Shown: in pieces, positions 1-64,000 of the stretch | How positions within the stretch are numbered: position 1 is the stretch's first letter | Layout of the letters: every line of letters begins with the position of its first letter | IMG/VR virus record: IMGVR_UViG_3300045988_126785 | Coordinates: 1-64,000 of that record | Origin: a virus | DNA: 64,000 bases | Reading direction: 5' to 3' (one strand) | Notes under the pieces: model-generated | Databases searched by the model: none | What the model saw: only the letters and a program-made list of their open reading frames with translations | Told to the model about the DNA's origin: nothing | Translations under genes and position numbers: made by a program

Positions 1-362
1 ACGATATCCCATTCAATGAATGTACAAAACAATTCCACGCGAATTGCCTTTACTCGGTATTCGCTTATGGTTTTTCGACTTGTAACCTCATACACCGTAT
101 CTCCCGCCTTGCACGGCGGCATTACCAGCCGCCCGTCTCTGTCGGCCTCGGCCAGATCGCGGATGCGATTGAGCAATGCAAGCTGCTCCGTCAGCGTTTT
201 CGATTCTTCCAGCGCGTAATCAAACAGTTTTCCCAACGCGGTTACTTCTTCCGGCGTCCGCCCCGTCTCTTCGTAGGCGGCAAGGCGGTTTGCCGCCTCA
301 CCGCTTCCGCAATGATAAGACCAACACCCGTATTCTTCGTTCCAATAAGTCAATCGCTCCAT
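1..362 (-). CDS. phage hypothetical protein; starts at 362 and runs off the window edge
   Basis: GGAGGT RBS lies 7 nt before the ATG at 360-362. My translation is MERLTYWNEEYGCWSY...TPEEV...LAEADRDGRLV. It is a paralog of the 56368-56877 product. Confidence 0.6.
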   Translation of the reverse strand, partial: MERLTYWNEEYGCWSYHCGSGEAANRLAAYEETGRTPEEVTALGKLFDYALEESKTLTEQLALLNRIRDLAEADRDGRLVMPPCKAGDTVYEVTSRKTISEYRVKAIRVELFCTFIEWDI

Positions 363-419
363 CTGATTACCTCCAAACCATATCGCATTTGTGGACTGCG
401 CAAACTGTCATTCCCATTT

Positions 420-812
420 TTATCTCCCAATCTTCTCCAAAAACTCATCGATCCGGCCCTGATCTGCCACAACAACCTCTTTCCCAATCTTCTCGGCGTA
501 GGCTCGCTCCAACCGTGCCCCGGAACTCTCACGCCAGTCCGGTAGCAGAACCACACAGTCCGCACAGTCGATCATGGCAAAGCAGATGCGCATATAATCG
601 CCCTGCTCCATGCCTTCGGGCAGGTGGGCCGGGTTCAGGACGCAATGTCCCATGGCAGTGAGGGCTTGCTCTGCCTTGGCAAATTTCTCCCGATAGTTCT
701 TGTCACCGGTGATCTTCCCGGCAATATACACACGCAGGTGTGCCCCAACCTGAACGTCAAACGTCCGCTTTGCGGGCCGCTGCTTGCTTACAACTCTGAT
801 GTATTCAACCAT
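420..812 (-). CDS. DUF4406 / nucleoside 2-deoxyribosyltransferase-like protein (130 aa)
   Basis: This is the internal start MVEYIRV of track ORF 420..1208. It overlaps the upstream stop by 8 nt (ATGGTTGA). The YIAGKITGD...NP motif pattern fits this family. Confidence 0.55.
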   Translation of the reverse strand: MVEYIRVVSKQRPAKRTFDVQVGAHLRVYIAGKITGDKNYREKFAKAEQALTAMGHCVLNPAHLPEGMEQGDYMRICFAMIDCADCVVLLPDWRESSGARLERAYAEKIGKEVVVADQGRIDEFLEKIGR

Positions 813-1215
813 TCTTACTCTCCTTTGCATCCCGCATACGCAGTTCATTGACGGCCTCAACAAGCTCGTTGATTTTCTTGCCCACAGCACCAATGTCAAT
901 ACTGCGCCACTCTGAATCATTCCCAGTGGTAGTTGTTTTGTAGATAGGAAAAGATTTGATGTATTCTTCGGCCAAAGGCTCAATCTTGCCTTCATCCTTC
1001 TTAGTAAAATCATACTGGCCGATGCGTTTGTACCCCGGAAATCCTCTCTCATACTCATAAACCGTAATGCAATCACTATTGCCGTCCGTATACAGGACGA
1101 AAGGTTCGTAGAAACCGCGCGCCTTGCACTGCTCACATTGGCAGATGGACTGAATATAACCGACCCGGCCAGCAGCATCTTCAACGTAGTCCCCGACACG
1201 AAAATCATACTTCAT
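805..1215 (-). CDS. hypothetical phage protein (136 aa)
   Basis: Track ORF with non-repetitive composition, coupled to the downstream gene. Confidence 0.6.
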   Translation of the reverse strand: MKYDFRVGDYVEDAAGRVGYIQSICQCEQCKARGFYEPFVLYTDGNSDCITVYEYERGFPGYKRIGQYDFTKKDEGKIEPLAEEYIKSFPIYKTTTTGNDSEWRSIDIGAVGKKINELVEAVNELRMRDAKESKNG

Positions 1216-1234
1216 AAAAAATTCCCCTCTTAAT

Positions 1235-1399
1235 TCAAAAAATCATCTGGCACAAAGAAAACCCACACTGGAACGCCGCGCCGGTCAGCAGCAGCATCAG
1301 GAACGCCAGCGCGCCCTTGTCCCATTCTTTGCAGATGCCGTAACAAGCCCACCCGCAAAGGCAGAGCGGAATAAATAGCAGAATCGCCAGCTTAGCCAT
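1235..1399 (-). CDS. small membrane protein (54 aa, two hydrophobic segments)
   Basis: Hand translation gives MAKLAILLFIPLCLCGW...FSLCQMIF. The start overlaps the upstream stop (ATGGCTAA). It is below the track size cutoff. Confidence 0.45.
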   Translation of the reverse strand: MAKLAILLFIPLCLCGWACYGICKEWDKGALAFLMLLLTGAAFQCGFSLCQMIF

Positions 1400-1988
1400 T
1401 TTTATTTCCTACTCCCATCTCCGGCCGCGTCAGCGGACGGTATACCGTCTGAATATCATTCTTCCATGGCGTCAGCCAGACGCACCACATCACGTCCATC
1501 AGCGGACTTCCCTTCTCTCCGGGCATCCGCTTCTTGAAAAAGAAATCCGGGCGCCACGTCAGCGGCAGAATGTAGCTGGGCGGGATCTCGTCAAACAGCT
1601 TCCGCCGGCACGTTGCGTTCCAATACTGCGACTTGAGAAGGAACGCAAAAGGCTTGCCCAGCTCCGCTGCTCTGCGGATAAATGCCTCTGCCAGCGAGAA
1701 AGGCGGGTTTGTGATGATCCAATCCGCCGCGTCAATGCTGGACTTCAAGAAGTCCGTTCCATCCAGAATGTCCGTTGTATAGACGGTTTCAAAGTAAGTT
1801 TGAATCACACCGTCCATATCGCCCTCTCCCGTTGCCGGTTCCCACACGGACGTTGTGCGCGGAAGATTCAAAAAGCGCATAAGCGCCACCGTCACATCCG
1901 GCGGGGTGGGATAGAAGTCTGACTGACTCCGCCCATACGCACTGTTCCCGCCAGCTATCCTGCTTGCATTTAAGCTATCCATATTCAA
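1392..1988 (-). CDS. N6-adenine DNA methyltransferase (small, gamma-like)
   Basis: Contains EPATGEG (motif I-like) and ITNPPF (NPPF catalytic motif). Coupled by ATGA to the upstream methyltransferase. Confidence 0.7.
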   Translation of the reverse strand: MNMDSLNASRIAGGNSAYGRSQSDFYPTPPDVTVALMRFLNLPRTTSVWEPATGEGDMDGVIQTYFETVYTTDILDGTDFLKSSIDAADWIITNPPFSLAEAFIRRAAELGKPFAFLLKSQYWNATCRRKLFDEIPPSYILPLTWRPDFFFKKRMPGEKGSPLMDVMWCVWLTPWKNDIQTVYRPLTRPEMGVGNKNG

Positions 1989-2686
1989 CCTCCCGTAAAC
2001 AAACTGATCTGCGCCGTGTGTTCCGCAAAGCGCTTTTCCTGCGCTTGAAAATAGTGAGGGTCGATCTCACACCCAACAAAATCAAAGCCAAGATCATAGG
2101 CGGCTATGCGGCTGCTTCCGCTGCCTAAGTGGGTGTCCAGTATCTTGTCCCCCGACTTTGCGTACTTCTGCAAAATCCATGTGTATAACGCCACCGGTTT
2201 CTGCGTCGGGTGAATGCGCTTCTCGTTCAGCGACTTATTACCTTGCTGGACTGTCCCCTCTGCAATACTCTTTCCTTGCATCATGCCGCGCCACATGAAC
2301 CTGAATATATCAGTCCGAAGGTTCAAAGAGTTGAATGCGATCTCAGCCCCAGACTGATCGGCCCCGTCATTGCACTTGTCCCACACGATTGCTCCGCCGC
2401 GAGGAAGAACAAAATAGTTTGCTCCCCAGATGATCTGATTCTTGCTGACCCGGAAAAGCTCCGCAAAGTACCGCTCATCCGCAGGGAAACGGTCAAAGCC
2501 GGTCTTTTCGTAGCCGCCATCCTTGACGTAAATCCGTGCTCCATTCTTCTGCGTTACATAGCGGCTCCGGTCCTTACCGCCATCTTCTCCGATTCCATAA
2601 GGAGGGTCTACCACAGCCAGATCAAACGCCTTGTCCTGCAGCGTCCGCATATACTCCATGCAGTCCATGTTATAGGCTACGTTCAA
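1985..2686 (-). CDS. N4/N6 DNA methyltransferase (beta class, DPPY)
   Basis: Contains VVDPPYG and HPTQKP, followed by DTHLGSGSS. Confidence 0.85.
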   Translation of the reverse strand: MNVAYNMDCMEYMRTLQDKAFDLAVVDPPYGIGEDGGKDRSRYVTQKNGARIYVKDGGYEKTGFDRFPADERYFAELFRVSKNQIIWGANYFVLPRGGAIVWDKCNDGADQSGAEIAFNSLNLRTDIFRFMWRGMMQGKSIAEGTVQQGNKSLNEKRIHPTQKPVALYTWILQKYAKSGDKILDTHLGSGSSRIAAYDLGFDFVGCEIDPHYFQAQEKRFAEHTAQISLFTGG

Positions 2687-2976
2687 TCCTTTTTCCCTCC
2701 CTTGATAACAGTAAACGCCCCTCGGCGCTTGACCGCCGCACGAGCCTCCTTCTGCTTCACCTGTTCCAGATACTCTTTATACTTCGCCGGTAGGCGAAAT
2801 TTTTCACACGATTTTCGCCATTGGCTCCGCTTCGTATAGTCCCCATCGAACCACTTGCACTCATCACAGCAATAGCAGACGTCCTCCACGTCCTTGATCT
2901 CCCCCGGCGTGAAGTATGCGCTGAATAACTCGCAGTTATAGAGGCAGTTGTTGCAGACACACCCATAACAGCTCAT
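2683..2976 (-). CDS. Cys-rich hypothetical protein (97 aa)
   Basis: Track ORF with many CxxC pairs and an ATGA overlap. Confidence 0.55.
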   Translation of the reverse strand: MSCYGCVCNNCLYNCELFSAYFTPGEIKDVEDVCYCCDECKWFDGDYTKRSQWRKSCEKFRLPAKYKEYLEQVKQKEARAAVKRRGAFTVIKGGKKD

Positions 2977-3188
2977 TTCGAATCTCCGTCAGCCGGAACG
3001 TTCTTATCCGCAAAATAAAGATGTCCTCCGCCAATTTCTCTGATAAGCGTATCAACCTGCCAGTGCATAAAGACTTGCTTATGAACCGTCCTCCCGTGCC
3101 AGAAAAAATACTGCGTCACCGGTGAATGCAGAAAGTCCTCAATGCTCTTGACCCGCGCCCCCTGCCTGTATTTCCGCTTATATGCCAT
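2973..3188 (-). CDS. hypothetical protein (71 aa)
   Basis: Internal start MAYKRK, preceded by a GGGGGTG RBS. Confidence 0.5.
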   Translation of the reverse strand: MAYKRKYRQGARVKSIEDFLHSPVTQYFFWHGRTVHKQVFMHWQVDTLIREIGGGHLYFADKNVPADGDSK

Positions 3189-3230
3189 ACATACACCCCC
3201 TGTTTTTGGCACAATATCTCTCGTCTCAGT

Positions 3231-3620
3231 CTAAGACCCTTTCTCCCGCTGCTTGCGCCCCTTCTTTAGAGATGCTGCCGTGCGGCTTTTCGGAAAGGTC
3301 AGGTATCGGGGGTTCGCGTAGCGGAGGACATGGTACAGTCTATCCAGCCCACAATTGATCGTCCTGCTGACTGTTGCCTTGGCTACCCCCAACTCTTGAC
3401 CGATATCCTTCATGCTCATGCCATAGACAAAAAACATCTCCATATACTTCCTCTGTGTATCCGTCAGTTCTTCGTCCATCGCCACCCGCAAAGCGTTTAG
3501 CGTATGGGCATGGAAATCCGCTTCTTCAGCAAACTCCCCTTGCAGCCACGCCGCATACTGGCTCTTGTCTCCCCAAAACTCAAACAATGACACACAGCGC
3601 TCAGAACTCCCGCTTTGCAT
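3231..3620 (-). CDS. sigma-70 region-4-like HTH regulator (RinA/ArpU/ECF-like)
   Basis: The segment LTDTQRKYMEMFFVYGMSMKDIGQELGVAKATVSRTI fits a region-4 HTH pattern. It has a GGAGGTG RBS and is the first gene of its leftward block. Confidence 0.55.
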   Translation of the reverse strand: MQSGSSERCVSLFEFWGDKSQYAAWLQGEFAEEADFHAHTLNALRVAMDEELTDTQRKYMEMFFVYGMSMKDIGQELGVAKATVSRTINCGLDRLYHVLRYANPRYLTFPKSRTAASLKKGRKQREKGS

Positions 3621-3998
3621 TCACGCTCACCTCCATTGCCATGGCTTCACAAAAGTTCTCCTATCTTTAGCATAGCAACCCCCTCCAATAGGGTTTTTGC
3701 ACACCCGCTTCACCTACCGCCTACCAGCACGTCACCTACCGACCGCCTGCGCCCCGCCCGCGCCGCGCAACCTAAGTACGTATTCCCCTACATAAGCGAA
3801 GCGTTTTTATAAAATTTTTTTTGGACCCCTTTTTGACTTTTCCGTTTTTTGCCCCCGGTTTTCTAAACTACCCCCCCTTTATCGGAGGAAAAAGAACACG
3901 GGTGTGAGAACATGGGTGGAGGGGGAAGAGTTGTGGAGAGATTCTGCGCCGATTCGGTGGCCAGGTCTGTAAACCACCCCCCACCCAGCCGGGGCCGT

Positions 3999-4033
3999 GG
4001 TCAGCTGGTCAGCTGGTCAGCTGGTCAGCTGGT
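3999..4033. repeat. tandem repeat GGTCAGCT, 4.4 copies
   Basis: Read directly from the sequence. It lies inside the 1-kb non-coding region. Confidence 0.95.
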
Positions 4034-4101
4034 GCCATTGGAGCGGAGGCGGGGCCGCTGGGCGGGTCTCGGAGAGGGTAAAAACCTGTTGCAAATGCCT
4101 A

Positions 4102-4148
4102 AACTGTTGCCATAATAAGCAATTAGGGCAACAGTTACCGTCTTTTTT
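4102..4148 (+). terminator. 10-bp perfect hairpin followed by a T-run (terminator-like)
   Basis: AACTGTTGCC, a 15-nt loop, GGCAACAGTT, then ACCGTCTTTTTT. No gene lies upstream of it. Confidence 0.35.
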
Positions 4149-4675
4149 GGTGGTAAATGCAACAACAGCCCATGCCGCCCTTGTGCAACCTGACGAAAGA
4201 CGGCGGGAGCCGGGGCCGCGGTCGGTTCTCTGGCCCTCGGTGCCGGTGGTGGTGGCCGTCCTCCGATGGTCGGCGGCTGGTCCGCTGACGGTGCCCGGTC
4301 TGGCATGGTCGGCGGTGGCCGTGGTGGCCGATCTGATGCAATCAGCCGGAACAGGCCCCCGGCGGTGACTCCTCCACCCCTCCCCCCTTTTCCACTTTCC
4401 TATGCTTCCGGGCCTGTGGGAGTGTTCCGCACTTTTCTTCATCCGGGTAAAGCGTCTGGGGGTTCTATGGGGTACGTTTTAGGGTACTATAATAGACCGC
4501 GCCCGCAAGAAACGCGCCCGCGCGCATAGGGGTTAAAAATAGCCGCCTGGGGCGGCGTAGGATGCAAGCGGCTGCGCGGCGTGGGTCTGTGGTGCGGTGC
4601 TGGGCGGTATTGCTCAGAGGGCATGAGAAAAGCCCGCCGGGGCGGTTCCCGGTGGGCTGGTGGTGGTTGGGTGTA

Positions 4676-5038
4676 TTAGATCAAAAACAGTTCGCCGTTG
4701 ATCTCAAGGCTGACGGCCTCTTGTTTCATCTCGCGTTTGATCTTCCGGCAAATAGCGACGATCTCGGCGCCGTGGCGCTCGATGTCCTCGGCTGCGGCGT
4801 TGCTGTAAACGATGGTGACGGCCTCGCCCACGAGTCCGGCCGACTGGCTCACCCAGTAGCCGCGGGCCTCGGTGGCGGTGGCTCCGCCAAACATGGCGGA
4901 CAGTTTCGCGGCGACTTCCTCCACCTGCTGCCGGTTGTCGGTGGGGTGGTCGGTGTCGGTGGTGCTGGGCACGTAGATAGCAACGCGGGAGTCCAGGCGG
5001 ACAACGCCGGGGATCGTGTCAAAAAAACTCTTTTTCAT
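4676..5038 (-). CDS. hypothetical protein (120 aa)
   Basis: Track ORF with a GGAGGAAC RBS and globular composition. Confidence 0.6.
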   Translation of the reverse strand: MKKSFFDTIPGVVRLDSRVAIYVPSTTDTDHPTDNRQQVEEVAAKLSAMFGGATATEARGYWVSQSAGLVGEAVTIVYSNAAAEDIERHGAEIVAICRKIKREMKQEAVSLEINGELFLI

Positions 5039-5057
5039 TTCGTGTTCCTCCTCTTCC

Positions 5058-5234
5058 TTATGCGGTCGCCCGTGTGCGGCGGTTGATCTCTGCGAGTGCT
5101 TCCCTTACTGCGGTTTCATCTTCGGCGTATGCCGTGCCGGAGATCGTCCCGCAGGCCCTCCGGTATGCTGCCCGGTCATCAGCCCAGGCGATCAGCTCGC
5201 GGAGCTTGTCCATGCTCATTTTGCTGCAATCCAT
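5058..5234 (-). CDS. small hypothetical protein (58 aa)
   Basis: Hand translation gives MDCSKMSMDKLRELIAWADD...RRTRATA. It sits directly upstream of 4676-5038 on the same strand. Confidence 0.4.
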   Translation of the reverse strand: MDCSKMSMDKLRELIAWADDRAAYRRACGTISGTAYAEDETAVREALAEINRRTRATA

Positions 5235-5321
5235 TTTGTGATCCTTTCCGGGGCGGTGCCCCTCTGACCTGTCGGCCTCCGTGGTGTTGTCCTGTTCTTT
5301 TTATGATTCTATTATATATAA

Positions 5322-5401
5322 TTCTGTAATTATATCAAGGTTCAAAATAACCAATATTTCTGTAATTATATTGTTGAAATTGTATATTTACAGAATTATA
5401 T
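5322..5401. promoter_or_regulatory. AT-rich divergent control region with a 14-bp operator-like repeat in 3 copies
   Basis: TTCTGTAATTATAT occurs at 5322-5335 and 5358-5371. Its inverted copy lies at 5388-5401. Confidence 0.5.
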
Positions 5402-5439
5402 ATAAGCGATAAAATATTAGCATAAAGGAGGCGGAGAAA

Positions 5440-5694
5440 ATGGGCGGGTTTACAGTAATAATCAAGAAACAGCCGCAGAAATATTTAGACAAGCTCCCGG
5501 AGCCTGAACGGGGCCGGGTAGCGGCGGCGGTGGCCGGATTATCAACCCTTTCCGGCGATATTGTCCCCTTGCGGGGTGCTGGCTCTCACATGTACCGGTT
5601 GAAAATCTATCATTACCGGGCAATTTTTCAGATCGACACGGACAAAGAAACCGTTACTGTAAAAGAGATCAATACACGCGGAGACATATACTAA
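5440..5694 (+). CDS. RelE/ParE-family type II toxin
   Basis: Contains LPEPERGRV...MYRLKIYHYRAIFQID...VTVKEINTRGDIY and has an AGGAGG RBS. Confidence 0.8.
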   Translation: MGGFTVIIKKQPQKYLDKLPEPERGRVAAAVAGLSTLSGDIVPLRGAGSHMYRLKIYHYRAIFQIDTDKETVTVKEINTRGDIY

Positions 5695-5773
5695 AGCAGA
5701 ACCAGAAGCCGAATAAAGGAGCAGAAAAAGCAGCATAAACAATCGTATTGAGGCATTGAAAGGAGCATATAAC

Positions 5774-6115
5774 ATGAACGAAGCATTACGCGCACGACTG
5801 GCAGAAATTGACGCCCAGCCCGCCGAAAATCTCACCCGGGGAGATGCGGCCAGCCTTGCCGCTGCGGAAGCTATGGACGACGGAACCGCCGAAAACATCA
5901 ACGATTATATAGCCCGGAAAACCAAAACCACAAAGGCCCAGCAAGCCGCCGTTCGCAAGTATGTAAAAAAGACTTATGACAGAATGGATCTTGTTTTACC
6001 GAAAGGGCAAAAAGCCGTTATAAAGACTTGCGCCGCCTCCCTGGGAGAAACGGCAAACTCTTTTGTAAATCGTGCTATTTCGGATGCACTCGCAAAATAT
6101 CAAGCCAACGCCTGA
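5774..6115 (+). CDS. ribbon-helix-helix (Arc/CopG-like) protein, candidate antitoxin
   Basis: The C-terminal LVLPKGQKAVIKTCAASLGETANSFVNRAISDAL fits a beta-helix-helix pattern. GAAAGGAG RBS. Confidence 0.55.
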   Translation: MNEALRARLAEIDAQPAENLTRGDAASLAAAEAMDDGTAENINDYIARKTKTTKAQQAAVRKYVKKTYDRMDLVLPKGQKAVIKTCAASLGETANSFVNRAISDALAKYQANA

Positions 6116-6116
6116 C

Positions 6117-6142
6117 CCCCAAAACGCAGAACAGCGACCCGG
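6117..6142 (+). repeat. 26-nt post-gene repeat, copy 1 (CCCCAAAACGCAGAACAGCGACCCGG)
   Basis: Identical to 6399-6424. Each copy directly follows an RHH gene stop codon and runs into a CCCGG/CCGGG hairpin. Confidence 0.9.
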
Positions 6143-6185
6143 AAAAACTCCGGGCCGCTCCACCCTATGAAAGCGAGGTAAACCC

Positions 6186-6398
6186 ATGCCCAGACCCAGA
6201 ACCAGCACCACCAGAACAGACGCCCAAAGACGGGCGGAAAACAAGTATAAAAACAAGGCGCAAATTGTGCTTGCCTGCCGGATGGACCGCCAGACGGGGG
6301 AACGCTATAAGGCCCTTTGCGCCGAACGCGGCACCACGCCCAACGCCGAAATCAAAGCCTTCATTTTGTCCCAGCTGGGCGAACAGCCCGCCGACTAA
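6186..6398 (+). CDS. ribbon-helix-helix protein (paralog-like of 5774-6115)
   Basis: Contains KAQIVLACRMDRQTGERYKALCAERGTTPNAEIKAFILSQL. Confidence 0.55.
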   Translation: MPRPRTSTTRTDAQRRAENKYKNKAQIVLACRMDRQTGERYKALCAERGTTPNAEIKAFILSQLGEQPAD

Positions 6399-6424
6399 CC
6401 CCAAAACGCAGAACAGCGACCCGG
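6399..6424 (+). repeat. 26-nt post-gene repeat, copy 2
   Basis: Identical to 6117-6142. Confidence 0.9.
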
Positions 6425-6449
6425 CTACACCGGGAGAAAGGACGAAAAA

Positions 6450-6695
6450 ATGTTTACAATCAATTACAATAACGGATTCTGGGTCGAGTGCGCCGGCACT
6501 TTGGACGAGGCAAAAGCCATGGCCGACGAGCGCGCCGGCTATACGCAGTGTGATATTACAATCGAGGACGAAAACCACGAGGGAGTCGCCCACCGCAGAT
6601 GGTACGGCGTTCCGTTCGATCCGTCCGAAACGGAAACCACTGAAGATGAAGTAATCCAGTTTGGATCCTTTGGTTTTTATGACAGATGGGAGTAA
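6450..6695 (+). CDS. hypothetical protein (81 aa)
   Basis: Track ORF with a GAGAAAGGA RBS. Confidence 0.55.
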   Translation: MFTINYNNGFWVECAGTLDEAKAMADERAGYTQCDITIEDENHEGVAHRRWYGVPFDPSETETTEDEVIQFGSFGFYDRWE

Positions 6696-6700
6696 CAGAA

Positions 6701-6736
6701 CAGCGGCCCGGAGTTTTCCGGGCCGCTGTTTTTTTT
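6701..6736. terminator. rho-independent terminator between convergent genes
   Basis: CAGCGGCCCGG, loop AGTTTT, CCGGGCCGCTG, then T8. Confidence 0.8.
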
Positions 6737-6746
6737 ATGCCGTTTT

Positions 6747-6962
6747 TCAATCCGTTACACGTTCCCCGCTGGGCAAAATAAACGCACTTTCAAACCCGCA
6801 GCCAACGGCCCCGGCAACGTCCTTCAGATCCGCAGGAGTAAACCCCTCCCGCTTCATTTTTTGTGAAAACGCCTGTGGGCTGCTTCCGCAGCGTCTCGCC
6901 AACTCTGAAACGCTGATCCCCAGCTTTACGCATAAAATTTTGATCTGCTCCGATGTCGGCAA
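6747..6962 (-). CDS. XRE/Cro-CI-type HTH regulator (71 aa)
   Basis: Contains QIKILCVKLGISVSELARRCGSSPQAFSQKMK. Divergent from the rightward operon. Confidence 0.7.
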   Translation of the reverse strand: MPTSEQIKILCVKLGISVSELARRCGSSPQAFSQKMKREGFTPADLKDVAGAVGCGFESAFILPSGERVTD

Positions 6963-6985
6963 AAAATCACCCCTTTTCGCTTTTT

Positions 6986-7014
6986 AATATAAACGTTCTC
7001 GTTTGCATTGTCAA
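6986..7014 (-). promoter_or_regulatory. sigma-70-type promoter for 6747-6962
   Basis: On the minus strand: TTGACA, 17 nt, TATATT. The spacer contains AAACG-N4-CGTTT (6991-7004). Confidence 0.6.
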
Positions 7015-7057
7015 CCACGATTTTTTTAAAATAAACAGTAAAGTTTAAATTTACCTA

Positions 7058-7086
7058 TTGACATTATAAACATTATCGTTTATACT
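7058..7086 (+). promoter_or_regulatory. sigma-70-type promoter for the rightward operon
   Basis: TTGACA, 17 nt, TATACT. An AAACA-N4-CGTTT half-palindrome at 7068-7081 overlaps the spacer and -10. Confidence 0.65.
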
Positions 7087-7131
7087 ATAAACATCAAGAG
7101 AACCAAATTAAACCGACAGGAGGCCGCAATC

Positions 7132-7224
7132 ATGAGTTTTCACCTTTTCATCCTTATTCTGGGCGCTGGCACCTTTGCCCGCCTGATGTTCCGCGTGGTG
7201 GATCTCATCGAGGCCCGCCGCTAA
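7132..7224 (+). CDS. 30-aa hydrophobic peptide
   Basis: Hand translation gives MSFHLFILILGAGTFARLMFRVVDLIEARR. GGAGG RBS. It is the first ORF after the promoter. Confidence 0.35.
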   Translation: MSFHLFILILGAGTFARLMFRVVDLIEARR

Positions 7225-7248
7225 ATCAAAATCAAGGAGGATCACCCC

Positions 7249-7878
7249 ATGTTTAACAGTCTTTACCATGCCGAGATCGGCGGCGGCTACACCCTCCGCC
7301 GGAAAGTCATCATCAACGCCGCGGACCTGCGGCCCCTGGGCGGTCAAATTGATGTTGCCGCCATCATCGAGAACGGCGACGAGCTGAACAGCACCACCGT
7401 TACAACGGAGGCCGCCGCGCTGGCCGCGTTTCATTCCATGGTCCAGCAGTACGCCGAACCCCTGCAAAAAGCTGTGGACGCCGCCGGACTGGTTCCGGGC
7501 CGGAAATATACCCTTGTATATCTCTCCGAGTTCGGTTTCCCCATCGCGGAGAAAATCACCTTTCACGGCTACACCCTCACCACCTACGCCCAGCACGCCG
7601 ACGTTGTGCGCCTGACTTATACCCCATACCGCAAGCGCTCCCTGCGTGGCCGGCTGTTTTGCGGCTCGTCCTCCCTGCTGATCTTCAACGGCTGGCAGGA
7701 TCTGCCGGAAACCGCCACGCACGAAACCCTGAAGGAGGACGAGAAAATCAAGATCACCCGCAGTAAATACGGCTGCTTTTCCGCTTCCTATATCGAGGAC
7801 GCCGCCGCCCTGCTGAAGGACCCGGTTATGATCTTCAAAAGCTACCAGACCGGCGCCAACGGCAAAGTTTACGCCTGA
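7249..7878 (+). CDS. hypothetical protein (209 aa)
   Basis: Track ORF with an AAGGAGG RBS. Its stop lies inside a GCCTGAACAGC copy. Confidence 0.6.
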   Translation: MFNSLYHAEIGGGYTLRRKVIINAADLRPLGGQIDVAAIIENGDELNSTTVTTEAAALAAFHSMVQQYAEPLQKAVDAAGLVPGRKYTLVYLSEFGFPIAEKITFHGYTLTTYAQHADVVRLTYTPYRKRSLRGRLFCGSSSLLIFNGWQDLPETATHETLKEDEKIKITRSKYGCFSASYIEDAAALLKDPVMIFKSYQTGANGKVYA

Positions 7879-7982
7879 ACAGCACCCCCCGGACGCCTTG
7901 GAGCCGCCGCACCGGGTAAAGCGACGGCACCCCAGAAAGCCAAAATCTACACATTCAAAACACATTTCAGGAGGATTTTACC

Positions 7983-9536
7983 ATGACTGACAAGAACAAC
8001 CGCCCCATGAAAACCGGCGACGTGGTGGAGATCACCGGCGCATACTTCAAGAATGACAACGGCCTTTACTTCGTCGAGCACACCCCCTGCGATCCGAATT
8101 GGAGCGGCCGGGATCACTGCCTCCGGCGCATCAAGCGCAACGGCGAACTCAGCACCGCAAAGGATAACATTTGCTTCTGGCCCATTTCCGCCTTTGTGAA
8201 CAGCCGGGACAAGCGGGCCGCCGCCAACGAGTGGAACCGGGAGCACGCGGAAATCGAAATCAAGACCTTCCCCCACACGGAACACATTGCCGCCTATTTT
8301 GCAAGCGAGGCGGACAGCCTGGACGTGACAATCAAGCGCTATACATGGGACTTTGGCGAGGACTGCCAGACCGTCAAGGATACGAAAGAAACGCAAGCCT
8401 TTTACCGCTCCATTGCTGACGGTCTCCGGACTGAACAGCCCACCGCCGCCACCGAACAGCCCACCGCCGCCACCGAACAGCCCAGCGCCGCCACCGAACA
8501 GCCCGAACAGCAGCCCCCCGCCACCGGCGCAGGTGCGGAAGCACCCGCAGAACAGCCGGAGGCCACCACCGCAGAACAGGCAGAACAGCCCACCCCGGAA
8601 AATCGGCCTGAAACGGTCCCGCCTTATGGTTCCATCGACGAGGAAACCGCCCGCAACGCCCATTACTGCGTCCACATGAGCGACTACAAACCCGGCAGCG
8701 CCACGGCCAGTTATCGAAATTCCGTGAACAAAGCCGCCGAACTGGTGGAACAGCAGAAAGCCCGCGTTAGCACTTTTTACCATGACAAGCTGGACACCCT
8801 GCTTGACCGCTACGCCCGCCGCCTTGCCCAGTGGACGAACGATTACAACCGCAACCAGGCCAGCTATCCCAGCCAGTTTATCGCCGGGGCGGGCAACTTC
8901 AATATGCGCAAGCATAACCGCCAGATGTCCCGCGAGGACTCCCTGTGGGAGGAATACCGGCAGATTGAGGCGATTCTGGACAAGATCCGCAGCATCGGCA
9001 CCGGCCCGGTAGACCTTGCCGACCCCCACGCCCGCGAAATGCTCACCGAGCGCCTGAACAGCCAACGCCAGATGTTGGAGGACGCCAAAACCGCCAACGC
9101 CTATTACCGCAAGCACAAAACGCTGGAAGGCTGCCCCGGTCTCAGCGAGAAAAACCGCGCATGGCTGACCCGTCCCGGCGTGTTCGCCTCCGGTGACGGC
9201 TCCCCCATCTCCCTGTACGGATCCCCCTTCCCCGCTTACGAGCTGGCCAGCATCCGGGGCAAGATCGAGCGGACAGAACAGCGCCTCGCGGAGCTTGACC
9301 GCAGAGAACAGCAGGCCGCCGAGCCTCAGACCGGCACCGCCTTTGACGGCGGGCAGATCGTCCGCAATATCGACCTGAACAGACTGCAAATCCTCTTTGA
9401 CGCCATCCCCGACGCCGACACCCGCGCCGCCCTGAAGCAAAACGGCTTCCGCTGGTCTCCCAAAAATCAGGCATGGCAGCGCCAGCTCACCGACAACGCC
9501 GAACGCGCCGCCCGTCAGGTCCTCTGCCTTGCCTGA
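7983..9536 (+). CDS. large polyvalent-type protein with a DUF3560-like C-terminus
   Basis: The C-terminus has LKQNGFRWSPKNQAWQRQ. The protein also has an EQPTAAT repeat linker and an AGGAGG RBS. Confidence 0.6.
   Translation: MTDKNNRPMKTGDVVEITGAYFKNDNGLYFVEHTPCDPNWSGRDHCLRRIKRNGELSTAKDNICFWPISAFVNSRDKRAAANEWNREHAEIEIKTFPHTEHIAAYFASEADSLDVTIKRYTWDFGEDCQTVKDTKETQAFYRSIADGLRTEQPTAATEQPTAATEQPSAATEQPEQQPPATGAGAEAPAEQPEATTAEQAEQPTPENRPETVPPYGSIDEETARNAHYCVHMSDYKPGSATASYRNSVNKAAELVEQQKARVSTFYHDKLDTLLDRYARRLAQWTNDYNRNQASYPSQFIAGAGNFNMRKHNRQMSREDSLWEEYRQIEAILDKIRSIGTGPVDLADPHAREMLTERLNSQRQMLEDAKTANAYYRKHKTLEGCPGLSEKNRAWLTRPGVFASGDGSPISLYGSPFPAYELASIRGKIERTEQRLAELDRREQQAAEPQTGTAFDGGQIVRNIDLNRLQILFDAIPDADTRAALKQNGFRWSPKNQAWQRQLTDNAERAARQVLCLA
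8433..8511 (+). repeat. 21-nt in-frame tandem repeat (GAACAGCCCACCGCCGCCACC, about 3.7 copies)
   Basis: Read directly. It encodes (EQPTAAT)n. Confidence 0.9.
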
Positions 9537-9543
9537 ACAGCGG

Positions 9544-9574
9544 CAAAAACCCACTTGGCCCACCCTGCTACAAT
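9544..9574 (+). promoter_or_regulatory. promoter-like motif CAAAAACCCNCTTGG-N10-TACAAT, copy 1 of 3
   Basis: Same spacing and core as 14168-14198 and 21403-21433. TGCTACAAT reads as an extended -10. Confidence 0.45.
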
Positions 9575-9613
9575 GAAATTAAGAACTGAACAGCCCAGCG
9601 AGGGGGGGTAAGG

Positions 9614-10096
9614 ATGTCAAAATACAAAGATTTAACCGGTCAACGCTTCGGAATGTTGGAAGTTGTTCAATATGTCGCATCTGATAAGCACGGTAACGCT
9701 CTGTGGCAATGCCGTTGTGATTGTGGGCGAAAGTCAATAGTCCCGGCGAAAGATTTAAACTCTGGAAATACAAGGTCCTGTGGATGCTATCGAAAGACTT
9801 TCGCCGTGACGCATGGCGCAACCGTAGAAAGCGATCCGGATTATGAGCGCTGGAAAGCCATGAAAAAGCGCTGCACAAACACATGCGATAGGTATTATCA
9901 CAGATACGGCGGCCGCGGTATCAAGATTTTCAGTCTTTGGCTACATGATTTTGGGGCGTTCCGCACATACATACGAACTCTTCCGCATTATGGGGAACCC
10001 GGCTATACGCTGGACAGGATAGACAATTCTGGAAACTATGCGCCGGGAAATCTTAAATGGTCAACCCCGAAAGAACAAGCAAACAACCGAGGATAA
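9614..10096 (+). CDS. free-standing HNH-type (homing) endonuclease
   Basis: Contains WQCRCDCG...RSCGC and LDRIDNSGNYAPGNLKWSTPKEQANN. The gene is visibly AT-richer than its neighbours. Confidence 0.7.
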   Translation: MSKYKDLTGQRFGMLEVVQYVASDKHGNALWQCRCDCGRKSIVPAKDLNSGNTRSCGCYRKTFAVTHGATVESDPDYERWKAMKKRCTNTCDRYYHRYGGRGIKIFSLWLHDFGAFRTYIRTLPHYGEPGYTLDRIDNSGNYAPGNLKWSTPKEQANNRG

Positions 10097-10128
10097 GTGA
10101 TTGCCCACGAGGGCATGAAAGGACACCT

Positions 10129-10395
10129 ATGAAAGCTAAACTGAACGATGCGCAGGCCCGCGCATATATCGCGGGCGACCTGAGTGAACCCGTGCAGGAG
10201 ATTGAGCGTAAACACATTCTCCGCCTTGTGTCCGCTTTGCAGGAGGCTGCAGAGCGTCCCGGTATGAACCTCGCAAACCTGTGCAAAACCGCCGACCGCT
10301 ATGTGGAAAATCATCAGAACACAGAAAACTGGCAGGAGTTTTCCTTGCTGATTGCGGCCCGTGACGCCATCAAATCCCAATCAAATGAACAATAA
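10129..10395 (+). CDS. hypothetical protein (88 aa)
   Basis: Internal start MKAKLND, preceded by a GAAAGGA RBS. Confidence 0.5.
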   Translation: MKAKLNDAQARAYIAGDLSEPVQEIERKHILRLVSALQEAAERPGMNLANLCKTADRYVENHQNTENWQEFSLLIAARDAIKSQSNEQ

Positions 10396-10452
10396 TTCGA
10401 TAAAATCGAATCTGGACCAGGAATCGCAAGAGCGCGAAAGGAGATTTACCCC

Positions 10453-10668
10453 ATGTTTATGGTTTACTTCAAAGGCCCCAGGGACAAACAGCATAAGCCC
10501 ATGAGCCTGAACACCGGCGAGCTGTTTAACCGCCTGGTTTATGCGCCCGTCTACAATGACGATCTTCTCCCCGCCGTGAAGTCATGGATCGACCTGAACA
10601 AAAAGAACGCCCCGGATTGTTCGATCCAGTGCCGCGTCCCCGGCACCTCGAAAATCCTATACGCCTGA
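10453..10668 (+). CDS. hypothetical protein (71 aa)
   Basis: Track ORF with a GAAAGGAG RBS. Its stop lies inside a GCCTGAACAGC copy. Confidence 0.5.
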   Translation: MFMVYFKGPRDKQHKPMSLNTGELFNRLVYAPVYNDDLLPAVKSWIDLNKKNAPDCSIQCRVPGTSKILYA

Positions 10669-10693
10669 ACAGCCGCACCGAAAGGAGAATACC

Positions 10694-10834
10694 ATGTACT
10701 TTCTCGAAAATTACCGCGGCTTTGGCGTATACCTGACTGGATCGGGATATATCGCCCGTAACCGCGAAAGAATTTTAACCGCAAAGACCTACGCCGAAAT
10801 GATCCAGTGCATCAACCTCTGGACCTGCTGTTGA
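10694..10834 (+). CDS. small hypothetical protein (46 aa)
   Basis: Hand translation gives MYFLENYRGFGVYLTGSGYIARN... GAAAGGAG RBS. Below the track cutoff. Confidence 0.4.
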   Translation: MYFLENYRGFGVYLTGSGYIARNRERILTAKTYAEMIQCINLWTCC

Positions 10835-10847
10835 AAGGAGCACAACC

Positions 10848-11078
10848 ATGAAAACCGCCGGATATTGGGAGTGCAGAAACGAGATCAGCGCCGCGCGCCT
10901 CCCCACCCCGCACAAGTACGAACCGTTTACCGAGCTTTTCGACGTGGACAAGCTCGACGCCATCCGCGACAAATACGGCGTTGACCTTTACCGCGAGTGC
11001 TACGCAGACGTAGCCCGCGAGGTCATGGCCACCGCAAGAAATGAACAGAAAGGAGCACATACCCATGTTGAACACTGA
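10848..11078 (+). CDS. hypothetical protein (76 aa)
   Basis: Track ORF with a GAAAGGAG RBS. Confidence 0.5.
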   Translation: MKTAGYWECRNEISAARLPTPHKYEPFTELFDVDKLDAIRDKYGVDLYRECYADVAREVMATARNEQKGAHTHVEH

Positions 11079-11793
11079 ACAGACCCTCACCCGCGTTTTG
11101 CAGATCGTCCACGCGCTGGACGAGGACGAAACCGCCATTTATACCGCCGTCAGCAAGAACCCCTACGAATGGGAAAGCGCCGTCGGCCCCATCCCCCAGC
11201 TGTATTTCTTAGAACAGGATCTCCGCCGCACGTTGGTGGAGGAAGCCGCCACAAAGTCTGGGCGCCGCTCCGCCTTTTTCGCCGCCCGCCGCATCTGCGA
11301 CGCAGCCGTGGCTAAGAACAGCACCCGCCCCGCTTCACAGGGCTTCTGGATCGACGAGGAAGGCAAGCAGTGCGTCTGCGACGGCTTCCGCGGCTTCCGC
11401 CTGAACAGCCCTATGGAACTGACCGCCGCGCCGGAACTCAGCGCCGACGGTTCCCGGTTCAACCTGGCGCAGATCATAGCCCCCACCCGCAAGAACACCC
11501 TGCGTCTCACGCTCCCCTCCGTGACGGAGGTTCGGGCGAAAATCAAGACGGACCGTGCGGAATGGGCTGCCAAGCGCCACCGCAAGGGCGAAACCTTCTC
11601 CCCTTATTACGATTTCGGCCCCGGTCTCCCCAGAGTCAACCCAAACTATTTGATCGACTTCCTTCAGCTTTTCCCCGACGGCGAGGCGTTCGCCTCTGAA
11701 CAGAAGCCCTATATCACCCCCATCTATTTCCGGTCCGCAGACGGCGAGGGCATCCTCTGCCCCTGCCGCAAGGCCGACGAAGCCGCCGCCTGA
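11065..11793 (+). CDS. hypothetical protein with a sliding-clamp (DnaN C-terminal)-like motif
   Basis: Internal start MLNTEQT after an AAAGGAG RBS. The C-terminal VNPNYLIDFLQLF...PIYF...GILCPCRK resembles the NxxYLxDxL...P.R end of beta clamps. Confidence 0.5.
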   Translation: MLNTEQTLTRVLQIVHALDEDETAIYTAVSKNPYEWESAVGPIPQLYFLEQDLRRTLVEEAATKSGRRSAFFAARRICDAAVAKNSTRPASQGFWIDEEGKQCVCDGFRGFRLNSPMELTAAPELSADGSRFNLAQIIAPTRKNTLRLTLPSVTEVRAKIKTDRAEWAAKRHRKGETFSPYYDFGPGLPRVNPNYLIDFLQLFPDGEAFASEQKPYITPIYFRSADGEGILCPCRKADEAAA

Positions 11794-11819
11794 ACAGCGG
11801 CGCAGGAAAGGACATCTTT

Positions 11820-13721
11820 ATGATCGCATATCTGGAAACGCAAAATCGTTACGGCGAGAAAGAACTCTGTGCGCTTGTTGATGGCGTTGAAATCGCCAGA
11901 ATCACGAAAACAGAAAATATGGGGAAGCCGCAATATTGCGTCGGTATTACATGGGAGCGTGAGCGCTCGGAGTTTTTAGGGCGCGCCGCCACCATTGCCG
12001 GAGCCAAAAAGCTGATCCGGCAGTGGGGTGAACAGCACCTCACTGAGGTTTCCCAGAGGACCACCGGGCAGGATGTGAAGCGTCTCCCTCAGTTTTCCGA
12101 CACCGGCTTTTACCCCACGCCCTCCAAGCTGGCTGGGCGGATGCTGGCAGGCGTCCGCTGGAAGGATGTTACCGCGATTTTGGAGCCGTCAGCCGGAAAG
12201 GGTGATTTGGCGGATGCCGCCCGGAAATTCGTCGAGGATTACCACAATGACCGGAAGGTCTGCGTAGACAAGCGGGAACCGTATATCGACTGCGTAGAGA
12301 TTGACCCTGATCTTGCCCTTATCCTGAAGGGCAAAGGCTATCCCGTGGTCTCCGATGATTTCCTGACCTTCCATACATTCAAGCAGTATGACCTGATCCT
12401 CATGAACCCTCCCTTTGAGAACGGAGATGAACACCTGCTCAAAGCCTTGTCGCTTATGGAACGCGGCGGCCAGATTGTTTGTCTGTTGAATGCGGAAACC
12501 ATCCGAAACCCCTACACCAACCGCCGAAAGGTCCTGCGTCAGAAGCTCTCAGAGTACAATGCAAAAATCGAATTTATCGAAAATGCGTTTGCCCACGCCC
12601 AGCGGAAAACCAATGTGGAAATCGCCATGATCTTCGTTGACATTCCCTACCCAAAGCCAGAGTCCGATATTTTTGAGCATTTAAAGCGTTCTCGTGAAGA
12701 AACATACACCGCTGCGGATGGCCCAACCGCCTTGGCGTCTGCCGACTGGCTGCAAAACATGATCGACGGGTTCCAGTTTGAGGCAGAGCTGGGGAATAAG
12801 CTAATCCGGGAATATCAAGGTCTCTGTCCCTACCTGATGAATGGCAGCACCACCTATGAAAAGCCGCTCCTGGAACTCACTTGCTCGGAAAGGGGGCGCG
12901 GAAATGACGCTGGACTTCCTAACGTCTATCTCCGGGCACTTCGCGGCAAGTATTGGCGCACTCTGCTGTCCCGCCCGGAACTCACTGGCAAAATGACCTC
13001 CGCCATGCGGCAGGACTATCAGGAAAAAATCGAAACTCTCTCCGCCTATGACTTTAGCCGGTACAATATTGAAACCGTCATGCGTGAGATCGCCCACCAG
13101 CTTGCACAAGGCGTGGAAGAATCCATTCTGAATCTCTTTGAGACCTTCACGGCGAAACACGCCTGGTATCCTGAGTGTGCCAACAACATCCATTATTACA
13201 ATGGCTGGGCCACCAACAAGGCCCACAAAATCGGCATGAAGGTGATCGTCCCGGCTTCCGGCTGCTATGCCGACTCATGGCGCGACGAAAAGCTGGACAC
13301 ATACCGGGTCAATTCCATGATCTCCGACTTGGAGCGCGCTATGAACTATCTGGACCGTGGCGAAACTTACTGCCATATCCCGGTAGATGTGGCCATTCTT
13401 CGCGCAAATGGCGTCAACAGCAATAAGGCGTCCTTCACCTATTTTGACTGCGTTTTCTATAAGAAAGGAACCTGCCATATCAAGTTCAAGCCTAACGCAG
13501 TTCGTATCATTGACCGCCTGAATATCTTTGCCGGTCAGCACAAAAACTGGCTTCCCCCTGTCTATGGAAAGAAGCATTATCAGGACATGACACCGGAGGA
13601 ACAGGCAGTGATCGACGAGTTCCAGGGCGAAGCAGCTTACGAGTCCGTATTGTCTGATCCGTCTATGCTGATCTCCGCCGGGGACATTGCCCTCGCCGCC
13701 CTTCCGTCCTCCAATCCATGA
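11820..13721 (+). CDS. N6-adenine DNA methyltransferase with a long C-terminal (DUF4942-like) domain
   Basis: Contains ILEPSAGKGDL (motif I) and DLILMNPPFENGDEHL (NPPF). Confidence 0.8.
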   Translation: MIAYLETQNRYGEKELCALVDGVEIARITKTENMGKPQYCVGITWERERSEFLGRAATIAGAKKLIRQWGEQHLTEVSQRTTGQDVKRLPQFSDTGFYPTPSKLAGRMLAGVRWKDVTAILEPSAGKGDLADAARKFVEDYHNDRKVCVDKREPYIDCVEIDPDLALILKGKGYPVVSDDFLTFHTFKQYDLILMNPPFENGDEHLLKALSLMERGGQIVCLLNAETIRNPYTNRRKVLRQKLSEYNAKIEFIENAFAHAQRKTNVEIAMIFVDIPYPKPESDIFEHLKRSREETYTAADGPTALASADWLQNMIDGFQFEAELGNKLIREYQGLCPYLMNGSTTYEKPLLELTCSERGRGNDAGLPNVYLRALRGKYWRTLLSRPELTGKMTSAMRQDYQEKIETLSAYDFSRYNIETVMREIAHQLAQGVEESILNLFETFTAKHAWYPECANNIHYYNGWATNKAHKIGMKVIVPASGCYADSWRDEKLDTYRVNSMISDLERAMNYLDRGETYCHIPVDVAILRANGVNSNKASFTYFDCVFYKKGTCHIKFKPNAVRIIDRLNIFAGQHKNWLPPVYGKKHYQDMTPEEQAVIDEFQGEAAYESVLSDPSMLISAGDIALAALPSSNP

Positions 13722-13734
13722 AAGGAACCGTTCC

Positions 13735-14163
13735 ATGAATTATAAAGCCATGAAGTACAACGCATTGATTGATGATCTTGTTTCGCTTGCCAAAGAGTCG
13801 CATGATTTCCGAGAGTCTATCGTCTGCACGGAGGCGTCAACAACGATCATGCATCTTTTTAGCGAAAACGAACGGCTTTCGATGGAGCTGAAGCACATGG
13901 AAGAAGCTGCCGCAAGCGCCAAGTCTGAAAAGTTCAGTCTGCAAGATTTCGTCCGCACAAACCTGATCCCTCCCAAGCAGCGGGTGTGCCTGTGTGAACA
14001 AATTGACAGCGACTTTGCGAGACCAGCTTGGAGCGGCCCGTTTTGTGAACTTCCGCAGTCTTATACCCAGCGCGCCGTGGATAAGGTATTTGTCCCGATT
14101 TCCGATGCGGCCCTGGAATGCTACCGCTTTACCCTTTACATCATTTTGCGCCCGGAATCCTAA
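13735..14163 (+). CDS. hypothetical protein (142 aa)
   Basis: Internal start MNYKAMK after a GAAAGGA RBS. AT-richer than its flanks. Confidence 0.5.
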   Translation: MNYKAMKYNALIDDLVSLAKESHDFRESIVCTEASTTIMHLFSENERLSMELKHMEEAAASAKSEKFSLQDFVRTNLIPPKQRVCLCEQIDSDFARPAWSGPFCELPQSYTQRAVDKVFVPISDAALECYRFTLYIILRPES

Positions 14164-14167
14164 ATGT

Positions 14168-14198
14168 CAAAAACCCCCTTGGAGGGGTATCGTATAAT
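14168..14198 (+). promoter_or_regulatory. promoter-like motif CAAAAACCCCCTTGG-N10-TATAAT, copy 2 of 3
   Basis: Heads the tRNA/ncRNA block. The 22-mer at 14165-14186 is identical to 21400-21421. Confidence 0.5.
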
Positions 14199-14308
14199 AA
14201 AATCAAGGGCGAGATAGACGCCGCCCTTGCTTTCCATCTTTCTATCTTCCCTCACGCACGGCGGCTGCCGGCCTACCCAACGGCAGCCGCCAAACTCCAA
14301 AACAGCAT

Positions 14309-14407
14309 GGGCGAAAATCGTGCGGTCACGCACGCGGACTAATCTCCCGCGTGAACAGGCTTTTCCATTCGGCTTGTTTCCCGGTTCAACTCCGGTTTCG
14401 CTCACCA
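14309..14407 (+). ncRNA. class-II-shaped tRNA-like element with a 9-nt anticodon loop (not assignable)
   Basis: Acceptor GGGCGAA/TTCGCTC plus A-CCA. T arm CCGG-TTCAACT-CCGG. Long variable arm with an 8-bp stem. D hairpin CGTG-CGGT-CACG. The central stem CACGCGG/CCGCGTG has the loop ACTAATCTC. Confidence 0.4.
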
Positions 14408-14517
14408 GCGGCGCGGATGCCGCACGTAGTTATCTCCTACCTTCCAAGCGTGGCCCGTAAGTACACGCTCGCCGTTCTCGGAGCGGTGCCCCGGTGCAAC
14501 CCCGGCAGGGCAGCAAC

Positions 14518-14591
14518 GCGGATATAGTTCATCGGCAGAACGGCGGCTTCCCAAGCCGCGAAGGTGGGTTCGATTCCCATTATCCGCTCCA
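14518..14591 (+). tRNA. tRNA-Gly (CCC)
   Basis: Hand-folded cloverleaf: GCGGATA/TATCCGC, D stem GTTC/GAAC, anticodon stem GCGGC/GCCGC with loop TTCCCAA, T loop TTCGATT, then T-CCA. Confidence 0.85.
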
Positions 14592-14703
14592 AGGGTGCAC
14601 GAGCAGCGCCCTGCATGGATCGCAAAGCCTCCTGAATGTGTATGACAGCCCGGAAAGACGGGCCGCCACATCACCCGCCATGGCGCAAACAAGGCGGGTC
14701 TAT

Positions 14704-14773
14704 GCAGATGTCCAACCGGTGCTTTTTGTCCTTTCCACCCGGGAGCCGGGGACCTCTCCTGCCGTCTGCACCA
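14704..14773 (+). ncRNA. tRNA-like mini-element U1 (no D arm, non-canonical T loop)
   Basis: Acceptor GCAGATG/CGTCTGC plus A-CCA. It shares both ends and a GGAG-N10-CTCC arm with U2. Confidence 0.3.
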
Positions 14774-14930
14774 TGCCCTCCCACATAAGAGGTGGTTACT
14801 CTATAAACCGTAGTGGGCATGAAACCTCCATATCTGGCAGTGGAGTCGGCGGGTTGATACAGCCGCTATCGGGACGGTATTCTCGGAGAACCTGAGCGAC
14901 ATGACCGCCGGGAAAGACCGGCATCTATAC

Positions 14931-14993
14931 GCAGACGTCCAAGCCGCGGCCGATCACGCGGGGAGTTGGGGGCATCTCCAACCGTCTGCACCA
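14931..14993 (+). ncRNA. tRNA-like mini-element U2 (63 nt)
   Basis: Acceptor GCAGACG/CGTCTGC plus A-CCA. Central hairpin CCGCG-GCCGATCA-CGCGG. Flush hairpin GTTGG-GGGCATCT-CCAAC. Confidence 0.3.
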
Positions 14994-15184
14994 TGGCGGG
15001 GAACGTTTCGGGTGATGCGTCTCTGCCAGTGCTCCCCAAAAATATAAGCTGCGGCCTGCAAAAGCAGCTCGTCTTCGGCAACTGGTACTTGCCCTTGACG
15101 CCCCGGTGCAATTCCGGTTGGGCATAGGACCCCTCGCACCTCTCGTCCAGGGTTCCCTGACGAAGTGTCCCAGAGGGGACATTT

Positions 15185-15259
15185 GCAGACGTAGCTCAGT
15201 AGGTTAGAGCACCCCCGAAGTGGGGAACGATGCAGGTTCAAGTCCTGCCGTCTGCACCA
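15185..15259 (+). ncRNA. tRNA-like element U3: canonical D and T arms but a 5-nt anticodon loop
   Basis: GCAGACG TA GCTC-AGTAGGTTA-GAGC A, then CCCCC-GAAGT-GGGGA, then ACGAT, then GCAGG-TTCAAGT-CCTGC, then CGTCTGC A CCA. Confidence 0.45.
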
Positions 15260-15432
15260 AATCCCAAAGCTGACAGCGTACAGGGGCAATATTGCGGCAA
15301 GCCCGTACTTGGCGAGCGTTGTGTCCCGTCAGCAGGGCGTGGCTCCGCGAAGGGCCGTTCGATTTGCCCGCGTTGAATCGAGCGTTACTTAGAACACGTA
15401 CCCGCTCCGGCGGGTACGCAAACGCGGGATAT

Positions 15433-15509
15433 AGGGGCGAATGTTCCAAGGCTGGCGAGGCGGTCTCCAAAACCGCTTGGGTGGGTTCGATTCCCAACCG
15501 TCCCTGCCA
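15433..15509 (+). tRNA. tRNA-Trp (CCA) with an irregular D arm and T/acceptor junction
   Basis: Acceptor AGGGGCG/CGTCCCT plus G-CCA. Anticodon stem GCGGT/ACCGC with loop CTCCAAA. T loop TTCGATT. Positions 8-9 are AA, the D stem pairs poorly, and there is 1 extra nt before the acceptor 3' strand. Confidence 0.6.
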
Positions 15510-15781
15510 ACTCTAAACGGAGTCACCAACGGAGTATAAACAAGTGGGGTAACCGTGGAAACCGGAGATATGCGGCATAGGTGCCCCGTAAGGGGAGACC
15601 ACAGCGAGCGACGCCAAATGCTGGCCGAAGCGCTAAAGCAGGGCAGGACTGCAATGCCGTACCATCCCGGCCAGCGGGCGAGGAAGCGTAAAAAGCTAAG
15701 TATCAGGCGGCTGGTATAATTGCCAAGTTCCTGATGGCTGGTAGGAAGACGCAGCGCAGCCGGGAGCCTATGTAAAAATAC
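15510..15781 (+). ncRNA. 272-nt ORF-free, hairpin-rich spacer (candidate structured RNA)
   Basis: CCCC-GTAA-GGGG at 15584-15595. A 7-bp pairing CTGGCCG/CGGCCAG (15620-26 with 15668-74). ATCAGG/CCTGAT (15702-07 with 15729-34). It also contains TGGTATAAT (15712-15720), an extended -10. Confidence 0.3.
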
Positions 15782-22611: not shown

Positions 22612-23619
22612 ATGGGAAGAACCTCTGCGCAGGAGCGCCGGGTCATGTCGGCCTTAGATAGCTGGCTCCGCAACGTGCAGGCCAGCGACGCGTCGGAGCG
22701 CACCGTCACCGCCTACGCCGCCGTCACAAACAGCTTTTATTCTTTCCTCGTGGAAAGCGGCCTTTCCACCGAGGAACCAACCTTCACCACCATGCAAGCC
22801 TACCGGGATCACCTCTTTGACCGGGGCCTCTCCCCCGTCTCCGTCCGGTATCATCTGGTGGTCCTCCGCTCCTTCTTCACCTACGCCAGCTCCCCCGAAC
22901 TGGGCGATGATCGCTTTTATGAGCAAAACCCTGTTTCCCTCTACCTGATGCCCTCCCTCCGCAAATTGGGAAAGCGTCCCTATGACGTGCTGCTCACCGA
23001 TGAGCAGGTCTGTAAGCTCTGGCGGGATTCCCCCGTCCGCACAACCCACCCGGAGAACTGGCCCCGGAATTACGCCATCGTGATCCTGCTGCTGACCACC
23101 GAACTGCGCAACGCCGAACTGCGGGCCTTGACCCCGGCGGACATCGACTTGGAGGACGCCGCCCTCCGCGTGGAACACGGCAAAGGCGATAAATTCCGGG
23201 TGGTGGACCTGCCGGACATCGCCGTGATCGCCCTCCGTCATTACCTCGCCAGCGGCATCCGCCCGGACGATCTCCCGGATACCGCCCCCCTGTTCGGCAC
23301 CCTCCGTTCCGGCGAATGGAAGGCCGGCACAAAACAGTGGCTTTCGGAGCTGGTGGAACGTCACGTCCGTTCCGTCACCGGCGTTTCGGACATCCGCAGC
23401 CACGATCTCCGCCACGTCGGCTCCCGTTTGGACCTCAATTCTGGTATGCCCGAAAATGAACTGCAAGCCAAATTGGGCCATGCCAGCCCCATCACCACCC
23501 AGCGTTATTCCGGGCGGCTCATGGACCGTTCTGGGCGGAAAAGCGCCAAGAAGGTTTTTGCCGAGCGGGACTTGCAAGCCAAGCGCAGTGCCGACAAGCT
23601 CACCGCCTTTTACGCCTGA
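22612..23619 (+). CDS. int: tyrosine recombinase / phage integrase
   Basis: Contains TELRNAELRAL (R), HGKGDK (K), HDLRH (HxxR) and LGHASPITTQRY (H, Y). Confidence 0.9.
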   Translation: MGRTSAQERRVMSALDSWLRNVQASDASERTVTAYAAVTNSFYSFLVESGLSTEEPTFTTMQAYRDHLFDRGLSPVSVRYHLVVLRSFFTYASSPELGDDRFYEQNPVSLYLMPSLRKLGKRPYDVLLTDEQVCKLWRDSPVRTTHPENWPRNYAIVILLLTTELRNAELRALTPADIDLEDAALRVEHGKGDKFRVVDLPDIAVIALRHYLASGIRPDDLPDTAPLFGTLRSGEWKAGTKQWLSELVERHVRSVTGVSDIRSHDLRHVGSRLDLNSGMPENELQAKLGHASPITTQRYSGRLMDRSGRKSAKKVFAERDLQAKRSADKLTAFYA

Positions 23620-23645
23620 TTCCCAGCGCTCACCCTGAACCCAAA

Positions 23646-23688
23646 ACACACGCTCATGCGTTTTGATCGCACGAGCGTGTGTTTTTTT
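23646..23688 (+). terminator. rho-independent terminator after int
   Basis: ACACACGCTC...GAGCGTGTGT (10 bp, with an inner TGCG/CGCA pairing), then T7. Confidence 0.8.
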
Positions 23689-23710
23689 GTCTGCATAAGA
23701 TTACACAACT

Positions 23711-23742
23711 ATAAAAAGAGCGCACGGTTAGTCCGTGCGCTC
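23711..23742 (-). terminator. rho-independent terminator ending the late operon
   Basis: GAGCGCACGG, loop TTAGT, CCGTGCGCTC, with a T-run on the minus strand. The stop codon of 23728-23865 sits in the loop. Confidence 0.7.
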
Positions 23743-23865
23743 CATGTAAAGGGCCTCCGCCCTGCGCTGCGCCGCCATCAGGTCCGCTTTTAGGCGTTCC
23801 AGTTCCTCAATGGCTTCCGTAATGGCGTGAAACAGACAGAGATATTCCGGTTTCAGCGGCTCCAT
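23728..23865 (-). CDS. small hypothetical protein (45 aa)
   Basis: Hand translation gives MEPLKPEYLCLFHAITEAIEELERLKADLMAAQRRAEALYMERTD. GGGAGGGGAG RBS. Confidence 0.45.
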   Translation of the reverse strand: MEPLKPEYLCLFHAITEAIEELERLKADLMAAQRRAEALYMERTD

Positions 23866-23946
23866 GGTCTCCCCTCCCTTCTGCGGTCAGTGTACCACAG
23901 AGGGCGTGTCGAAAAAACGGGAAATCAGCCGGGGCTGCCGGATATT

Positions 23947-24141
23947 TTATGCTTTCTCTCCCGCCGCCTTCTCCGGATGCAGCATCCCGATCAATTCGGA
24001 ATACTCCGCCTCCGTCAGCTTCCCTGCCGCAAAGAAAATGTCCAGCTTTTCCTTGGTTCACTTCCGCTGGAGCAGGTCCAGAACGATGGCCGTAACCCCG
24101 GATCTTGTCACGGCGCTGATTACGATTTGTACAATTTCCAT
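23947..24141 (-). pseudogene. XkdX-like small tail-region gene interrupted by an in-frame TGA (24058-24060)
   Basis: Codon-by-codon reading gives MEIVQIVISAVTRSGVTAIVLDLLQRK-TGA-TKEKLDIFFAAGKLTEAEYSELIGML...EKA-TAA. GGAGACA RBS. Confidence 0.45.
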
Positions 24142-24218
24142 TGGTGTTGTCTCCTTAACGTTGCAGATTAAGGGTTTCGTTATTCTTCCGTCAATATGTC
24201 TGCCGCCCCGCGGCTGGG

Positions 24219-24656
24219 TTATTCAGTCCATTCCACCCATCCGTCCATGTAGACGTAGAGCTTCCCGTCCTTGCGGTAATAGGCGTTGTTGATAAGAGGC
24301 ACGCCCTCCGCGTATTCAATGGGGTTCTCAGCGCTGGTGCCAACAGGGTTTTCCTGTGCGACGTATTCCTTACGCACCAGCACATCCCCCACATAGGTTT
24401 CCACCCAGTTCTGCCCTAACTTGTCGCTCCGGGTGGTCTCCGTGTGGATCAGGTCAGTAATAGGCTGGATGGCCTCCCCGGCGTCCACCTCACACACGGA
24501 GGCTCCGTCAGCAAAGAGATACGGCGTCCCCCGGTACGCCACGCCCTCCGCGTGGTTTACGTCCGTCAGAAGATACACGCCGGAGGTGTGTACCCGGATG
24601 TAGTTGACCTTTTCGGTCAGGTAGCTTTCCCCTTGCGGGGTGGTAATTCGATACAT
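24219..24656 (-). CDS. tail-fibre-distal hypothetical protein (145 aa)
   Basis: Track ORF, coupled to the upstream gene. Confidence 0.55.
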   Translation of the reverse strand: MYRITTPQGESYLTEKVNYIRVHTSGVYLLTDVNHAEGVAYRGTPYLFADGASVCEVDAGEAIQPITDLIHTETTRSDKLGQNWVETYVGDVLVRKEYVAQENPVGTSAENPIEYAEGVPLINNAYYRKDGKLYVYMDGWVEWTE

Positions 24657-25393
24657 TAGGCAACTCCTTTCAAAAGCATGGTGGTTTCGTCAAACAAGGC
24701 GGTCTTGGGGAGCACCAGCGCAGGGAGGATATAGTCTGATGAGGACGCAAGGTTATAGTTATAGGACCCACTTTCGCTGACAATACTCACATATTTTGAA
24801 TCGGCGGTCCGCGGAGAACGAGTCCACCAATCACGAGCCATATTATTCTGATATGCAATGCGCTTGTTGTTTGCAGACGAACCGGTTCCAGACTCGAAGT
24901 AGGCCAGCTTCGCACCGTCCACCGGGAAGTAGGGGTTGTCGCTGGTCGTCCAGCCAAGTTCATAGCCCCCCAGCAGGAACACCTTGCAGGATAGGCCGTT
25001 TGCTCCGCTCTGGTCGGTACCGCCGGAGCCGCCGCCACTCCGATACGGTATCTTCACCTGCTTGACAGAGGCTCGTTCCACGCTTCCTAAACTATTGAAA
25101 AAGTCCCCATTCAACCAAGTGTTAATAGCGCTGGTTTCGTACTTGTTTGCATCGGACGTGTTCCATTGTCTCTCGCTGTGAATATCCTTCCTCAGCAGCC
25201 ACGTCCCGTCGCAGCTTGCGTCATACAAACTGGAATTGCTGGGGATTCCTTGGTTGACCACCAGATATTCAACCGCCGTGCCGCCCTCCATCAGCTTCAC
25301 CACAGACCCCACGGCCAGCGTCCCGGCCTGAATGCCCGTCACCGGCGCTTTCAGCGTCGGCACAATGCCGCTCATAATCACTTTGCCCATCAT
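24656..25393 (-). CDS. receptor-binding-type tail protein, paralog 3 (WWTRSP motif)
   Basis: Its N-terminal half is nearly identical to that of 26107-26829. Confidence 0.6.
   Translation of the reverse strand: MMGKVIMSGIVPTLKAPVTGIQAGTLAVGSVVKLMEGGTAVEYLVVNQGIPSNSSLYDASCDGTWLLRKDIHSERQWNTSDANKYETSAINTWLNGDFFNSLGSVERASVKQVKIPYRSGGGSGGTDQSGANGLSCKVFLLGGYELGWTTSDNPYFPVDGAKLAYFESGTGSSANNKRIAYQNNMARDWWTRSPRTADSKYVSIVSESGSYNYNLASSSDYILPALVLPKTALFDETTMLLKGVA
25146..25300. repeat. 155-bp near-identical direct repeat (partner 26588-26742)
   Basis: Aligned by eye, with 2 mismatches. Weaker similarity extends on both sides. Confidence 0.9.
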
Positions 25394-25402
25394 GCCACCT
25401 CC

Positions 25403-26110
25403 TTAGAAGCAGAAGCCGAAGGCCACGCCGAAACCGTCACCCGCTGCATCCCAGTCGGTGGTTCCATTTAGTGATACAGTACAAAATTTCGTGGTTCTGT
25501 CTTTGTTGGGGGATCGTTCCCACCAGCTGTTTGCGCTGCCGTTTCGTTTCTTCACTTTGCTATTGCCCGCCTTGTAGTAGTTGTACTGCGTACCCTCTCC
25601 GCTAAATGCGTTCGTTGTTGAACCGAATACCTCGATTTCCGAAAGAAGGAACAGCTTGTCCGCCGTGGTGTTGATGGTGGCGCTCTGACTGCCCGCCGAG
25701 GTCAGCTTATTCACCTCGCGGATGCCGTTTTGTACCTCCGTCGGCATCTGGCTCAGGATGGCAGGCAGGTGTGTTTTCCGCATGACGCAACTTGTCCAGC
25801 CACCCTTATTGGTGTCTGAATTGTTCATGCTTTCCGTTGTTCCGTAGCAGTCGTGCAGCTGGAAGGTCAGCGGAGCCTTGCCGCTACCATCGGCATAGTC
25901 ATCATGCCCCTTGCCAATAATGTCGATCTGATACTCGGTTCCGTTAATGAGCATAGTCTTGCTGTTCCCCACCGCCCAAGTATCCGGCACTTTGTTTTTG
26001 TGGCAGGCATCAATGATCTGCGCCCACGTATTGTCCGCAAAATTCGCCTTGTACGTCACCGGCGCGGTATGCACCTCGCCCTTCCGCATTATCAAGCAAT
26101 GTCCCATCAT
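25403..26110 (-). CDS. receptor-binding-type tail protein, paralog 2 (WWERSP motif)
   Basis: Track ORF with the same architecture and motif, but a divergent sequence. Confidence 0.55.
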   Translation of the reverse strand: MMGHCLIMRKGEVHTAPVTYKANFADNTWAQIIDACHKNKVPDTWAVGNSKTMLINGTEYQIDIIGKGHDDYADGSGKAPLTFQLHDCYGTTESMNNSDTNKGGWTSCVMRKTHLPAILSQMPTEVQNGIREVNKLTSAGSQSATINTTADKLFLLSEIEVFGSTTNAFSGEGTQYNYYKAGNSKVKKRNGSANSWWERSPNKDRTTKFCTVSLNGTTDWDAAGDGFGVAFGFCF

Positions 26111-26829
26111 GCCACCCCCTTCAAGAGCATGGTGGTTTCATCAAATAGCGCATTGCTGGGAAGAACCAAAGCGGGCCGGATACCGCGCGAGATGGATGCG
26201 TTGCTGAAGTAGTAGCTGCCATTGCCACCGACGAAACACACGATGCCGGTATCGCCGGTGTACGGGGTGCGGAGCCACCAGCCGTCGGCCGAGCCGTTCA
26301 GTTTCGCAATGCGCTTGGAGTCGCCGTAAGAACTTGCGATGAAGTAGTCCAGCTTCGCGCCGTCAACCGGGAAGTAGCTGCTGTCGCTGGTCGTCCAGCC
26401 GACTTCGTAGCCGGATAGCAGGAACACCTTGCAGGACAGACCGTTCGCGCCACTCTGATCCGAACCGCCAGAACCGCCGCGGCGATACGGTATTTTCACC
26501 TGCTTAACGACCGCCTGCTCAGTGGTCCCAAGACTATTGAAAAAGTCCCCATTTAACCAAGTGTTGATAGTGCTGGTCTCGTATATGTTTGCATCGGACG
26601 TGTTCCATTGTCTCTCGCTGTGAATATCCTTCCTCAGCAGCCACGTCCCGTCGCAGCTTGCATCATACAAACTGGAATTGCTGGGGATTCCTTGGTTGAC
26701 CACCAGATATTCAACCGCCGTGCCGCCCTCCATGAGCTTCACGGTAGTCCCAACGGCAAGGGAACTTGCAAGGATGCCGGTTGACGGGGCTTTTGCTCTG
26801 CACCCGCCAACAACCGTTACATGGCCCAT
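26107..26829 (-). CDS. receptor-binding-type tail protein, paralog 1 (WWLRTP motif)
   Basis: Track ORF with an ATGA overlap. Confidence 0.6.
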   Translation of the reverse strand: MGHVTVVGGCRAKAPSTGILASSLAVGTTVKLMEGGTAVEYLVVNQGIPSNSSLYDASCDGTWLLRKDIHSERQWNTSDANIYETSTINTWLNGDFFNSLGTTEQAVVKQVKIPYRRGGSGGSDQSGANGLSCKVFLLSGYEVGWTTSDSSYFPVDGAKLDYFIASSYGDSKRIAKLNGSADGWWLRTPYTGDTGIVCFVGGNGSYYFSNASISRGIRPALVLPSNALFDETTMLLKGVA

Positions 26830-27239
26830 CAGCTCACCTCCGCAACAATGGGGATTGCAACCGTGTTGGCGTCCCCGAAGATCGTAAATTTGATACCGCC
26901 GTCATAGGTCTCTGCATAGCCGTTGGTGATGCAGTTGAGATACTGGTTCTCCGCCTCCACAAAGGCCGCGTAATCGTCGCTTGTCCCGCTGCCGGTGTAA
27001 GCATGGTCCACCGTGGCCGTTTGGCTTGCCAGCACGCCGGGAATCGCCACGCTCTGGGTCTTGACCCCGGTGTTGCTGTCCTCCGTCCATGTGGTGCCGA
27101 TGGTGGCGGTGTAGGTGGTCCCCCCGCCCCCAATAGGGCGTTGGTCAAGGGCTTCCAGTTCATTTTCGATCTTGTTCAAATGCGCTGCGTCCAGCGCTGG
27201 GGCCTGACCGTTGGCCCATACGGTTTTGGAATATGCCAT
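26829..27239 (-). CDS. tail fibre/baseplate-associated protein (136 aa)
   Basis: Track ORF in the tail module. Confidence 0.5.
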   Translation of the reverse strand: MAYSKTVWANGQAPALDAAHLNKIENELEALDQRPIGGGGTTYTATIGTTWTEDSNTGVKTQSVAIPGVLASQTATVDHAYTGSGTSDDYAAFVEAENQYLNCITNGYAETYDGGIKFTIFGDANTVAIPIVAEVS

Positions 27240-27345
27240 TACATCCGCCCCCTCTCAGGAAAAGAAAGGGCCGTTTTCCCGCAACGATTCTTCTTCATAA
27301 AAGTTCCTCCTTTTGATCCGGTGCCCTTTTGGGCTGCTTCACCGT

Positions 27346-28602
27346 TCAGGTGGGCCACCCCGTCACGGTGGCCGTGGGGAAATCCTGTACCGACACGGCG
27401 GAAATCTGCATGGGGCCGCTCCATGTCAGGGGCCTTGTGAACCCCTGCACCAGATGCCGCTCCACCGGAGACCCCGCCTTGTCGCTCCGCACGATGGAAA
27501 TTAGTTCATTTTCGTTCAGGTGCATGATCTGGCTGCACGAAACCGAGACGGACTTTTGCAGTGCTGCGGACCGTTTCAGCTTCCACACAGCCAAGTCCTC
27601 GCACTGTCTTTTCGTGGAATAGCCCGCCGCCCGGTAGCGCACGGTTTTGCGCCCGATCCGACTTACATTTGTGCTGCTGGCCGGGTCAAGGTTCTGCGCC
27701 CGTGCCGCCACCTGTGGGCTGTTGTTCACGGCTTCCCCGATCACGATGAAATCGTTGTACACTTCCGTGTTTTTCTCCGTGTACTCCGTCCCCAGCAGTT
27801 CCGCCTCGCTTTGGGAGAATTGCCACGCCAGCGGCTTGTCGCTGTCCAGAATATCGTCCTGAGAGGGGTCGATCCGCAGTGCGCCGGAGGCATCGTACCC
27901 GATCCACGCCGCCAGCATTTCCGCAAGACCGAGGCACACGTCCGCATAGCTTCCGTTGTCACTGTCCACCCGCAGGGTGTAGGGTGCGTCCGTCAGTTTG
28001 GCCGTAGAACCGTTGGGCAGGGCCTGCGTCTTGCCGTTGTAGTATTCCGTGAATACCGGAGACACGTTGTCCACCGGTTCTCCGTTTCCCCGGTCCAGCT
28101 TTAAAAGGGCTGCAATGGGTGCAAACACGTTGGTCCCCGCCTTTACCTCGTAGGTCCCCTCCAGATAGCCGAAAAGCGTTCCGTCAAGATCCGCCCATTT
28201 GTCCACCAGATCGTATTGGGCGGTCCGCTTGGCCGGTTCCAGCGTCTCCACCGGGTCCTTCACCAGAAAGACCCCCTGCTGAATGTAAAAATCCGTGCCG
28301 TCGCTGAGCACCAGCCCTTCGTCCAGTGCGATTCGGTTTCCGAACCACACTCGGTTGATGTTGTAGTCAAACGTGCCGTCCAGATTCGCCAGCGTCACCG
28401 AAGCCGTCCGCCGCTGCCCGTTGTTCAGATTCACGGACAGGCTCCCGTCTGCGATAAACGCCCCGGCAAAGCGCCCCGTGGGGTTGTTGTCCAGTGCGAA
28501 AGCCGTGGAGCCGTCCGGCTGCAAAAACCGCAGACGGCACAGCTTGGTAAAAGGCCGGCGCAGCATCTTGCGGTAATCGTTCATCCGTTCCGCTTGGGTC
28601 AT
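27346..28602 (-). CDS. tail/baseplate structural protein (418 aa)
   Basis: Track ORF with a GAGGGAGG RBS, located downstream of the tape measure. Confidence 0.55.
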   Translation of the reverse strand: MTQAERMNDYRKMLRRPFTKLCRLRFLQPDGSTAFALDNNPTGRFAGAFIADGSLSVNLNNGQRRTASVTLANLDGTFDYNINRVWFGNRIALDEGLVLSDGTDFYIQQGVFLVKDPVETLEPAKRTAQYDLVDKWADLDGTLFGYLEGTYEVKAGTNVFAPIAALLKLDRGNGEPVDNVSPVFTEYYNGKTQALPNGSTAKLTDAPYTLRVDSDNGSYADVCLGLAEMLAAWIGYDASGALRIDPSQDDILDSDKPLAWQFSQSEAELLGTEYTEKNTEVYNDFIVIGEAVNNSPQVAARAQNLDPASSTNVSRIGRKTVRYRAAGYSTKRQCEDLAVWKLKRSAALQKSVSVSCSQIMHLNENELISIVRSDKAGSPVERHLVQGFTRPLTWSGPMQISAVSVQDFPTATVTGWPT

Positions 28603-28620
28603 TTCTGCATCGCCTCCCTC

Positions 28621-30720
28621 TTATGCAAACAAAGCGTCGCCCGATGTGAGCAGGATACGCGCCCCATCCGCGGAGCCGATCTCCACCCACGGCAGCGTCA
28701 CCGTCTGCACCTGCTGTCGGCTGCCGTCCATGGTGCTCATGGAAATGGCCCCGCCCGCCCGGATCTGCCACAAGTCTCCCCGCCGGTCTTTCAGAAACAG
28801 GGTGTCCTGCGTGGTTGAGAGGGCGTACACGGCGTTTCGCACCTCGTTGGTATCCGTATACTCCCCACTGGGCAAAACATGTCCTATGGCCGCTGAGAGC
28901 GTCCCGGAGCGGTAATCGCTGGGGGAACTCTGTACCGTGGGATACCGGGTAAAGTTCCCCAGCACACCGGGGCTGTTGTTGTTGCTGATTTCCCCGCTGG
29001 CCACGTTCAGGCTGAACCGGAAGATCGCCGCCGGGTGATAGCCCCCATCTGCGTCCCTGGTGCATTGCAGAACCGTCCAGTCCCAGAAGATGGGTGTCAC
29101 CGCGTCGGAGATCAGGGCGTTGGTCACGATGACCTCCTGCCCGTCCGCCGTCTGCCCCAGTCCGAACATATAGTAGCGGTACGTCTCCTGCGATACCGCC
29201 TTGCAGTCCAGAATGGCCCGCTCCGAAAGGGGCGTCTGTGCCACCGGTTCCAGCGTTGCTTCCCCCTCGTGGTAGCGGTAAATGGCAAAGCCCGTCAGCG
29301 TTCCGCTGAAAGCCAGGTTCCCCGCCTGCAGGCCGCCTCCGGCGAAATCCGTCTGGAATAGTGTGTTCCCGGAAAACGCCCCCGGCGTCCAGCCGTCCTG
29401 GCTCAGAATCTGGTCCAACACACCGGCTTCCAGAACCTCGCCCGTCACCCACAGATAGTCGCAGGTTTGTACGCCGCCCAGCGTCAAAGAGGTAATGGAC
29501 CGTCCCGCCAGTTTCACCTCGCTGCTGAAAATGTTGCCGGACTGAGTACCCTTGTTGGGATACAGTTTCGGTCCGGGGTACAGGGTCACGGCGGGATACA
29601 ATGCGTTGACCCATGTCACCTGCCGGAGATAGATTTGTCCGCCGGTGATCACCAGCGTCCATTCGTCCTCCGCCGTTACGCCGCGCAGGGCGTCCTCCCA
29701 GACCTCCACGCCGTCCACCGTCATAGAAACGCCGGACTTCCCCAGCGTCACGATGGCAGTGCCTCCATTCAGCCCCACTGTCAGAATGGGATTGTCAAGA
29801 GTCACGTCCACCATCCCGCTCCACACCAAGCTCCACGGCTGAGCGTAGTTCATCGGCTGCCCCGTCACCTTGTCCCAGATCACGGTCCCATCCGCTCCCA
29901 ATACCAGCTTTCCGTTTTGGATGCGGTTTTCTCCTGCCGCCGTGCCCTGCACATCGTACAGCCCCGGCCATGTCACCCGGATACCGGACTTTTTGCAGTT
30001 GGGACAGGCCACCACCGCGCCGGTGGTGGTGGCGGTAGCGTAGGCCACCCGGAAATCCACCCAGCCGGTGTCTGCCTGAACGCCGTTCTCCGTCTGCACC
30101 TGACAGCGAACGGCGTAATCCGTGTCGGAAAACAAGCCGTCATACTCCATCCGCAGTTCCGCCGTGCCGTAAATGCGCCCGCTGTCATAGAGCGCCGTAT
30201 CGCTGCTTTTTGCCCGGAGCATCCACCGCACCCAGTTCAGCGTGTCTCCCTGCGCCTGAGAATAGGCCGCCGTAAATGCGTACTTCCGCACCGTCAGCGG
30301 CGAGGGGATGGCGGCCACGGTCAGTACCGGGTCCGCCCTCGTCAGAAAGACCGATGCGCTCCGCTGGGTCACGCTCTCTGCGTCGGTCTCCCCCCACCAC
30401 TGCTTAATGATCAGCTTGTACTGCTGCCCGTTCTCCATCTTGGCCCCGCTCAATGCGTCAGCCGGAATGGTGTGGGTAAACAGCACGGTGTTTCCCGCGT
30501 AGTCGATCCCATAGAAGGGACATCCCTCCGTCAGCTTCCCCGTGGTGTACACCTGTGTGGACGCCGCATCGTTTTTGCAGATCGTCAGGGAAAATGCGGT
30601 CATAGCGGAGTTGCCGTTCACCTGCCAGCTCACCGCCAGCGGCTTTGTAATATCAACCGTGCCGTTTCCCAGTTCCCCAAGGGACGAGGGATAAATATTC
30701 GTTGGTTGGAATAATGCCAT
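28621..30720 (-). CDS. distal tail / tail-tip structural protein (699 aa)
   Basis: Track ORF immediately after the tape measure. Confidence 0.55.
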   Translation of the reverse strand: MALFQPTNIYPSSLGELGNGTVDITKPLAVSWQVNGNSAMTAFSLTICKNDAASTQVYTTGKLTEGCPFYGIDYAGNTVLFTHTIPADALSGAKMENGQQYKLIIKQWWGETDAESVTQRSASVFLTRADPVLTVAAIPSPLTVRKYAFTAAYSQAQGDTLNWVRWMLRAKSSDTALYDSGRIYGTAELRMEYDGLFSDTDYAVRCQVQTENGVQADTGWVDFRVAYATATTTGAVVACPNCKKSGIRVTWPGLYDVQGTAAGENRIQNGKLVLGADGTVIWDKVTGQPMNYAQPWSLVWSGMVDVTLDNPILTVGLNGGTAIVTLGKSGVSMTVDGVEVWEDALRGVTAEDEWTLVITGGQIYLRQVTWVNALYPAVTLYPGPKLYPNKGTQSGNIFSSEVKLAGRSITSLTLGGVQTCDYLWVTGEVLEAGVLDQILSQDGWTPGAFSGNTLFQTDFAGGGLQAGNLAFSGTLTGFAIYRYHEGEATLEPVAQTPLSERAILDCKAVSQETYRYYMFGLGQTADGQEVIVTNALISDAVTPIFWDWTVLQCTRDADGGYHPAAIFRFSLNVASGEISNNNSPGVLGNFTRYPTVQSSPSDYRSGTLSAAIGHVLPSGEYTDTNEVRNAVYALSTTQDTLFLKDRRGDLWQIRAGGAISMSTMDGSRQQVQTVTLPWVEIGSADGARILLTSGDALFA

Positions 30721-30733
30721 GCGCCCGCCTCCC

Positions 30734-33700
30734 TTAATTTTTGTAAAGGCCCAGATTCCCGGCCCCGCTGTTCAGTGCCCGCATCACCTGCGCCACGGTC
30801 AGCCGGTCAGCCGCCTCCGCCCCGATCTGAACGCCGTTCACGCTGTAGCTGTCTCCGTAGTGGTCATAGCTGGTTCGGCTCATCACCGTTTTCCCCGGCA
30901 TGGTGCCGCCCCGCTCCGCCGCACCGTACAGCCACCCCAGTTCACTCATCCGCTTCTGGAAGGTGCTGTCCGCGCTGGGTTCCAGCATCTTCTCCGCCAG
31001 CAGCGGGGGGATCACGATTTCGTCCTGACTGGTGGCCTTGATGCCCCCCAGCCCCCGCAGGATTCCGCCGGAGTCATATTTTTTGTACGGGTCTTTTCCA
31101 CTGTATTTGTCATTGATCTTGTTCTGGCGTTCTTCTTTCAGTTTGTCGATGGTGGCCTGACTGGCGCCGCTCTTTTCGGCATTTTTGATTGCCAGAGAGT
31201 AGTCCACATTGCTGTCATAGCCCTTGCCGCCGGACGAGCTGGACGAACCGCCTTTTGAAGAACTTCCGCCGGAGCTGCTTCCTCCCCTGTCGGGGTCTTG
31301 CCCCCCGTACATGGCGTTGATCTTGTTCTGCCGCTCTGTCTCTAACTGCTTGATCAGCCCTTCCCCGGCCCCGGACTCCTTGGCCTGCTTGATGGCAAGG
31401 TTGTAATCCACGTTTTTGTCATAGCCCGTGTAGTGCATCTCGTTGCCGTCCGCGTCCACCTTCGTGTAAAGCCCGGAAAGTTTTCCATTGACAGCTCCCT
31501 GATGTACGTTGATGGCGCTCTTAGCATAGCCGTTCTCGTCATACGTGATGATATATCCGTTTTTCTCAACGGTTCGCCCCGCCAACTTTGGGTCACGGCT
31601 CATATCCGCGCCGGTGAAGGACCCCTTCACACCCTTTCCGTATGGCGTGGTGTCCCGGTAATTCAGGTTGGCGTCGCTGCCGTCTGCCAGCTTCCAGCCG
31701 GAGTCCCCCTCCTTGAACCCCTCGTTCATTTCTGTCTGCGTCCAGCCGCCGCCCGGATTCTTCGTGTAGTCGAAATGGAAGCCGCCGGTGGCCCCGGCCG
31801 CACCCATCATTCCCGGCAGCATCGTCTGTCCGGGAAGCATGATCCCATTCATAGCCCCGGCAATGTACTGATTCAGCTTGCCCAGCAGGTTGTTGACCTC
31901 CTCCACCTGCTGCCGCATCTTGGGCGTGCCGTTTCTGGCAATGTCGCTGAGAATGTCGTCGATGGTCCGGGTGGGGTCCTGTAAGCTGTCCGTGATCTTC
32001 TTCCACTCGTCCTTCAGGGTCTCGTAGGTCTCTTCGATCAGCTTTTTCTTGGCCTCCAGCTCGTCGATTTCCCGCTGAAGGGCCAACTCCCGCTCATACT
32101 CCGCCAAGTCCTCTTTGGCCTTTTCATAGGCATCCTGTGCGGACTTGACCGAGGATGCGTTGGCCTCCCACTCCCACTGTCCGGTTGCGGCATTGAATAC
32201 CCGCACCGTCCGTTCCTTCTGGGCTTCCAGCAATGCGTTCTGCTTTTCCAGCACCGCCGCCTTCAGCTGTTCCAGCTTCAGGGCTTCGTCCTCGGCTTGC
32301 TTGGCGTCTTTCAGCGCCGCGATCTGCTTGTCGATGGCGTCAACCTGCTTGTCACGGGCATCCGCCGCTTCTTCCAGCTTTTTGTTAACGGCGTCCTCTA
32401 ATTCATTCCACAGATCCTTTTGCAGCTCTTGGATCTGCTTGGTGATCTTCCAGTGCTCCGTGGACAAGGCGTTGATGTCCGCCTGACTGGCCCCGATTCG
32501 CCGCATATACTCCGCCTGCTGGTGGAGCGCCGCCTGAATCTGCCGCATCTTGTCGATCTGGTCCGCCGTGCTGTCCCCACGCTCCTGCATGAGGGAAAGC
32601 TCCGACTTCCGCAGTGATACAATGTCCTTCAGCCGTTCCAGTTCCGCGTCCTTGGCGGACTTCCCTGTGGACGATGTGGTGGAGGACGTATCCACTGTGG
32701 AGGTGGTATCCACCGTCCCGCTGTCCCGCCCGGTGTCCGTAAACATGGACTTGTAGATCCGGTTCAGAACGATGGCGCGGGCTTCGTCATAGGTCTTGGC
32801 CTTTCCGGTCTGCAATAGGCCCTTGATGGTCCGCTCTACATCCTGCGTCTTGGCGGCGCCGATCATGCCCACGGAATAGGCGGCTGCCCCGGCCTCGGTG
32901 GCCAGCTGCCGCAGCGCCCCGATCTGCTGACTCAGGTCCAGCTTTTTCTCGTTCAGAACGATCATCCGCTTCACCAGATCGTAAATCTGGTCCCCGGTTT
33001 TCCCGGCTTGCTTTTGTTCGCGAATCAAGTCGTTTACATAGTATGTAATGCGGTTTGATGCTTCGTCATACGCTTTATTCAGTTTGTCAAGTGCGGCCTT
33101 TGCCTCTGTATTCTTATCACCAAGCACATCATGAGCTTGTGCAAACCGGGCAAGTCCCGTGGTAACGGAATCGTATTCTCCCTGAAGTTCTTCAAGGTCT
33201 CCCCGGTTTTCCCTCAGCTTTTCAGAAAGTGACGATGCTTGTGCAATCAGGGATTTTTCATACGTCTCCCCGGTCTGATAGGCTTTTTTCTCCGTTTCCT
33301 CAAACTGGACGCCCAGCGCCTCCAATTCCTTCCGGGACTTTTCCGCCGCTCCCGGAATGTACTGGTCCAGGTATGCGGTCAGTTCCGCATAGCTCTTAAA
33401 AGTCCGCCCAGTAAGACCCAGCGCCTCCGCGCCGCCCCGGCTCTCGCCCATAGAGGTCAGGTGATATACCGTCTCCCCGGTTCCTACATACCCTCCGGCG
33501 CTTTTCAGGGTGCGCTTGGCCTGTCTCTCTTCCAGTTTTTTGAGTTTTTCAATCTGCCGTTCCAGTTCGGCGTTTTCCTGTTCCAACGCCGCCTTTTCAT
33601 TCAGAATTTCCGGAGTTTTTTCGTTCCAGCCAAGCTCATTGATCTCGGTGAGCCGCCGCCGGTTTTCCTCCAACTTTTCTGTGTTGTCGGAAATGTCGGT

Positions 33701-35353
33701 GTTCAGTTCGTCAAGGCTTTTCCGGTAGTCCTCCGTGGCATTCCACAAAAATTCAAACGCCGCCACCGCCGCGCCGATGGCAAGAATCCACGGGTTCATG
33801 GTGATCCCCGCCGCCGACAGTTTTGTAAACGCCGCCGTCGCTCCCTTGGCCGCCGCCTGAATACCGATCAGCCCCAGCGACACCGCTCCGGCAGTCACCG
33901 CCGCGTGCCCAAGGTCCGTGTTCAGGGATTCTACCGCGCCGATCAGCACGTCCAGCCCGCCCTTAACGGCGTCGGTGCTCACCATGCTCTGGATGAACTC
34001 CGTCCATTCGTTTTTCAGAATATTGGTCTTGCGGGTCCAGCTGTCCAGTGCGTTTTCAACTTCCTTGTCCGCGCTGCCTACGGCGTTGGCGTAGTCTTTC
34101 AGCATGGACTGGTACATATCCCAGTTCTGGATCAGGGCCAGCAGCTGAGAGGTCCGCAGCTTGCCGCCGATGTCGCTGACCATCTCCATCAGCTTTTGTT
34201 CGGTCAGCAGCCCGTCCTTCATGCTCTGGGCAAGGCCCCCGATGGCCTCCATGGGGTCAATGACCTCGCCGGTGGCCTTCGCCGCTTCATACGCAGCCGG
34301 GGCGTACTGTCGGATCACGTCTTTCAATCCGGCGATCTCCCCGGTGGTCCACGTCACGCCCTCGTCGATCTCGGTTTTCGTGTCCCCCACGATGTTCAGC
34401 ACCAGTGCCCGGAACGCACGGGCCGCTTCGCTGCCGCTCCGCTGGGTCACGGCGGTGATCGTACCGATCGCCGCCGTCAGTTCATCGATCCCCACATGGG
34501 CCTGTGCCGCCACCGGGGCCACGGTCCCCAAGCCTTCCGCCAGCTTTTCAATGCTGGTGGCGTACTTGTTGTCGATCTCGTTGGCGCCGTCCAGCACCTT
34601 GGTCAATGCGTCAATGTTTCCCTTGTACTGATACGCTGCGTCCACGGACAGTAAGAATTGCTGTGCCGTTTCCGCGTTGGTGTCACCCACCAGTTTTGTC
34701 TTGGTGGCCAGCTCCGCCAGTGCGTCCGCCTGTTCGCCGTAACCGGCACGGGCAAACGCCGCCACAGAGTTCAGATATTCGTCCGCCGCCTCGCCGTAGG
34801 CCGATGCCGTCTCATAGGCCCGGTCCCGCAGCTTTTCCATCTGCTCCGCTGTAAAGTCAGTTACCTTGCGGACCGTCACCATCTCATCGTCCACGGCCTT
34901 CATGGTGGAAATGGCGTCCCGGAAGACCCCAATGGTCTTGGAGACGATGGTGCCCATCACCTGCCATTGAAGCATTTTCAGGTAGACGTTGGTGAAGCTG
35001 TCCCCTAACAGGTTGGTTTCCTCGGTCATCTCCTTCGTGCCCTTCTGGACCTTATCGGAGGTGTTCAAAAACGCTTCTCCAAACGCCGTGGCACCGTCCG
35101 CCGCACTCTTGCTTGCCGTAGAAATCCCTGTTAGCGCTTCGGCCTGCTTTTGAATTGCCGTTGGGTTAGTGGAGATTTTCTGTAAGTTCCCCGCCAGCTT
35201 CCCGGCGGCATTGGCCGCACCGTTCAGACCCTGCGCCGTGCCGTTCAGATTTACCTTCGTGGAGGAAACCGACGCTACCTCCTGCTTCAGCTTTGCGATC
35301 TCCGCCCGGACCTCTGTAAAATCGGGTACGCCCTTAAAGATAATTTTTGCCAT
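30734..35353 (-). CDS. tail tape measure protein (1539 aa)
   Basis: Assigned by size, long coiled-coil/Ala-rich segments and position. Near the C-terminus there is an internal duplication of about 45 aa (GYD.NVDY.LAIK.A..SGA...ERQNKIN..Y.G.DP, two copies) flanking a G/S-rich tract. Confidence 0.85.
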   Translation of the reverse strand: MAKIIFKGVPDFTEVRAEIAKLKQEVASVSSTKVNLNGTAQGLNGAANAAGKLAGNLQKISTNPTAIQKQAEALTGISTASKSAADGATAFGEAFLNTSDKVQKGTKEMTEETNLLGDSFTNVYLKMLQWQVMGTIVSKTIGVFRDAISTMKAVDDEMVTVRKVTDFTAEQMEKLRDRAYETASAYGEAADEYLNSVAAFARAGYGEQADALAELATKTKLVGDTNAETAQQFLLSVDAAYQYKGNIDALTKVLDGANEIDNKYATSIEKLAEGLGTVAPVAAQAHVGIDELTAAIGTITAVTQRSGSEAARAFRALVLNIVGDTKTEIDEGVTWTTGEIAGLKDVIRQYAPAAYEAAKATGEVIDPMEAIGGLAQSMKDGLLTEQKLMEMVSDIGGKLRTSQLLALIQNWDMYQSMLKDYANAVGSADKEVENALDSWTRKTNILKNEWTEFIQSMVSTDAVKGGLDVLIGAVESLNTDLGHAAVTAGAVSLGLIGIQAAAKGATAAFTKLSAAGITMNPWILAIGAAVAAFEFLWNATEDYRKSLDELNTDISDNTEKLEENRRRLTEINELGWNEKTPEILNEKAALEQENAELERQIEKLKKLEERQAKRTLKSAGGYVGTGETVYHLTSMGESRGGAEALGLTGRTFKSYAELTAYLDQYIPGAAEKSRKELEALGVQFEETEKKAYQTGETYEKSLIAQASSLSEKLRENRGDLEELQGEYDSVTTGLARFAQAHDVLGDKNTEAKAALDKLNKAYDEASNRITYYVNDLIREQKQAGKTGDQIYDLVKRMIVLNEKKLDLSQQIGALRQLATEAGAAAYSVGMIGAAKTQDVERTIKGLLQTGKAKTYDEARAIVLNRIYKSMFTDTGRDSGTVDTTSTVDTSSTTSSTGKSAKDAELERLKDIVSLRKSELSLMQERGDSTADQIDKMRQIQAALHQQAEYMRRIGASQADINALSTEHWKITKQIQELQKDLWNELEDAVNKKLEEAADARDKQVDAIDKQIAALKDAKQAEDEALKLEQLKAAVLEKQNALLEAQKERTVRVFNAATGQWEWEANASSVKSAQDAYEKAKEDLAEYERELALQREIDELEAKKKLIEETYETLKDEWKKITDSLQDPTRTIDDILSDIARNGTPKMRQQVEEVNNLLGKLNQYIAGAMNGIMLPGQTMLPGMMGAAGATGGFHFDYTKNPGGGWTQTEMNEGFKEGDSGWKLADGSDANLNYRDTTPYGKGVKGSFTGADMSRDPKLAGRTVEKNGYIITYDENGYAKSAINVHQGAVNGKLSGLYTKVDADGNEMHYTGYDKNVDYNLAIKQAKESGAGEGLIKQLETERQNKINAMYGGQDPDRGGSSSGGSSSKGGSSSSSGGKGYDSNVDYSLAIKNAEKSGASQATIDKLKEERQNKINDKYSGKDPYKKYDSGGILRGLGGIKATSQDEIVIPPLLAEKMLEPSADSTFQKRMSELGWLYGAAERGGTMPGKTVMSRTSYDHYGDSYSVNGVQIGAEAADRLTVAQVMRALNSGAGNLGLYKN

Positions 35354-35375
35354 GCTTCACCGCCCTGCCTTTACT

Positions 35376-35897
35376 TCAATATCCTTCGTCACCCTCCCGG
35401 CCCGTGTAGCCGTTGGCTTCGATCTGTAATTCTGCGTCCTGTTGGTTCATGGCCCGTACCAGCGTTTCCTCCGCCCGTCCGCCTTCTACCAGTTCTGTGA
35501 CAAAATTTTCAAAAAACGGTCTGGCCGGGGGCCTCCGGGTCCAGTCATAGGGTGGGTCCAGATGCTCAATGCGCCCGATCAGTGCGTCTCCGTTCAGCGG
35601 GTTTTCCACCTGTTCGCTCTCGCCGCTTGGCTGGTAGTCCATGGAAACGCTGTCCTCTGTCACCGCAAACTCCGTGTTGCCGTCAATGTCGGCCAAGCCG
35701 CCGTATTCTCCCCGCCGGATATATTCCTTTGGGTCGAACTTCTCGTATACGTCTCCCTGCACGTGCTCGAAAAGGCATTGGGACAGATCCTCCCGCAGCG
35801 TGGGCATGGCCCCCGCCAGCGCCGCCTTGAACCGCTGTTCCAGCGCCGCCATGTCCTCGTCCAGCCCTGTGATCCTGGCAGACACGCTTCCGCTCAT
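35376..35897 (-). CDS. hypothetical structural/assembly protein upstream of the tape measure
   Basis: Internal start MSGSVSA after a GGAAAGGAG RBS. Confidence 0.5.
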   Translation of the reverse strand: MSGSVSARITGLDEDMAALEQRFKAALAGAMPTLREDLSQCLFEHVQGDVYEKFDPKEYIRRGEYGGLADIDGNTEFAVTEDSVSMDYQPSGESEQVENPLNGDALIGRIEHLDPPYDWTRRPPARPFFENFVTELVEGGRAEETLVRAMNQQDAELQIEANGYTGREGDEGY

Positions 35898-36089
35898 TTC
35901 CCCGCTCCTTTCCATCATGTTCGTGACCTCACGAAAATGGTCCCAAGCATACGCCGAAGCATGAGGATCTCATGCTCTCCCGTCTGCCGGGGAACAAAAA
36001 GCGGAGCCGACCGCCGGGTTTCCCCGGCAGTCAGCCCCGCTCGGCTCATCCTATCCAACGCTTAGGATAAGGCGTTTTTGGTGTGTTCC

Positions 36090-37217
36090 TTATTCGGCGG
36101 TGACTTCCAGAACCGCCTGCGCGGTGTACTTGGCCGCCCCCTCGGCGGGATACTGGATGGCGATGCTCCCGGTGCCCTGTGTGCTCCCGGCGGTCACAAT
36201 GCCGTCCGTGGAGACCGTGGTCCCGGTAGCAGTCCCGGCGGTCACGGTGTACTTCAGCAGGCTTGCGGGAGAGGGCGTCACCAGTTCCCCGTTTTTCATG
36301 ACCAGCTTGGCATTCACGGGGGCAGTGCCACTGGCGGCCACGCTCACCACGCCGCCGATCACAGCGATCCCGGCCACCTCGTCGCTTTCCTCGTCGGGAA
36401 CCAGCACCATGTAGGCGGAAGTGCCCATGCCGCCGCAGGCGTCGCACTCGGCGGAGATCACGTCGGCGTCCTCATTGATGGCGCGGCCGGTGATGGTGGT
36501 GGTATCGTAGTTGGACTGGTCGCCGGTGGTGTTGGCCCCTTCGGGGTTCAGATACAGGCGGGGCACGATCAGGTAGGCCCAGCCCCAGCGGGTGCCCTTG
36601 TTCTTGCCGGACACGTTCTGGTATACGGCGATCTGCGCGGTGAAGTGGACGATGCGGCCATTAAAGGCGCTGTGCACCACGCCCACCTGAGCCGCGGGCT
36701 TCCGGGCAAAGTACCACACCTTGTAACTCTTGCCGCTCTCGGCGGTGAAGCCGGTAATGGCGCCGGTGGCGGGGTCAATGGGATAAGGAACGCCGCCCAC
36801 AGAGTAGGAGGACGCAGCACCCACCTCCTGCACGTAGCAGAAGATGTTGGAATAGCCGTACTGGGCCACCGGCACCAGCTTGCTCACGTCGGCCTTCAGA
36901 GAAGTGCCCGTGGCCTCCACCGTCTGGCAGACGGGGGAAACGGCGTTGTAGCTCACGGTGCCGCCCACAGCCATCATCTTGCTCATCAGGTCGAAGTCCG
37001 CGCGGGTGAAGTTCACCTGCGTATCGCTGTCGCTGGCAACAATCGTGGCAACGCCATTGCCAAGGCCCGCTCGCAGGGGGTCGATGTTGCCGGAGAACTG
37101 GATGTTACCGGTGGAGAACTTGTCGCTCTGGCTCAGAACCTCGCCGGTAACAGGGTCCTGAAGCTGTGCGGAGCAAATGCCCTTCGGGTAGAGTCTCTTG
37201 TCAGTAAAAGTGATCAT
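36090..37217 (-). CDS. major tail protein with a C-terminal Ig-like domain
   Basis: Assigned by position before the tape-measure region and by the Ig-like tail (TVSTDGIVTAGSTQGTGSIAI). It is followed by a strong hairpin. Confidence 0.6.
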   Translation of the reverse strand: MITFTDKRLYPKGICSAQLQDPVTGEVLSQSDKFSTGNIQFSGNIDPLRAGLGNGVATIVASDSDTQVNFTRADFDLMSKMMAVGGTVSYNAVSPVCQTVEATGTSLKADVSKLVPVAQYGYSNIFCYVQEVGAASSYSVGGVPYPIDPATGAITGFTAESGKSYKVWYFARKPAAQVGVVHSAFNGRIVHFTAQIAVYQNVSGKNKGTRWGWAYLIVPRLYLNPEGANTTGDQSNYDTTTITGRAINEDADVISAECDACGGMGTSAYMVLVPDEESDEVAGIAVIGGVVSVAASGTAPVNAKLVMKNGELVTPSPASLLKYTVTAGTATGTTVSTDGIVTAGSTQGTGSIAIQYPAEGAAKYTAQAVLEVTAE

Positions 37218-37234
37218 GTCTGTTCACACTCCTT

Positions 37235-38038
37235 TTAAGTTTGTTCCTTGTTGTTGGTAAATTGGCTCAGCGGGGTCATGTCTCCCGCGTCGTCCCGCTC
37301 CCGGTCATAGAAAAGGTGGGGTACAGGGTTCCCGCCCTTCCACTTCACGCCGTTGCCCTCCGAAATGCCGCAGATCAGATAATCTGCCGCCCGCTGGATG
37401 GCTTCCTGACGCCGTTTCAGCTTTAAGATAGGCCATTCGTCCATCTCTGTTTCCTCACAGCCTGTAAACAGGGCGATGGAGGAAAGCAGACCGGCCGGGT
37501 CCCGGCGCAGCTTCGGCCCGTTTCTTCGGGCCAGCTCCGCCTCCGCCTCCAACAGGTCCGGGTTGGCGTCCTCATCCGTCAGCTCAATGCCGTTCTGGTA
37601 GGCCAGAATAGCCCGAAGCCTCTGGAATTGTACCGGGGTAATGGTGATTTCTTCCTCGCCGTTCCATGTAAAGCATATCCCCTTTAAATCCATTGTATTT
37701 TCTGAGGAAAGTTTCACATGAAACAGCCGAATGCGGTCCGAAAGGCTCCGGCCCTCCCCCAGCCGCAGCGCCAGCGCCAAAAACGCCAGCGCCCGGTTGA
37801 AAAGGCCCACCGGTTCCTCCCCCCGCTCCATGCTTTCCAGATCCATGACCCAATAGGCTGTCAGCAGAGGCATGACCGCATAGCGCACAGGGAGCGCCTG
37901 CTGGATCACGTCAATGGCGGGTCTCGCCCGCTCAAATTCCTCCTGCTCACATACCCGGATGGGCCATAGGGTCAGTCCGGCGGTTTCTACGGGTTCGTAA
38001 CGGTCCGCCGCCCGCTTGATATTCCGTGAGAGTTCCAT
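37235..38038 (-). CDS. hypothetical neck/tail protein (267 aa)
   Basis: Track ORF. Confidence 0.5.
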   Translation of the reverse strand: MELSRNIKRAADRYEPVETAGLTLWPIRVCEQEEFERARPAIDVIQQALPVRYAVMPLLTAYWVMDLESMERGEEPVGLFNRALAFLALALRLGEGRSLSDRIRLFHVKLSSENTMDLKGICFTWNGEEEITITPVQFQRLRAILAYQNGIELTDEDANPDLLEAEAELARRNGPKLRRDPAGLLSSIALFTGCEETEMDEWPILKLKRRQEAIQRAADYLICGISEGNGVKWKGGNPVPHLFYDRERDDAGDMTPLSQFTNNKEQT

Positions 38039-38069
38039 CCTTTTAATTCATCCTCTCCAATATCTGAAA

Positions 38070-38372
38070 TCAAATGGCAATGCCCGCGCTGGCAAACAGC
38101 GCCGCAATACAAGCCCCGGCGATCAGCCAGATCACCTTGTCCACAAGGCTGTCCCACCGTTTGGCAGACTTCCCTTCCATCTCCGTCATCTTTTCATCGA
38201 TCCGGCTCACCTTTGTCCCCATCTCTTCTTGCTTGGTCGCCATTACCTCTACGCTGGCAGTCAGCTTGATCAGCGCCTGCTGATCCCGCTCCACATCGTC
38301 CATGCGGTGCTTCAGGGATTTGATCTCGTGCTCGTGGCCCTCTATTTTTACGGCTGCTTCTTCCATGGTCAT
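38070..38372 (-). CDS. XhlA-like coiled-coil protein with a C-terminal transmembrane helix
   Basis: Heptad-rich N-terminus followed by VIWLIAGACIAALFASAGIAI. Confidence 0.4.
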   Translation of the reverse strand: MTMEEAAVKIEGHEHEIKSLKHRMDDVERDQQALIKLTASVEVMATKQEEMGTKVSRIDEKMTEMEGKSAKRWDSLVDKVIWLIAGACIAALFASAGIAI

Positions 38373-38396
38373 GGTGGCTGTCCTCCCGTTGTGAAT

Positions 38397-39101
38397 TTAG
38401 TAGTCCTCAATGGTGTCCCCCATGGCGGCTTCGCTCTCCGCCCAATGGATGCTCATTTTCAGTTCCCGGCCCACTACCGTGCCCGTCTGGTCATACACCG
38501 GGCGGCTCCCGTTGTCTGCGTGGGCGATACGGGAGAAGTCGCACACGCCGATCCCCGCTATGTTCACCCCGTTCAGTGCTTCGATGATGCACTGCTCCAT
38601 ATCGTAGGCTCTGGAATATGCCTCCGTTTTCGTGGTGGTCTCCTGATTCACGTTGCAGGCGATTACAAACGTGATCCCGATCCGTGCGTCAAAGGGCGTC
38701 TGTGCAAAAATGCGGCCCAGATAGCACTTGATCATGCTCTTTGCCTCCGTCTGGGCTTCTCCCCAGAACTTCTGAGCGTAAAGGCGATACCCTTTCGGGT
38801 GCTTGCGGCGCTGGGTGCTGCTGTCTACCACAGGCTCGTTCCCGTCAAAAAGAAGGCTCTGCTTCTCCTTGGCCGTGGGCAGCCGCTCTCCCAGCGGCTT
38901 GGCCCCGTCATGCCATAGATATTTCATCAGTCGGACACGGGGCCGGGTGTTGTCATCCATCGGTTCATAGCCGTCCGGCAGCGGCAGGTCCATCAGATAG
39001 GTCAACAGCTTGTGGGGGATCTCCTCCGCCCCGCGGAAGGTCAGAAAACCGGTCTGTACCCGCTCGTAGGGATAAGTGGGGCTGTGGAAGGCCGGGTTCA
39101 T
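38397..39101 (-). CDS. hypothetical neck/tail protein (234 aa)
   Basis: Track ORF with an ATGA overlap. Confidence 0.5.
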   Translation of the reverse strand: MNPAFHSPTYPYERVQTGFLTFRGAEEIPHKLLTYLMDLPLPDGYEPMDDNTRPRVRLMKYLWHDGAKPLGERLPTAKEKQSLLFDGNEPVVDSSTQRRKHPKGYRLYAQKFWGEAQTEAKSMIKCYLGRIFAQTPFDARIGITFVIACNVNQETTTKTEAYSRAYDMEQCIIEALNGVNIAGIGVCDFSRIAHADNGSRPVYDQTGTVVGRELKMSIHWAESEAAMGDTIEDY

Positions 39102-39661
39102 TGTGCGCCGTCCTTTCGCTCCCGAATGGCCGCGTCAAAAGCGTTCCGGGCCTCCTTCAGATCGTCCAGCGTCTTTTGCACCGCCTCCGGCGTCATGCTC
39201 TGCGCCGCAAGGTCCTGAAACCGGCTCACGGGATCGTTCATGGCTTGCAGCATCCCGTAAATCTCCGTTTTCAGCATCTTTTCCAGATCACGGTAGTCCG
39301 CCAGCAGGTCAAAGGCTTTGTCCCGCAGCTCCGGCCCTTTCCCCTTCATGCGGTCGATCTGGTTGAAGATGTGTCCTCCGGCCCACCGGTCATAGTCATC
39401 GGCGGACATGAGGTAGGTTTCCCCCTCCACCGGTTCAAAGTCCTCTCCCAGATACAGCTTCACAAAGCCGCCCATGAGATACCGGCTCCGCCGCTCCACG
39501 TTCTCCTTGAAGTAGGGGAGCACCTGTCCCCCCTCCACCCGGACCTCCATCCGGTCAAAGCACCGTCCGGCGCACTCAGCCGCAAACGCCGCCTTTTCCA
39601 TCAGGGGTACATAGTCTCTGGCTGCCAGCAGCCCTTCCTCCGTCAGCTTTTTCCATTCCAT
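39098..39661 (-). CDS. hypothetical structural protein
   Basis: Start taken at MEWKKL, 9 nt after a GAAAGGA RBS. Confidence 0.5.
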   Translation of the reverse strand: MEWKKLTEEGLLAARDYVPLMEKAAFAAECAGRCFDRMEVRVEGGQVLPYFKENVERRSRYLMGGFVKLYLGEDFEPVEGETYLMSADDYDRWAGGHIFNQIDRMKGKGPELRDKAFDLLADYRDLEKMLKTEIYGMLQAMNDPVSRFQDLAAQSMTPEAVQKTLDDLKEARNAFDAAIRERKDGAQ

Positions 39662-39675
39662 ATACGTCATTCCTT

Positions 39676-39870
39676 TCAGATTTTTTGGAATTTCTCTCGG
39701 TCAATTCCCCGCAGGGGACAAAGGGCCGCCTGCGGTGTGTTCTCCCATTGCCCGGTCACGCCGCATAAATGCTGGTGTCCGCAGATGGGGAATTTCTGCC
39801 CCGGCTGCATCTCGCACAGCAAGCTCACCGTTCCGGGCCGCTTGTAGGCGTACGGACACTTCTCTGCCAT
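39676..39870 (-). CDS. small Cys-rich protein (64 aa)
   Basis: Internal start MAEKCPYAYK, with an ATGA overlap to the upstream stop. Confidence 0.45.
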   Translation of the reverse strand: MAEKCPYAYKRPGTVSLLCEMQPGQKFPICGHQHLCGVTGQWENTPQAALCPLRGIDREKFQKI

Positions 39871-41192
39871 CACAAGCCCTCCAATTCGATCACTGCGCTG
39901 ACGCTCTCGCCCTCGCATCTGGCCGTCACCGTCAGCGGCTCCGGGCTGTTGCCCCAGCATCGGACTGTCAACTGATTCCCATTGACACTTACGCTGTAAG
40001 AACCCTCTGCGGCTCCTTCACAGGTCCATTCTACCGCCGCATCCTGTCGGACACCGCCGATAAACAGTGCCGCCTCCAAGGTCTCCACATCGTAGGGCGC
40101 CATGTAGCGGGGAACCTCATTCAAAAACTTCACCGATGGCGTTTTCTCGCCGGACGCCTCTACCGTCACCGCAAATCGTCCTTCATAGGCCGGGTTCTGT
40201 TTCAGAGCGGCGATAATCTGGCAAGTTCCCTCGGCGACCGCCGTCACTTTTCCGTCCGCATCCACCGTGGCCACGTTGGGATCGTCCGACCGCCACACAT
40301 AATTGATCGGGTGTTCTGCGGTGCTCTCCACATCCTCCCCGTTTCGCTGAGACCGTGCCGTGAAGGGAACGGTATCCCCCGCCGTCATCCGGGGACTTCC
40401 GGCAACAAATACCGCCCAGGAGAAGTTCTTCCCGCCTGCCACTTTCGCCTCCATATCGTCGATCTCATGGTTCGGTTCCTGCATCCGGGCGTTGAAGTGC
40501 AGCAGATGGGTGCTCTCGTCATCCCCGGTGAACTCCTGTGTAATGTCAGAATATCCGGTGATCTGATAGGCCCGCCGCCCTAAGATCAGGCGGCTGTTCT
40601 GGTCCAGCTGCTCTGTGTTGGCGTTGCGCTGGCAGATGATGTTGAAATAGCCCTGCATGATGAGAGTCATTTCCTGAAAGTCATTGGATGTGGCCTGCGC
40701 CAGTGACTTTTCCACAAGGATCGGCTCTGACCGCACGTTGCCGTACCAGTCCAGAAACCGCCATACAGCGTTGCACCGCCGCATGATCCCGGTCCCTATT
40801 GCGCTGGACAGGTTGGATGGGTTCGTCACCAGCCAGTAGGAACCCATGGTCTCCACCTTGGCTCCCTCCGGGATGTAGTCCACTCCGGCGTCCGCCACCA
40901 GAAACGCCTTCTGGTCATCGGTTTTCCGGGTGAGGCTGACGCCCTGCTTGGTGGTGTCGGAAAGGCGGATGTGCTTTGTGCTCCACCGGTAGAAGTCACC
41001 GGGAACCAAGCCCTGCATCCGGGCCGTCACAAAGTCCGTGGCGTAGGGGGCCATTTCCTCTGCAAACCGGGCCGTAGCCTCCGCGAAATACTGCCGCTTC
41101 CGGTCCCGGTATTGGGGCGGTGCGTTGGTCGCCCTGCCGCTCCCGCCGCTCAGCAGGCCGATGTTTTTCATGCCGTGCTTGGCGTCCGCCAT
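39870..41192 (-). CDS. structural protein with C-terminal Ig-like (Big_2-type) domains
   Basis: Contains ATVDADGKVTAVAEGTCQIIA. Confidence 0.55.
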   Translation of the reverse strand: MADAKHGMKNIGLLSGGSGRATNAPPQYRDRKRQYFAEATARFAEEMAPYATDFVTARMQGLVPGDFYRWSTKHIRLSDTTKQGVSLTRKTDDQKAFLVADAGVDYIPEGAKVETMGSYWLVTNPSNLSSAIGTGIMRRCNAVWRFLDWYGNVRSEPILVEKSLAQATSNDFQEMTLIMQGYFNIICQRNANTEQLDQNSRLILGRRAYQITGYSDITQEFTGDDESTHLLHFNARMQEPNHEIDDMEAKVAGGKNFSWAVFVAGSPRMTAGDTVPFTARSQRNGEDVESTAEHPINYVWRSDDPNVATVDADGKVTAVAEGTCQIIAALKQNPAYEGRFAVTVEASGEKTPSVKFLNEVPRYMAPYDVETLEAALFIGGVRQDAAVEWTCEGAAEGSYSVSVNGNQLTVRCWGNSPEPLTVTARCEGESVSAVIELEGL

Positions 41193-41206
41193 GTGGCTCC
41201 CTCCTT

Positions 41207-41920
41207 TCAGATCAGCTCCATCTGCCGCGTAGACCGGTGGAACGCCGTTGCGTACAGGCAGTCCTGCTCATACTTCCGCAATTCCTGATTCAACAGCCCC
41301 CGGTTTTGCAGTTTCTTCTTGCTGCCCTTTTCCATGTACTGCGGCTCGTTAGGCGGGTTAAAGCTCCGGTCATGATCCTTGGGCGTGTCGCTGAGCCAGT
41401 TGCGGAAAAACCGCTCGTCCCATACGGAGGCTACGCACAATCCCAACAGCCGCTTTTGCTCCGCCGTCAGGTCATGGGCAAAGGCCCCGTCGGTGTAAAA
41501 GTCCATTTCGTACTGCAATCCCGCGTCCATCTGGGGAGGAAAGGTCACGGTCCCGGTCTCCGGGTCATACACCGCCTCTCCATACGGTACTAAGAGTACG
41601 GACCCGTCCGGCTGCTCCGCCCGCTGTGCGCAAGAGAATAATTCGTAGCCGGTCATCCCCGTCTCTACCTTCGTTTCTTTCGCAATGCTTTCCAAGGTGG
41701 AGACCCATGCGCTGTCTGCGTAGGCGGGTTCCGTCAGGCCCTCTTTCAGGTAATCCACCATCTCAGGGGGACGGTTAAATACCGGGACCGCGTTTTTCAT
41801 GTACAGGCTCATCCGCCGGAGGAACCGCGCAGGGCTTTCCGCCGCCTGATCCGTCAGTCTCACGTCATCAATAAAAACCATGGCATGGTCCGAAATGATC
41901 TCGCTCCAACTCGTTCCCAT
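41207..41920 (-). CDS. hypothetical head-tail joining region protein (237 aa)
   Basis: Track ORF with an AAGGAGGG RBS. Confidence 0.5.
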   Translation of the reverse strand: MGTSWSEIISDHAMVFIDDVRLTDQAAESPARFLRRMSLYMKNAVPVFNRPPEMVDYLKEGLTEPAYADSAWVSTLESIAKETKVETGMTGYELFSCAQRAEQPDGSVLLVPYGEAVYDPETGTVTFPPQMDAGLQYEMDFYTDGAFAHDLTAEQKRLLGLCVASVWDERFFRNWLSDTPKDHDRSFNPPNEPQYMEKGSKKKLQNRGLLNQELRKYEQDCLYATAFHRSTRQMELI

Positions 41921-42003
41921 AGCCGTCCCTCCTTTTTGGCCTGTTTTATATGTTTTCCGTCCCGCCCTGTTTTTTCGGAACGGTCATGTTCTGTTTTAAT
42001 ATT

Positions 42004-42042
42004 GCCCCATGCCGCCGCATTCCCAGTGGCATGGGGCTTTTT
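42004..42042 (+). terminator. 10-bp hairpin with its T-run on the plus (antisense) side
   Basis: GCCCCATGCC, a 14-nt loop, GGCATGGGGC, then TTTTT. It lies at the downstream boundary of the lysis cassette. Confidence 0.4.
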
Positions 42043-42054
42043 GCCTGTTTTCTC

Positions 42055-42456
42055 TCAGCCGGTCCAGTCAGCCTTGGCCTCCCGCACGTCGATGTGGGTA
42101 AAGCCCTTTTTCGCGTAGATCCCTACGCCGCCCCAGTCCGGCATCAGCTGTCGGGCGTAGGCGGCCACCTGCGCCGGCGTCTTTCCCCGTACCACAATGT
42201 CGGCTGCGGTGCCGTAACAGTGCTGGCTGTCCGTCACGCCGCCCGCCTTGGCGTTGTACTGGGGTGTCCGGTATCCGCTGTTGATCCGCACAGCGGAACC
42301 GAAATGTGTGCGGATGGATTCCAGCACCATCACAAGGCGGGGCGCCACCAGAATGGCGTCGCTGCCATCCCCGCAGGCGAACTCCTTGACCTTGAAATGG
42401 GAGGACAGCCGTTTGTCTCCGTCCTTGGCCTTGGAATACCCGTTGATCTCGACCAT
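42055..42456 (-). CDS. peptidase M15-type (D-Ala-D-Ala carboxypeptidase-like) cell-wall hydrolase
   Basis: Internal start MVEINGY. Contains SGYRTPQYNAKAGGVTDSQHCYGTAADI...FTHIDVRE (metal ligands H-D-H). Confidence 0.7.
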   Translation of the reverse strand: MVEINGYSKAKDGDKRLSSHFKVKEFACGDGSDAILVAPRLVMVLESIRTHFGSAVRINSGYRTPQYNAKAGGVTDSQHCYGTAADIVVRGKTPAQVAAYARQLMPDWGGVGIYAKKGFTHIDVREAKADWTG

Positions 42457-42458
42457 AG

Positions 42459-43160
42459 CTACCTCCCTTTCAGTTTGTACAGTGCCCGAACCAGCTCCGC
42501 CCGGGTCACCGGTTTCTCCAGATTGCTGTCCGTCAGCAGCCCCTTGGCCTTGCCCCACGCCAGCGCCGGGTCCTCCGGCTTGGTTGGGGCCGGGGAAGGG
42601 TTTGCGGTCTCCGCCTTTCGTTCCCAAAACAACAGCAGCGTGGGCACCTTCCGGGAGCTGGTCACCTTGCCGCCGGGGAAGATTCCCTGCGTGGAGCCGC
42701 CGCCGTCCAGCATAAGGGCGTCCACCACGCCCAGCCCCAGTAGCTTATTCTGAAGCTGTTCACGGGTCAGACTGGCCTTGTCGCACCAAAGGCACACCTT
42801 GCCGTTGGGCATCCAGCCTACAGCCGTCCGGGCGGCAGGCCGGGCCACGTCCGGCGTGAGGTCCCGACGCAGTTTGGCTCCCGCTTTCAGGAGAGGGACG
42901 CCGGAGAGGAACGATCCTCCCCGGTCCGTCAGCATCTTCGGAAGTCCGTCGCTGCCGATGGAAATGCCCCAATCCTGATAGGCGTCCCGGCTGATAACTT
43001 TCCCATTGATCACCGTCCAGCCCACCGGCTGAAACTTCCCGTTGAACAAATAGCCGTTAATGATGTGGGTGCAGCCGGTTTTCGCCTTGATCTGCGCCGG
43101 GGTCAGCTTTGCCGTGTTGTGGTAGATCTGCGCTCTCGCGCAGTCGAAGGTATCAACCAT
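42459..43160 (-). CDS. phosphodiester glycosidase (NAGPA/DUF2233)-like wall hydrolase with an SLH-like tail
   Basis: Contains VVDALMLDGGGSTQ. The C-terminus has VTRAELVRALYKL. Confidence 0.55.
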   Translation of the reverse strand: MVDTFDCARAQIYHNTAKLTPAQIKAKTGCTHIINGYLFNGKFQPVGWTVINGKVISRDAYQDWGISIGSDGLPKMLTDRGGSFLSGVPLLKAGAKLRRDLTPDVARPAARTAVGWMPNGKVCLWCDKASLTREQLQNKLLGLGVVDALMLDGGGSTQGIFPGGKVTSSRKVPTLLLFWERKAETANPSPAPTKPEDPALAWGKAKGLLTDSNLEKPVTRAELVRALYKLKGR

Positions 43161-43491
43161 TGACTCTCACGGCCTTGGTGGGATGGCCGCTCTCGTCAAA
43201 GGTAATGCGGTAGTGGCCCTCCGGCACCCAGACTTCCTCCTCGGTGTTGGCCTTGGCAGGGTTGTACCGCATGTAATCGTGGAGGTGCTTCACGTCCTCC
43301 GGCTCGGTCTCCGCGGGAATAAAGCCCTCCTTCATTTCCTGCTCAGACCAGCCGGTCTGGGGGCCGTCGGGAGTCATGGTGTAGTCCAGATGGAAGGTGG
43401 CGCCCGCCGCCTTCAGCTCGGCGTTAATCTCGCTGAGCTTCTTGCCGTTCTTCTTGCCCTCGTTGATGATTTCAGCAAATTTCTTTTCCAT
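43153..43491 (-). CDS. hypothetical protein (112 aa)
   Basis: Internal start MEKKFAE after a GAAAGGAG RBS. Confidence 0.5.
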   Translation of the reverse strand: MEKKFAEIINEGKKNGKKLSEINAELKAAGATFHLDYTMTPDGPQTGWSEQEMKEGFIPAETEPEDVKHLHDYMRYNPAKANTEEEVWVPEGHYRITFDESGHPTKAVRVNG

Positions 43492-43517
43492 GATTTGTTC
43501 TCCTTTCAAATCAAAAA

Positions 43518-43810
43518 ATGGTTGTTGATTCTATCTATGCCCCCTCGTCCTCATCCCTCCCAAGGAGGGGTTTCCAAAGGGGATTCCCCCGTCTCCCGTC
43601 CTATGGGAGAGGGTTTCCAAAGGGAGAGAGCCGCAGCCCATTCCCCTGTGGGGTTGGTTTCCAAAGGCGGGGGCCGCTGCCCCCGGCCTTTGTGCCAGAG
43701 GGGGTATGGGGGACGGTGGCGTCCCCCATGTTTCTGGTGGGGGGTTAAGGGGGAGGGATCTTTGCGCCAAAGATTCCTTCCCCTTGCCCTGACATGGGAA
43801 TGTTCCCCTG
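43518..43810 (-). repeat. 290-nt ORF-free GC-rich hairpin array with GGTTTCCAAAGG in 3 copies at about 44-nt spacing
   Basis: The 12-mer occurs at 43569, 43612 and 43656. At least 7 short GC hairpins are present, for example GGGGGACG-GTGG-CGTCCCCC and GGGGGC-CGCT-GCCCCC. Confidence 0.8.
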
Positions 43811-43824
43811 CGGGGAGCGCAATT

Positions 43825-44091
43825 TTAATTACTCATCTGCTTTGCGATCTGATTGACCCCGGTGCTGGCCAGACCGCTCACAATGCCCACTGCCACGGCG
43901 GTGAGATAGTCCGTTGCGGGGAAGTCTGCCATGATCAGCATCCCCACCACGCCCAGCACCCCGCCGGACACGCCCACAACAATGGGAATCCATTTGTTCT
44001 CAATGGCGGTGGCCTTCACCGCCATGCCGATCAGGTAGCAGATCACCGTAATGACCGCCACGCTGGCAATGCCAAATCCGGAAATATCCAT
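43825..44091 (-). CDS. phage holin (multi-TM)
   Basis: MDISGFGIASVAVITVICYLIG...NKWIPIVVGVSGGVLGVVGMLI... GGAGGA RBS. Confidence 0.7.
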   Translation of the reverse strand: MDISGFGIASVAVITVICYLIGMAVKATAIENKWIPIVVGVSGGVLGVVGMLIMADFPATDYLTAVAVGIVSGLASTGVNQIAKQMSN

Positions 44092-44112
44092 GTTCAATTC
44101 CTCCTTTTGACC

Positions 44113-44901
44113 TTAGTCCTCTTCCGCTGCCTCCGCGCTGTTCAGTGCGTCCAGCACCGGGCGGAACATCCCCTTCCGCCGGGGGTCCTCCTTGGGTTCC
44201 TCCGCATACCGGGCCTTGTTCTTCGCGTTCAGCTGCTTCAGCAGGTCCCGGCTGTCGGCGCTTACCTCGCCCCGCTCCCATGCGTCATAGTAAGCCTTAG
44301 CCACCATCTCCTGATGCTCCGTGCAGAGATCGTCGAAGATGTCCAGCAGCTTGTCTCCCATGGTCACGGCGCAGCGGAACGCCTTTTCGTCCAGCACCTC
44401 GCCCTTGCGGTATGCGCAGTGGTACACCGCCCGTTCGTCATCCGTCATGCCGGAGAGCACCACCAGCCAGCGCCGCTCAATGAGCCGTCTTGCCGTCTCA
44501 TCATAGAACCGGCTCCACTCGCTCTTGGGCACCATCACAGTGCCGTTCTTCCCGGTCACGGTGCCGTACATCCCGTTGGGGCCGAATACAGCCAGATTAT
44601 CGTCCGCCACCGGGGCGCACCAGCGGAGCGTCACCTTTTCCGTGTCCGCCATCACCTGAACCACTTGGGGCTTAACCTCCGCCATGGCCTTTGCAACGGC
44701 CTCCGCCGCCGCCTGTTTGGCGATCTCCGCTACCTCAGCAGCTGTATACAGCTTTTCGGGTTCCTTCTCCGCCGCAGGCGCTTTCTGCTCTGCCACGGGC
44801 GCAGCCTTTGCCTGTTCCCGCAAGGGCTGGTCGGCTGCTTCCAGCTCCTGCGCTTCGATTCCCGCCGCCACATCTGCGGCCGTCCGTTTCTCTTTTGCCA
44901 T
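44113..44901 (-). CDS. hypothetical protein (262 aa)
   Basis: Track ORF with a GAAAGGAG RBS. Confidence 0.5.
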   Translation of the reverse strand: MAKEKRTAADVAAGIEAQELEAADQPLREQAKAAPVAEQKAPAAEKEPEKLYTAAEVAEIAKQAAAEAVAKAMAEVKPQVVQVMADTEKVTLRWCAPVADDNLAVFGPNGMYGTVTGKNGTVMVPKSEWSRFYDETARRLIERRWLVVLSGMTDDERAVYHCAYRKGEVLDEKAFRCAVTMGDKLLDIFDDLCTEHQEMVAKAYYDAWERGEVSADSRDLLKQLNAKNKARYAEEPKEDPRRKGMFRPVLDALNSAEAAEED

Positions 44902-45015
44902 CTTTGTCCGCTCCTTTCAGATAAAAGATGCTGGTTCGTTTCTTGCGCTCCGCCCTCATGCAGGCTTCGCGCCATATCTGCGGGAGAGAGGGTCCCCTCC
45001 CTCCCGCTTTGGGTC

Positions 45016-46260
45016 TTACGCGTTGATGACGGCCATCTTATTGGCGGGAACCGGCACACAGTCGATGGACATAGAAACCACTACGTCGATGCTCATGTCT
45101 GCGGTCTGGTCGGGGGTCAGCTCCAACTGAATGGGCGTGCCCTCCTCCATGCCGATGTAGACGGGCTTGTAGCCGCCCACGGCGGTCAGCCAAATCTTGT
45201 CGGCAGGCACAATGTCGGTCACGCTGGTATTTTGGGTCCCCGGCACAATGGCGGTGTCGATGGGCATGAGGTTCATGCCCATGTACTCGCCAAGGAAGCC
45301 GTAGCGGGTCCAGTCCAGACCCAGCATGGTAGACAGGGCGGCATCCAGGTTCACGGTGGAGGCGTTCACCACACCGCTGGGCAGCGCCTTGGTCAGGGCG
45401 GAGGGACGGCCAATGGCCATCACGTTCCGGTAGCGGGTCCCGTTCACAACGCTCACCCGCTCACCGGCAGTGACCCAGTTGGCGGAGGTGTTGGTGAAGG
45501 TCATGTTGGCAGGCACATAGGCGGTGTTGGCGGTCATCTTGGTCAGGGTGTTGATCCACAGAGCGGTGATCTTGGAGTACATACCGGCGGCCAGAGCGTT
45601 GAAGAACCGGCCCATGTCGGCATCGTTGCCCACCAGCTGATACCACTTCATGCTCACCCGTGCGGTGCGCAGACGGGGGTTCAGGGTCACGCTCTTGTTG
45701 TAGAGGGTGTTGGCGGGCTTGGAGCGGGAGGACCCCCAGCTATCGTCCTCAAAAAGGAAGATGTCGTTGGACATGATGTCCAGTTCCTTGGTCTGGCCGA
45801 TGGGCACGGTGGTCATCTCAGCCAGCCAGCCCAGCCCGGAACTCATGACGGTGGGCAGCATGGGGGTCACGATCTCGGTGACGATACCGGCCAGAGTCTT
45901 GAGGTACAGGCCGTCGCTCATAAACTTGCGCTGGTTGCGGCGGAACTCGTCCAGATCAGCGGGAGGGATCTCGCCGCTCAGGGCGCACACCCGCTTGGCG
46001 CAGAAAAGCAGCAGGTTCTTTTGCAGGTTGCGGTTGGTCATGCTGTAGCTGTTCTGCCCCTCGCCGTCCGCCAGCATAGCGGTGAAATCATCGGGCTGCT
46101 TGGTCATGACCCGCAGGGCGCGCTCATCCCGGCCCAGACGCTCACGCATCAGCAGACGGCCGCAGGTCACGATGTCGGCCCGCTCACGTTCCGCATTGCT
46201 GAACTCCTTGGCGGCGCTGTCATACACATTAGGATCAATGCTGTTTAGTCTGATTGCCAT
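45016..46260 (-). CDS. major capsid protein (inferred)
   Basis: Start taken at MAIRLNS after a GAGGAGAG RBS. Assigned by size and position after the scaffold and decoration genes. A strong hairpin lies downstream. Confidence 0.6.
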   Translation of the reverse strand: MAIRLNSIDPNVYDSAAKEFSNAERERADIVTCGRLLMRERLGRDERALRVMTKQPDDFTAMLADGEGQNSYSMTNRNLQKNLLLFCAKRVCALSGEIPPADLDEFRRNQRKFMSDGLYLKTLAGIVTEIVTPMLPTVMSSGLGWLAEMTTVPIGQTKELDIMSNDIFLFEDDSWGSSRSKPANTLYNKSVTLNPRLRTARVSMKWYQLVGNDADMGRFFNALAAGMYSKITALWINTLTKMTANTAYVPANMTFTNTSANWVTAGERVSVVNGTRYRNVMAIGRPSALTKALPSGVVNASTVNLDAALSTMLGLDWTRYGFLGEYMGMNLMPIDTAIVPGTQNTSVTDIVPADKIWLTAVGGYKPVYIGMEEGTPIQLELTPDQTADMSIDVVVSMSIDCVPVPANKMAVINA

Positions 46261-46283
46261 TGTTGTCACTCTCCTCTCGTTTC

Positions 46284-46916
46284 TCAGGCCGCTGCCGCGT
46301 CAACCTTGCAGGCCAGCACGTCCACGAACTCAAATGCGCTCTGTGCGCCCTCGGTAAAGGTGCCGCCGGTGGGCAGAACCTTGAAGTACGGAGTCCCCAC
46401 GTCGGTGGGAGCAGCGGTGACGGGCACCAGCAGACCGTTGGCAATGGTCAGGAACTTGTTGGCCCCCAGAGCGGTGGACAGGTTGCCGATGCCGAACCGG
46501 TAAATCTTGTTCCCGTCGAACACGATCTTGGTGAAGGTGACGGGATAGCCCTTGGGAGCGGGCAGGCCCAGCGTGTTGGCGCCCACCTTGTAGAGGTTGC
46601 CGGTCGCGGGGTCCTGAACCATGTTCACGTCATAGGGGTTGCAGGCGTAAATGCCGTCGCCCTCGCTCTTCACGGCGGCTCCGGTGGCCTTCATGTTCCA
46701 GCTATTGCTGTTTTTGATGGTCACGGCGGCATCGGTGGGTCCAACACCCACATAGCCCTCGCAGTCCATCAGCTCATCTTTCACGCACAGGAAACCGGCG
46801 GAGCACTGCTCATCCTGCTTCTCGCCGTTCTGGAACTTGCCGGTGATGTTCAGGGTCTCGTCGAATACGCGGTTGGTCACACGGGGCCAAAACGCAGTCT
46901 TTTCAATGTATGCCAT
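46284..46916 (-). CDS. head decoration/auxiliary capsid protein (inferred)
   Basis: Track ORF whose RBS context matches that of the capsid gene. Confidence 0.45.
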   Translation of the reverse strand: MAYIEKTAFWPRVTNRVFDETLNITGKFQNGEKQDEQCSAGFLCVKDELMDCEGYVGVGPTDAAVTIKNSNSWNMKATGAAVKSEGDGIYACNPYDVNMVQDPATGNLYKVGANTLGLPAPKGYPVTFTKIVFDGNKIYRFGIGNLSTALGANKFLTIANGLLVPVTAAPTDVGTPYFKVLPTGGTFTEGAQSAFEFVDVLACKVDAAAA

Positions 46917-46940
46917 TGTGATTCACTCTCCTCTCGTATC

Positions 46941-48302
46941 TCAGCCGTTCATGCGGGCAAGCATTTCTTCAATGCCGCCGCCCTCACCGCTGTTGGTCTT
47001 GGGGTTGTTCCATGCGAAGGAATGCTGCTTGGCGGCCATTTCCTTCTTGCGCTTTTCGGTCTGTGCCTTGCCGTGTGCGGCCATCAGGTCCAGCACGGCG
47101 CGGTCTGCGCCGCAGAACTTCCCGTCGGTCTCCATGGCTGCGAACTCCTCCGCCCGGTCGCACAGGCCCTTGGCAGTCTCGGTCATGTCGGCGTCGCCTT
47201 CCACGGCGCAGGCCCGGATGTCCTCCAAGGCGCTGTTCACGGCTTCCTTCACAGCCTCCACCCGGCGCTCATGCTCGGCGGCTTCCATGGTGCGGATCTT
47301 TTCCTCCGCCTCGTTCAGACGTGTCTGCAGTGCCTTCACGTCCTCCGCCTGCTGTCCCTTTGCGGCGCAGGCATAGTCCACGATGTCACTCACCTCTGCC
47401 ATGGCGTTCACGCCCTCGCCAAAGGGGAAGGCTGCCGTGAGGTAAGCGGGCTTGATGCGGCTCTCCACCACGGCGCCGTTATCCTCCGCATTAAAGGCGT
47501 AGGTATAAGCGCTGCCGGCAGAGTCCACGAGGCCAACGTGCATCCCGTCCTCGCTCAGAGCGACCACGCGGTAGCCCTTGAACTTTTCGGACATGGCCTC
47601 CATTGCCTTCTTGCTCATGATGTTCACTCCTTTTCTCTTGTTCGTTTCGTTGCTTCCCTTTCCGGGGTCCAGAGACGCCGCCCTCAGTTTTAATGTCTTA
47701 AACTCTTCCTGCATGGCACTCAGCGCCTTGATCCGCGCCCCCGGAATTGCCGGCGGCACATCGTCTCCCAGCACGGTTACGCCGAGACCCGCCCAATCCG
47801 TAATGATCTCGTTCTCGCCGTCCATGTGGGATTTTTTCGTATCGGTCTCAGCGGAAACATCCATGCGCCCTGTCCGCACGATCTTTTCCACCAATTCCGG
47901 TGCGTAAAACTGAAATAACCGGCCCTTTGCCCTGATCCACTCGTTCCCGTCCTCTTCCACAATGGAAAAGTCCTTGGGATCGTCGGATAGGGTCCCTACG
48001 ATGCGCTCCGCCGTTCCGTCCATGAACGTGTAGCCCTTCTCGCCGGTGTAGGGGTCCCGCACTTCTCTCATGTTGTGTCCGTCCCCCACCTTGCGGCCCA
48101 CATAGGCACACAGAATGGGCTGACCCACAAACGTCAGGTAGTGCTCCCGCATATTGCGGAAATCCCAATGATTCTCATTCAGCCCGGAGCGCATGACCCA
48201 CAGCTCCACGCCGAACTCGTATTCACTGAGCCGCTGCATGACCCGCAGTTCGCCGGACATTTTTACGTGCTCCGGCGGGGTTCCTCTCGTCCGAAACGGC
48301 AT
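46941..48302 (-). CDS. prohead protease/scaffold-like protein (XkdF-like, inferred)
   Basis: Assigned by position after the portal region and by a C-terminal Ala/Glu coiled-coil. ATG at 48302 lies 7 nt after GGAGG. Confidence 0.45.
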   Translation of the reverse strand: MPFRTRGTPPEHVKMSGELRVMQRLSEYEFGVELWVMRSGLNENHWDFRNMREHYLTFVGQPILCAYVGRKVGDGHNMREVRDPYTGEKGYTFMDGTAERIVGTLSDDPKDFSIVEEDGNEWIRAKGRLFQFYAPELVEKIVRTGRMDVSAETDTKKSHMDGENEIITDWAGLGVTVLGDDVPPAIPGARIKALSAMQEEFKTLKLRAASLDPGKGSNETNKRKGVNIMSKKAMEAMSEKFKGYRVVALSEDGMHVGLVDSAGSAYTYAFNAEDNGAVVESRIKPAYLTAAFPFGEGVNAMAEVSDIVDYACAAKGQQAEDVKALQTRLNEAEEKIRTMEAAEHERRVEAVKEAVNSALEDIRACAVEGDADMTETAKGLCDRAEEFAAMETDGKFCGADRAVLDLMAAHGKAQTEKRKKEMAAKQHSFAWNNPKTNSGEGGGIEEMLARMNG

Positions 48303-48304
48303 GG

Positions 48305-48838
48305 TCACGCCTCCTCTCCGTCAAACAGCTTTTCCACCCAGTTGTCATAGCTGGTGGCGCTGCCGTCGGTCTTGTCATACATCTGCCATGCGTAGAGCAT
48401 GGTCTCGTAGCTTTTGCTGTTCTCCATCTGAAGGTTTTCAAATTCCCTTGCCAGCGGATACAGCCCCACTTCTTCGCTGGTGCCCACGCAGTCCCGCAAG
48501 GCGTCCTCAATGTCCTCCAACAGCCGGATCACCTCTCTGAAAACGCCGTCCATGTCCTCCGGCCGCTCCCGGTATTCCGGGGTCTCCGGGTATTCCTGCA
48601 TCAGGTGCCGCTGGTGGAGAATGTCTCCGATCACGTCAAACCGCTTGGGCTGTTCGTGGGCCAGACGGTGAATGGCGTCCGCCGTGTGTACCAGCCCAAA
48701 TTCCACCAGAACCCACTCCTTCAGCGTGTCCAGACCCCGTGCGGCGTTCTGGTATGCCGCTGTGGCCCGCCTCGCCGCGTCCCACAGCGGGGAAAAGCGG
48801 GGATTTTCGTAGTGGTAAATGTCCCGCAGCTTTGCCAT
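48305..48838 (-). CDS. hypothetical head-morphogenesis protein (177 aa)
   Basis: Track ORF. Confidence 0.5.
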   Translation of the reverse strand: MAKLRDIYHYENPRFSPLWDAARRATAAYQNAARGLDTLKEWVLVEFGLVHTADAIHRLAHEQPKRFDVIGDILHQRHLMQEYPETPEYRERPEDMDGVFREVIRLLEDIEDALRDCVGTSEEVGLYPLAREFENLQMENSKSYETMLYAWQMYDKTDGSATSYDNWVEKLFDGEEA

Positions 48839-48860
48839 GTGGTTTCCTCCTCTCGTGTTG

Positions 48861-48905
48861 AAAAAAAGCGCTGCCCACGCCGGTCATTCCGGCGTCAGCA
48901 ACGCT
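48861..48905 (-). terminator. imperfect long hairpin with a T7 run after the portal gene
   Basis: AGCGCTGCCCACGCCGG, loop TCATT, CCGGCGTCAGCAACGCT. The T-run is on the minus strand. Confidence 0.55.
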
Positions 48906-48959
48906 TTGCTCCTCCCGCTCACCGCTTAGAGCGGGGTGCTCTGTTCACTTTTTCTTCGG

Positions 48960-50729
48960 CTATTCGCCGTAGGTGTCGATGTCCGCCTCCTGGCCCTCGC
49001 TGGTCACGGTTCCGTCCCCCTTGGGTCTCCCGCCGGGGTTCAGATCGTGGGCCGCCTGGGGCGGCAGTCCGCTTTCGGACTGCTTGGCATTGTAGCTTGT
49101 CACCAGCGGCAAACGCTTATCCATGATGCCGCTTGCCTTGATGGCGTTGGAAATGCTCAGATCGTCCAGCAGCGAGAGATCGTTCATGGCCATGTAAATG
49201 ATGGTCTGTGGCAGGATGCCAAGGGTCATGCCCTGCTTGGCCTCCTCCATCCGCTTTTCCTCTGTGGAGAGGGTCCCAAAGAGCGAGAACCGCCACGAAT
49301 ATTTCAGATTCAGCTTGTCCATAATGGCCGCCATCATCCGTTCGTAGCCCCGGTATACGCACTCCGCAAACTTCCCTTCGATCTGCAAGGAGATTTGTGC
49401 AATGCCTGCCTTGGGGTCCTCCGTGGTGGGGACGATGGCGGACAGCCCCGCCTTGTTCATGGCGTAGCTGTACCCGGCTGCGGAAATCTTGGTGGCGCTG
49501 GGTGCTTCTGCCAGCTGGTGCATTTTGATGTTTTCCACAGGGGCCGTGAACCAGCCGATCCCGCTGGTGTTGCTCTCTGACAGCATTTGATACCACAGGT
49601 ACTCAAACAGCCGCCGTCCTGCGTCGGAAAGCCGGTAATCGTCCTCTGTGCTTGTAATTTCGGACTTATCCTTGTAGGGGATCTCGCCGGTAAACAGTGC
49701 GATCAGGGGGTTCTGCACCAGTTCCAGCTGAATTTGCTCGTACTGGGCCATCTGCACCAGAGAGAGATACAGCCCCGCCAGCGGGGAAATGGCGTTCCGG
49801 GATACATCGTCTGCCTCAAAGGTGAAAATCTTGTCCACCGGCAGCGTCACCCAGTAGAACCACCGTCCGTTCTGGGAGTATACCTCCGGGTCTCCGGCCA
49901 ATCGGCCACCGGTCTGCTTCCTCCGCTGTTCCAGCACGTTCAGGTCCACCCGGTCCCGCGCCGCGAAAATCACCCGCTTCCCCGTGCCCTCCGGTGCCCG
50001 CTCCGCCGATGCGTAGAAGTCATCCAGATAGGGCAGCAGCAGGTCTCCGAACTGCAAGGGGTTCGTCCCCGGCTGCATAAAGTACATCAGGTTCATCGCC
50101 ACCGTGTATTTCGACACGTTGTTGAACCCTACGATCTTTACCCAGTCGCTGGGGAGCTGTTGTAAAAAGGCGTGGTTTACCTTGTTGTGAGGCTTGTCCA
50201 CGCTGATCCGGGGATAGTAGAAAACCTTTCCCTCCTGCAAGACCTGTCCCGCGATCTCATGGGCCGTGGCCTTGGGGTCCAGCGTTTTCCGCAGCTTGTC
50301 CAAAAGCTGCCATTCCCGCAGGAAGTCCTCCCGCTTCGCTTCTTCCTCTGTGGCGTACTCCGGGGCAATGTAGCTGTGGTAGGTCAGCATCTCCGTGTAC
50401 ACCTTCCGGGTGTGAAACAGGGGATACGCCGTCCATTCCAGCGCGTGGGCCACCTGCCGCAGGCCCTGTTCGTTGCCGTCTGGTGCGGTGAGCATCTCCG
50501 CCACCTTGTCCTTGCTGTAATTCACCGGAAGCGAAGAAATGGCCTTTACCCGGCGGTTCTGAATGTAGGGGTTATTCCGGGTGTAGGTGTTGCTGGCCGC
50601 CCGCATAAACGCGCTGCTTACGGCGTCCATGGGCAGATCGCCGTACTGTGCCGCCAATTCCCGCAGCCTTCCGAATATCTTCGGGTACGAGGCGAATTGC
50701 ACCGACCTCAATTCAGTTTGCAGGTCCAT
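48960..50729 (-). CDS. portal protein (inferred)
   Basis: 589 aa, lying next to the large terminase. Confidence 0.65.
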   Translation of the reverse strand: MDLQTELRSVQFASYPKIFGRLRELAAQYGDLPMDAVSSAFMRAASNTYTRNNPYIQNRRVKAISSLPVNYSKDKVAEMLTAPDGNEQGLRQVAHALEWTAYPLFHTRKVYTEMLTYHSYIAPEYATEEEAKREDFLREWQLLDKLRKTLDPKATAHEIAGQVLQEGKVFYYPRISVDKPHNKVNHAFLQQLPSDWVKIVGFNNVSKYTVAMNLMYFMQPGTNPLQFGDLLLPYLDDFYASAERAPEGTGKRVIFAARDRVDLNVLEQRRKQTGGRLAGDPEVYSQNGRWFYWVTLPVDKIFTFEADDVSRNAISPLAGLYLSLVQMAQYEQIQLELVQNPLIALFTGEIPYKDKSEITSTEDDYRLSDAGRRLFEYLWYQMLSESNTSGIGWFTAPVENIKMHQLAEAPSATKISAAGYSYAMNKAGLSAIVPTTEDPKAGIAQISLQIEGKFAECVYRGYERMMAAIMDKLNLKYSWRFSLFGTLSTEEKRMEEAKQGMTLGILPQTIIYMAMNDLSLLDDLSISNAIKASGIMDKRLPLVTSYNAKQSESGLPPQAAHDLNPGGRPKGDGTVTSEGQEADIDTYGE

Positions 50730-51087
50730 GCTCCCCGCCTCCCTTCATGCGTTCCCGCTCCTTCTGCAATTCCCATTCCAGCCGGTCCAGAGTGCTGACC
50801 CATTGCTTCTCCGCTGCTTCCGGCGTTACGCCCGCTTGGGCCGCCGCTTCCGCCAGGATCATGGTGTTGCAGTCCGCCAGCCACAGGCGGTCTCCGTCTG
50901 TCAGACGGTCCAGGTCTGCCCCTGCCACCTCCACTGCGCCCTCCGGCTTTTTCCGTCCGGTGAGATACAACAGAATGTACCCTGCGCAGATCCGGTAAAA
51001 CCGGGTGTCATACGCGATCTCTTCCGTTTTCCGGGTCCGCCCCATGGCGTACAACCGGTATCGTTTCTTCCGTTGAGCCATTGTCAA
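50713..51087 (-). CDS. hypothetical protein (124 aa)
   Basis: Track ORF with an ATGA overlap to the terminase stop. Confidence 0.4.
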   Translation of the reverse strand: MTMAQRKKRYRLYAMGRTRKTEEIAYDTRFYRICAGYILLYLTGRKKPEGAVEVAGADLDRLTDGDRLWLADCNTMILAEAAAQAGVTPEAAEKQWVSTLDRLEWELQKERERMKGGGEHGPAN

Positions 51088-52937
51088 AACCTCCGGCCTC
51101 CCCGCCGCGCCGTCACCAGCCGTCCGCTGCTTCCGGTGCTGATAGGCGGAGCCACTTTGTTTTCCTTGAACCGATCCAGCGCCGACGCCCAGTCGCTCTT
51201 GTTTTTCCCGTGGATCTCCGTCAGCAGTTCCTCCCGCTCGATCAGCTGGGCCAGCCGCAGGGCATATTTCGTGGCGGACCAGCTATCGCGCTGAATGGCC
51301 TTGGAAATGCGCTTCTCGCTCATCCCCGCCCCGCTGGGCACCAGCTTTAGGTTCTGTATCTGGCCGGACAGCTCCCGGCACTTCTGATAGGGCTGTGCGA
51401 ACTGGTAGTCCCGGTCATCGTCCCGGATGCGGTGGGCGCGCTTATATGCCTCCACGCCCTCGTTGGCGTTCAGCGTCAGAAGTTCAACGTTGTGGTGCTC
51501 AAACTCCGTCTGCGCGTATTTCAGCATTTCAAAGTCCGGGTCCGTCACGCCGGTGCCGCCTGCCTTGATGGGGTAGATCACCGGAATGGCCCCCGGCAGC
51601 TCCGCCGCCGCATAAGCCGCGTGGTTCTTCACACACAGGGGCGGCAAGCCGTCTCCCAAGTCGGTCATCAAATCTTCCAGCACCCCGCGCCCGTACTGCC
51701 AGGAGTCGATGGCGATGTAGGTTTGGCTGCCGTCATAGCAGAATCGGTTCCAAATGGCCTTCACCCGCCGTGCCTGGGCCTTGCTCTGGTCCGGCGGGGG
51801 CCAATCGTCAATGTAAACCAGCTGCTTCAAAAAGCGGTCCCGTTTCAGGTATTCCCGCTGACGGGTCAGCTTCAGCACCACGCAGGCGCACTTGGCGTTT
51901 TTGGCGGAATCCTCGTAGGAAACGTCATAGCCCACAATGTAAATAACTTCCTCCGGGTCCAGCTTGGGGTGCGGGTCCTTGCAGCAGTGCTCCGTCTCCA
52001 TCACCAGCACCCGCTGGGAATCCGTCAGCACCTCGTCGGAAAGCACGGGAAACTCGTCCGCGCCAGTAAACCGGCTCTCCATCTCCCGCATCCACTTTTC
52101 CGCCGTCAGCTCCTCCCGGAGTCCCTGCGCCCATTCATAGGGACGCATCTGCATGAGCACGATGCTTTCCCATGAAATGTCAATGGCAAAGGCGCTTTCC
52201 CCTTGGGTCATTTTCTTCATCACCTTGCACCGGGTCTGAAAGGCGTGGTTTTGCTTGCGCCCCGCGCTGGTGATGGCGTGTTTCTTGTATCCTACGAAGT
52301 TTTTGTCCCGCTCACCGCTGATGTTGTGCCAGAGACGCACAGCCGGCAGCACCACGGTGGAATACTCGTTGTAGTCAAAAGGCGGGTTTTCTTCCTGTGC
52401 GTATTCCTCCGCCGTCACGTCATGCAGGTTGTCGCCGCGCATGGCGGAGATATAAAAGGCGCTTCCGCCGTCCGTCTCAATCTTGAAATCGTCCTTGCTC
52501 TCCGCGCTGACCCGCCAGTGCTTGGCAAGGATGGGGTAATCGTGCTCAATCTGGTGATAGGTTTTCCCGCCGATGGCGGCAAGCTGTTTGTAGCTTGGAC
52601 CATAATATGCGCTCTGGGTCCCCGGCCATACCAGCCCGTTCACCATGGCGTATTTCATCTTTGTGCTGGTCTTTGTCAGGCTTCGGGTTCCGGTGATCGC
52701 CACCTCCCGTTTCCTGGCGTAGGCCCGCACCATCACCCGCTGCATGATCTCCTCGTTTGCGAAGTCCGCTTCGTCGCTCCGCACAAGGTCCAGCAGCTTG
52801 TCCGGATACCACCGGAACACCCAGATCAAGAAGGCCCACCAGGCATCCTCATAGTCCGTGTAGTCCCGCTCTGCTGTGGGCTTCACGCTGACCCAGCCCT
52901 GCGAACTTGTCCATGCCTTTCCGGCCCGCCGTGCCAT
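51084..52937 (-). CDS. terminase large subunit (inferred)
   Basis: 617 aa. Assigned by position between the small-terminase candidate and the portal. The IVGYDVSYED acidic motif fits a nuclease half. Confidence 0.65.
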   Translation of the reverse strand: MARRAGKAWTSSQGWVSVKPTAERDYTDYEDAWWAFLIWVFRWYPDKLLDLVRSDEADFANEEIMQRVMVRAYARKREVAITGTRSLTKTSTKMKYAMVNGLVWPGTQSAYYGPSYKQLAAIGGKTYHQIEHDYPILAKHWRVSAESKDDFKIETDGGSAFYISAMRGDNLHDVTAEEYAQEENPPFDYNEYSTVVLPAVRLWHNISGERDKNFVGYKKHAITSAGRKQNHAFQTRCKVMKKMTQGESAFAIDISWESIVLMQMRPYEWAQGLREELTAEKWMREMESRFTGADEFPVLSDEVLTDSQRVLVMETEHCCKDPHPKLDPEEVIYIVGYDVSYEDSAKNAKCACVVLKLTRQREYLKRDRFLKQLVYIDDWPPPDQSKAQARRVKAIWNRFCYDGSQTYIAIDSWQYGRGVLEDLMTDLGDGLPPLCVKNHAAYAAAELPGAIPVIYPIKAGGTGVTDPDFEMLKYAQTEFEHHNVELLTLNANEGVEAYKRAHRIRDDDRDYQFAQPYQKCRELSGQIQNLKLVPSGAGMSEKRISKAIQRDSWSATKYALRLAQLIEREELLTEIHGKNKSDWASALDRFKENKVAPPISTGSSGRLVTARRGGRRF

Positions 52938-52946
52938 GGCTCCTCC

Positions 52947-53912
52947 TTACCGCTTTTTCTTCGCCGGAGGCATCTTCACCAGTCCAAGCCGCTGATATGC
53001 CTCCTTCTCCTGATCATTGGGTTCCTCCGCAAACTCCCCCAACTCGTCCCGCAGCCGCATCTCCGGCGGCAGGGTGGTCAGCTCAGGCCGCCCCTCGTTC
53101 TGCCGCATCCGGTTTTCGTTGATCATGAGCATCTGTTCCGCCGCGTCCATGGTGTAGGGGTATTTGCAGGATCGCCCAAACAAAATGCGGAACATTTCGT
53201 CCGGGTCACATTGTTTCCCGTTTTTCAAAAGTCCCTTCTTTTCCAGTGCCTCCACCAGACTGTCGATCCGCAGATCGTCAATCGGCTTCGCGTCCTTTTT
53301 CCGCAGTCCCTCGCTGGACAGGTTATCCTGAACCATTTTGTTCAGCTTAGCCGCCTTGTCATATTGGCCGATGGCCCGCATCTTGTCCCGGTCCAGCGTC
53401 ATTTTTGCGCAATCCCGCAGAATGAACTCCTGCTTCACGCTTACGCCGCCCGCCGCCATCAGGTCGCTGGACAGTGCCTCGTAAATGCGATCCAGTTCGT
53501 CATAGTCCTCAGAGGTGTAGGGGTTCTTTGCGGAGTTTTCGCCCCAGTTCTTCCTCTGCTGTGCCGTCCCCACTTTCCGGTTCCGGGCGGACTTCTCGTT
53601 GCCCACTGCCTTGGTAAATTCCCCAGCGGTCAGGCCCTCGCCAAAAATCTTGGTAATGTCCGTCAGCCCGTCCAGAAAGCCAAGGCGTTCCCCGCGGCGC
53701 ACGTCCAGCTTCTTGACCCGCAGATTGTCCAGGTAGGCGATCCACTTCTCGCCCACGTCCGGCTCCTTTGGCACCGCCAGCATATCAAAGGGCCGGTCAA
53801 ATTCAATGCAGCAGTAAAAAAGGGCAAGGCTGTCGCTTGTGGCACGGGCAATGGCGTCATAGCGTTCCTGCTGTGCAGTCAGTTCCGCTGTATCCATCGG
53901 TTCCAGTTCCAT
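52947..53912 (-). CDS. terminase small subunit candidate
   Basis: First gene after a terminator and promoter gap, directly upstream of the large terminase. It has a basic C-terminus. Confidence 0.45.
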   Translation of the reverse strand: MELEPMDTAELTAQQERYDAIARATSDSLALFYCCIEFDRPFDMLAVPKEPDVGEKWIAYLDNLRVKKLDVRRGERLGFLDGLTDITKIFGEGLTAGEFTKAVGNEKSARNRKVGTAQQRKNWGENSAKNPYTSEDYDELDRIYEALSSDLMAAGGVSVKQEFILRDCAKMTLDRDKMRAIGQYDKAAKLNKMVQDNLSSEGLRKKDAKPIDDLRIDSLVEALEKKGLLKNGKQCDPDEMFRILFGRSCKYPYTMDAAEQMLMINENRMRQNEGRPELTTLPPEMRLRDELGEFAEEPNDQEKEAYQRLGLVKMPPAKKKR

Positions 53913-53930
53913 TCGCGGCCTCCTTCCCCT

Positions 53931-53973
53931 AAAAAAACAGAGAGTGAAAAGAATTTATTTCTTCTCACTCTCT
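53931..53973 (-). terminator. rho-independent terminator separating the early and late regions
   Basis: 15-bp stem AGAGAGTGAAAAGAA/TTCTTCTCACTCTCT (1 mismatch), with T7 on the minus strand. Confidence 0.75.
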
Positions 53974-54030
53974 ATTATTTCACAAGATTTTCCCGATTTG
54001 GTAAACTTTAGTAGCCACTTGAAAAATTTT

Positions 54031-54273
54031 TTATTCCGGCTCCAAGCCAAGGATGTAATCCACACTCACGCCGTAAAAATCTGCCAGCGTGATCAGGGCC
54101 GTGGCCTTCGGTTCCTTCATGCCGCTTTCGTAAAAGCCTACCATGCCGTGGCTCATACCGCAGTATTCGGATACCCGGCGGCTGCTCATGCCTCTGGCCC
54201 GCCGCAATTCCCGCAGCCGTACCGCGTAGACCGGCAGTTCCCTGCCCTGCTTGTGGTCCTCAGTCCTTTCCAT
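54031..54273 (-). CDS. XRE-family HTH regulator (80 aa)
   Basis: Contains VRLRELRRARGMSSRRVSEYCGMSHGMVGFYESG...LADFYGVSVDYILG. Confidence 0.8.
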   Translation of the reverse strand: MERTEDHKQGRELPVYAVRLRELRRARGMSSRRVSEYCGMSHGMVGFYESGMKEPKATALITLADFYGVSVDYILGLEPE

Positions 54274-54469
54274 CGTCCCCCTCCCCTTCCAGCAATTTGC
54301 AAAGCCGTTTCAGGTGCCGTTCGATGCTTTCCATCTTCCAAAGCAAAGAAAACAGCGCCAGCATCGTGCAGGCGTATACCGTCATGGCAATATTTCCGCT
54401 GCTCGCCTCATAGACCGCAAAGCCCACCACTACAAGCAGGATCACAAAATTTACAAGCGTCTCTGCCAT
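54260..54469 (-). CDS. small membrane protein (69 aa)
   Basis: Internal start MAETLVNFVILLVVVGF after a GGGGGCGGAGG RBS. Confidence 0.45.
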   Translation of the reverse strand: MAETLVNFVILLVVVGFAVYEASSGNIAMTVYACTMLALFSLLWKMESIERHLKRLCKLLEGEGDDGKD

Positions 54470-54486
54470 GTCCTCCGCCCCCTTTC

Positions 54487-54696
54487 TCAGACTGCCCGGA
54501 CCTCTCCGGGCAAAAAGTTCTCCGTCACGTCCCCGCCAAGGGTTTTGGTCGTCACGGCGATAACCCGTCCCTTGGGGTGAATCCATGTCACCCTCCCCGT
54601 CCGCATCGGGCACAGCTCCACGCTTGACCGCTCACTTTTCGCCCGCTCCACCGGCAGCGTCTTGAACTTTGCCCGCACCGTCTGTCCGATCTTCAT
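54487..54696 (-). CDS. hypothetical protein (69 aa)
   Basis: Track ORF with an ATGA overlap. Confidence 0.45.
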   Translation of the reverse strand: MKIGQTVRAKFKTLPVERAKSERSSVELCPMRTGRVTWIHPKGRVIAVTTKTLGGDVTENFLPGEVRAV

Positions 54697-55037
54697 TTCC
54701 GTCCTCCATACGTCACTTTTTTCAAATCTTTGTACCGCTCAGCGTGCGGAATCAGCTCCGCCTTATCCCGGATGATCTCCTTCAGCACCCGGTCCATGTG
54801 CTCCTGACACACGTCCGCCGCCGGGTTTTTGTAGTCCAGTGCCGGCCTGTATTCTTTTCTCACCTCTGCCCATGCTTCGGTGAGCCGCATAATGCGATCA
54901 TAGCCCCAGCCCTCCGTCTGGTGGATCGCGATTTGCAATGTATCAATGTCGAATTGCGAGGTTATAACCATCGTTGCCTGAAGCAGCCGGTTGGTCTCGT
55001 TTTCCCACCGTTGCAAGTACCCCGATTGTTTAGACAT
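54693..55037 (-). CDS. hypothetical protein (114 aa)
   Basis: Track ORF. Confidence 0.5.
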   Translation of the reverse strand: MSKQSGYLQRWENETNRLLQATMVITSQFDIDTLQIAIHQTEGWGYDRIMRLTEAWAEVRKEYRPALDYKNPAADVCQEHMDRVLKEIIRDKAELIPHAERYKDLKKVTYGGRK

Positions 55038-55038
55038 C

Positions 55039-55182
55039 TTACTTCCCCCTTAACAAGTACAGTTTCAGCCACAGTGGAATGTCGGCGATTAAAATGCTTT
55101 TGAAATAAAACACGATAAACGCAATGCCAGCGGCTATGACCATCGTCCAAAAGGCTATAATCAGCCAGTCTTTCCGTTTCAT
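55039..55182 (-). CDS. small membrane protein (47 aa)
   Basis: Hand translation gives MKRKDWLIIAFWTMVIAAGIAFIVFYF... GGAGGTG RBS. Confidence 0.4.
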   Translation of the reverse strand: MKRKDWLIIAFWTMVIAAGIAFIVFYFKSILIADIPLWLKLYLLRGK

Positions 55183-55241
55183 TCAGCACCTCCGTCCATT
55201 ATCGCCCCGCAGTTGGGGCAAAAGTTCTTGTCTCCTTGTGT

Positions 55242-55442
55242 TTACAGTTTGTGTCTGTACGGGTTCTCATCTCCGCTCATTATTGCCAGCATCTCTCGTA
55301 CTTTCGGCGGAAAAATCAGTTCTTCCATACGTGCCGCCATGATCTGCCGCACAGCCTTTTTCCCCAATGGCGGTTTCTTCGGTGGTATTTCTCCCCGTCT
55401 TGCCGCTTGTGCAACAGGGTTATTCTTTGCTGCCCATCCCAT
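55242..55442 (-). CDS. small basic protein (66 aa)
   Basis: Internal start MGWAAKNNP, 9 nt after a GGAAGGAG RBS. Confidence 0.35.
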   Translation of the reverse strand: MGWAAKNNPVAQAARRGEIPPKKPPLGKKAVRQIMAARMEELIFPPKVREMLAIMSGDENPYRHKL

Positions 55443-55710
55443 GCTCAACATCTCCTTCCGTACTTTCGCCGTCCATCTTGGCCCTCTCAATCTCAAGCGC
55501 ACGTTCACGAAGGTCTCCGAATCCGTACTCATCCTGCCAGCCCAGCTCCGCAGAGGCTTTTTTGCAACTCTCACATAGATAACACGTCCACGGAGTTCCA
55601 TCAAAAACACAACTGCGTTCCATCATAGTCCCTCGGCAAAATTTTCGCCCACACCCAAAGCAAACATGGTCAACCCTCGTTTTGACAACTTTTCTTCCGG
55701 CAACATCCAT
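55420..55710 (-). CDS. Cys-rich (zinc-finger-like) protein (96 aa)
   Basis: Contains CFGCG...CYLCESC. Confidence 0.5.
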   Translation of the reverse strand: MDVAGRKVVKTRVDHVCFGCGRKFCRGTMMERSCVFDGTPWTCYLCESCKKASAELGWQDEYGFGDLRERALEIERAKMDGESTEGDVEHGMGSKE

Positions 55711-56035
55711 GTGTTAATCCTCCGTCATGCACCGTTGTGTATTTCCAAATCAACGTGTTCAGTTTTCTCAGCCCCTCCAAGGTGATTAGGTCCTGCGCGC
55801 ACAGCTCGTCCCGCAGGCGCTCCAGCGCTTCGATTGGGGCCACGTTGGCGGCTGGGGCATCACTTACTTCCCGCAACACTTTGGCAGCCAGCAAGTACGG
55901 GATTTCCTGTGAGTTCTCCGAGGACAAATCTTTGATGTATACAGCACCGTGATAGCGCCTTGTGTTCTCGATTGCCCTCGCACCGGCATTCATGGCAAGC
56001 ATGATTTCTTCCGTGCGCTCGATGTATCCAGCCAT
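55670..56035 (-). CDS. hypothetical protein (121 aa)
   Basis: Internal start MAGYIERTEE after a GGAGGG RBS. Confidence 0.5.
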   Translation of the reverse strand: MAGYIERTEEIMLAMNAGARAIENTRRYHGAVYIKDLSSENSQEIPYLLAAKVLREVSDAPAANVAPIEALERLRDELCAQDLITLEGLRKLNTLIWKYTTVHDGGLTHGCCRKKSCQNEG

Positions 56036-56037
56036 GG

Positions 56038-56238
56038 TCAGCCCTCCTGCTTCAGCTCTCGCACAGTCTGGTGGATACGCTTCGCGCAGGCAGGGCATAT
56101 TTCCCCCACATCCACTATGACATCCACTATGTCCGGGTTGCTCGCGTAGATGCTTGCGTTGCTCTCCACGCAGACCCTATAAGTGTCCTGAATATTGAAT
56201 ATTTCTTTTCCGCAGAGATCGCAAAAACGCTTCGTCAT
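56038..56238 (-). CDS. zinc-ribbon protein (66 aa)
   Basis: Internal start MTKRFCDLCGKE...CPACAK. Confidence 0.45.
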   Translation of the reverse strand: MTKRFCDLCGKEIFNIQDTYRVCVESNASIYASNPDIVDVIVDVGEICPACAKRIHQTVRELKQEG

Positions 56239-56375
56239 GTTCTTTCCTCCCTCCTGTTCCATGCTTCCGTCGCTTCTTCCGGCGTATCGTAGATATCGTG
56301 CAGATTTCCCTCGTCATCGCAAGGCACGAGAATGGCCTTCCCGCCGCAAAACGGGCAGGGCTTTAATTCAGCCAT
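56235..56375 (-). CDS. Lar-like restriction-alleviation zinc-ribbon protein (46 aa)
   Basis: Hand translation gives MAELKPCPFCGGKAILV...TPEEATEAWNRR. Both ends are coupled to neighbouring genes. Confidence 0.5.
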   Translation of the reverse strand: MAELKPCPFCGGKAILVPCDDEGNLHDIYDTPEEATEAWNRREERT

Positions 56376-56877
56376 CCTTCATCGCCTCCAATGCTTTTTC
56401 TCCCTCCGGCGAGAGGGGAGTGATCTTTCCGCGCTCCACGAGGCCGCGGAACACGTCGTATTCCATGTGAAAGACGACACCGACGCTGCTCTGGTACTGG
56501 ACGCAGGGCGCCACGTTCTTCATCACCCACGTTCGTTCAAAATGCTCCTGGCAGAGCATCGGCCGCCCAGGCTCCAGCGGCAGGAGGAAGAGCCTGCCTT
56601 CCTTGTCGGCCTCGGCCAGCGCCCTTACTCGGTCAAGACCGCCGCACTCTCCGACGATCGTGCAAAGGTCGCTCCAGTCTTTAACCAGCGCAGACACTTC
56701 CTCCGGTGTCAGCTCCGTATCCTCATATTTTACCAGCCGATCTAACAAACGATTGCGGCAATACAGTGCAGTGCAGTCAGCCATCGGCTTACCATGCTTA
56801 CCCGTCCAATCCGCTTCGCACTTCTGGCAGTCCATCATTGCCTGTCCATCGGTGTCGTACTTCGTCAGTCGTTCCAT
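56368..56877 (-). CDS. hypothetical protein, paralog of 1-362
   Basis: Internal start MERLTKYD after a GGAGGG RBS. Confidence 0.55.
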   Translation of the reverse strand: MERLTKYDTDGQAMMDCQKCEADWTGKHGKPMADCTALYCRNRLLDRLVKYEDTELTPEEVSALVKDWSDLCTIVGECGGLDRVRALAEADKEGRLFLLPLEPGRPMLCQEHFERTWVMKNVAPCVQYQSSVGVVFHMEYDVFRGLVERGKITPLSPEGEKALEAMKDG

Positions 56878-57053
56878 CACATTCCCTCCATTTTTTGCTT
56901 CACTCGGTAGCATAGTTTTCCGCACCGTTCACAGACTGCGTAATTTGTGTGGTACTTCCCGCCGTGCCGGTCGCTTCGGCGGCGCTCCACCTGAACATAC
57001 GCATACTTGTTCAGCTTGTGCAAACCAATGCGGCAAAAAAGAGGCTTTTTCAT
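56877..57053 (-). CDS. small zinc-ribbon-like protein (58 aa)
   Basis: Hand translation gives MKKPLFCRIGLHK...AVCERCGKLCYRV. ATGA overlap upstream. Confidence 0.4.
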   Translation of the reverse strand: MKKPLFCRIGLHKLNKYAYVQVERRRSDRHGGKYHTNYAVCERCGKLCYRVKQKMEGM

Positions 57054-57436
57054 AGCTTTACCTCCGGCGGCTCCGGTCTTTTTAGCTCAAACTGACTATA
57101 TGGCATAACACACAGCTGCTTGGAATCGCAGTCAGCCATGCCGCTGAAGATGTCCTTGCAATGAGCGCAATACTGGCACATCCACGTCTTTCCGGCTTTT
57201 CTGACATCCGCAATTATCGACATAACATAGTTGCGTTCAAGCATCAGTTGTCTATTCTGCCCCCGCAACTTCTCGATCTCCTGCTGGAGCGCCGCGATGT
57301 GTGCGTTTTGATTCTCCAGCCGGTCAGCGGCTGCAAGCAGGTCTTTCTCCAGCCCTCCCAGCAGATCCATCATGTCCCCATTTTCCCGCCAATCTGCGTG
57401 CTCACGCAGCGCATTTACGAGGTTTGTATCTCTCAT
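57050..57436 (-). CDS. coiled-coil / Cys-rich hypothetical protein
   Basis: Internal start MRDTNLV after a GGGAGGA RBS. Confidence 0.5.
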   Translation of the reverse strand: MRDTNLVNALREHADWRENGDMMDLLGGLEKDLLAAADRLENQNAHIAALQQEIEKLRGQNRQLMLERNYVMSIIADVRKAGKTWMCQYCAHCKDIFSGMADCDSKQLCVMPYSQFELKRPEPPEVKL

Positions 57437-58194
57437 AGTTCCTCCCTTATGTCTCCGCCCCATTGCTCCGCCATGGCTTTGGCGATGCCGGGGAAGGTCT
57501 TGCTTCGGGCTTTTGCCCGTTCCTCCTTACTTCCGCCGCAATCCATTTCCCAACAGGAGTAGCGGACAGTTCCGTTTCTCAGAACCATCTTTCGTCCCTT
57601 AACCGGCTCTACGATGTTTGTTGGCTTCAAGGGGAGTACCCCTCTTTCCCAAAGACAGGTTTTCTTGGTTACGGCGTGTCCAAACTGGAAAGGCTGAACA
57701 ATTTGAGAATACTCAGGTAGACAGAAAATCTTGGATGGAACTGGATTTTCAATAACCACCCTCAGAATATCCGCATCCCAGAAACGCATAAACAAATCTC
57801 GTGCTAAGATACCCTTTTGCACTCGATCAGGCTGCAACTGACCGCCTTTCCAAATGTGCCTTGCCCCGGCGTTTGTCAGGTATGTGCACGGCGGGTGCGC
57901 AATCAGCAAATCCCATTTGCCGACGTCATGCGTCTCCCCGTCCATGGTAGTCACTTGCATCCCCTTGATGGCCTTGAGCGCATCGCCCTGGATATGCCAC
58001 TCAGGATGTCCGCCGGACGGCTCCTGAATGTCACAGGAATATGCCTCATGTCCCAATGCGCGGAACGCCTTACAGACTTCCTGCGATTCCTCGCAAGCTA
58101 TCAACACTTTCATACGTCCTCCAATTCCCCGCCGCAGGCTCATATCCGATGCCGCTTTCAGCCGCTCGATTGCGGTCTGCTCCAAATCGCTCAT
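57433..58194 (-). CDS. divergent C5-methyltransferase-like protein (PPC / ENP motifs)
   Basis: Contains KVLIACEESQEV, LLIAHPPCTYL, VIENPVP and TFPGIAKAMAEQW. An alternative start, MKVLIA at 58113, has a GGAGGA RBS. Confidence 0.5.
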   Translation of the reverse strand: MSDLEQTAIERLKAASDMSLRRGIGGRMKVLIACEESQEVCKAFRALGHEAYSCDIQEPSGGHPEWHIQGDALKAIKGMQVTTMDGETHDVGKWDLLIAHPPCTYLTNAGARHIWKGGQLQPDRVQKGILARDLFMRFWDADILRVVIENPVPSKIFCLPEYSQIVQPFQFGHAVTKKTCLWERGVLPLKPTNIVEPVKGRKMVLRNGTVRYSCWEMDCGGSKEERAKARSKTFPGIAKAMAEQWGGDIREEL

Positions 58195-58454
58195 AGGTTC
58201 TCCAATTCCCCGCCGCAGGCGGCGTAACCGGCGAGGTCAACGAAGCAATCGCCCGTTGCCCGGTTGCCCTGAATCCGTGCGATTTTCAGCAGCGCCATCA
58301 TCATGGCAACGTCCTTCGCCGTAATCGTGTGCCCGGTGTATACCGTCCAGTATTGCCCAATCAGGCCGAAACTGTCCTCTGGCGTTCCGTAGTCGGTTTC
58401 CCTTCCTCCGCACACGCACTGCTTGGCAGCGGCTAAAATCTCTTCGCGGGTCAT
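58191..58454 (-). CDS. hypothetical protein (DUF6378-like)
   Basis: Internal start MTREEILAAAKQCVCGGRETDYG. Confidence 0.45.
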   Translation of the reverse strand: MTREEILAAAKQCVCGGRETDYGTPEDSFGLIGQYWTVYTGHTITAKDVAMMMALLKIARIQGNRATGDCFVDLAGYAACGGELENL

Positions 58455-58771
58455 TCCTCCACCTCCGCAAGCCAGAACTCCTTTTTGCACTCAAAGCAAG
58501 TTCGCTTGTTGCAGTCGATGCCCGTATTGCCGAATACATCCATTGGGCAAGCATTAAGGCATCCCGAATCAGTTTGTGCGTTCGGAAACAGTTTCAAAAA
58601 CTCGCTCTGTCTGGTTTTGGCGGGGTGCGCGACGGCCCACCGCTCGACAAACTTCACCGCCCCTACGTTATCTCCTGCTGCCCTATAATCGGTGTAGCGC
58701 ATTTTTTCTTCGGTAGATCCCCTTTTGCTGAGACGGTCAACCTTGTCCAAAAACTCCACAGCATCCATCAT
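58451..58771 (-). CDS. hypothetical protein
   Basis: Internal start MMDAVEFLD with an ATGA overlap. Confidence 0.45.
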   Translation of the reverse strand: MMDAVEFLDKVDRLSKRGSTEEKMRYTDYRAAGDNVGAVKFVERWAVAHPAKTRQSEFLKLFPNAQTDSGCLNACPMDVFGNTGIDCNKRTCFECKKEFWLAEVEE

Positions 58772-58932
58772 TCTGCCTCCCCTTCCTCGTCCAATTCGTT
58801 GAAATACTGGCTCCCGCAATAGGGACAGCCCACCTTCCGAAACCGCTCAAAAAAGCAGTCCGGTCTCGGCTCCGACCGGTCTAAGATCATCGGCGCTTCA
58901 AACTCCGCACCGCAGGTTTCACAGTGATACAT
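58768..58932 (-). CDS. zinc-ribbon protein (54 aa)
   Basis: Internal start MYHCETCG...CPYCG. Confidence 0.45.
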   Translation of the reverse strand: MYHCETCGAEFEAPMILDRSEPRPDCFFERFRKVGCPYCGSQYFNELDEEGEAE

Positions 58933-59155
58933 GGTGTTTTCCTTTCTCCGGGCGGTAAACATCACCCCGGTTCCACGCTTTTGTGGCGCAGTTCAGGCCG
59001 TGATACGGTCTGGTCCGCGCCCCGCAGGAAGCGCACACCACGGCGAAGTCAAAGGGTGGTGCCGCGTCCTCCATCCGCTCCCCACTGTACATTCCGCACA
59101 GGGCGCACGGTTCCAGTACCCGGTGCTCTCCTGCTCTCCGGTTTCCCCTGTTCAT
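58919..59155 (-). CDS. Lar-like zinc-ribbon protein (78 aa)
   Basis: Internal start MNRGNRR. Contains CALCG...CASCGARTRPY...ATKAWNR. Confidence 0.4.
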   Translation of the reverse strand: MNRGNRRAGEHRVLEPCALCGMYSGERMEDAAPPFDFAVVCASCGARTRPYHGLNCATKAWNRGDVYRPEKGKHHVSL

Positions 59156-59349
59156 GGCGTTCCACCTCCCAGCATGACCTTTGCCAAAAGAACCGCCAGC
59201 AGCAGTAAAAAGCAAATTCCGCCGATCATGGCGGAGGTGTCCGCCCGCTCCCGCCGCCGCTGTTCTCTGGTTTTGCGGTTCTTCTCCGCCCGCCGCCGTT
59301 CAAGTTCCCAGTAGGCTTCCTGTTCCCAATAATCGTTGCCGTGCTTCAT
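59152..59349 (-). CDS. small protein with a basic coil and C-terminal TM helix
   Basis: Internal start MKHGNDYW with an ATGA overlap. Confidence 0.4.
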   Translation of the reverse strand: MKHGNDYWEQEAYWELERRRAEKNRKTREQRRRERADTSAMIGGICFLLLLAVLLAKVMLGGGTP

Positions 59350-61242
59350 GTCCCGCTCCTTTCGTTTCCGCATGGGAACAAAAACCGTCCCATGTCTCCC
59401 GGTTCCTCTACCGTGCCGAACCGACGTTTGGTCACGGCGATTGGGAACTCCTCAATCTCGCTGGCCCATAGGCACGTTCCGCGTCCGTTCAACTGCTCCC
59501 AAATCAGCGGAAAACCGCCTATTCCATCGAACAAACTCGCCATAGTCGCATTTCGCTCGTAGTTGCCGCACAGCCGTTTCAGCAGCCATTTCCACGGCGG
59601 CAGGGCGATGGAGTTGCCCAGTGCCTTATACCGGGGGCTGTCCGCGTCCTTGTGGCGCTTGCCCTTGCTGTCCGTCCACTCGCCCAAGTCGGTCCAGTGG
59701 TCAGGGAAGCCTTGCAGCCGTTCGCACTCCAACGGGGTCAGACGGCGAACCACCATGTTTTGGCGGACCGTATTGTTCAGGTTCAGGCTTTGGCCTTCGC
59801 TTTCCTTTGCCTGCAAGGTTCCGTTGATCTCCCCGCCCTCGGTGAAATTTCGGCAATCTACGCTTGCGACATACGCGGCCATATCTGTTCGGTATGGGTC
59901 ATTGGCTTTTGCTCTTAATGCTGGGGAAATTTCGCTTGATACCACCAGCATATCGTTGTAAGCGTCCTGCCCGTTATAGCTCCCTGCGTGTGCTCCGGGC
60001 GATAAAGTTCCGGTTGTTTTCTGGTACGTCAGTGGAATCTGATTGCCGCCGGTTCCCATACGGGCTTGCAGACTGGGCGCTACCTCGCCGCAGTCCCGGA
60101 TGACGTCGCAGGCGTGGCTCATATCAAGCACGGCGCACGGTACATGGGCATTGGCGTTCAGCGTGTGACATGGTTTCCCGAAGTCAGGAATACTCCCATT
60201 CTGCTTGCTGGTGATCTGCGTAGTATCAAACGCCATGCCCGCTGGCTGGTGCCCATGCTCCTGTGCTCTCAGCGTACCGGCAACATCATGGCTCACACCC
60301 ATCACATTCCCGCCCTGATCGTTCAGGCACATCACCGCCGGTTTATTCCCTCCGCACTCCGCGTTCAGCGTAGGGGCCTGTTTCTCGGCGTATCCGATGC
60401 TCCGGGCCTGTTCGCTGTTCCCCAGCTTAAACCCGGCGCATACAACTGGCTGGTTGTTCCCGCTCATGCCTGCGGAAGCGGTCAAGGTCGGTGCACGGTC
60501 ATCGCTTCGTACCTCGGCCCCGCCTTGCTGAGTTGCCATGCAGAAAAGCGTCTGGTCATTCCCTGCCTTAATCGTTCCGCTTTTCTCCGTCTGGACTAAG
60601 GCTCCTTTTCCGCCTCCGTCGCATCCTCCCCTGATTCGGACTGCGTAAGCAGCACCGCTTTCAGCATCGGCGGAAGGTCTTTCCCCCTCCGCTCCGCTCT
60701 CCGCAGGATACCCTGACACGCTTTTGCGCTCAAACAGTATTTCCCATGCGGTGTCGCCTCCAAAATCTGCGACAAGCGCGATTCTACGGCGACGTTGGGG
60801 GACTCCCCAGTGTTGCGCATCGAGCACTCGCCACGCAACGCTCCATCGTCCTCCCATTTCATCGTGGTATCCCCCCCAGGTGTTCCAACCTTTTTCAGGC
60901 ACTTCAATATCGGGGGCTTCCGGTTCTGCGATGCGGATGGCTTCTTCGAGGACGGCTGCGAAGTCTTTTCCGCCGTTGCTTGAGAAGGCTCCGGGAACAT
61001 TTTCCCAGACCATATACCGAGGTCGCACAAACTCACCTGTTCGCCCCATTCTTCTGTCACGTTCTCTCATCTCCTTGATAATCCGTATTTGCTCCATATA
61101 CAGGCCGGAACGCGCCCCAGCCAGTCCCGCCCGCTTTCCAGCAATGGAAAGATCCTGTCTAACAAGGTGAACCACCTATCACACAATCCACGGGTTCTAC
61201 TTCATTTCCGTGAATTTTTGTGACATCTCCATAATGCTTCAC
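59346..61242 (-). pseudogene. DNA (cytosine-5) methyltransferase, motif-permuted and interrupted at the catalytic PC-Q
   Basis: Frame A runs from GTG 61242 and reads VKHYGDVTKIHGNEVEPVDCVIGGSPC, then TAG (61159-61161). Frame +1 (track ORF) reads QDLSIAGKRAG...ENVPG...QGFP...GNSIALP, then continues in frame into MASLFDGIGGFPL...ASEIEEF (motifs I-II, from 59543). Confidence 0.6.
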
Positions 61243-61632
61243 CTAAATCACCCCCTCTTGCATTTTCAAATAATCGTCTCGTTTTCTTTCCCTCCGCAGT
61301 TTTCGTTTGCACCGACTCAGAAAATCCGCGTCCATGTGCATCTCCCGGCAAATGTCCGCCGGGTCTGTCCGTGCTTCCAGCAGCTCCCGCAGCTTCTGCA
61401 TTTCCGCTTCCCGCAGAAGGGGCGGCCGCCCGCCGCGGCTGGTAGTCCGACCTCCGCCCGCGCAGTTCACGCATTCCGCATAGGGGCAGTGGTTCAGGCA
61501 GTAGTCGATCTGGCTCTGCCGGTCATGGGTGCATATCTCGATCCGGTCTTTCCCGTCCGCGCTGTCCCATGGCAGCACGGCCCGCACGATCACAGTTACG
61601 GTCTCCACCGGGCATATCTCCTTTCCGTTCAT
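61243..61632 (-). CDS. hypothetical Cys-rich protein (129 aa)
   Basis: Internal start MNGKEICP with an ATGA overlap. Confidence 0.5.
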   Translation of the reverse strand: MNGKEICPVETVTVIVRAVLPWDSADGKDRIEICTHDRQSQIDYCLNHCPYAECVNCAGGGRTTSRGGRPPLLREAEMQKLRELLEARTDPADICREMHMDADFLSRCKRKLRRERKRDDYLKMQEGVI

Positions 61633-62150
61633 ACCTCCCGCACGGTGATGTGCTTCATGTCCTGCATCATCTTCACCTTCATGCGGTAGGTCTTGTCTTT
61701 TTTCGTAGAGGGGCCTTTTACGTCCTCCACAACCAAATGCCATGTGCCGTCCTTCCCCCGATCCTCGTAGGAGAAGTCCGCCCGATACGTCACGGCGCGG
61801 CTTCGGTCGCCGTTGGCCGTGATGTAGCTTTCCTTCAGCGTGAATTGGGGTTGGAGCCGCAGGTCCCGGATGGCCCCGGCCTTGCTGAGCAGTACCAGCT
61901 CGTCATACCGTGCTGCCTCCTTGCGGCTGTCGAAGGTGTGCTCCGTTCCGTTGGGCAGGGTTCGGGCGGTGGGGTGGTTGTGGTGCTTGCGCTTACCCTC
62001 CGCCGCCGCTTCCGCCTTTCCCTTCTCCTCCGTCACGAACCGGGCCATCACCCTGGCCGTCCGGTCGATCTGCTGGGCCTGCATCTGCTGCTGTACCTGC
62101 TTCCGGTATCGCTCCGGCAGGCTGTTTAGATCATCCAAACAAACACTCAT
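61629..62150 (-). CDS. DUF1064-type (Holliday-junction resolvase-like) nuclease
   Basis: Contains FDSRKEAARYDELVLL...YRADFSYED...VVEDVKG. Confidence 0.65.
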   Translation of the reverse strand: MSVCLDDLNSLPERYRKQVQQQMQAQQIDRTARVMARFVTEEKGKAEAAAEGKRKHHNHPTARTLPNGTEHTFDSRKEAARYDELVLLSKAGAIRDLRLQPQFTLKESYITANGDRSRAVTYRADFSYEDRGKDGTWHLVVEDVKGPSTKKDKTYRMKVKMMQDMKHITVREV

Positions 62151-62419
62151 CGCTTTTCCTCCTGATACTTCGGGCAGTCCAAAACCTGCACTCGCTCCAC
62201 CAGTCCGTCCCGATCCATGCGGGATCTCCGCCGGACCTTCCAGCCGGGGACGTCCTCAAAGCGGACCTTTCCGCTTTTCTCGTCCACCCGGCTCCATTCA
62301 CACTGCCCATAGGCCAGCTTGCAGGACCAGCACTTGTGCAGACTGTTGGAGGGGTCCTCCTTCTCCGCTTTCGTGCTGTATCTCCGCATACAGCTTGCCA
62401 GCGTAAAATTACCTGCCAT
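62147..62419 (-). CDS. Cys-rich hypothetical protein
   Basis: Track ORF. The start is uncertain (62425, 62419 or 62389). Confidence 0.45.
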   Translation of the reverse strand: MAGNFTLASCMRRYSTKAEKEDPSNSLHKCWSCKLAYGQCEWSRVDEKSGKVRFEDVPGWKVRRRSRMDRDGLVERVQVLDCPKYQEEKR

Positions 62420-63110
62420 CCCCATCGGCCTTTCCCCGGAGATAGGCCATCACCTCATCCCGGCTGCGCCGCTGGGTCCGTACCGCATCCTTGAACCATT
62501 CCGGCGGCTTCACCGCCTCGGCTTCCGGTTTCGCTTCCGCCGCCGGCAGGGGCTTCTTCTCAGGCGCCGCCAGCTTCTCCGGCTCCGGCCCGGTGCCGAT
62601 GCGCTGTACCAGCGCCCGAACCTCCGAAGGCAGGGCGTTGATCTCCCGTTCCCGTGCGGAAATGGCCCGGTAGCTGCGCTGGAAGTTGCTGGACACTACG
62701 CTGTGCACCGTCTCCGTGTCCATCCGCGCCCACTCCCGCAGCGTGTTTGGACTGCCCACGATCCGCTGTACCACCGGCGGGAACTTCTCAAATTCCTCCT
62801 CCGCACCGTACAGCCCGTTTCGGATGGCCCTTGCCACCAGGCCCCATGCCTCGGCCTCCGTCATTTCCGGTTTTGCCGTCAGCAGGCGAAGTTTGGCCTT
62901 TACCTGTCCGATGGTGGGCGGGAAGCCCTTTTCGTCGCTTTCGATCACGCTTTTTACCGCCGCCGCCACCAGCGCCACCTCGTCATGGGCAAACATATCC
63001 GCCCACAGTTTGATGGCGTTGCGCATATCCGGCCCGGTGGTGCTGCTGTAAAACCGGGGATAGGCCGCCGTCAGAATATCCATGATGATGCCCGTCTCCT
63101 GTCTGGTCAT
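62409..63110 (-). CDS. replicative helicase loader/inhibitor-like protein (G39P-type)
   Basis: Internal start MTRQETGIIMDILTAAYPRF...IKLWADMF, with an ATGA overlap to the upstream stop. Confidence 0.55.
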   Translation of the reverse strand: MTRQETGIIMDILTAAYPRFYSSTTGPDMRNAIKLWADMFAHDEVALVAAAVKSVIESDEKGFPPTIGQVKAKLRLLTAKPEMTEAEAWGLVARAIRNGLYGAEEEFEKFPPVVQRIVGSPNTLREWARMDTETVHSVVSSNFQRSYRAISAREREINALPSEVRALVQRIGTGPEPEKLAAPEKKPLPAAEAKPEAEAVKPPEWFKDAVRTQRRSRDEVMAYLRGKADGDGR

Positions 63111-63976
63111 GTTGTGCGGCCCTCCTCCGCGTCCATCTCCGCCGCCAGCTCCGTCCAGCTTTTCCGGGGCTTGTTCGTCCGGGATGCCGCCAGGGCGGGC
63201 TTTCCCTTCCCGCCGTCCCGGCCCTCCCATGTGAGGAACTTCTGCTTCCAGTTCTTCACCGGGTTGCCCTTGCTGTCCCTCCACGAGCGGCCCTGCGCGT
63301 CCGGGGTGTTAAAATACTCAAAAAACCGACGGGGGTCCACCGTGCTCTGCCGGGACGCGGCGTAGGCTTCCACCTCTTCCAGCGTGGGCGGTACGAATTT
63401 CACCGCCGCCCGCTTTCCGCTCTCCGGTGCCTTTGGCTCACTGGGGGCACTGCCCCCCATATCTTCTGAACGTAGTGAAGAAGATATATCTTCTATATCT
63501 ACTTCTCTTTCTTCTTCTGAAACAGCGACAGGTAGCGACTGGTCGGCATGGCGGTCGAGCGATGTGTCAGACGATTTTTCAATCAGCCGCTTTTGGCTTG
63601 CCCGCCGCTTCGCCTGATAAATCCGGTCCCGCTCCTTCTTTTTCTCGTAAGAATCTAACGTCTGGTGCTTCCCCCAGTTCGGGATCGTAATCACATCGTC
63701 TACAATCTCAATCATGTCGAACTGCTCAAAGGTCCGAAGGGCCATCCGTACAAGGCCAATGTCCCGCCGGAAGATGGACGCCAGCATTTCATCCGTGTAC
63801 GCAATGCGGTTGTTCAGAATAAACACGCCGCTGTTGTTCTGCTTCCCGGCCAGCACCAGCAATTTGAACCAGATCACGATGATGCTGTCCGCACTTGGCA
63901 TGGATTCGATCATCAGAACCTTTTCATCGTCAAAAATGTCCGTGGTAATCTTGATCCACTTCACGTCACTTGCCAT
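63107..63976 (-). CDS. phage replisome organizer (DnaD-like N-terminal domain)
   Basis: Begins VKWIKITTDIFDDEKVLMIESMPSADSIIVIWFKLLVLAGKQN. Confidence 0.75.
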   Translation of the reverse strand: MASDVKWIKITTDIFDDEKVLMIESMPSADSIIVIWFKLLVLAGKQNNSGVFILNNRIAYTDEMLASIFRRDIGLVRMALRTFEQFDMIEIVDDVITIPNWGKHQTLDSYEKKKERDRIYQAKRRASQKRLIEKSSDTSLDRHADQSLPVAVSEEEREVDIEDISSSLRSEDMGGSAPSEPKAPESGKRAAVKFVPPTLEEVEAYAASRQSTVDPRRFFEYFNTPDAQGRSWRDSKGNPVKNWKQKFLTWEGRDGGKGKPALAASRTNKPRKSWTELAAEMDAEEGRTT

Positions 63977-64000
63977 GGCTTCGCTTCATCCTCCCTAAAT

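Follow-up and report, generated by a model that had tools for sequence, protein, structure and literature searches.

The window analysed here, a stretch of 64,000 nt, belongs to a temperate gut phage of Oscillospiraceae, with an integrase gene (22612-23619) and repressor-like genes as markers of lifestyle, and raises the question of why one asymmetric heptamer, GAACAGC, accumulates on a single strand of the early arm and repeatedly coincides with the ends of genes. The sequence-only reading of this DNA had counted 23 plus-strand copies between 6129 and 12036; the enrichment and strand bias hold and the exact number does not, a recount giving 25 copies on the plus strand and none on the minus strand (Table 1). 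Local models predict 0.64 (Markov-1) or 3.85 (Markov-3) copies in this interval, where GAACAGC is the top-ranking 7-mer, and both strands of the whole window together hold 40 copies against 9.05 ± 2.87 in dinucleotide shuffles. The word is about 20-fold enriched in the early operon, and early-arm copies all belong to one of two transcription units, either the RelE/RHH unit or the operon that starts at the promoter at 7058-7086, with none between 6705 and 7385 and none in 12037-24000 on the same strand and arm. Single-mismatch neighbours number 0-2 each, with the sole exception of GAACAGA (five), so the word is sharply defined; it is oriented with transcription in 45 of 46 genome copies and it appears in spacers as well as in each of the three reading frames. 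The late arm had been credited with about six coding-strand copies; the real number is 14 for the window, rising to 20 over the entire genome of 74,855 bp, only about twice the local expectation of 6-9.5. The 11-mer GCCTGAACAGC occurs six times, as had been claimed, at 7873, 9052, 9531, 10663, 11399 and 11788 (0.07 expected), and the 13-mer CGCCTGAACAGCC three times, each in a different gene and frame. The full form of the word is C-[T/A]-GAACAGC and its gene-end form CGCC-TGA-ACAGC. The over-representation, sharpness and strand exclusivity of GAACAGC are real.

Table 1. Positions of GAACAGC copies and associated features in the early arm (all on the plus strand).
Feature	Positions	Strand	Remarks
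Junction J1, 26-nt element CCCCAAAACGCAGAACAGCGACCCGG (motif 6129)	6117-6142	+	abuts stop of RHH gene 5774-6115
Coding copy GAA CAG C (E-Q)	6381-6387	+	12 nt before stop of 6186-6398
Junction J2, same 26-nt element as J1 (motif 6411)	6399-6424	+	abuts stop of RHH gene 6186-6398
Junction J3, intrinsic terminator closing RelE/RHH unit	6697-6732	+	5′ arm of 16-bp stem is AGAACAGCGGCCCGG, motif 6698
Consensus sigma-70-type promoter (TTGACA-17-TATACT), head of early operon	7058-7086	+	without motif copy
5′ cassette linker AAGGAG-N7-CCCATGTT	7234-7255; again 10438-10459, 11050-11071	+	repeat family; RBS-type breakpoints
Coding copy CTG AAC AGC (L-N-S)	7386-7392	+	gene 7249-7878
GCC-TGA-ACAGC	7873-7883	+	embeds stop of gene 7249-7878
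RAGATH-5-like RNA (RF02685)	7889-7941	+	5 nt after word, 10 nt after TGA stop
Coding copy GTG AAC AGC	8198-8204	+	N-terminal domain of 517-aa protein
Low-complexity linker (TEQPTAA repeats)	8433-8589	+	517-aa protein
Coding copy GAA CAG C	8748-8754	+	VEQQK here, VEARK in distant homologues
Coding 11-mer CGC CTG AAC AGC C	9052-9062	+	RLNSQ here, QLQKL in distant homologues
Two coding copies, 9276 and 9306 (E-Q)	9276-9312	+	different amino acids in distant homologues
GCC-TGA-ACAGC	9531-9541	+	stop of 517-aa gene (7983-9536); intact in 35/35 relatives
CTGAACAGC	9586-9594	+	26 nt upstream of HNH start codon
GCC-TGA-ACAGC	10663-10673	+	stop of gene 10453-10668; next ATG 27 nt on
Coding copy AAG AAC AGC	11316-11322	+	gene 11065-11793; neighbouring codons highly variable among relatives
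Coding 11-mer CGC CTG AAC AGC C	11399-11409	+	gene 11065-11793
GCC-TGA-ACAGC	11788-11798	+	stop of gene 11065-11793; methyltransferase ATG 28 nt on
Last copy, GAA CAG C	12030-12036	+	210 nt inside methyltransferase gene

The gene-end copies described earlier are all present: the TGA of four 11-mers is the stop codon of the gene concerned, all four proteins ending in alanine, three gene ends carry CAGAACAGCG[A/G]CCCGG-loop-CCGGG, and a further copy at 9588 stands just before the RBS of the HNH gene, where it brackets a promoter-like insert together with the copy at 9535. J1 and J2 represent a 26-nt duplication, followed at J1 by a degenerate hairpin with RAGATH-5-like pieces (CCGGA, GGGCCGC, AAAGCG) and at J2 by the hairpin CCCGG-CTACA-CCGGG and then the RBS. 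Among the aligned relatives J1 is intact in 32 of 32, J2 in 21 of 21 and J3 in 19 of 19, the last despite flanks of just 78% identity. The RAGATH-5-like RNA scores 44.5 bits over its full length (E 4.5e-5), below the Rfam gathering score of 50, and 62 bits with a custom model, R1, itself built partly from this sequence; its hairpin shows compensatory pairs. No ribozyme exceeds the Rfam thresholds in the word-bearing clade. Sister lineages without GAACAGC carry twister-sister, hammerhead II and two to four RAGATH-5 copies at equivalent junctions, all sense and intercistronic, and the spacing from stop to element is 8-10 nt in word-bearing and word-less groups alike, a comparison that is a positional analogy and not homology of GAACAGC itself.

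The cis-cleaving ribozymes in the same operon of related lineages lend indirect support to the suggested processing or coupling site acting in RNA, and would also fit an endoribonuclease target word, by which a phage- or host-encoded enzyme inactivates immediate-early transcripts once their products are unneeded, much as T4 RegB cuts GGAG in early mRNAs. A sense-only, sharply defined word that is limited to early units and lies in both coding and spacer positions is consistent with this, and the many copies within the 517-aa gene would speed its shut-off. Such an enzyme is nevertheless unlikely, as a search of the conserved early genes found no nuclease candidate, the late arm shows no avoidance (20 copies where 6-9.5 are expected), and the predicted mRNA accessibility of the word is not elevated, with no difference from composition-matched 7-mers, a result that counts equally against other signals read in the mRNA.

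Coding bodies hold 17 of the 25 copies. A codon-preserving null, named beforehand as a possible explanation of the counts, does not match them: synonymous shuffling yields 7.4 ± 1.9 copies against the 17 observed, a count that includes seven non-independent ones from one tandem repeat, while codon permutation yields 1.1, and under either null 0 of 1000 shuffles reaches 17. The 21-nt coding repeat noted earlier is indeed built on the heptamer (tandem repeat 8433-8504, 3.4 copies), and the surrounding linker holds GAACAGC at 8433, 8454, 8475, 8496, 8505, 8550 and 8583, plus GAACAGG at 8574; repeat number varies, and some relatives have a domain insertion of about 585 bp carrying PF18840. Four copies in the conserved C-terminal domain of the same protein coincide with amino-acid differences from distant homologues, and the 11-mer at 9052 is intact in 37 of 37 relatives. 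The intragenic copies, seven of them from one repeat, have no obvious job where they lie, and some are dispensable, such as 8198, which is lost by synonymous change in 8 of 36 relatives; both observations count against a junction signal. That the word has no function, and simply follows from codon usage rich in A and C (E-Q, N-S), a single tandem repeat and the duplication of junction sequences, draws on the seven repeat copies, the J1/J2 duplication and the E-Q and N-S pairs that lift the protein-level expectation to 7.4. It is very unlikely given that the excess survives synonymous shuffling, that every reading frame, the spacers and the stop codons of unrelated genes all contain copies, that the 13-mer recurs thrice in different genes and frames, that a further 12 kb of this strand and arm hold no copy, and that synonymous sites inside the word are more conserved.

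With respect to this conservation, about 37 related phages keep GAACAGC at the same places, including orthologous junctions, with 13-26 sense and 0-4 antisense copies each, and in the binned contigs of two relatives CTGAACAGC copies lie on one strand, clustered within a few kb. Codons show higher conservation inside the word than at other sites (GAA.966 versus.911, CAG.994 versus.950, AAC.994 versus.927, AGC 1.000 versus.933), and the same holds for third codon positions. Judged from these alignments, GAACAGC is under nucleotide-level constraint in the relatives. Linkage in the region decays over very short distances (Rm=79 in 1.7 kb), which speaks against hitch-hiking alone.

The proposed tie to cistron boundaries is borne out by the homology blocks shared with these relatives, which break at motif-bearing junctions (block ends 6117-6159, 6391-6424, 6696-6728, 7875-7889, 9596-9599, 10671-10696 and 11808-11813), and the idea of a module-boundary recombination sequence gains support from hybrid junctions and a word-flanked cassette. 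GAACAG lies within about 25 nt of a boundary in 129 of 190 indel events, and left and right flanks recombine across GAACAGC. In six relatives (L030-L035) a 226-bp gene cassette is inserted at 7873-7883, with TGAACAG at both edges in L033. Blocks end at 9596-9599 in 36 loci, and after copy 9588 the window has the HNH gene and ORF88 (about 840 bp) in place of the roughly 20 nt seen in most relatives. In 14 relatives the entire methyltransferase gene (11820-13721), just 3′ of copy 11788, is lacking. Block ends also fall at the 5′ linker sites (7234-7245, 10427-10436, 11042-11063), and junctions that have an RBS but no copy of the word show breaks too (7234-7245, 10427-10436, 10833). In the aligned genomes cassettes end on their 3′ side at the word, which contains the stop codon and is followed a few bases on by the next Shine-Dalgarno sequence, hairpin or RAGATH-5, and cassettes are inserted, deleted and swapped at or beside it. 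This association does not prove a causal role, because gene boundaries are favoured in viable recombinants anyway. The arrangement resembles integron attC sites, where co-oriented promoterless cassettes are bounded by a core of 7 nt into which the stop codon of the cassette often falls, but the likeness is a functional analogy only, as GAACAGC has no inverted-repeat partner (antisense copies are absent) and no integron-type integrase lies beside the array.

A dedicated hotspot, at which a phage recombinase or nickase recognizes one strand, would go further and explain the word's sharpness and its invasion of coding sequence, because biased repair or conversion would spread it (molecular drive). 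Enrichment limited to the exact word, copies coinciding with amino-acid differences from distant homologues, cassette endpoints within its 7-8 nt and the extreme recombination signal all agree with a hotspot. It is rather improbable, since no gene for a recombinase or nickase shows a distribution matching that of the word, the HNH gene beside copy 9588 occurring in just 3 of 24 relatives, the integrase lies far away with no copy nearby, recombination is too dense for hotspots to be localised, and initiating hotspots are usually lost rather than gained.

Strand specificity of a short exact word had also suggested a host Chi-like or polar (KOPS/SRS-type) signal concentrated in the first-entering arm, and three copies run on as AGCGG, the Chi sequence of Bacillus subtilis. 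In 400 kb (GC 57.3%) of a candidate-host MAG with a related phage contig, there is neither over-representation nor skew: 120 copies occur against 130 expected (maximal-order Markov), the z-score ranks 12382 of 16324, and G-rich and C-rich strands split 57:63. Outside phage contigs CTGAACAGC appears about once per 45 kb in two MAGs, and no further motif-dense islands are found. This leaves the Chi-like or polar function extremely improbable and largely refuted in the MAGs tested, the host being a candidate only. Recognition by a phage DNA methyltransferase or a host Type III/BREX-like system, with one orientation kept, would suit a non-palindromic, A-containing 7-mer in a phage that encodes several methyltransferase genes. 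A restriction or modification target would be expected at neutral or reduced frequency and not at about 20-fold enrichment in one operon, and the 633-aa methyltransferase is absent from 11 of the 24 relatives that retain the word, so that this role is highly improbable.

Several known systems share features with the array. The SAS/ESAS elements of Cluster K mycobacteriophages (PMC3203893), of unknown function, are short asymmetric repeats present in 11-19 copies in a single orientation in the non-structural genome half. They accompany genes of unrelated families, are uncommon in the host and sit at gene junctions, where they sometimes include the upstream stop codon. GAACAGC is likewise asymmetric, singly oriented, restricted to part of the genome, sited at junctions and rare in the host, but SAS is a 13-bp sequence with a Shine-Dalgarno core 3-7 bp before start codons, whereas GAACAGC spans 7-11 nt without such a core, either coincides with the stop codon or precedes the next start by 26-106 nt, and has two thirds of its copies within genes. 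The stoperators of Cluster A phages (L5 gp71 sites; PMC9283540) are also asymmetric, number more than 20, follow transcription and occupy short intergenic spaces. By analogy, a phage regulator in lysogens, possibly an RHH or HTH protein, could bind GAACAGC on double-stranded DNA and block or pause RNA polymerase in the early operon there, as is suggested by the orientation of an asymmetric word with transcription in 45 of 46 copies, its short intergenic and stop-codon-overlapping sites, as in L5, and a temperate phage with integrase and repressor-like genes. This too is unlikely: stoperators are 13-mers that also serve as early-promoter operator and occur genome-wide, whereas GAACAGC is limited to 6 kb and is missing from the early promoters and their surroundings, where palindromic repeats of another kind are found; moreover, a protein that recognizes double-stranded DNA specifically would usually need more than 7-9 bp, the absence of degenerate variants is unusual for protein operators, and most copies are intragenic. 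The PeSL cassettes of T4-type phages (PMC2839356, PMC4122927) are similar in that regulatory sequences repeat at junctions of a hyperplastic region of small non-essential early genes and that these sequences delimit the insertions, deletions and replacements that distinguish close relatives, but they are composites of a sigma-70-type promoter and a terminator, in contrast to a bare 7-11-mer tied to a stop codon. The intercistronic RAGATH-5 and ribozyme RNAs of the sister lineages share with GAACAGC the kind of operon, the sense orientation and the position between a TGA stop immediately upstream and a CA-rich leader with an RBS downstream, the difference being that GAACAGC is linear, seven nucleotides long and devoid of a conserved fold of its own.

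Taken together, GAACAGC may well be a clade-specific, sense-strand junction signal of the immediate-early operon, probably read in mRNA, that doubles as a short-homology linker for cassette exchange, a reading held at somewhat less than even confidence. The word would act in mRNA as the first part of an intercistronic element, at a place where sister lineages instead have TGACCC and, after it, a RAGATH-5, twister-sister or hammerhead RNA. Its reader would probably be a factor specific to this phage clade, although a search for a cognate factor found none, and the intragenic copies would be additional sites of the same signal. In the biology of these phages, GAACAGC would set the separation or coupling of neighbouring cistrons through processing, termination or re-initiation and, because it recurs in direct orientation at many junctions, could also serve as a short-homology linker in modular exchange between co-infecting relatives.

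The heptamer GAACAGC is the most frequent 7-mer of positions 6129-12036, where it occurs 25 times on the plus strand (23 copies had been counted in the sequence-only reading) and never on the minus strand, against 0.64 and 3.85 copies expected from local Markov-1 and Markov-3 models, respectively. Its 11-mer extension GCCTGAACAGC is present six times versus 0.07 expected, at exactly the places first listed (7873, 9052, 9531, 10663, 11399 and 11788), and the accompanying statements on gene ends, including that the TGA of four of these copies is a stop codon, were correct. The rest of the rightward arm (12037-24000) holds no copy, and the late arm, for which about six coding-strand copies had been estimated by eye, holds 20 over the whole genome, 14 of them inside the window, which is only about double the number expected there. 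Of the 46 copies in the genome, 45 have the sense orientation. The word is sharply defined, in that each variant with one mismatch is found 0-2 times, with the exception of GAACAGA (five); the extended consensus is C-[T/A]-GAACAGC-[not T], and a 13-mer form, CGCCTGAACAGCC, is found at three sites that differ in gene and frame. Coding bodies hold 17 of the 25 copies, a number reached in none of 1000 trials by either synonymous-codon shuffling with the proteins kept (7.4 +/- 1.9 copies) or codon permutation (1.1 copies), with seven of the 17 coming from one 21-nt tandem repeat and not being independent. The excess is no codon artefact, and given these trials an origin of the word as a by-product of composition and duplication is highly improbable. 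Copies are found in all three reading frames (GAA-CAG-C, xxG-AAC-AGC and, with the stop codon, T-GA-ACA-GC) as well as in spacers.

The window, which covers the first 64 kb of one contig of 74,855 bp, belongs to a temperate tailed phage, as it encodes an integrase, an anti-repressor, head proteins, several methyltransferases and four tRNA-like genes. Of the named sequences, Faecalibacterium phage FP_Toutatis is the nearest at the DNA level (about 0.8 kb at 70% identity). Close relatives are abundant in human-gut viromes; 76 IMG/VR loci were fetched, and the whole-phage contigs of two relatives are binned in MAGs that carry the labels Oscillospiraceae and Clostridia. Genes point rightward between about 3.9 and 24 kb and leftward outside that stretch. 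The plus strand has a negative GC skew (C>G) along almost all of positions 1-64000, in the rightward and leftward arms, and is therefore independent of transcription direction; the AT skew switches sign with gene orientation. The early operon encodes small unknown proteins, a 517-aa protein, a free-standing HNH protein and a 633-aa methyltransferase with DUF4942. The PHROG match of the 517-aa protein, 'primase' (phrog_19458), is a doubtful label; a close relative is named DUF3560 in its database source, and a Pfam search of the protein gave no match. Iterons or an origin inside this gene were set aside on the same grounds, its repeat being a variable low-complexity linker. Some relatives carry an insertion of about 585 bp in the TEQPTAA linker, which adds a PF18840 polyvalent-protein domain, and distant homologues have in common with the protein only the part from residues 147-215 or so to residue 517. 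From its methyltransferase, DUF3560 and polyvalent-protein domains, the early region looks like an establishment or anti-restriction module. The tRNA-like gene between tRNA-Gly(CCC) and tRNA-Trp(CCA) reaches 55 bits under Rfam's tRNA model, but ARAGORN gives it no anticodon, owing to an irregular anticodon loop (...CCCCCGAAGTGGGG...).

Coordinates of features in the window and in related IMG/VR loci (L-numbers)
Feature	Sequence	Coordinates	Strand	Remarks
RelE/RHH unit	window	5440-6695	+	ends at strong terminator 6697-6732 (J3)
Early operon	window	7058-7086 (consensus promoter) to ~14 kb	+	no convincing plus-strand terminator within
RAGATH-5-like RNA	window	7889-7941	+	below gathering threshold
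Gene of 517-aa protein	window	7983-9536	+
HNH gene and 88-aa ORF	window	9597-10435		insertion
tRNA-like gene	window	15185-15259	+
Integrase-like gene	window	22612-23619		phrog_1; the sole one
BLAST block ends, three CAGAACAGCG-hairpin junctions	window	6117-6159, 6391-6424, 6696-6728
BLAST block ends, further	window	7875-7889, 9596-9599, 10671-10696, 11808-11813
BLAST block ends, junctions without the word	window	7234-7245, 10427-10436, 11042-11063
Twister-sister ribozymes and one type II hammerhead (L080)	L056	8654-8736
	L057	8264-8346, 8807-8887
	L063	9104-9186
	L068	9889-9972
	L079	8891-8974
	L080	8628-8694
RAGATH-5, example sites among L037-L082	L056	7651-7703, 9181-9233
	L080	7618, 9135, 9891
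DUF3800-VIII RNA	L063	4375-4441	-
	L080	3896-3962	-

The word is carried by close relatives, here called the GAACAGC clade. Loci whose homologue of the 517-aa protein is 81-95% identical (L001-L036) hold 13-26 sense and 0-4 antisense copies each and a shorter fragment (L066) holds seven; loci with a homologue at most 69% identical have the word at background numbers only. In two relatives with binned contigs, copies of the 9-mer form are clustered on one strand, 10 of 12 lying within about 3.9 kb in one and 6 of 8 within about 1.7 kb in the other. At orthologous positions, gene junctions included, the word is almost always intact even beside diverged flanks, copies 6698 and 8748 being 100% intact at flank identities of 78% and 80%, respectively. 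Third codon positions are more conserved within the word than in identical codons outside it in the same genes (GAA,.966 versus.911; CAG,.994 versus.950; AAC,.994 versus.927; AGC, 1.000 versus.933). The constraint is not absolute; at copy 8198, 8 of 36 loci have lost the word through a synonymous change. The conserved C-terminal domain of the 517-aa protein contains four copies, at places where distant homologues have other amino acids (VEARK in the homologue and VEQQK in the clade, and likewise QLQKL and RLNSQ, TQARL and TEQRL, RTEQA and REQQA), for which the simplest reading is that non-synonymous changes would have put the word into this domain in this clade. Hitch-hiking is an unlikely source of the conservation because recombination is so free: positions 7900-9600 compared with 30 relatives (26 distinct sequences) give 258 informative sites and a Hudson-Kaplan minimum (Rm) of 79 events in 1.7 kb, an extreme signal of recombination or homoplasy. 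With every interval appearing recombinant at this Rm, four-gamete mapping of recombination hotspots was uninformative.

Blocks of BLAST similarity between the window and its relatives end recurrently at fixed places, which include the linker repeat of the 517-aa gene and junctions without the word that have in common an RBS/start linker, AAGGAG-N7-CCCATGTT (family D7). Among 190 indel or replacement events, which are not independent, GAACAG lies within about 25 nt of the boundary in 129, and across the word one left flank is joined to different right flanks and vice versa. In L030-L035, a 226-bp unit comprising an SD, an ORF of 68 codons and a TGA within TGAACAGC is inserted at 7877 with TGAACAG at either side; 14 relatives are without the methyltransferase gene directly downstream of copy 11792, with the block end at 11808-11813, and cassette order in the RelE/RHH unit varies among relatives. 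Five or six unrelated gene families terminate inside the word, in line with the earlier claim that it marks cistron boundaries. From these recurrent breaks, insertions and order changes the early region is therefore a cassette array, with a common 5' linker, SD...CCCATGTT, and a common 3' linker, CGCC-TGA-ACAGC. The proposal of a module-boundary recombination sequence holds to the extent that exchange occurs at the word, but breaks also fall at RBS/start junctions that lack it. The observation is one of co-location and not of causation, and breaks between genes are expected among viable recombinants anyway; a dedicated recombination or nicking hotspot seems quite unlikely, and a methylation or restriction site very unlikely. 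The HNH gene and an 88-aa ORF form an insertion of about 840 bp where most relatives have about 20 nt, with joints just after CTGAACAGCCC and in the RBS (CACGAGGGCATGAAAGGACA). The word as target of the HNH homing endonuclease was rejected, the gene being carried by only 3 of 24 relatives, all of which keep the word. The data demonstrate that the signal in this word is real, conserved and under selection, and that it has a place in cassette exchange.

A full-length (1-53) match to Rfam RAGATH-5 (RF02685) lies in the 104-nt spacer that separates gene 7249-7878 from the gene of the 517-aa protein. It scores 44.5 bits (E 4.5e-5) against a gathering score of 50 and begins 5 nt downstream of copy 7877, which is 10 nt past the TGA stop. 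Every close relative searched has exactly one such copy at this spot, and the hairpin has four pairs with compensatory changes and 92% of cells paired; above-threshold RAGATH-5 RNAs of relatives lie in the same operon, 8-10 nt after TGA. In this operon the GAACAGC clade holds no such RNA element above threshold. Sister lineages, the relatives that lack the word, carry above-threshold Rfam RNAs in the equivalent operon, all sense and intercistronic. Each locus has one or two twister-sister ribozymes (80-88 bits) as well as two to four copies of RAGATH-5, and a type II hammerhead (61 bits) is present in L080. Each of these ribozymes directly follows a stop codon and precedes a CA-rich leader and RBS. 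A model of our own, built from 12 RAGATH-5 copies and run on 1.25 Mb of loci, found 100 copies, all sense and exactly one per clade locus. Of 40 distinct contexts, 35 have the element starting 6-11 nt past the stop that ends the ORF before it, and this stop is TGA in 32 of the 40, mostly TGA-C. The order of elements is ORF-TGA-CCC...-RNA element-CA-rich leader-SD-ATG at sister junctions and ORF-TGA-ACAGC...-(RAGATH-5, hairpin, or SD directly)-ATG in the window, and the word therefore fills the slot between the stop codon and the intercistronic RNA element. The junction after 6115 (J1) retains pieces of RAGATH-5 (CCGGA, GGGCCGC and AAAGCG). The role of most RAGATH RNAs is unknown (PMC11061315).

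Several further features of these junctions were considered. Among L037-L082 the 5' (C/G)CGG of RAGATH-5 co-varies by eye with loop CCG(G/C), which suggests a pseudoknot, a formal count on an automatic alignment agreeing only partly. A stop codon followed, after about 8-10 nt, by a pseudoknot is a layout seen in known recoding signals; orthologous RAGATH-5 junctions, though, differ in their frame relation to the next gene. Stop-codon read-through was rejected: the post-stop frame is open to the next start at 11 of 13 junctions versus 8 of 13 for each control frame, and open frames lend it no support because low T content gives as much. Conserved hairpins with the word in the loop at 9535 and 11792 were likewise dismissed, as variants in relatives break the stems with no compensation (judged by eye). 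Among the sister lineages, CAAAACC/CCAAAAC occurs 9-15 times sense and 0-2 times antisense per locus in L056, L058, L063-L065, L069, L070, L079 and L080 (5-13 kb), with 9-14 copies in the 8-kb early stretch versus about 1.5 expected, beside ribozymes and RAGATH-5 and throughout 5' leaders. It was not retained as a parallel heptamer; almost sense-only and enriched, it yet looks like part of a degenerate CA-rich leader and is less sharp. Two phages of the sister lineages have a DUF3800-VIII RNA (RF03075; 66-68 bits) upstream of their early operon.

The word resembles several known systems. Like the L5-type stoperators, it is asymmetric and oriented with transcription, but stoperators are distributed genome-wide and include an operator in the early lytic promoter, whereas the word is enriched only in 6129-12036 and is absent from 6705-7385, the interval with promoters 6986-7014 and 7058-7086; stoperator-like DNA sites are on this account (cf. 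PMC9283540) an unlikely explanation. The start-associated sequences (SAS) of Cluster K mycobacteriophages (PMC3203893) are similarly of one orientation, limited to non-structural genes and rare in the host. They contain an SD core and sit 3-7 bp before start codons, whereas the word, in which AGGAG is absent, lies 26, 27, 28, 39, 57, 79 or 106 nt from the next ATG and has 17 intragenic copies. The promoter/stem-loop cassettes (PeSLs) of T4-type phages also mark indel and replacement endpoints between close relatives; they combine an early promoter with a terminator stem-loop, and most word copies have neither, J3 being the sole terminator and 9544-9574 the sole promoter-like sequence among word sites. 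Integron attC sites are imperfect, hairpin-forming inverted repeats (R''...R') with an integrase adjacent to the array, whereas the word region holds no reverse-complement copy, pairs the word with GCTGTT only in terminator J3, and lies more than 10 kb from the only integrase-like gene, near which there is no copy. A target word for a RegB-like nuclease would account for a short word enriched in early transcripts and at junctions, but the conserved early proteins match no nuclease family, and we consider it improbable. The word is closest in phenomenology to SAS and L5 stoperators, in evolutionary role to PeSLs and in genomic context to the neighbourhoods of twister, hammerhead and RAGATH RNAs, with which systems it shares asymmetry, fixed orientation, confinement to non-structural genes, place at junctions and indel endpoints; as at least one defining feature of each family is missing, it is a member of none.

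A Chi-like or orientation-polar host signal, as had been suggested, finds no counterpart in 400 kb of a draft MAG that is home to a related phage contig (G002, host assigned by binning; GC 57.3%, matching the phage), where GAACAGC occurs 120 times versus 130 expected under a maximal-order Markov model, ranks 12382 of 16324 by z-score and is split 57 to 63 between G-rich and C-rich strands over 20 pieces of 20 kb. Neither over-represented nor skewed in this sample, it was rejected as a polar word of the KOPS or SRS kind, and a host Chi is extremely improbable. Outside phage contigs the 9-mer form occurs about once per 45 kb, with only small local pairs and no motif islands elsewhere, and per strand the density of the word in the early operon is about 28 times that of the host sample. 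Two further candidates were set aside, namely the -35 element (GAAC) of an ECF sigma factor, for which the position matrix of the word sites gave no consistent -10 at the expected spacing, and an antisense or guide RNA with GCUGUUC, since no reverse-complement copy of the word lies outside late coding sequence. A search for a partner protein by co-occurrence singled out none, the distant relatives being too different to narrow the candidates.

We tentatively favour a reading in which the word is read in early mRNA as a junction signal specific to the clade and also serves as a short-homology linker for cassette exchange. Reading in the mRNA, presumably by a factor specific to the clade, would set processing, termination or coupling at cistron boundaries, and direct repetition of the word would provide short homology where cassettes swap, as with the PeSLs of T4-type phages (PMC2839356). 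The reading is weakened by the many intragenic copies and by a predicted mRNA accessibility that is the same as for composition-matched 7-mers. A bolder and rather unlikely version is that the heptamer is the target of a trans-acting, clade-specific RNA-processing factor that replaced the twister-sister and hammerhead ribozymes and most RAGATH-5 RNAs, which in sister phages separate the cistrons of this operon. Were this the case, the word and the ribozymes would be interchangeable means of cutting or uncoupling early polycistronic mRNA at cassette boundaries, and would open a direct experimental route to what phage-borne small ribozymes and RAGATH RNAs do, a question of long standing.

Orientation-locked junction words such as SAS, stoperators and PeSLs are known mostly from mycobacteriophages and T4-like phages, and for SAS a mechanism is missing. 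Such a word is present here in an abundant group of human-gut Oscillospiraceae phages, with unusually clean population-genetic evidence for selection on the nucleotides themselves. Its position in the slot of the ribozymes and RAGATH-5 RNAs of sister phages links two unexplained phenomena, and the ends of early transcripts in both lineages could explain the junction word and these RNAs together.

Follow-up and report, generated by a model that had tools for sequence, protein, structure and literature searches.

A phage tRNA array with remodeled tRNA-like elements and conserved structured RNAs that are exchanged as cassettes

A non-coding, ORF-poor block of about 1.7 kb (14164–15884) in the window, the 64,000-nucleotide stretch of viral DNA analyzed here, is probably a polycistronic operon of tRNAs and tRNA-like elements that is cut into small stable RNAs; its processing and a decoy role for its odd members are what we infer. 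The block holds eight co-oriented elements, E1 to E8, each of which combines an acceptor stem of 7 bp and a discriminator base with a CCA encoded in the genome (Table 1). The real signal in the block is comparative: several parts recur in conserved form on more than 100 phage contigs, and in a comparison set of 16 syntenic phages and more than 200 other contigs, elements and spacers come, go, and recombine as cassettes. That phages have tRNA clusters with additional stable RNAs is already known. This array variant and several of its RNA classes appear to be undescribed, and a search of the literature turned up no description of the E7 or GCAGACG sequences or of phage arrays of tRNA-like elements. 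The array is on the early-gene strand of a siphovirus-like gut phage of about 70 kb, with an unknown ORF on one side and an HU-like gene on the other; its neighbors in this phage include methyltransferase and HU genes.

The acceptor and CCA scan returned eight elements on the + strand and one on the − strand, compared with a mean of 1.35 in dinucleotide shuffles. Four of the eight were confirmed as tRNAs by ARAGORN and Rfam (Rfam 15, run on the window with gathering thresholds and on 13900–16400 with E ≤ 10), and three plausibly decode: Gly-CCC (E2), Trp-CCA (E6), and Gln-UUG (E8). The remaining five (E1, E3, E4, E5, and E7) keep the acceptor end on remodeled bodies. tRNA finders report just three or four of the eight, and the others would stay “intergenic.” An earlier note on this DNA had placed the spacer boundaries correctly for six elements, but its last spacer, 15510–15781, hides the cloverleaf E7, and the block does not begin where it was said to, as E1 sits further upstream.

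Table 1. Elements, spacers, and other features of the array (positions in the window)
Feature	Description	Position	Strand	Basis
S0	5′ leader of array	14164–14308	+	Sequence; MFE z = −3.7
E1	99-nt class-II-like tRNA	14309–14407	+	Acceptor and CCA scan; MFE cloverleaf z = −3.6
S1	110-nt spacer	14408–14517	+	Sequence
E2	tRNA-Gly(CCC), canonical	14518–14591	+	ARAGORN; Rfam tRNA 62.3 bits
S2	112-nt spacer	14592–14703	+	Sequence
E3	70-nt tRNA-like element	14704–14773	+	Acceptor and CCA scan
S3	157-nt spacer	14774–14930	+	Sequence
E4	63-nt tRNA-like three-way junction	14931–14993	+	Acceptor and CCA scan; MFE z = −3.2
S4	191-nt spacer	14994–15184	+	Sequence
E5	75-nt tRNA	15185–15259	+	ARAGORN “tRNA-???”; Rfam tRNA 55 bits
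S5	173-nt spacer	15260–15432	+	Sequence
E6	tRNA-Trp(CCA)	15433–15509	+	ARAGORN
S6	62-nt leader of E7	15510–15571	+	Comparison of E7 loci
E7	93-nt four-way-junction cloverleaf	15572–15664	+	Acceptor and CCA scan; consensus fold
S7	Rod-like structured RNA, ~100 nt	15665–15765	+	Consensus fold
Linker	A-rich, before tRNA-Gln	15766–15781	+	Sequence
E8	tRNA-Gln(UUG)	15782–15856	+	ARAGORN; Rfam 62.3 bits

E2 and E8 have the 7-nt anticodon loop, the D and T loops, and the above-threshold Rfam score of canonical tRNAs. E2 is 98.6–100% identical in 14 of 15 syntenic phages. E8 departs from the canonical form only at T-loop position 55, a U-to-C change in the window copy; its homologs have the T loop TTCGAAT. 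E6, found in 8 of 15 syntenic phages at 98.7–100% identity, combines normal acceptor and anticodon arms and a G73 discriminator with an aberrant D arm. It was not matched by the general Rfam tRNA model and scored 36.8 bits against the tRNA-Sec model, whose gathering score is 47.

E3, E4, and E5 have a common acceptor, GCAGAYG/CGTCTGC-A-CCA. E3 (GCAGAUG/CGUCUGC, A73, CCA) lacks both D and T loops. A tetraloop caps its 3′ arm, a stem of 7 bp that is mismatched in the window copy; the MFE fold of that copy alone is not significant (z = −0.3). Across the family this arm covaries (GCCGGGG/CUCCGGC versus GUUGGGG/CUCCAAC), and the covarying 3′ arm is common to E3 and E4. E4 (GCAGACG/CGUCUGC, A73, CCA) occurs in 9 of 15 syntenic phages with a median identity of 98.4%. 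Neither of these elements nor E7 matched a tRNA model at E ≤ 10. E5, with the same acceptor, A73, and CCA as E4, has canonical acceptor, D, and T arms, and its anticodon arm, CCCC-CGAAGU-GGGG, is too short for a normal anticodon loop: the Rfam alignment gives a 5-nt loop where 7 nt are expected (5–6 nt by another reading). The GCAGACG family of E5 comprises 89 distinct sequences on more than 119 contigs, with at least eight types of middle region. Its T stem occurs in five fully paired variants, is fully paired in 74 of the 89 sequences, and shows compensatory changes. In the commonest type, the middle region CCAGGAGGUAUG is less variable than the D loop of that same type. The SD-like loop of this type, CCAGGAGG, could form 7 bp with a leader CCUCCUG; we did not adopt this pairing because it shows no covariation and leaders are interchangeable.

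With moderate support, E1 resembles an 8/4 allo-tRNA, its 8/4 fold being a prediction from one sequence. In the MFE fold, the acceptor has 8 bp, the T stem 4 bp, and the variable arm 9 bp, and a 4-nt loop closes a D stem of 5 bp. This is the allo-tRNA shape, in which the 12 bp of the acceptor branch are divided 8/4, the variable arm is long, and a tetraloop closes a long D stem (Mukai et al. 2017; PMC5389517). E1 also has the T-loop TTCAACT, discriminator A73, and encoded CCA. Its weak match to the tRNA-Sec model (31.1 bits; gathering score 47) is the kind of sub-threshold match by which allo-tRNAs first came to notice, and 8/4-type tRNAs have been reported in Clostridia and in phage tRNA clusters (PMC5389517). 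In contrast, E1 lacks the identity features of allo-tRNAs, namely, G73 or U73 for serine or G3:U70 for alanine, together with a 7-nt anticodon loop (PMC5389517). Most allo-tRNAs have G73 or U73 (PMC5389517), whereas E1 has A73, the acceptor pair G3-C70, and a 9-nt “anticodon” loop, ACUAAUCUC; a second type of homolog has the 9-nt loop ACUCACACC. The odd elements E3, E4, E5, and E7 differ further, being neither 8/4 nor 9/3 tRNAs. At one locus, L010, E1 is truncated.

Some of the odd elements may be working non-standard tRNAs, E1 as an allo-type missense or frameshift decoder and the 77-nt GCAGACG variants of other phages as decoders derived from Met/Ile(CAU), with anticodon loops changed so as to escape anticodon nucleases. 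The 8/4 cloverleaf of E1, with its long variable arm and short D loop, agrees with this, as 8/4 allo-tRNAs are active in Escherichia coli translation (PMC5389517). Likewise, the canonical-size, 77-nt variants have loops such as CACAUAA, which a single change separates from CUCAUAA, the Met/Ile2 loop, and mutation of the anticodon loop is a known means of nuclease evasion by phage tRNAs (PMC10264068). However, those variants lack U33, none of E3, E4, E5, and E7 in the window has a 7-nt anticodon loop, and E1 pairs a 9-nt loop with A73 in place of the G73 or U73 of Ser-type allo-tRNAs. We consider decoding by these elements quite unlikely; a non-coding role has been raised as possible for inactive allo-tRNAs (PMC5389517).

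E7 and S7 are conserved RNAs whose predicted folds are supported by covariation, as judged by comparing homologs, and neither matched an Rfam family. The acceptor-like stem of E7 (GCGGCAU/AUGCCGU, 7 bp) is followed by A73 and CCA. Arm 1 carries the GNRA cap GUAA, the CCCC-GTAA-GGGG hairpin that the earlier note had rightly located at 15584–15595; in arm 2 the internal loop, AGYGA/AAG, is conserved and the tip varies; and arm 3 has 4 bp and the loop GGCAGGA. By eye, the internal loop fits neither the kink-turn nor the sarcin-ricin consensus. The consensus fold of E7 is paired in 96.4% of cells and has seven compensatory pairs, where shuffles give 2.5 and slid controls no more than 2; the T-like arm and most of the acceptor are invariant and thus uninformative for covariation. 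A 23-mer from this nearly unchanged element occurs exactly in more than 119 IMG/VR contigs and in just 1 of 185,579 species-representative genomes, on a 69-kb contig of an uncultured MAG. When 192 loci plus the window, about 1.7 Mb in all, were searched with a covariance model, near-identical copies came up but no divergent relatives. Given this near-zero divergence, much of the conservation of E7 could stem from recent horizontal spread and not from long-lasting purifying selection. In S7, helix P1 pairs UCCCGGC (15665–15671) with GCCGGGA (15759–15765), GGCGAGGAA and GGAAGA form conserved internal loops, and the tip varies. Its consensus fold, from 20 distinct sequences, has 25 pairs, 13 of them with compensatory change, and is paired in 97.8% of cells, versus 21–48% in slid controls; the covariation mostly divides two clades and so amounts to few independent events. 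E7, on its more than 119 viral contigs, and the recurrent S7 are well-defined candidates for new RNA families.

The earlier note had read the spacers, with or without the tRNAs, as folding jointly into one ornate RNA, a member or relative of ROOL or GOLLD or an undescribed class of that kind. The setting does recall these RNAs. An ORF-poor 1.7-kb block with many local hairpins beside phage tRNAs is the genomic context of GOLLD and ROOL, which lie in phages or prophages next to tRNA genes (PMC5737381; PMC12286853). Membership and kinship nevertheless fell away: neither model matched in the window or, at E ≤ 10, in 13900–16400, nor did either find an instance in 26 related loci. The models for HEARO, raiA, group I intron, RNase P, and tmRNA, which the note had proposed to search along with them, were without match, and ARAGORN found no tmRNA in the window. 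Apart from matches to the tRNA clan, Rfam at E ≤ 10 gave three weak matches: Plastid-ycf2 (best E, 0.0017), which is antisense to two tRNAs and hence a chance match or a tRNA mirror, and abiF (E, 4.5) and CRISPR-DR36 (E, 7), both at chance level. What survives of the proposal is its broader half, since E7 and S7, brought out by the covariation analysis of homologs that the note had also suggested, appear to be undescribed conserved structured non-coding RNAs among phage tRNAs.

The pieces of the block, moreover, occur independently and in other orders: among close phages they are present, absent, or recombined at the borders of CCA-ending elements, just 4 of the 15 syntenic phages have E7 and S7 while 9 have E4, and E7 has many alternative neighbors, at least 12 on its 5′ side and at least 10 on its 3′ side. 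The long-range pairing proposed between CTGGCCG at 15620 and CGGCCAG at 15668 is contradicted by comparison; both sequences exist, but each partner covaries with something else, the first lying within the variable hairpin of E7 and the second within helix P1 of S7, where it covaries with 15759–15765. The folding energy of 15510–15781 is ordinary (z = −0.85). GOLLD is about 800 nt long. ROOL is a single RNA of about 580 nt (PMC5737381; PMC12286853). Both are single RNAs with fixed multi-junction folds, and a contiguous RNA of that kind should always show its parts together and in one order, whereas the block consists of independent, recombining modules of 60–190 nt. This gain, loss, and recombination of elements and spacers as cassettes argues against one large RNA so strongly that we regard it as excluded, with hardly any probability left to it.

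The cassette structure is visible at several levels. The 16 syntenic phages carry differing subsets of elements and discrete spacer lengths, blastn coverage, taken over 137 loci, changes abruptly right at the borders of elements, and crossovers fall at the shared acceptor sequences GCAGACGT...CCGTCTGCACCA. Median identity to the syntenic phages is 97.8% for E7, 98.0% for S7, and 98.7–100% for the three tRNAs E2, E6, and E8; the neighboring protein genes are lower, at 79.3% for the adjacent ORF and 92.6% for HU. The predicted RNA genes are therefore more conserved than the adjoining protein genes. In related arrays, Rfam models place the orphan RNAs drum (L041, 231–336; 78.9 bits) and skipping-rope (L019, 2349–2443; 45.2 bits) directly 5′ of E7, separated from it by 2–7 nt. 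Both come from the paper that described ROOL (Weinberg et al. 2017; PMC5737381). Like the window spacers, these highly conserved structured orphans of about 80–110 nt occupy the slot 5′ of E7, yet no window spacer matches either model, at gathering score in the window or at E ≤ 10 in 13900–16400. In the discovery paper, terminators follow both RNAs and certain protein genes are linked to them (PMC5737381), whereas here a tRNA-like element follows. Their presence in these slots ties two long-standing orphan classes to a testable setting, namely, processing from tRNA-punctuated phage transcripts.

Decay could also produce an uneven array. The odd elements would then be pseudogenes and the spacers neutral filler, their conservation due to recent descent and recombination in young gut phages. 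The degenerate D arm of E6, the T-loop mutation in the window copy of E8, the mismatched 3′ arm of the window E3, the truncated E1 of L010, and frequent cassette loss all agree with decay, and the near-identity of E7 copies everywhere is what recent spread predicts. Against it, compensatory changes keep the stems of E7, S7, the GCAGACG T stem, the E3/E4 arm, and the leader hairpins, whose stems covary across loci. The most invariant parts of the odd elements are their non-tRNA parts, such as the loop CCAGGAGGUAUG and the E7 core, and the elements outdo adjacent genes in conservation. E7 also occurs in phages with different flanks and gene sets, in terminase-proximal arrays of ~40-kb phages as well as in the ~70-kb phage. 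Decay as the general explanation thus seems unlikely.

The spacers themselves are less exceptional than had been supposed. They had been called GC-rich, ORF-free, and dense in stable hairpins. GC content is 0.59 in the block versus 0.569 in the window, with single spacers at 0.47–0.67; a mechanical 133-aa ORF exists (14494–14895, +), which crosses tRNA genes and is not credible as a gene; and MFE z scores of −1.9 to +1.2 are ordinary, the sole outlier being the upstream leader S0 (z = −3.7). This leader contains the perfect 11-bp stem noted earlier (14260–14270/14281–14291), a hairpin directly before the first element, along with hairpins at 14174–14187 and 14204–14229 and a CU-rich tract. Many other arrays begin with the same layout of CU-rich tract, GC hairpin, ATAT, and first element. 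The hairpins of S0 are terminator-like on the − strand only. The repeated module GCCCCGGTGCAAYYCCGG is present as described, as T-arm-like hairpins in S1 (CCGG-UGCAACC-CCGG, 14488–14505) and S4 (CCGG-UGCAAUU-CCGG, 15100–15117). S5 has a T-loop-like GUUCGAUU segment and the 8-bp hairpin GTACCCGC-TCCG-GCGGGTAC, likewise found where reported (15398–15417). The C-TTCG-G “hairpin,” on the other hand, has a stem of one pair, and a homolog has TCCG instead.

Comparison shows the spacers to be mobile as well. S1 keeps a length of 108–110 nt in 14 syntenic loci; homologs of S0–S3 and S6 are 94–96% identical (94% for S1), too alike for covariation. S2 and S3 have hairpins with a GAAAGA loop (GCCCG-GAAAGA-CGGGC, 14648–14663, and GCCGG-GAAAGA-CCGGC, 14907–14922), and other arrays have this loop on different stems (GCCGG/CCGGC, GCUCG/CGAGC), placed just upstream of tRNA-like elements. 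The same 157-nt S3 precedes three different elements among the syntenic phages. In addition to its T-arm-like module, S4 contains one hairpin and a terminal hairpin (15128–15181) with the conserved loop GCACCUCUC...GUGNCCCA, whose stem covaries between loci (CCCCUC/GAGGGG, CCCUCC/GGAGGG, CCCCGC/GCGGGG, CUCCCC/GGGGAG); in other phages the S4 module lies upstream of different tRNA-like genes, E7 included. The S5 module precedes E7 at L022, and compensatory change in 4 of its 53 predicted pairs among seven homologs is weak evidence for its fold. S6 is this phage group's version of at least 12 alternative E7 leaders.

We propose that the whole array would be transcribed as a single precursor, which host RNase P would cut at each acceptor 5′ end and the host tRNA machinery would trim back to the encoded CCA. 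The tRNA-like elements would thereby both punctuate the precursor and be released as stable CCA-ended RNAs, and the spacers would be released as separate small RNAs. The sequence is consistent with such a precursor. All eight elements lie on one strand in the order ORF, array, HU gene, a protein-coding operon without a terminator, and a terminator scan found none on the + strand inside the block. Against it, no sigma-70-type promoter emerged ahead of the array in the consensus scan, which did not flag the TATAAT at 14193–14198 in S0, a candidate promoter. The 5′ flank of the acceptors is AU-rich in the −1 to −4 region, a sequence prerequisite for processing, and most spacers end in a GC hairpin 3–12 nt before the next predicted cut. 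At L038, L040, and L046 the last element has no CCA and is directly followed by a hairpin and T-run terminator.

The tRNA-like elements may be RNase P punctuation only, freeing cargo of the S7, drum, or skipping-rope type and separating the flanking mRNAs. E3 and E4 are reduced to an acceptor and one coaxial arm, which is about the minimum for RNase P. Spacer-end hairpins just before the predicted cuts, the terminator-free position of the array inside a protein-coding operon, and the placement of drum and skipping-rope 2–7 nt upstream of E7 also suit this explanation. Punctuation needs, however, neither the near-invariant 93-nt body of E7 nor several tRNA-like designs within one array, and it leaves the conserved replacement loops of the GCAGACG family unexplained; as the sole function we think it rather unlikely.

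Within the processed operon that we favor, the most likely job of the non-decoding elements, a speculative one, is tRNA mimicry. The acceptor, T-arm, and CCA face would be kept and the anticodon face replaced; hence, these RNAs could occupy or divert proteins that recognize tRNA. Candidate targets would be modification or processing enzymes and the host's tRNA-cleaving defense nucleases, including those that cut CCA tails. Phage tRNAs counter tRNA-cleaving defenses (PMC10264068), and Cas13 and Cas12a3 effectors cleave tRNA 3′ CCA tails (10.64898/2026.08.25.746378; PMC13594972). Phage tRNA clusters are usually read as codon supplements or as substitutes for cleaved host tRNAs. Most elements of this array cannot decode. 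They are nevertheless conserved, keep their structure, and are exchanged between phages as cassettes, which points to a job for the tRNA shape itself. More tentatively, such exchangeable RNA cassette arrays of human-gut phages might form a diversifying toolkit for counter-defense or host takeover, released by the host's own tRNA-processing enzymes. An acceptor/T-arm/CCA scaffold, often with the GCAGACG stem, would display alternative non-anticodon modules, with free-standing orphan RNAs (E7, S7, drum, skipping-rope, and many unnamed) strung between scaffolds. If true, this would give drum and skipping-rope a first functional context and add several new RNA classes.

The T4 tRNA region encodes extra small stable RNAs, species 1 and 2 (band C and D). 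Like clusters of that type, the array is a co-oriented polycistronic phage cluster that joins real tRNAs to additional small structured RNAs, whose maturation presumably falls to the tRNA-processing machinery; unlike them, to which it has no sequence relation, it consists mostly of non-decoding members, several with one acceptor stem, and its units are shuffled as cassettes among many gut phages. mascRNA at the MALAT1 3′ end and the tRNA-miRNA units of gammaherpesviruses are tRNA-like processing signals, and bacterial and phage Y RNAs (YrlA) have a tRNA-like domain. In all of these, as proposed for the array, a non-decoding, tRNA-shaped module is recognized by tRNA enzymes and serves to cut out or scaffold another RNA. 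The analogy is one of mechanism only. The ends of YrlA (PMC4201824) lie in its Ro-binding stem and form no CCA-ended acceptor, and the block had no Rfam match to it.

Against the favored reading, no genes for tRNA-directed enzymes were found linked to the arrays, and among the arrays sampled there were none nearby for an RNA ligase, CCA-adding enzyme, synthetase, Ro60, or DUF3800. Long ORFs also run antisense to the array, 15389–16105 (−) among them, and cluster across 113 loci; because they overlap tRNAs and the HU gene, we rejected them as coding and regard them as by-products of GC-rich RNA genes. In array phages of about 40 kb, the gene neighbors are terminase, portal, and small proteins of unknown kind.

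The non-coding block of the window (14164-15884, + strand) could be read as one large structured RNA or as a series of small RNAs. The earlier note, made from the sequence alone, favored the former, proposing a ROOL- or GOLLD-like RNA between tRNAs. We reject that reading, while the observation behind it is partly confirmed: in the block, tRNAs, tRNA mimics, and small structured RNAs are strung together as a cassette array. Arrays of this kind are already known; the present variant is new. Its architecture, its cassette behavior, and its conservation in both structure and sequence are direct observations.

Rfam models at E≤10 matched the tRNA clan within 13900-16400, plus a few chance matches and nothing else; there was no ROOL, GOLLD, HEARO, raiA, RNase P, tmRNA, or group I intron. 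ROOL and GOLLD were also absent from 26 related loci, and at gathering thresholds the whole 64 kb yielded three tRNAs and no other family. ARAGORN predicted four tRNAs in the block (Gly-CCC, one undetermined, Trp-CCA, and Gln-UUG). A plain search for N-CCA preceded by a 7-bp stem found eight elements on the + strand (E1 to E8) versus one on the - strand, with a shuffle mean of 1.35. The earlier layout of tRNAs and spacers took E3 to E5 as tRNAs and missed both E1 and E7, the latter inside its last "spacer."

Features of the window, with median identity to syntenic phages where calculated
Feature	Position	Strand	Description	Median identity (%)
DNA methyltransferase	11820-13721	+	large; directly 5' of the 158-aa ORF	
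ORF	13687-14163	+	158 aa, no assigned function; adjoins block 5'	79.3
Terminator-like hairpins	14174-14229	-	two hairpins with T-runs	
CU-rich tract	14229-14259		5' of first element	
E1	14309-14407	+	99 nt, class-II-like	
E2	14518-14591	+	tRNA-Gly	
E3	14704-14773	+	tRNA-like	
E4	14931-14993	+	tRNA-like	98.4
E5	15185-15259	+	tRNA, anticodon loop shortened	
Antisense ORF	15389-16105	-	over RNA genes	
E6	15433-15509	+	tRNA-Trp, aberrant D arm	
E7	15572-15664	+	93-nt cloverleaf	97.8
S7	15665-15765	+	101 nt, 3' of E7	98.0
E8	15782-15856	+	tRNA-Gln	
HU-like gene	15885-16181	+	adjoins block 3'	92.6
Aminotransferase-like ORF	18551-19630	+	PF00266	
DNA methyltransferase	59346-61175	-	large	
Three tRNAs		+		98.7-100

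The acceptor GCAGAYG/CGTCTGC, with A73 and CCA, is common to E3, E4, and E5. In E5 the D and T arms are normal and flank an anticodon arm of CCCC-CGAAGU-GGGG, and E3 and E4 are cut down to the acceptor and two arms. The predicted fold of E1 resembles allo-tRNAs (Mukai et al., PMC5389517) in its 8/4 cloverleaf, long variable arm, and short D loop; unlike them, E1 has A73 and a 9-nt loop.

The window is the genome of a siphovirus-like phage. Its + strand carries primase, HNH nuclease, and DNA methyltransferase genes, and its - strand those for tape measure, tail protein, and portal. The nearest public relatives are human-fecal phage scaffolds without annotation and IMG/VR contigs of ~70 kb. Across 137 loci, blastn coverage of the block shifts stepwise exactly at element borders. 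Among the 16 syntenic phages, element subsets differ and spacer lengths are discrete (110, 112, 157, 171, 177, 191, 140, 173, 62, and 117 nt), and one and the same 157-nt spacer can be followed by E4 or by a variant of 72 or 81 nt. L003, a near-twin of the window, has a single 72-nt element in place of E4, the spacer S4, and E5. This exchange is flanked by shared GCAGACGT and CCGTCTGCACCA, which are likely crossover sites. The neighbors of E7 are of at least 12 kinds on its 5' side and at least 10 on its 3' side, and in ~40-kb phages the array lies just 5' of the terminase genes. Such gain, swap, and reordering of cassettes rules out a fixed large RNA.

Exact copies of the E7 23-mer AAGCAGGGCAGGACTGCAATGCC occur in at least 119 IMG/VR contigs; of 185,579 species-representative genomes, a single one has it, on a MAG contig of 69 kb. 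The 75 distinct E7 versions among the matches listed differ mainly in two hairpins. Their consensus fold is a four-way junction of the acceptor-like stem, a GUAA-capped arm (the CCCC-GTAA-GGGG hairpin of the earlier note), an arm whose internal loop is conserved and whose tip varies, and a 4-bp arm ending in the loop GGCAGGA. The fold pairs 96.4% of cells, and 7 pairs show compensatory change; shuffles gave 2.5 and slid controls no more than 2. The covariance model found near-identical copies only (full-length copies, ≥97 bits), both in the seed-selected loci and in 24 of 92 loci picked for another element; E7 is therefore either almost unchanged or absent. S7 is a rod whose closing helix is UCCCGGC/GCCGGGA. 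Among 20 distinct homologs, 13 of its 25 pairs show compensatory change, most changes splitting two clades, and 97.8% of cells are paired versus 21 to 48% in slid controls. E7 and S7 both lack an Rfam family, and neither was found in the literature searched. They represent at least two well-supported RNA classes undescribed in Rfam.

The tRNA-like RNAs sharing the E3-to-E5 acceptor form the GCAGACG family, with 89 distinct sequences among the matches listed, in at least 119 contigs. The T stem is retained in five variants with complete pairing, and pairing is complete in 74 of the 89 sequences. The stretch from D arm to T arm takes at least eight forms. The commonest, CCGCGCCAGGAGGUAUG, is nearly invariant; others include the CGAAGU type of the window and arms of canonical size (loops CACAUAA or CCAAUAA, for example), which suggest a Met/Ile(CAU) tRNA as ancestor. 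The replaced face is conserved at least as well as the tRNA face. The repeated module GCCCCGGTGCAAYYCCGG, flagged in the earlier note, is a T-arm-like hairpin with the loop UGCAAYY, which is also the T loop of 81-nt family members. Covarying leader-terminal hairpins comprise the GAAAGA-loop ones of spacers S2 and S3 and the long-loop one of S4. Elsewhere, ARAGORN calls L001 5457-5549 a tRNA-Thr(CGU), yet it spans 93 nt: the acceptor (GCGGGCG), D arm, and T arm are normal, and a 39-nt region replaces the anticodon arm. It has the same "scaffold plus insert" design, built on another acceptor stem.

All the motifs quoted in the earlier note are present in the window at the positions given. Its broader description of the spacers does not stand. 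The block is hardly GC-rich (0.59 versus 0.569 for the window), and dinucleotide-controlled folding z-scores of the spacers (-1.9 to +1.2) do not bear out a density of stable hairpins; among non-coding segments, the upstream leader alone stands out (-3.7), because of its 11-bp hairpin. The long-range pair CTGGCCG/CGGCCAG is unsupported, since its halves sit in two different conserved helices, each covarying with another partner. Although ORFs are mechanically present in the supposedly ORF-free spacers, none is credible. Long antisense ORFs over the RNA genes have equivalents in 113 loci and cluster as a "family"; we reject them as real genes, regarding them as a pitfall for annotation that arises where GC-rich RNA genes are conserved.

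While the families named were wrong, the sense of a ROOL-like setting was reasonable, since two RNAs from the ROOL paper share the spacers' slot. In arrays of related IMG/VR contigs, Rfam detected drum RNA at L041 231-336 (78.9 bits) and skipping-rope RNA at L019 2349-2443 (45.2 bits), both orphan classes, each stopping 2 to 7 nt 5' of E7 (L041 339-432; L019 2451-2542). That paper describes both as "highly conserved motifs" whose function is not known (PMC5737381). The window spacers occupy the identical slot but match neither model. The 3' hairpins termed "terminators" for these RNAs may here be leader hairpins before a tRNA-like gene.

A single transcript over the array is likely, because all elements lie on one strand, no + strand terminator was found inside the block, and arrays in other phages end in a terminator. 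RNase P would cut at the 5' end of each acceptor, with 3' trimming back to the encoded CCA; the products would be tRNA-like RNAs ending in CCA and spacer RNAs ending in a hairpin. Phage tRNAs counter tRNA-cleaving defenses (PMC10264068), and effectors that cut CCA tails exist (PMC13594972; 10.64898/2026.08.25.746378). We speculate that, for host factors that bind tRNA, the non-decoding elements serve as tRNA mimics.

At the 5' edge of the array, the - strand hairpins score as intrinsic terminators for - strand transcription. Many arrays have a CU-rich tract with CCUCC 5' of the first element, e.g., ...CCUCAUUCUUUCCAUCCAUCCUUUCUUUCCUCCUGA-hairpin-AUAU; its reverse complement reads as Shine-Dalgarno plus ATG, so that the tract may, in some phages, instead open a small divergently transcribed gene. 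The class-V aminotransferase ORF, about 2.7 kb 3' of the array, has a cysteine-desulfurase-like domain (E = 1.8e-31) whose match is confined to the C-terminal two-thirds of the profile; the ORF could be linked to tRNA thiolation or DNA phosphorothioation. Many arrays end in a ~65-nt module, GCCCYUCGGGGCGGGUAAAGUCUGCUAUGUAAGGCCAAGGGGCGGGGGCUGGUAGCAAA (L002 ~4440-4530; just 3' of E7 in L019, L020, L023, and L033), immediately 5' of the first downstream gene's Shine-Dalgarno sequence, and this module is a candidate cis-regulatory leader. In another related phage, the Rfam cis-regulatory RNA GP20-b lies downstream of the array (L024 9886-9945; 55.8 bits).

Follow-up and report, generated by a model that had tools for sequence, protein, structure and literature searches.

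A natural circularly permuted C5-cytosine DNA methyltransferase of gut phages, with a conserved UAG in its catalytic motif and a possible recoding cassette

The window analyzed here, a 64,000-nucleotide stretch of the IMG/VR virus record IMGVR_UViG_3300045988_126785, carries a C5-cytosine DNA methyltransferase gene written in two frames of the minus strand, on which all of the features given below are located. An upstream ORF (61243..61743) terminates in a TAG (61243..61245) that lies in the leader frame and directly adjoins the GTG start codon at 61242, and a strong Shine-Dalgarno sequence, GAGGGGGTGAT, occupies 61247..61257. The leader ORF that begins at this GTG (VKHYGDVTKIHGNEVEPVDCVIGGSPC, 61162..61242) has 26 further codons and encodes motif III (GDV) and the first half of motif IV, inclusive of the catalytic Pro-Cys. 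Its last five codons, G-G-S-P-C, constitute a 15-nt element (GGTGGTTCACCTTGT, 61162..61176) with fixed synonymous sites. The 4-nt insert TAGA (61158..61161) follows, and it separates the Cys codon of PCQ from the Gln codon by an in-frame TAG (61161-61159) and one additional base (the A at 61158). The remainder of the enzyme continues in the +1 frame from the CAG at 61157 (QDLSIAGKR) to the TGA at 59346..59348, as the tail of an ORF spanning 59346..61175. The GTG, the TAGA and the +1-frame ORF had been given by a sequence-only reading of the window; that reading is correct to the base, and removal of the TAGA does yield GGSPCQDLS, the same sequence as that of intact relatives.

The body (59349..61157) opens with the rest of motif IV and proceeds through motif VI (ENVPG, 60990-61004), motif VIII (QRRRRIALV, 60771-60797), a long multi-module target-recognition region, motif IX and motif X (GNSIALP, 59598-59618), with the segment RRLTPLECERLQGFP at 59703-59747. 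Its C-terminus holds motifs I and II (MASLFDGIGGFP..WASEIE..KRRF) and then a 23-aa tail. This relocated N-terminal module spans 59418..59543 and corresponds to positions 2-43 of PF00145. The M of MASLFDGIGGFP is at 59543, motif I (FDGIGGFP) at 59508-59531, motif II (WASEIE) at 59451-59468, and the closing KRRF at 59418-59429. The TGA of the body overlaps the ATG of the next gene in an ATGA coupling (ACATGAAG), and in gene calls at identical loci the start of that gene precedes the methyltransferase end by 4 nt. We count this overlap in favor of translation of the body, as in a translated operon.

Against the Pfam profile PF00145, the body scored 91.9 bits (E = 6.7e-26; cut-off 22). The matched profile positions are 46-71 for the leader, 72-129 for the start of the body, 269-319 for 59562-59870, and 2-43 for the last 71 amino acids. 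The same motif order emerged when P0147, an intact protein 97% identical to the body in the window, was aligned to M.HhaI; the stretch equivalent to the relocated module fell on M.HhaI residues 15-55. The FxGxGG of motif I and the acidic residue of motif II, which serve AdoMet binding, are present at the C-terminus, and motifs VI (ENV), VIII (QxRxR), IX and X (GNS) are all in place. A contiguous Pro-Cys-Gln in one polypeptide is absent as encoded, with GGSPC ending at the TAG and QDLS lying in the +1 frame; it is read directly in intact relatives, whereas here it requires a frame change. The same permuted enzyme exists as one intact ORF in 58 of the 61 intact-PCQ loci of IMG/VR and also in the best 120 protein clusters, with L001 (590 aa), P0001, P0041, P0071, P0102 and P0147 as uninterrupted relatives. 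No separate upstream exon with motifs I-II was found. The earlier suggestions that the C-terminal segment represents motifs I-II and that the circular permutation is genuine are thus borne out by the profile coordinates, by the M.HhaI alignment and by the single-ORF relatives, and the profile alignment that had been called for gave the order III-X, then I-II.

These alignments show the product to be a naturally occurring circular permutant of the C5-cytosine DNA methyltransferases, with the order III-IV-VI-VIII-TRD-IX-X, followed by I-II. Its N-terminus falls between motifs II and III, and motifs I-II, which bind AdoMet, come after motif X within one ORF; this arrangement is designated as "Type B". 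A study of 2018 built the Type B permutation in the laboratory, found it highly active and reported it to be absent from nature; of the permutants engineered, those sharing these new termini had the highest activity (PMC5944983). In the present enzymes, the C-terminal I-II segment may close the fold in the place of strands 1-2, for which the activity of the engineered equivalents (PMC5944983) gives indirect support. The AlphaFold2 model of P0147, computed from a 26-sequence alignment, had a mean pLDDT of 26. The literature that we searched contained no description of a natural Type B permutant or of a frameshift in a C5 methyltransferase.

The frame break itself is widespread. The pattern TGT-TAG-N-CAR is present in more than 150 viral contigs of IMG/VR and in independent assemblies, and intact relatives show TGY-CAR at this location. 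The possibility of an assembly error, raised on first reading, was dispelled by the identical TAGA in MEGAHIT, SPAdes and Logan assemblies, which are independent and come from different samples (ERZ28660340, ERZ19693459 and SRR27680669 are examples of samples with this phage); that reading had also asked for relatives with the same permutation and the same TAGA, and both were found. The 4-nt insert occurs in 117 of the 118 contigs that contain the 15-mer, and the lone contig lacking it holds an unrelated gene. A codon-degenerate pattern gave approximately 159 matches, of which approximately 140 have the exact 15-mer. Among 92 unique relatives, the insert is TAGA in 72, TAGC in 18 and TAGT in two; TAGG was not encountered; at the fourth position, A and C thus occur, T is rare and G is absent. 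The leaders fall into 21 families, which are below 85% nucleotide identity to one another and are diverged to saturation, and TGT-TAG-N is conserved across all of them. Matches in cellular genomes amounted to two MAGs among 185,579 species genomes, and the GenBank phage collection contributed two unannotated records. On these comparisons, the TAGA is not a product of misassembly, and it is no recent lesion either. The proposal of a recently inactivated gene finds no support as a recent event, as the TAGA and the 15 nt upstream of it were kept across the 21 diverged families.

The reading of UAGN in the host needs consideration at this point. The invariable insertion of exactly UAG and one base would be in keeping with a special tRNA, either an amber suppressor or one whose anticodon loop is enlarged, that decodes UAGN as a four-base codon or suppresses the stop and so gives efficient read-through in the natural host. 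The host is an uncultured Clostridia/Bacillota organism, and engineered tRNAs are reported to read UAGN quadruplets (PMC4764823). However, the 74.9-kb phage genome yielded no suppressor tRNA, four-base-anticodon tRNA or tRNA with an 8-nt loop, nor did 16 regions with tRNA clusters drawn from 13 related phage genomes. Furthermore, the phage uses the standard code: TAG is an ordinary stop at the end of large phage genes, and coding density is not raised when TAG is taken as sense (0.895, vs 0.899 with table 11). The fourth base is variously A, C or T, and one quadruplet anticodon could not serve all lineages. We regard a special tRNA as very improbable. A tRNA with a 6-nt anticodon loop was also considered as a partner of TAGA and rejected for inconsistent co-occurrence, since L093 and L095 have TAGA and lack that tRNA.

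The sequences that surround the stop are conserved as a unit. The GTG start is exactly 27 codons upstream in all 92 unique TAGN genes, and a near-perfect Shine-Dalgarno sequence (GGAGGTGAT, GGGGGTGAT or GGAGGTGGT) precedes it by 4-6 nt in 21 of 21 TAGN families. The commonest junction is TAG-GTG (12 of 21 families), and position -1 is G in every family. Codons 23-27 are fixed in the 21 leader families, with GGT in 18, GGT in 18, TCA in 19, CCT in 17 and TGT in 21; the invariant glycines at codons 5, 12 and 34 use all synonyms, and in intact genes the codons corresponding to the element vary freely. Within the 15-nt element, GGUGGU resembles an SD and UCACCU corresponds to the 16S anti-SD. Bodies carrying an additional frame break accompany seven of the eight deviant elements, compared to 34 of the 84 consensus elements. 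Downstream of the site, conservation across the 21 leader families does not go past the amino-acid level, and synonymous sites vary freely. A downstream stimulatory RNA structure was considered and set aside, as the hairpins that single sequences are predicted to form lack conservation. That the element pairs over a long distance with the Shine-Dalgarno sequence of its gene is a lead only: RNAalifold gives nine predicted pairs with one compensatory column, and the computed duplex energies (mean of -14.0 kcal/mol for TAGN genes vs -11.6 kcal/mol for intact genes) are not clearly better. There is no simple-sequence repeat at the frame break, TGTTAGACAG.

The signatures of selection are mixed with those of recombination. 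The dN/dS of the body is 0.06-0.4 among TAGA genes and 0.2-0.3 between subgroups. The leaders of L056 (TAGA) and L047 (intact), which share the same phage backbone with flanks of 90-100% identity, differ by approximately 21 synonymous codon changes and by one amino acid; directly after the site, identity rises from approximately 60% to 91-100%. By these values, the leader is under purifying selection, and so is the body. Bodies also recombine with intact genes of other phages, and the purifying selection that the body appears to show may in part be borrowed through this process. In a tree of the N-domain, the TAGN genes are interleaved with intact ones, forcing at least four label changes. A single origin of TAGA is not recovered by that tree, and we read the label changes as recombination of bodies and not as repeated insertion. 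In the same phage backbone, some of the intact alleles have ATA where a canonical start codon would be expected. An additional frame break is found in 41 of the 92 unique TAGN genes, vs two of the 46 intact-PCQ genes. Most of these second breaks are length changes of one poly-G tract, which is variable in relatives and interrupted in this window; they occur singly per gene, and the remaining 400-650 codons are open. As a signal of decay they were discarded, for the concentration at one tract does not demonstrate random decay; their excess among TAGN genes could nonetheless reflect relaxed selection.

Some of these observations are what one would expect of a non-functional allele, in which an old 4-nt insertion killed the gene, its loss was neutral or favored (for example, by avoidance of methylation-dependent restriction), and the ORF has a healthy look because intact genes from co-infecting phages repeatedly replaced its sequence by recombination. 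The interleaving in the N-domain tree, the jump in identity directly after the site and the excess of second breaks would all fit, and the ATA starts are consistent with pressure against expression. Yet, a dead allele leaves unexplained the five fixed synonymous sites upstream of the stop, the universal GTG with its optimal Shine-Dalgarno sequence, the missing fourth-base G, and a leader peptide that is nearly perfectly conserved over saturated synonymous divergence. It also would not account for the lack of revertants (the insert is missing in none of the 117 relevant 15-mer contigs) despite frequent recombination with intact donors, and the single second breaks clustered at one poly-G tract are unlike random decay. 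We therefore consider it unlikely that the TAGN genes are dead.

In the +1 frame, the stop codons TGA and TAG sit 15 nt upstream of UGU-UAG-N, and because of them the Cys can be joined to QDLS only by a frame change exactly at UGU-UAG-N. An enzyme of two chains is a rival reading. The 27-aa leader would be released, the ribosome would reinitiate at a +1-frame GTG (G-GTG-GTT, 61175), which is 14 nt upstream of the UAG, and the body (MVHLVRQDLS...) would assemble with the leader non-covalently. This GTG is kept with every consensus element, needing GGT as the first Gly codon (18 of 21 families), and the bodies are broken in the three families that lack it; gene callers already begin the body there. 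The strong conservation of the leader peptide also agrees, and split C5 enzymes exist, as do mutually complementing fragments of the Type B permutant cp62M.MpeI (PMC5944983). On the other hand, no Shine-Dalgarno sequence precedes the +1-frame GTG in any of the 21 leader families, and the split would be inside the catalytic loop, with the nucleophilic Cys at the free C-terminal end of a 27-mer. We know of no C5 methyltransferase, natural or engineered, that is split inside this loop. Moreover, the conserved codons after the GTG (GTT CAC CTT GT) would have no explanation, and such a design would not need the stop to adjoin the Gln codon exactly. Two-chain assembly appears to us distinctly improbable, more so than a dead allele.

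The reading that we prefer, with a confidence that is evenly balanced, is that of a permuted C5 methyltransferase under a selected recoding cassette, in which a frame change at UGU-UAG-N would throttle synthesis of the enzyme. The cassette would comprise a very strong ribosome-binding site, the GTG start, the 27-codon leader, the fixed 15-nt GGUGGUUCACCUUGU, and UAG with one base. Ribosomes would start efficiently at the GTG at 61242, and the majority would probably stop at the UAG, with release of a 27-aa peptide. A minority would change frame by one base at UGU-UAG-A. By one route, the incoming tRNA would settle on the +1 codon AGA and give PC-R-QDLS; by another, UAG would be decoded by a near-cognate tRNA-Gln, which would then pair anew with the CAG lying four bases further, and the native PCQDLS would result. 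Either route would produce the full-length active enzyme. In sum, synthesis of the methyltransferase would be throttled from within the gene, and the throttle may respond to the activity of release factor 1, by which a UAG stop at this site would be read. We infer the frame change and its purpose, and the mechanism is hypothetical. Of the earlier proposal of a +1 shift at TGT-TAG-A giving PC-R-QD, the part that stands is that TAGA behaves as a selected feature; the product is only one of several possible. Three junction peptides, ...GGSPC-R-QDLSIAGK, ...GGSPCQDLSIAGK and ...GGSPCQQDLSIAGK, are the candidate products of shifting to the +1 frame, of hopping by tRNA-Gln or of reading a quadruplet. 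As the fourth base varies (A, C, T), the residue inserted by the shift would be Arg or Ser, and its placement within the invariant PCQ speaks against recoding.

UGU-UAG-N does not have a slippery P-site codon, and the hallmarks of known bacterial +1 sites are absent. For tRNA-Cys (anticodon GCA), movement from UGU to GUU leaves G.U at the third position as the sole pair, without re-pairing. The SD-like GGUGGU is 6 nt before UGU; it is 3 nt before CCU, where shifting would lose the Cys. When E. coli ribosomes stall at a UAG that is decoded slowly, Gln insertion does occur, as do shifts or hops of -3 to +19 nt (PMC6207430). The upstream GGUGGUUCACCU box sets an SD-like sequence beside a copy of the 16S anti-SD and is complementary to the gene's own ribosome-binding site. 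We advance more tentatively, with the scales tipped somewhat against it, that UGU-UAG-N and this fixed box may represent a new class of bacterial recoding signal, acting at a non-slippery codon within the catalytic motif of an enzyme; for gut phages it would be a throttle on the Type B methyltransferase that senses release factor.

The Type B arrangement is abundant in nature, in phages of the human gut; the only systematic study of permuted C5 methyltransferases had noted its absence with surprise. This bears on the evolution of methyltransferases through duplication and truncation, and the natural enzymes are ready-made scaffolds for split or permuted methyltransferase tools. Annotation pipelines truncate or mis-start hundreds of such genes. 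Recoding, if true, would be outside the known bacterial rules, with neither a slippery codon nor a downstream structure, and would provide a new testable case of frameshifting; it would also explain the Cys-less proteins starting at MVHLV that gene callers report.

Several known systems bear comparison. The +1 frameshift of prfB likewise has an in-frame stop approximately 26 codons into the gene and right after the shift codon, an SD-like sequence upstream, a poor stop context, conservation across diverged genes and, as its likely logic, a throttle that senses release-factor activity. It differs in that the prfB site is CUU-UGA-C, at which tRNA-Leu re-pairs on UUU with the SD 3 nt upstream, whereas here UGU-UAG-N does not offer re-pairing, the SD-like box is 6 nt upstream and the gene is unrelated to termination. 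In the phasevarion methyltransferases a frame break also switches or limits production, and relatives of the present gene carry a variable poly-G tract further downstream; in contrast, the TAGA site is without a repeat, and it is not a slipped-strand switch because the insert is invariably 4 nt in more than 150 contigs. The split enzymes M.AquI and M.EcoHK31I distribute the catalytic machinery over two translated ORFs, with M.EcoHK31I nesting one ORF in another frame of the other. Their splits come after motif VIII or contribute motif IX, and neither chain is small, whereas here one piece would have 27 aa and end at the catalytic Cys. The Type H enzymes M.BssHII, M.Alw26I, M2.Eco31I, M.Esp3I and M2.BsaI, and the plant DRM2, are circularly permuted with the same fold, and their origin is thought to be tandem duplication with truncation. 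The Type H break is in the variable region (IX-X before I-VIII) and leaves the domains whole, as does that of DRM2 between motifs V and VI; the break here is between II and III, inside the AdoMet-binding half. Closest in order (III...X-I-II) are the engineered Type B permutants (PMC5944983). Those are laboratory constructs, whereas the present enzymes are a large natural family of gut phages with a long multi-module recognition region, to which this phage lineage adds a frame break in motif IV.

The layout at the frame break was re-read on the minus strand, and the sequence-only reading of it proved correct in every detail. An upstream ORF (61743..61243) ends in TAG directly before GTG 61242, from which a leader of 27 codons (translation VKHYGDVTKIHGNEVEPVDCVIGGSPC) runs in frame to a TAG stop at 61161-61159. 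One extra base, A (61158), follows the stop, and the body is then open throughout in the +1 frame from CAG 61157 to TGA 59348-59346. The body begins QDLSIAGKR and carries the series ENVPG, QRRRRIALV, a long recognition region, RRLTPLECERLQGFP and GNSIALP; after ...NYERNAT it continues without a stop into MASLFDGIGGFPL...WASEIEEFPIAVTKRRF, the C-terminal motifs I-II, and then into a 23-residue tail.

The TAGA does not come from an assembly error, as the leader-TAGA-body sequence is the same in MEGAHIT, SPAdes and Logan assemblies of different samples. P0194, whose body is a close variant, has entries in 176 blocks of the protein collection. IMG/VR was scanned for the 15-mer GGTGGTTCACCTTGT (codons G-G-S-P-C), followed by 0-8 free bases and CAGGA. 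At least 118 contigs matched, and the gap was exactly four bases in 117 of them; the sole contig with zero inserted bases encodes an unrelated ordinary methyltransferase. A degenerate pattern (any codons for G-G-S-P-C, then TAGN, then CAR GAY) gave about 159 matches, about 140 of which have exactly GGTGGTTCACCTTGT. Clustering of the leaders at 85% nucleotide identity yielded 21 families, some with fewer than half of the leader residues in common, and the insert (TAGN) is present across all of this diversity. These sequence comparisons mark the TAGA as a genuine and old feature under selection.

The codons of the leader vary or are fixed according to position. Among the 21 families the invariant Gly codon 5 is GGA in 8, GGC in 7 and GGT in 6, and the invariant Gly codon 12 is GGC in 8, GGT in 5, GGG in 4 and GGA in 4. 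Codons 23-27 are near-fixed (GGT 18/21, GGT 18/21, TCA 19/21, CCT 17/21 and TGT 21/21); the insert-less genes use GGC/GGT/GGA, AGC/TCA/TCG, CCG/CCA/CCC/CCT and TGC/TGT at these positions. The codons 3' of the insert (CAG/CAA, GAT/GAC, CTN/TTN and others) are free to vary. The GTG start lies exactly 27 codons upstream in 92 of 92 unique TAGN genes. In each of the 21 families the base at position -1 is G, and the start is preceded by a near-perfect Shine-Dalgarno sequence (GGAGGTGAT, GGGGGTGAT or GGAGGTGGT). Among the unique TAGN genes the fourth insert base is mostly A (72 genes), less often C (18), rarely T (2) and never G; in the E. coli literature, A or C as the next base makes a weak context for termination at UAG. 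Bodies are broken in 7 of 8 cases with a non-consensus element, compared to 34 of 84 with the consensus. Two further codons are of note. His codon 3 (61234-61236) is CAT in 19 of 20 TAGN families and CAC in 10 of 11 intact families, and is a further fixed synonymous site near the start. The Gln codon CAA occurs after TAGC only (4/9 families, against 0/10 for TAGA and 0/2 for TAGT), which could reflect lineage or belong to the signal.

In genes that carry TAGA, substitution rates indicate purifying selection on leader and body alike. Pairwise comparisons inside the window's subgroup put body dN/dS at 0.06-0.4, with dS of 0.1-0.45 (for the window and the related locus L006, dN 0.009 and dS 0.157); comparisons across the two main subgroups give 0.2-0.3, with dS from 0.6 to more than 1. 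The leader provides the stronger evidence: loci L056 (TAGA) and L047 (insert-less) share the same phage backbone, with both flanks 90-100% identical, and their 81-nt leaders show only 65% identity, yet they differ by about 21 synonymous codon changes and just one amino acid. Conservation across so many synonymous changes argues that the leader is needed as protein. The idea that the gene was recently inactivated is therefore not supported as to a recent lesion, given an old, conserved insert and selection on both parts; an old dead allele stays as a rival, and an unlikely one. Exchange of bodies bears on this rival. In the tree of the 165 codons 3' of the site, genes with TAGA and intact genes are intermingled, and identity between the window and locus L007 rises abruptly from 30-60% before the site to 91-100% directly after it; thus, bodies have been swapped between phages, the leader and insert moving with the phage backbone, and some of the purifying selection in the bodies may have come from intact donors. 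A crossover upstream of the site would delete the insert, yet it is kept in every relevant GGTGGTTCACCTTGT contig (117). An intact allele has replaced the whole 5' end in one window-type phage (L011/G015), and its codons and upstream context are different.

Several explanations for the insert were rejected. An alternative code is not indicated, since coding density is no higher with TAG as sense and TAG ends large genes. A phase-variation repeat was also dismissed, and the TAGA site has no homopolymer on which transcription could slip. The phage encodes tRNA-Gly(CCC), tRNA-Trp(CCA), tRNA-Gln(UUG) and one odd tRNA-like gene; no CUA or four-base anticodon was found in this phage or in 16 tRNA-cluster regions of 13 related phage genomes, and on this survey a phage tRNA serving the insert was rejected. 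The hosts are uncultured, and a special host tRNA acting in its place is very improbable. The odd tRNA-like gene (15185-15259, plus strand) lies among the three others, scores 55 bits against Rfam tRNA with an anticodon arm two bases short (a 6-nt loop and two-base 'anticodon' in ARAGORN), encodes CCA, and is kept in some related phages (L092, L094, L096), not all. Two extra copies of its 3' acceptor end CCGTCTGCACCA lie upstream on the plus strand (~14741-14768 and ~14963-14990) and resemble remnants of tRNA 3' ends or repeats of the attachment-site type.

Motif III and the catalytic Cys are both in the leader, which therefore must be joined to, or assembled with, the body. Assembly of a two-chain enzyme, with reinitiation at a +1-frame GTG, is improbable. 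Our preferred reading is a programmed frame change at UGU-UAG-N, which we hold with about even confidence from the sequence pattern. Since stop codons of the +1 frame (TGA and TAG) occur 15 nt before the insert, a change that retains the Cys would be confined to this site. The +1 shift to PC-R-QD proposed earlier stands as to a selected site; its product is one of several candidates from three routes. In the first, tRNA-Cys would stay put while an incoming tRNA pairs with AGA, AGC or AGU, aided by the UGU G.U wobble and slow termination, to give PC-R/S-QDLS. In the second, a near-cognate tRNA-Gln would read UAG, the way in which amber codons are usually misread in nature, and re-pair on CAG/CAA four bases 3', giving native PCQDLS. 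The third would be quadruplet reading of the insert. When stalled at UAG, ribosomes of E. coli insert Gln and shift by -3 to +19 nt (PMC6207430). The strength of the ribosome-binding site is consistent with compensation for a step of low efficiency. The site departs from the rules of the programmed +1 frameshift of prfB. Separately, intact-PCQ alleles on the backbone of TAGA subgroup B (L038, L042, L043, L047) have ATA (or ATT) at the start position and lack any canonical start codon following the upstream stop, which hints that low expression is selected and suggests another way of keeping it low.

Two other features lie within the gene. A 154-codon ORF (60596-61060, minus strand) in an alternative frame reads ...SRLSQILEATPHGKYCLSAKACQGILRRAERRGKDLPPMLKAVL... 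where the main frame reads ...QRRRRIALVADFGGDTAWEILFERKSVSG; this frame is open too in L001 and L002, and the ORF has no Pfam match. In many relatives (L002, L121, L129, L142, L144, L173 and others) the body has one further break, located at a poly-G tract (5-10 G) within ...YAVRIRGGCDGGG..., equivalent to window ~60621-60633, which could be a phase-variation switch or homopolymer sequencing error. The window's own tract is interrupted (AGGGGAGGA) and its frame is continuous there.

The genome is 74,855 bp with an exact 119-bp terminal direct repeat (C1:1-119 and 74737-74855), and is therefore a complete phage genome (~74.7 kb). The methyltransferase sits in a minus-strand replication module, preceded by a replisome organizer (63107-63976), a helicase-loader-like gene (62409-63284) and a Holliday-junction resolvase (61629-62150). 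A 65-aa ORF (59152-59349) overlaps the methyltransferase stop with its ATG (ATGA), and is accompanied by a Lar-like restriction-alleviation gene (58919-59215; weak PF14354 match in the identical loci L264 and L265) and a second small methyltransferase-like gene of 253 aa (57433-58194; phrog_757, E = 1.9e-57), all on the minus strand. The latter protein has HPPCTYL and IENP motifs, with no recognisable target-recognition domain and no Pfam match. The module looks like an anti-restriction set.

The motif order of the enzyme, by profile and pairwise alignment, is a true circular permutation. On PF00145 the leader aligns to positions 46-71, the start of the body to 72-129, 59562-59870 to 269-319 and the last 71 residues to 2-43, which bears out the assignment of the C-terminal segment to motifs I-II. 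In P0147, an intact protein with 97% identity to the window's body, residues 5-61 align with M.HhaI 59-115, 133-157 with 146-170, 495-515 with 269-289 and 567-609 with 15-55. No second motif I-II was found in any gene upstream or downstream, so no neighbour supplies these motifs. The permutation recurs in relatives. Locus L001 (MT835513) has one 590-aa ORF, MKHLGDITKI...GGSPCQDLS...GNSIALP...MMGSLFDGIGGFPL...KLRFGGE. With this protein as query against a collection of 5.8 billion proteins, the best 120 clusters span it from the MKHLGD start on (93% coverage), and all seven clusters inspected over their whole length, including UniRef and nr entries from Caudoviricetes, end in motifs I-II. The complete permuted ORF is present in 58 of the 61 IMG/VR loci with unbroken PCQ.

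[quoted passage not shown] No later paper on a natural Type B C5 permutant was found in the literature searched. [quoted passage not shown]
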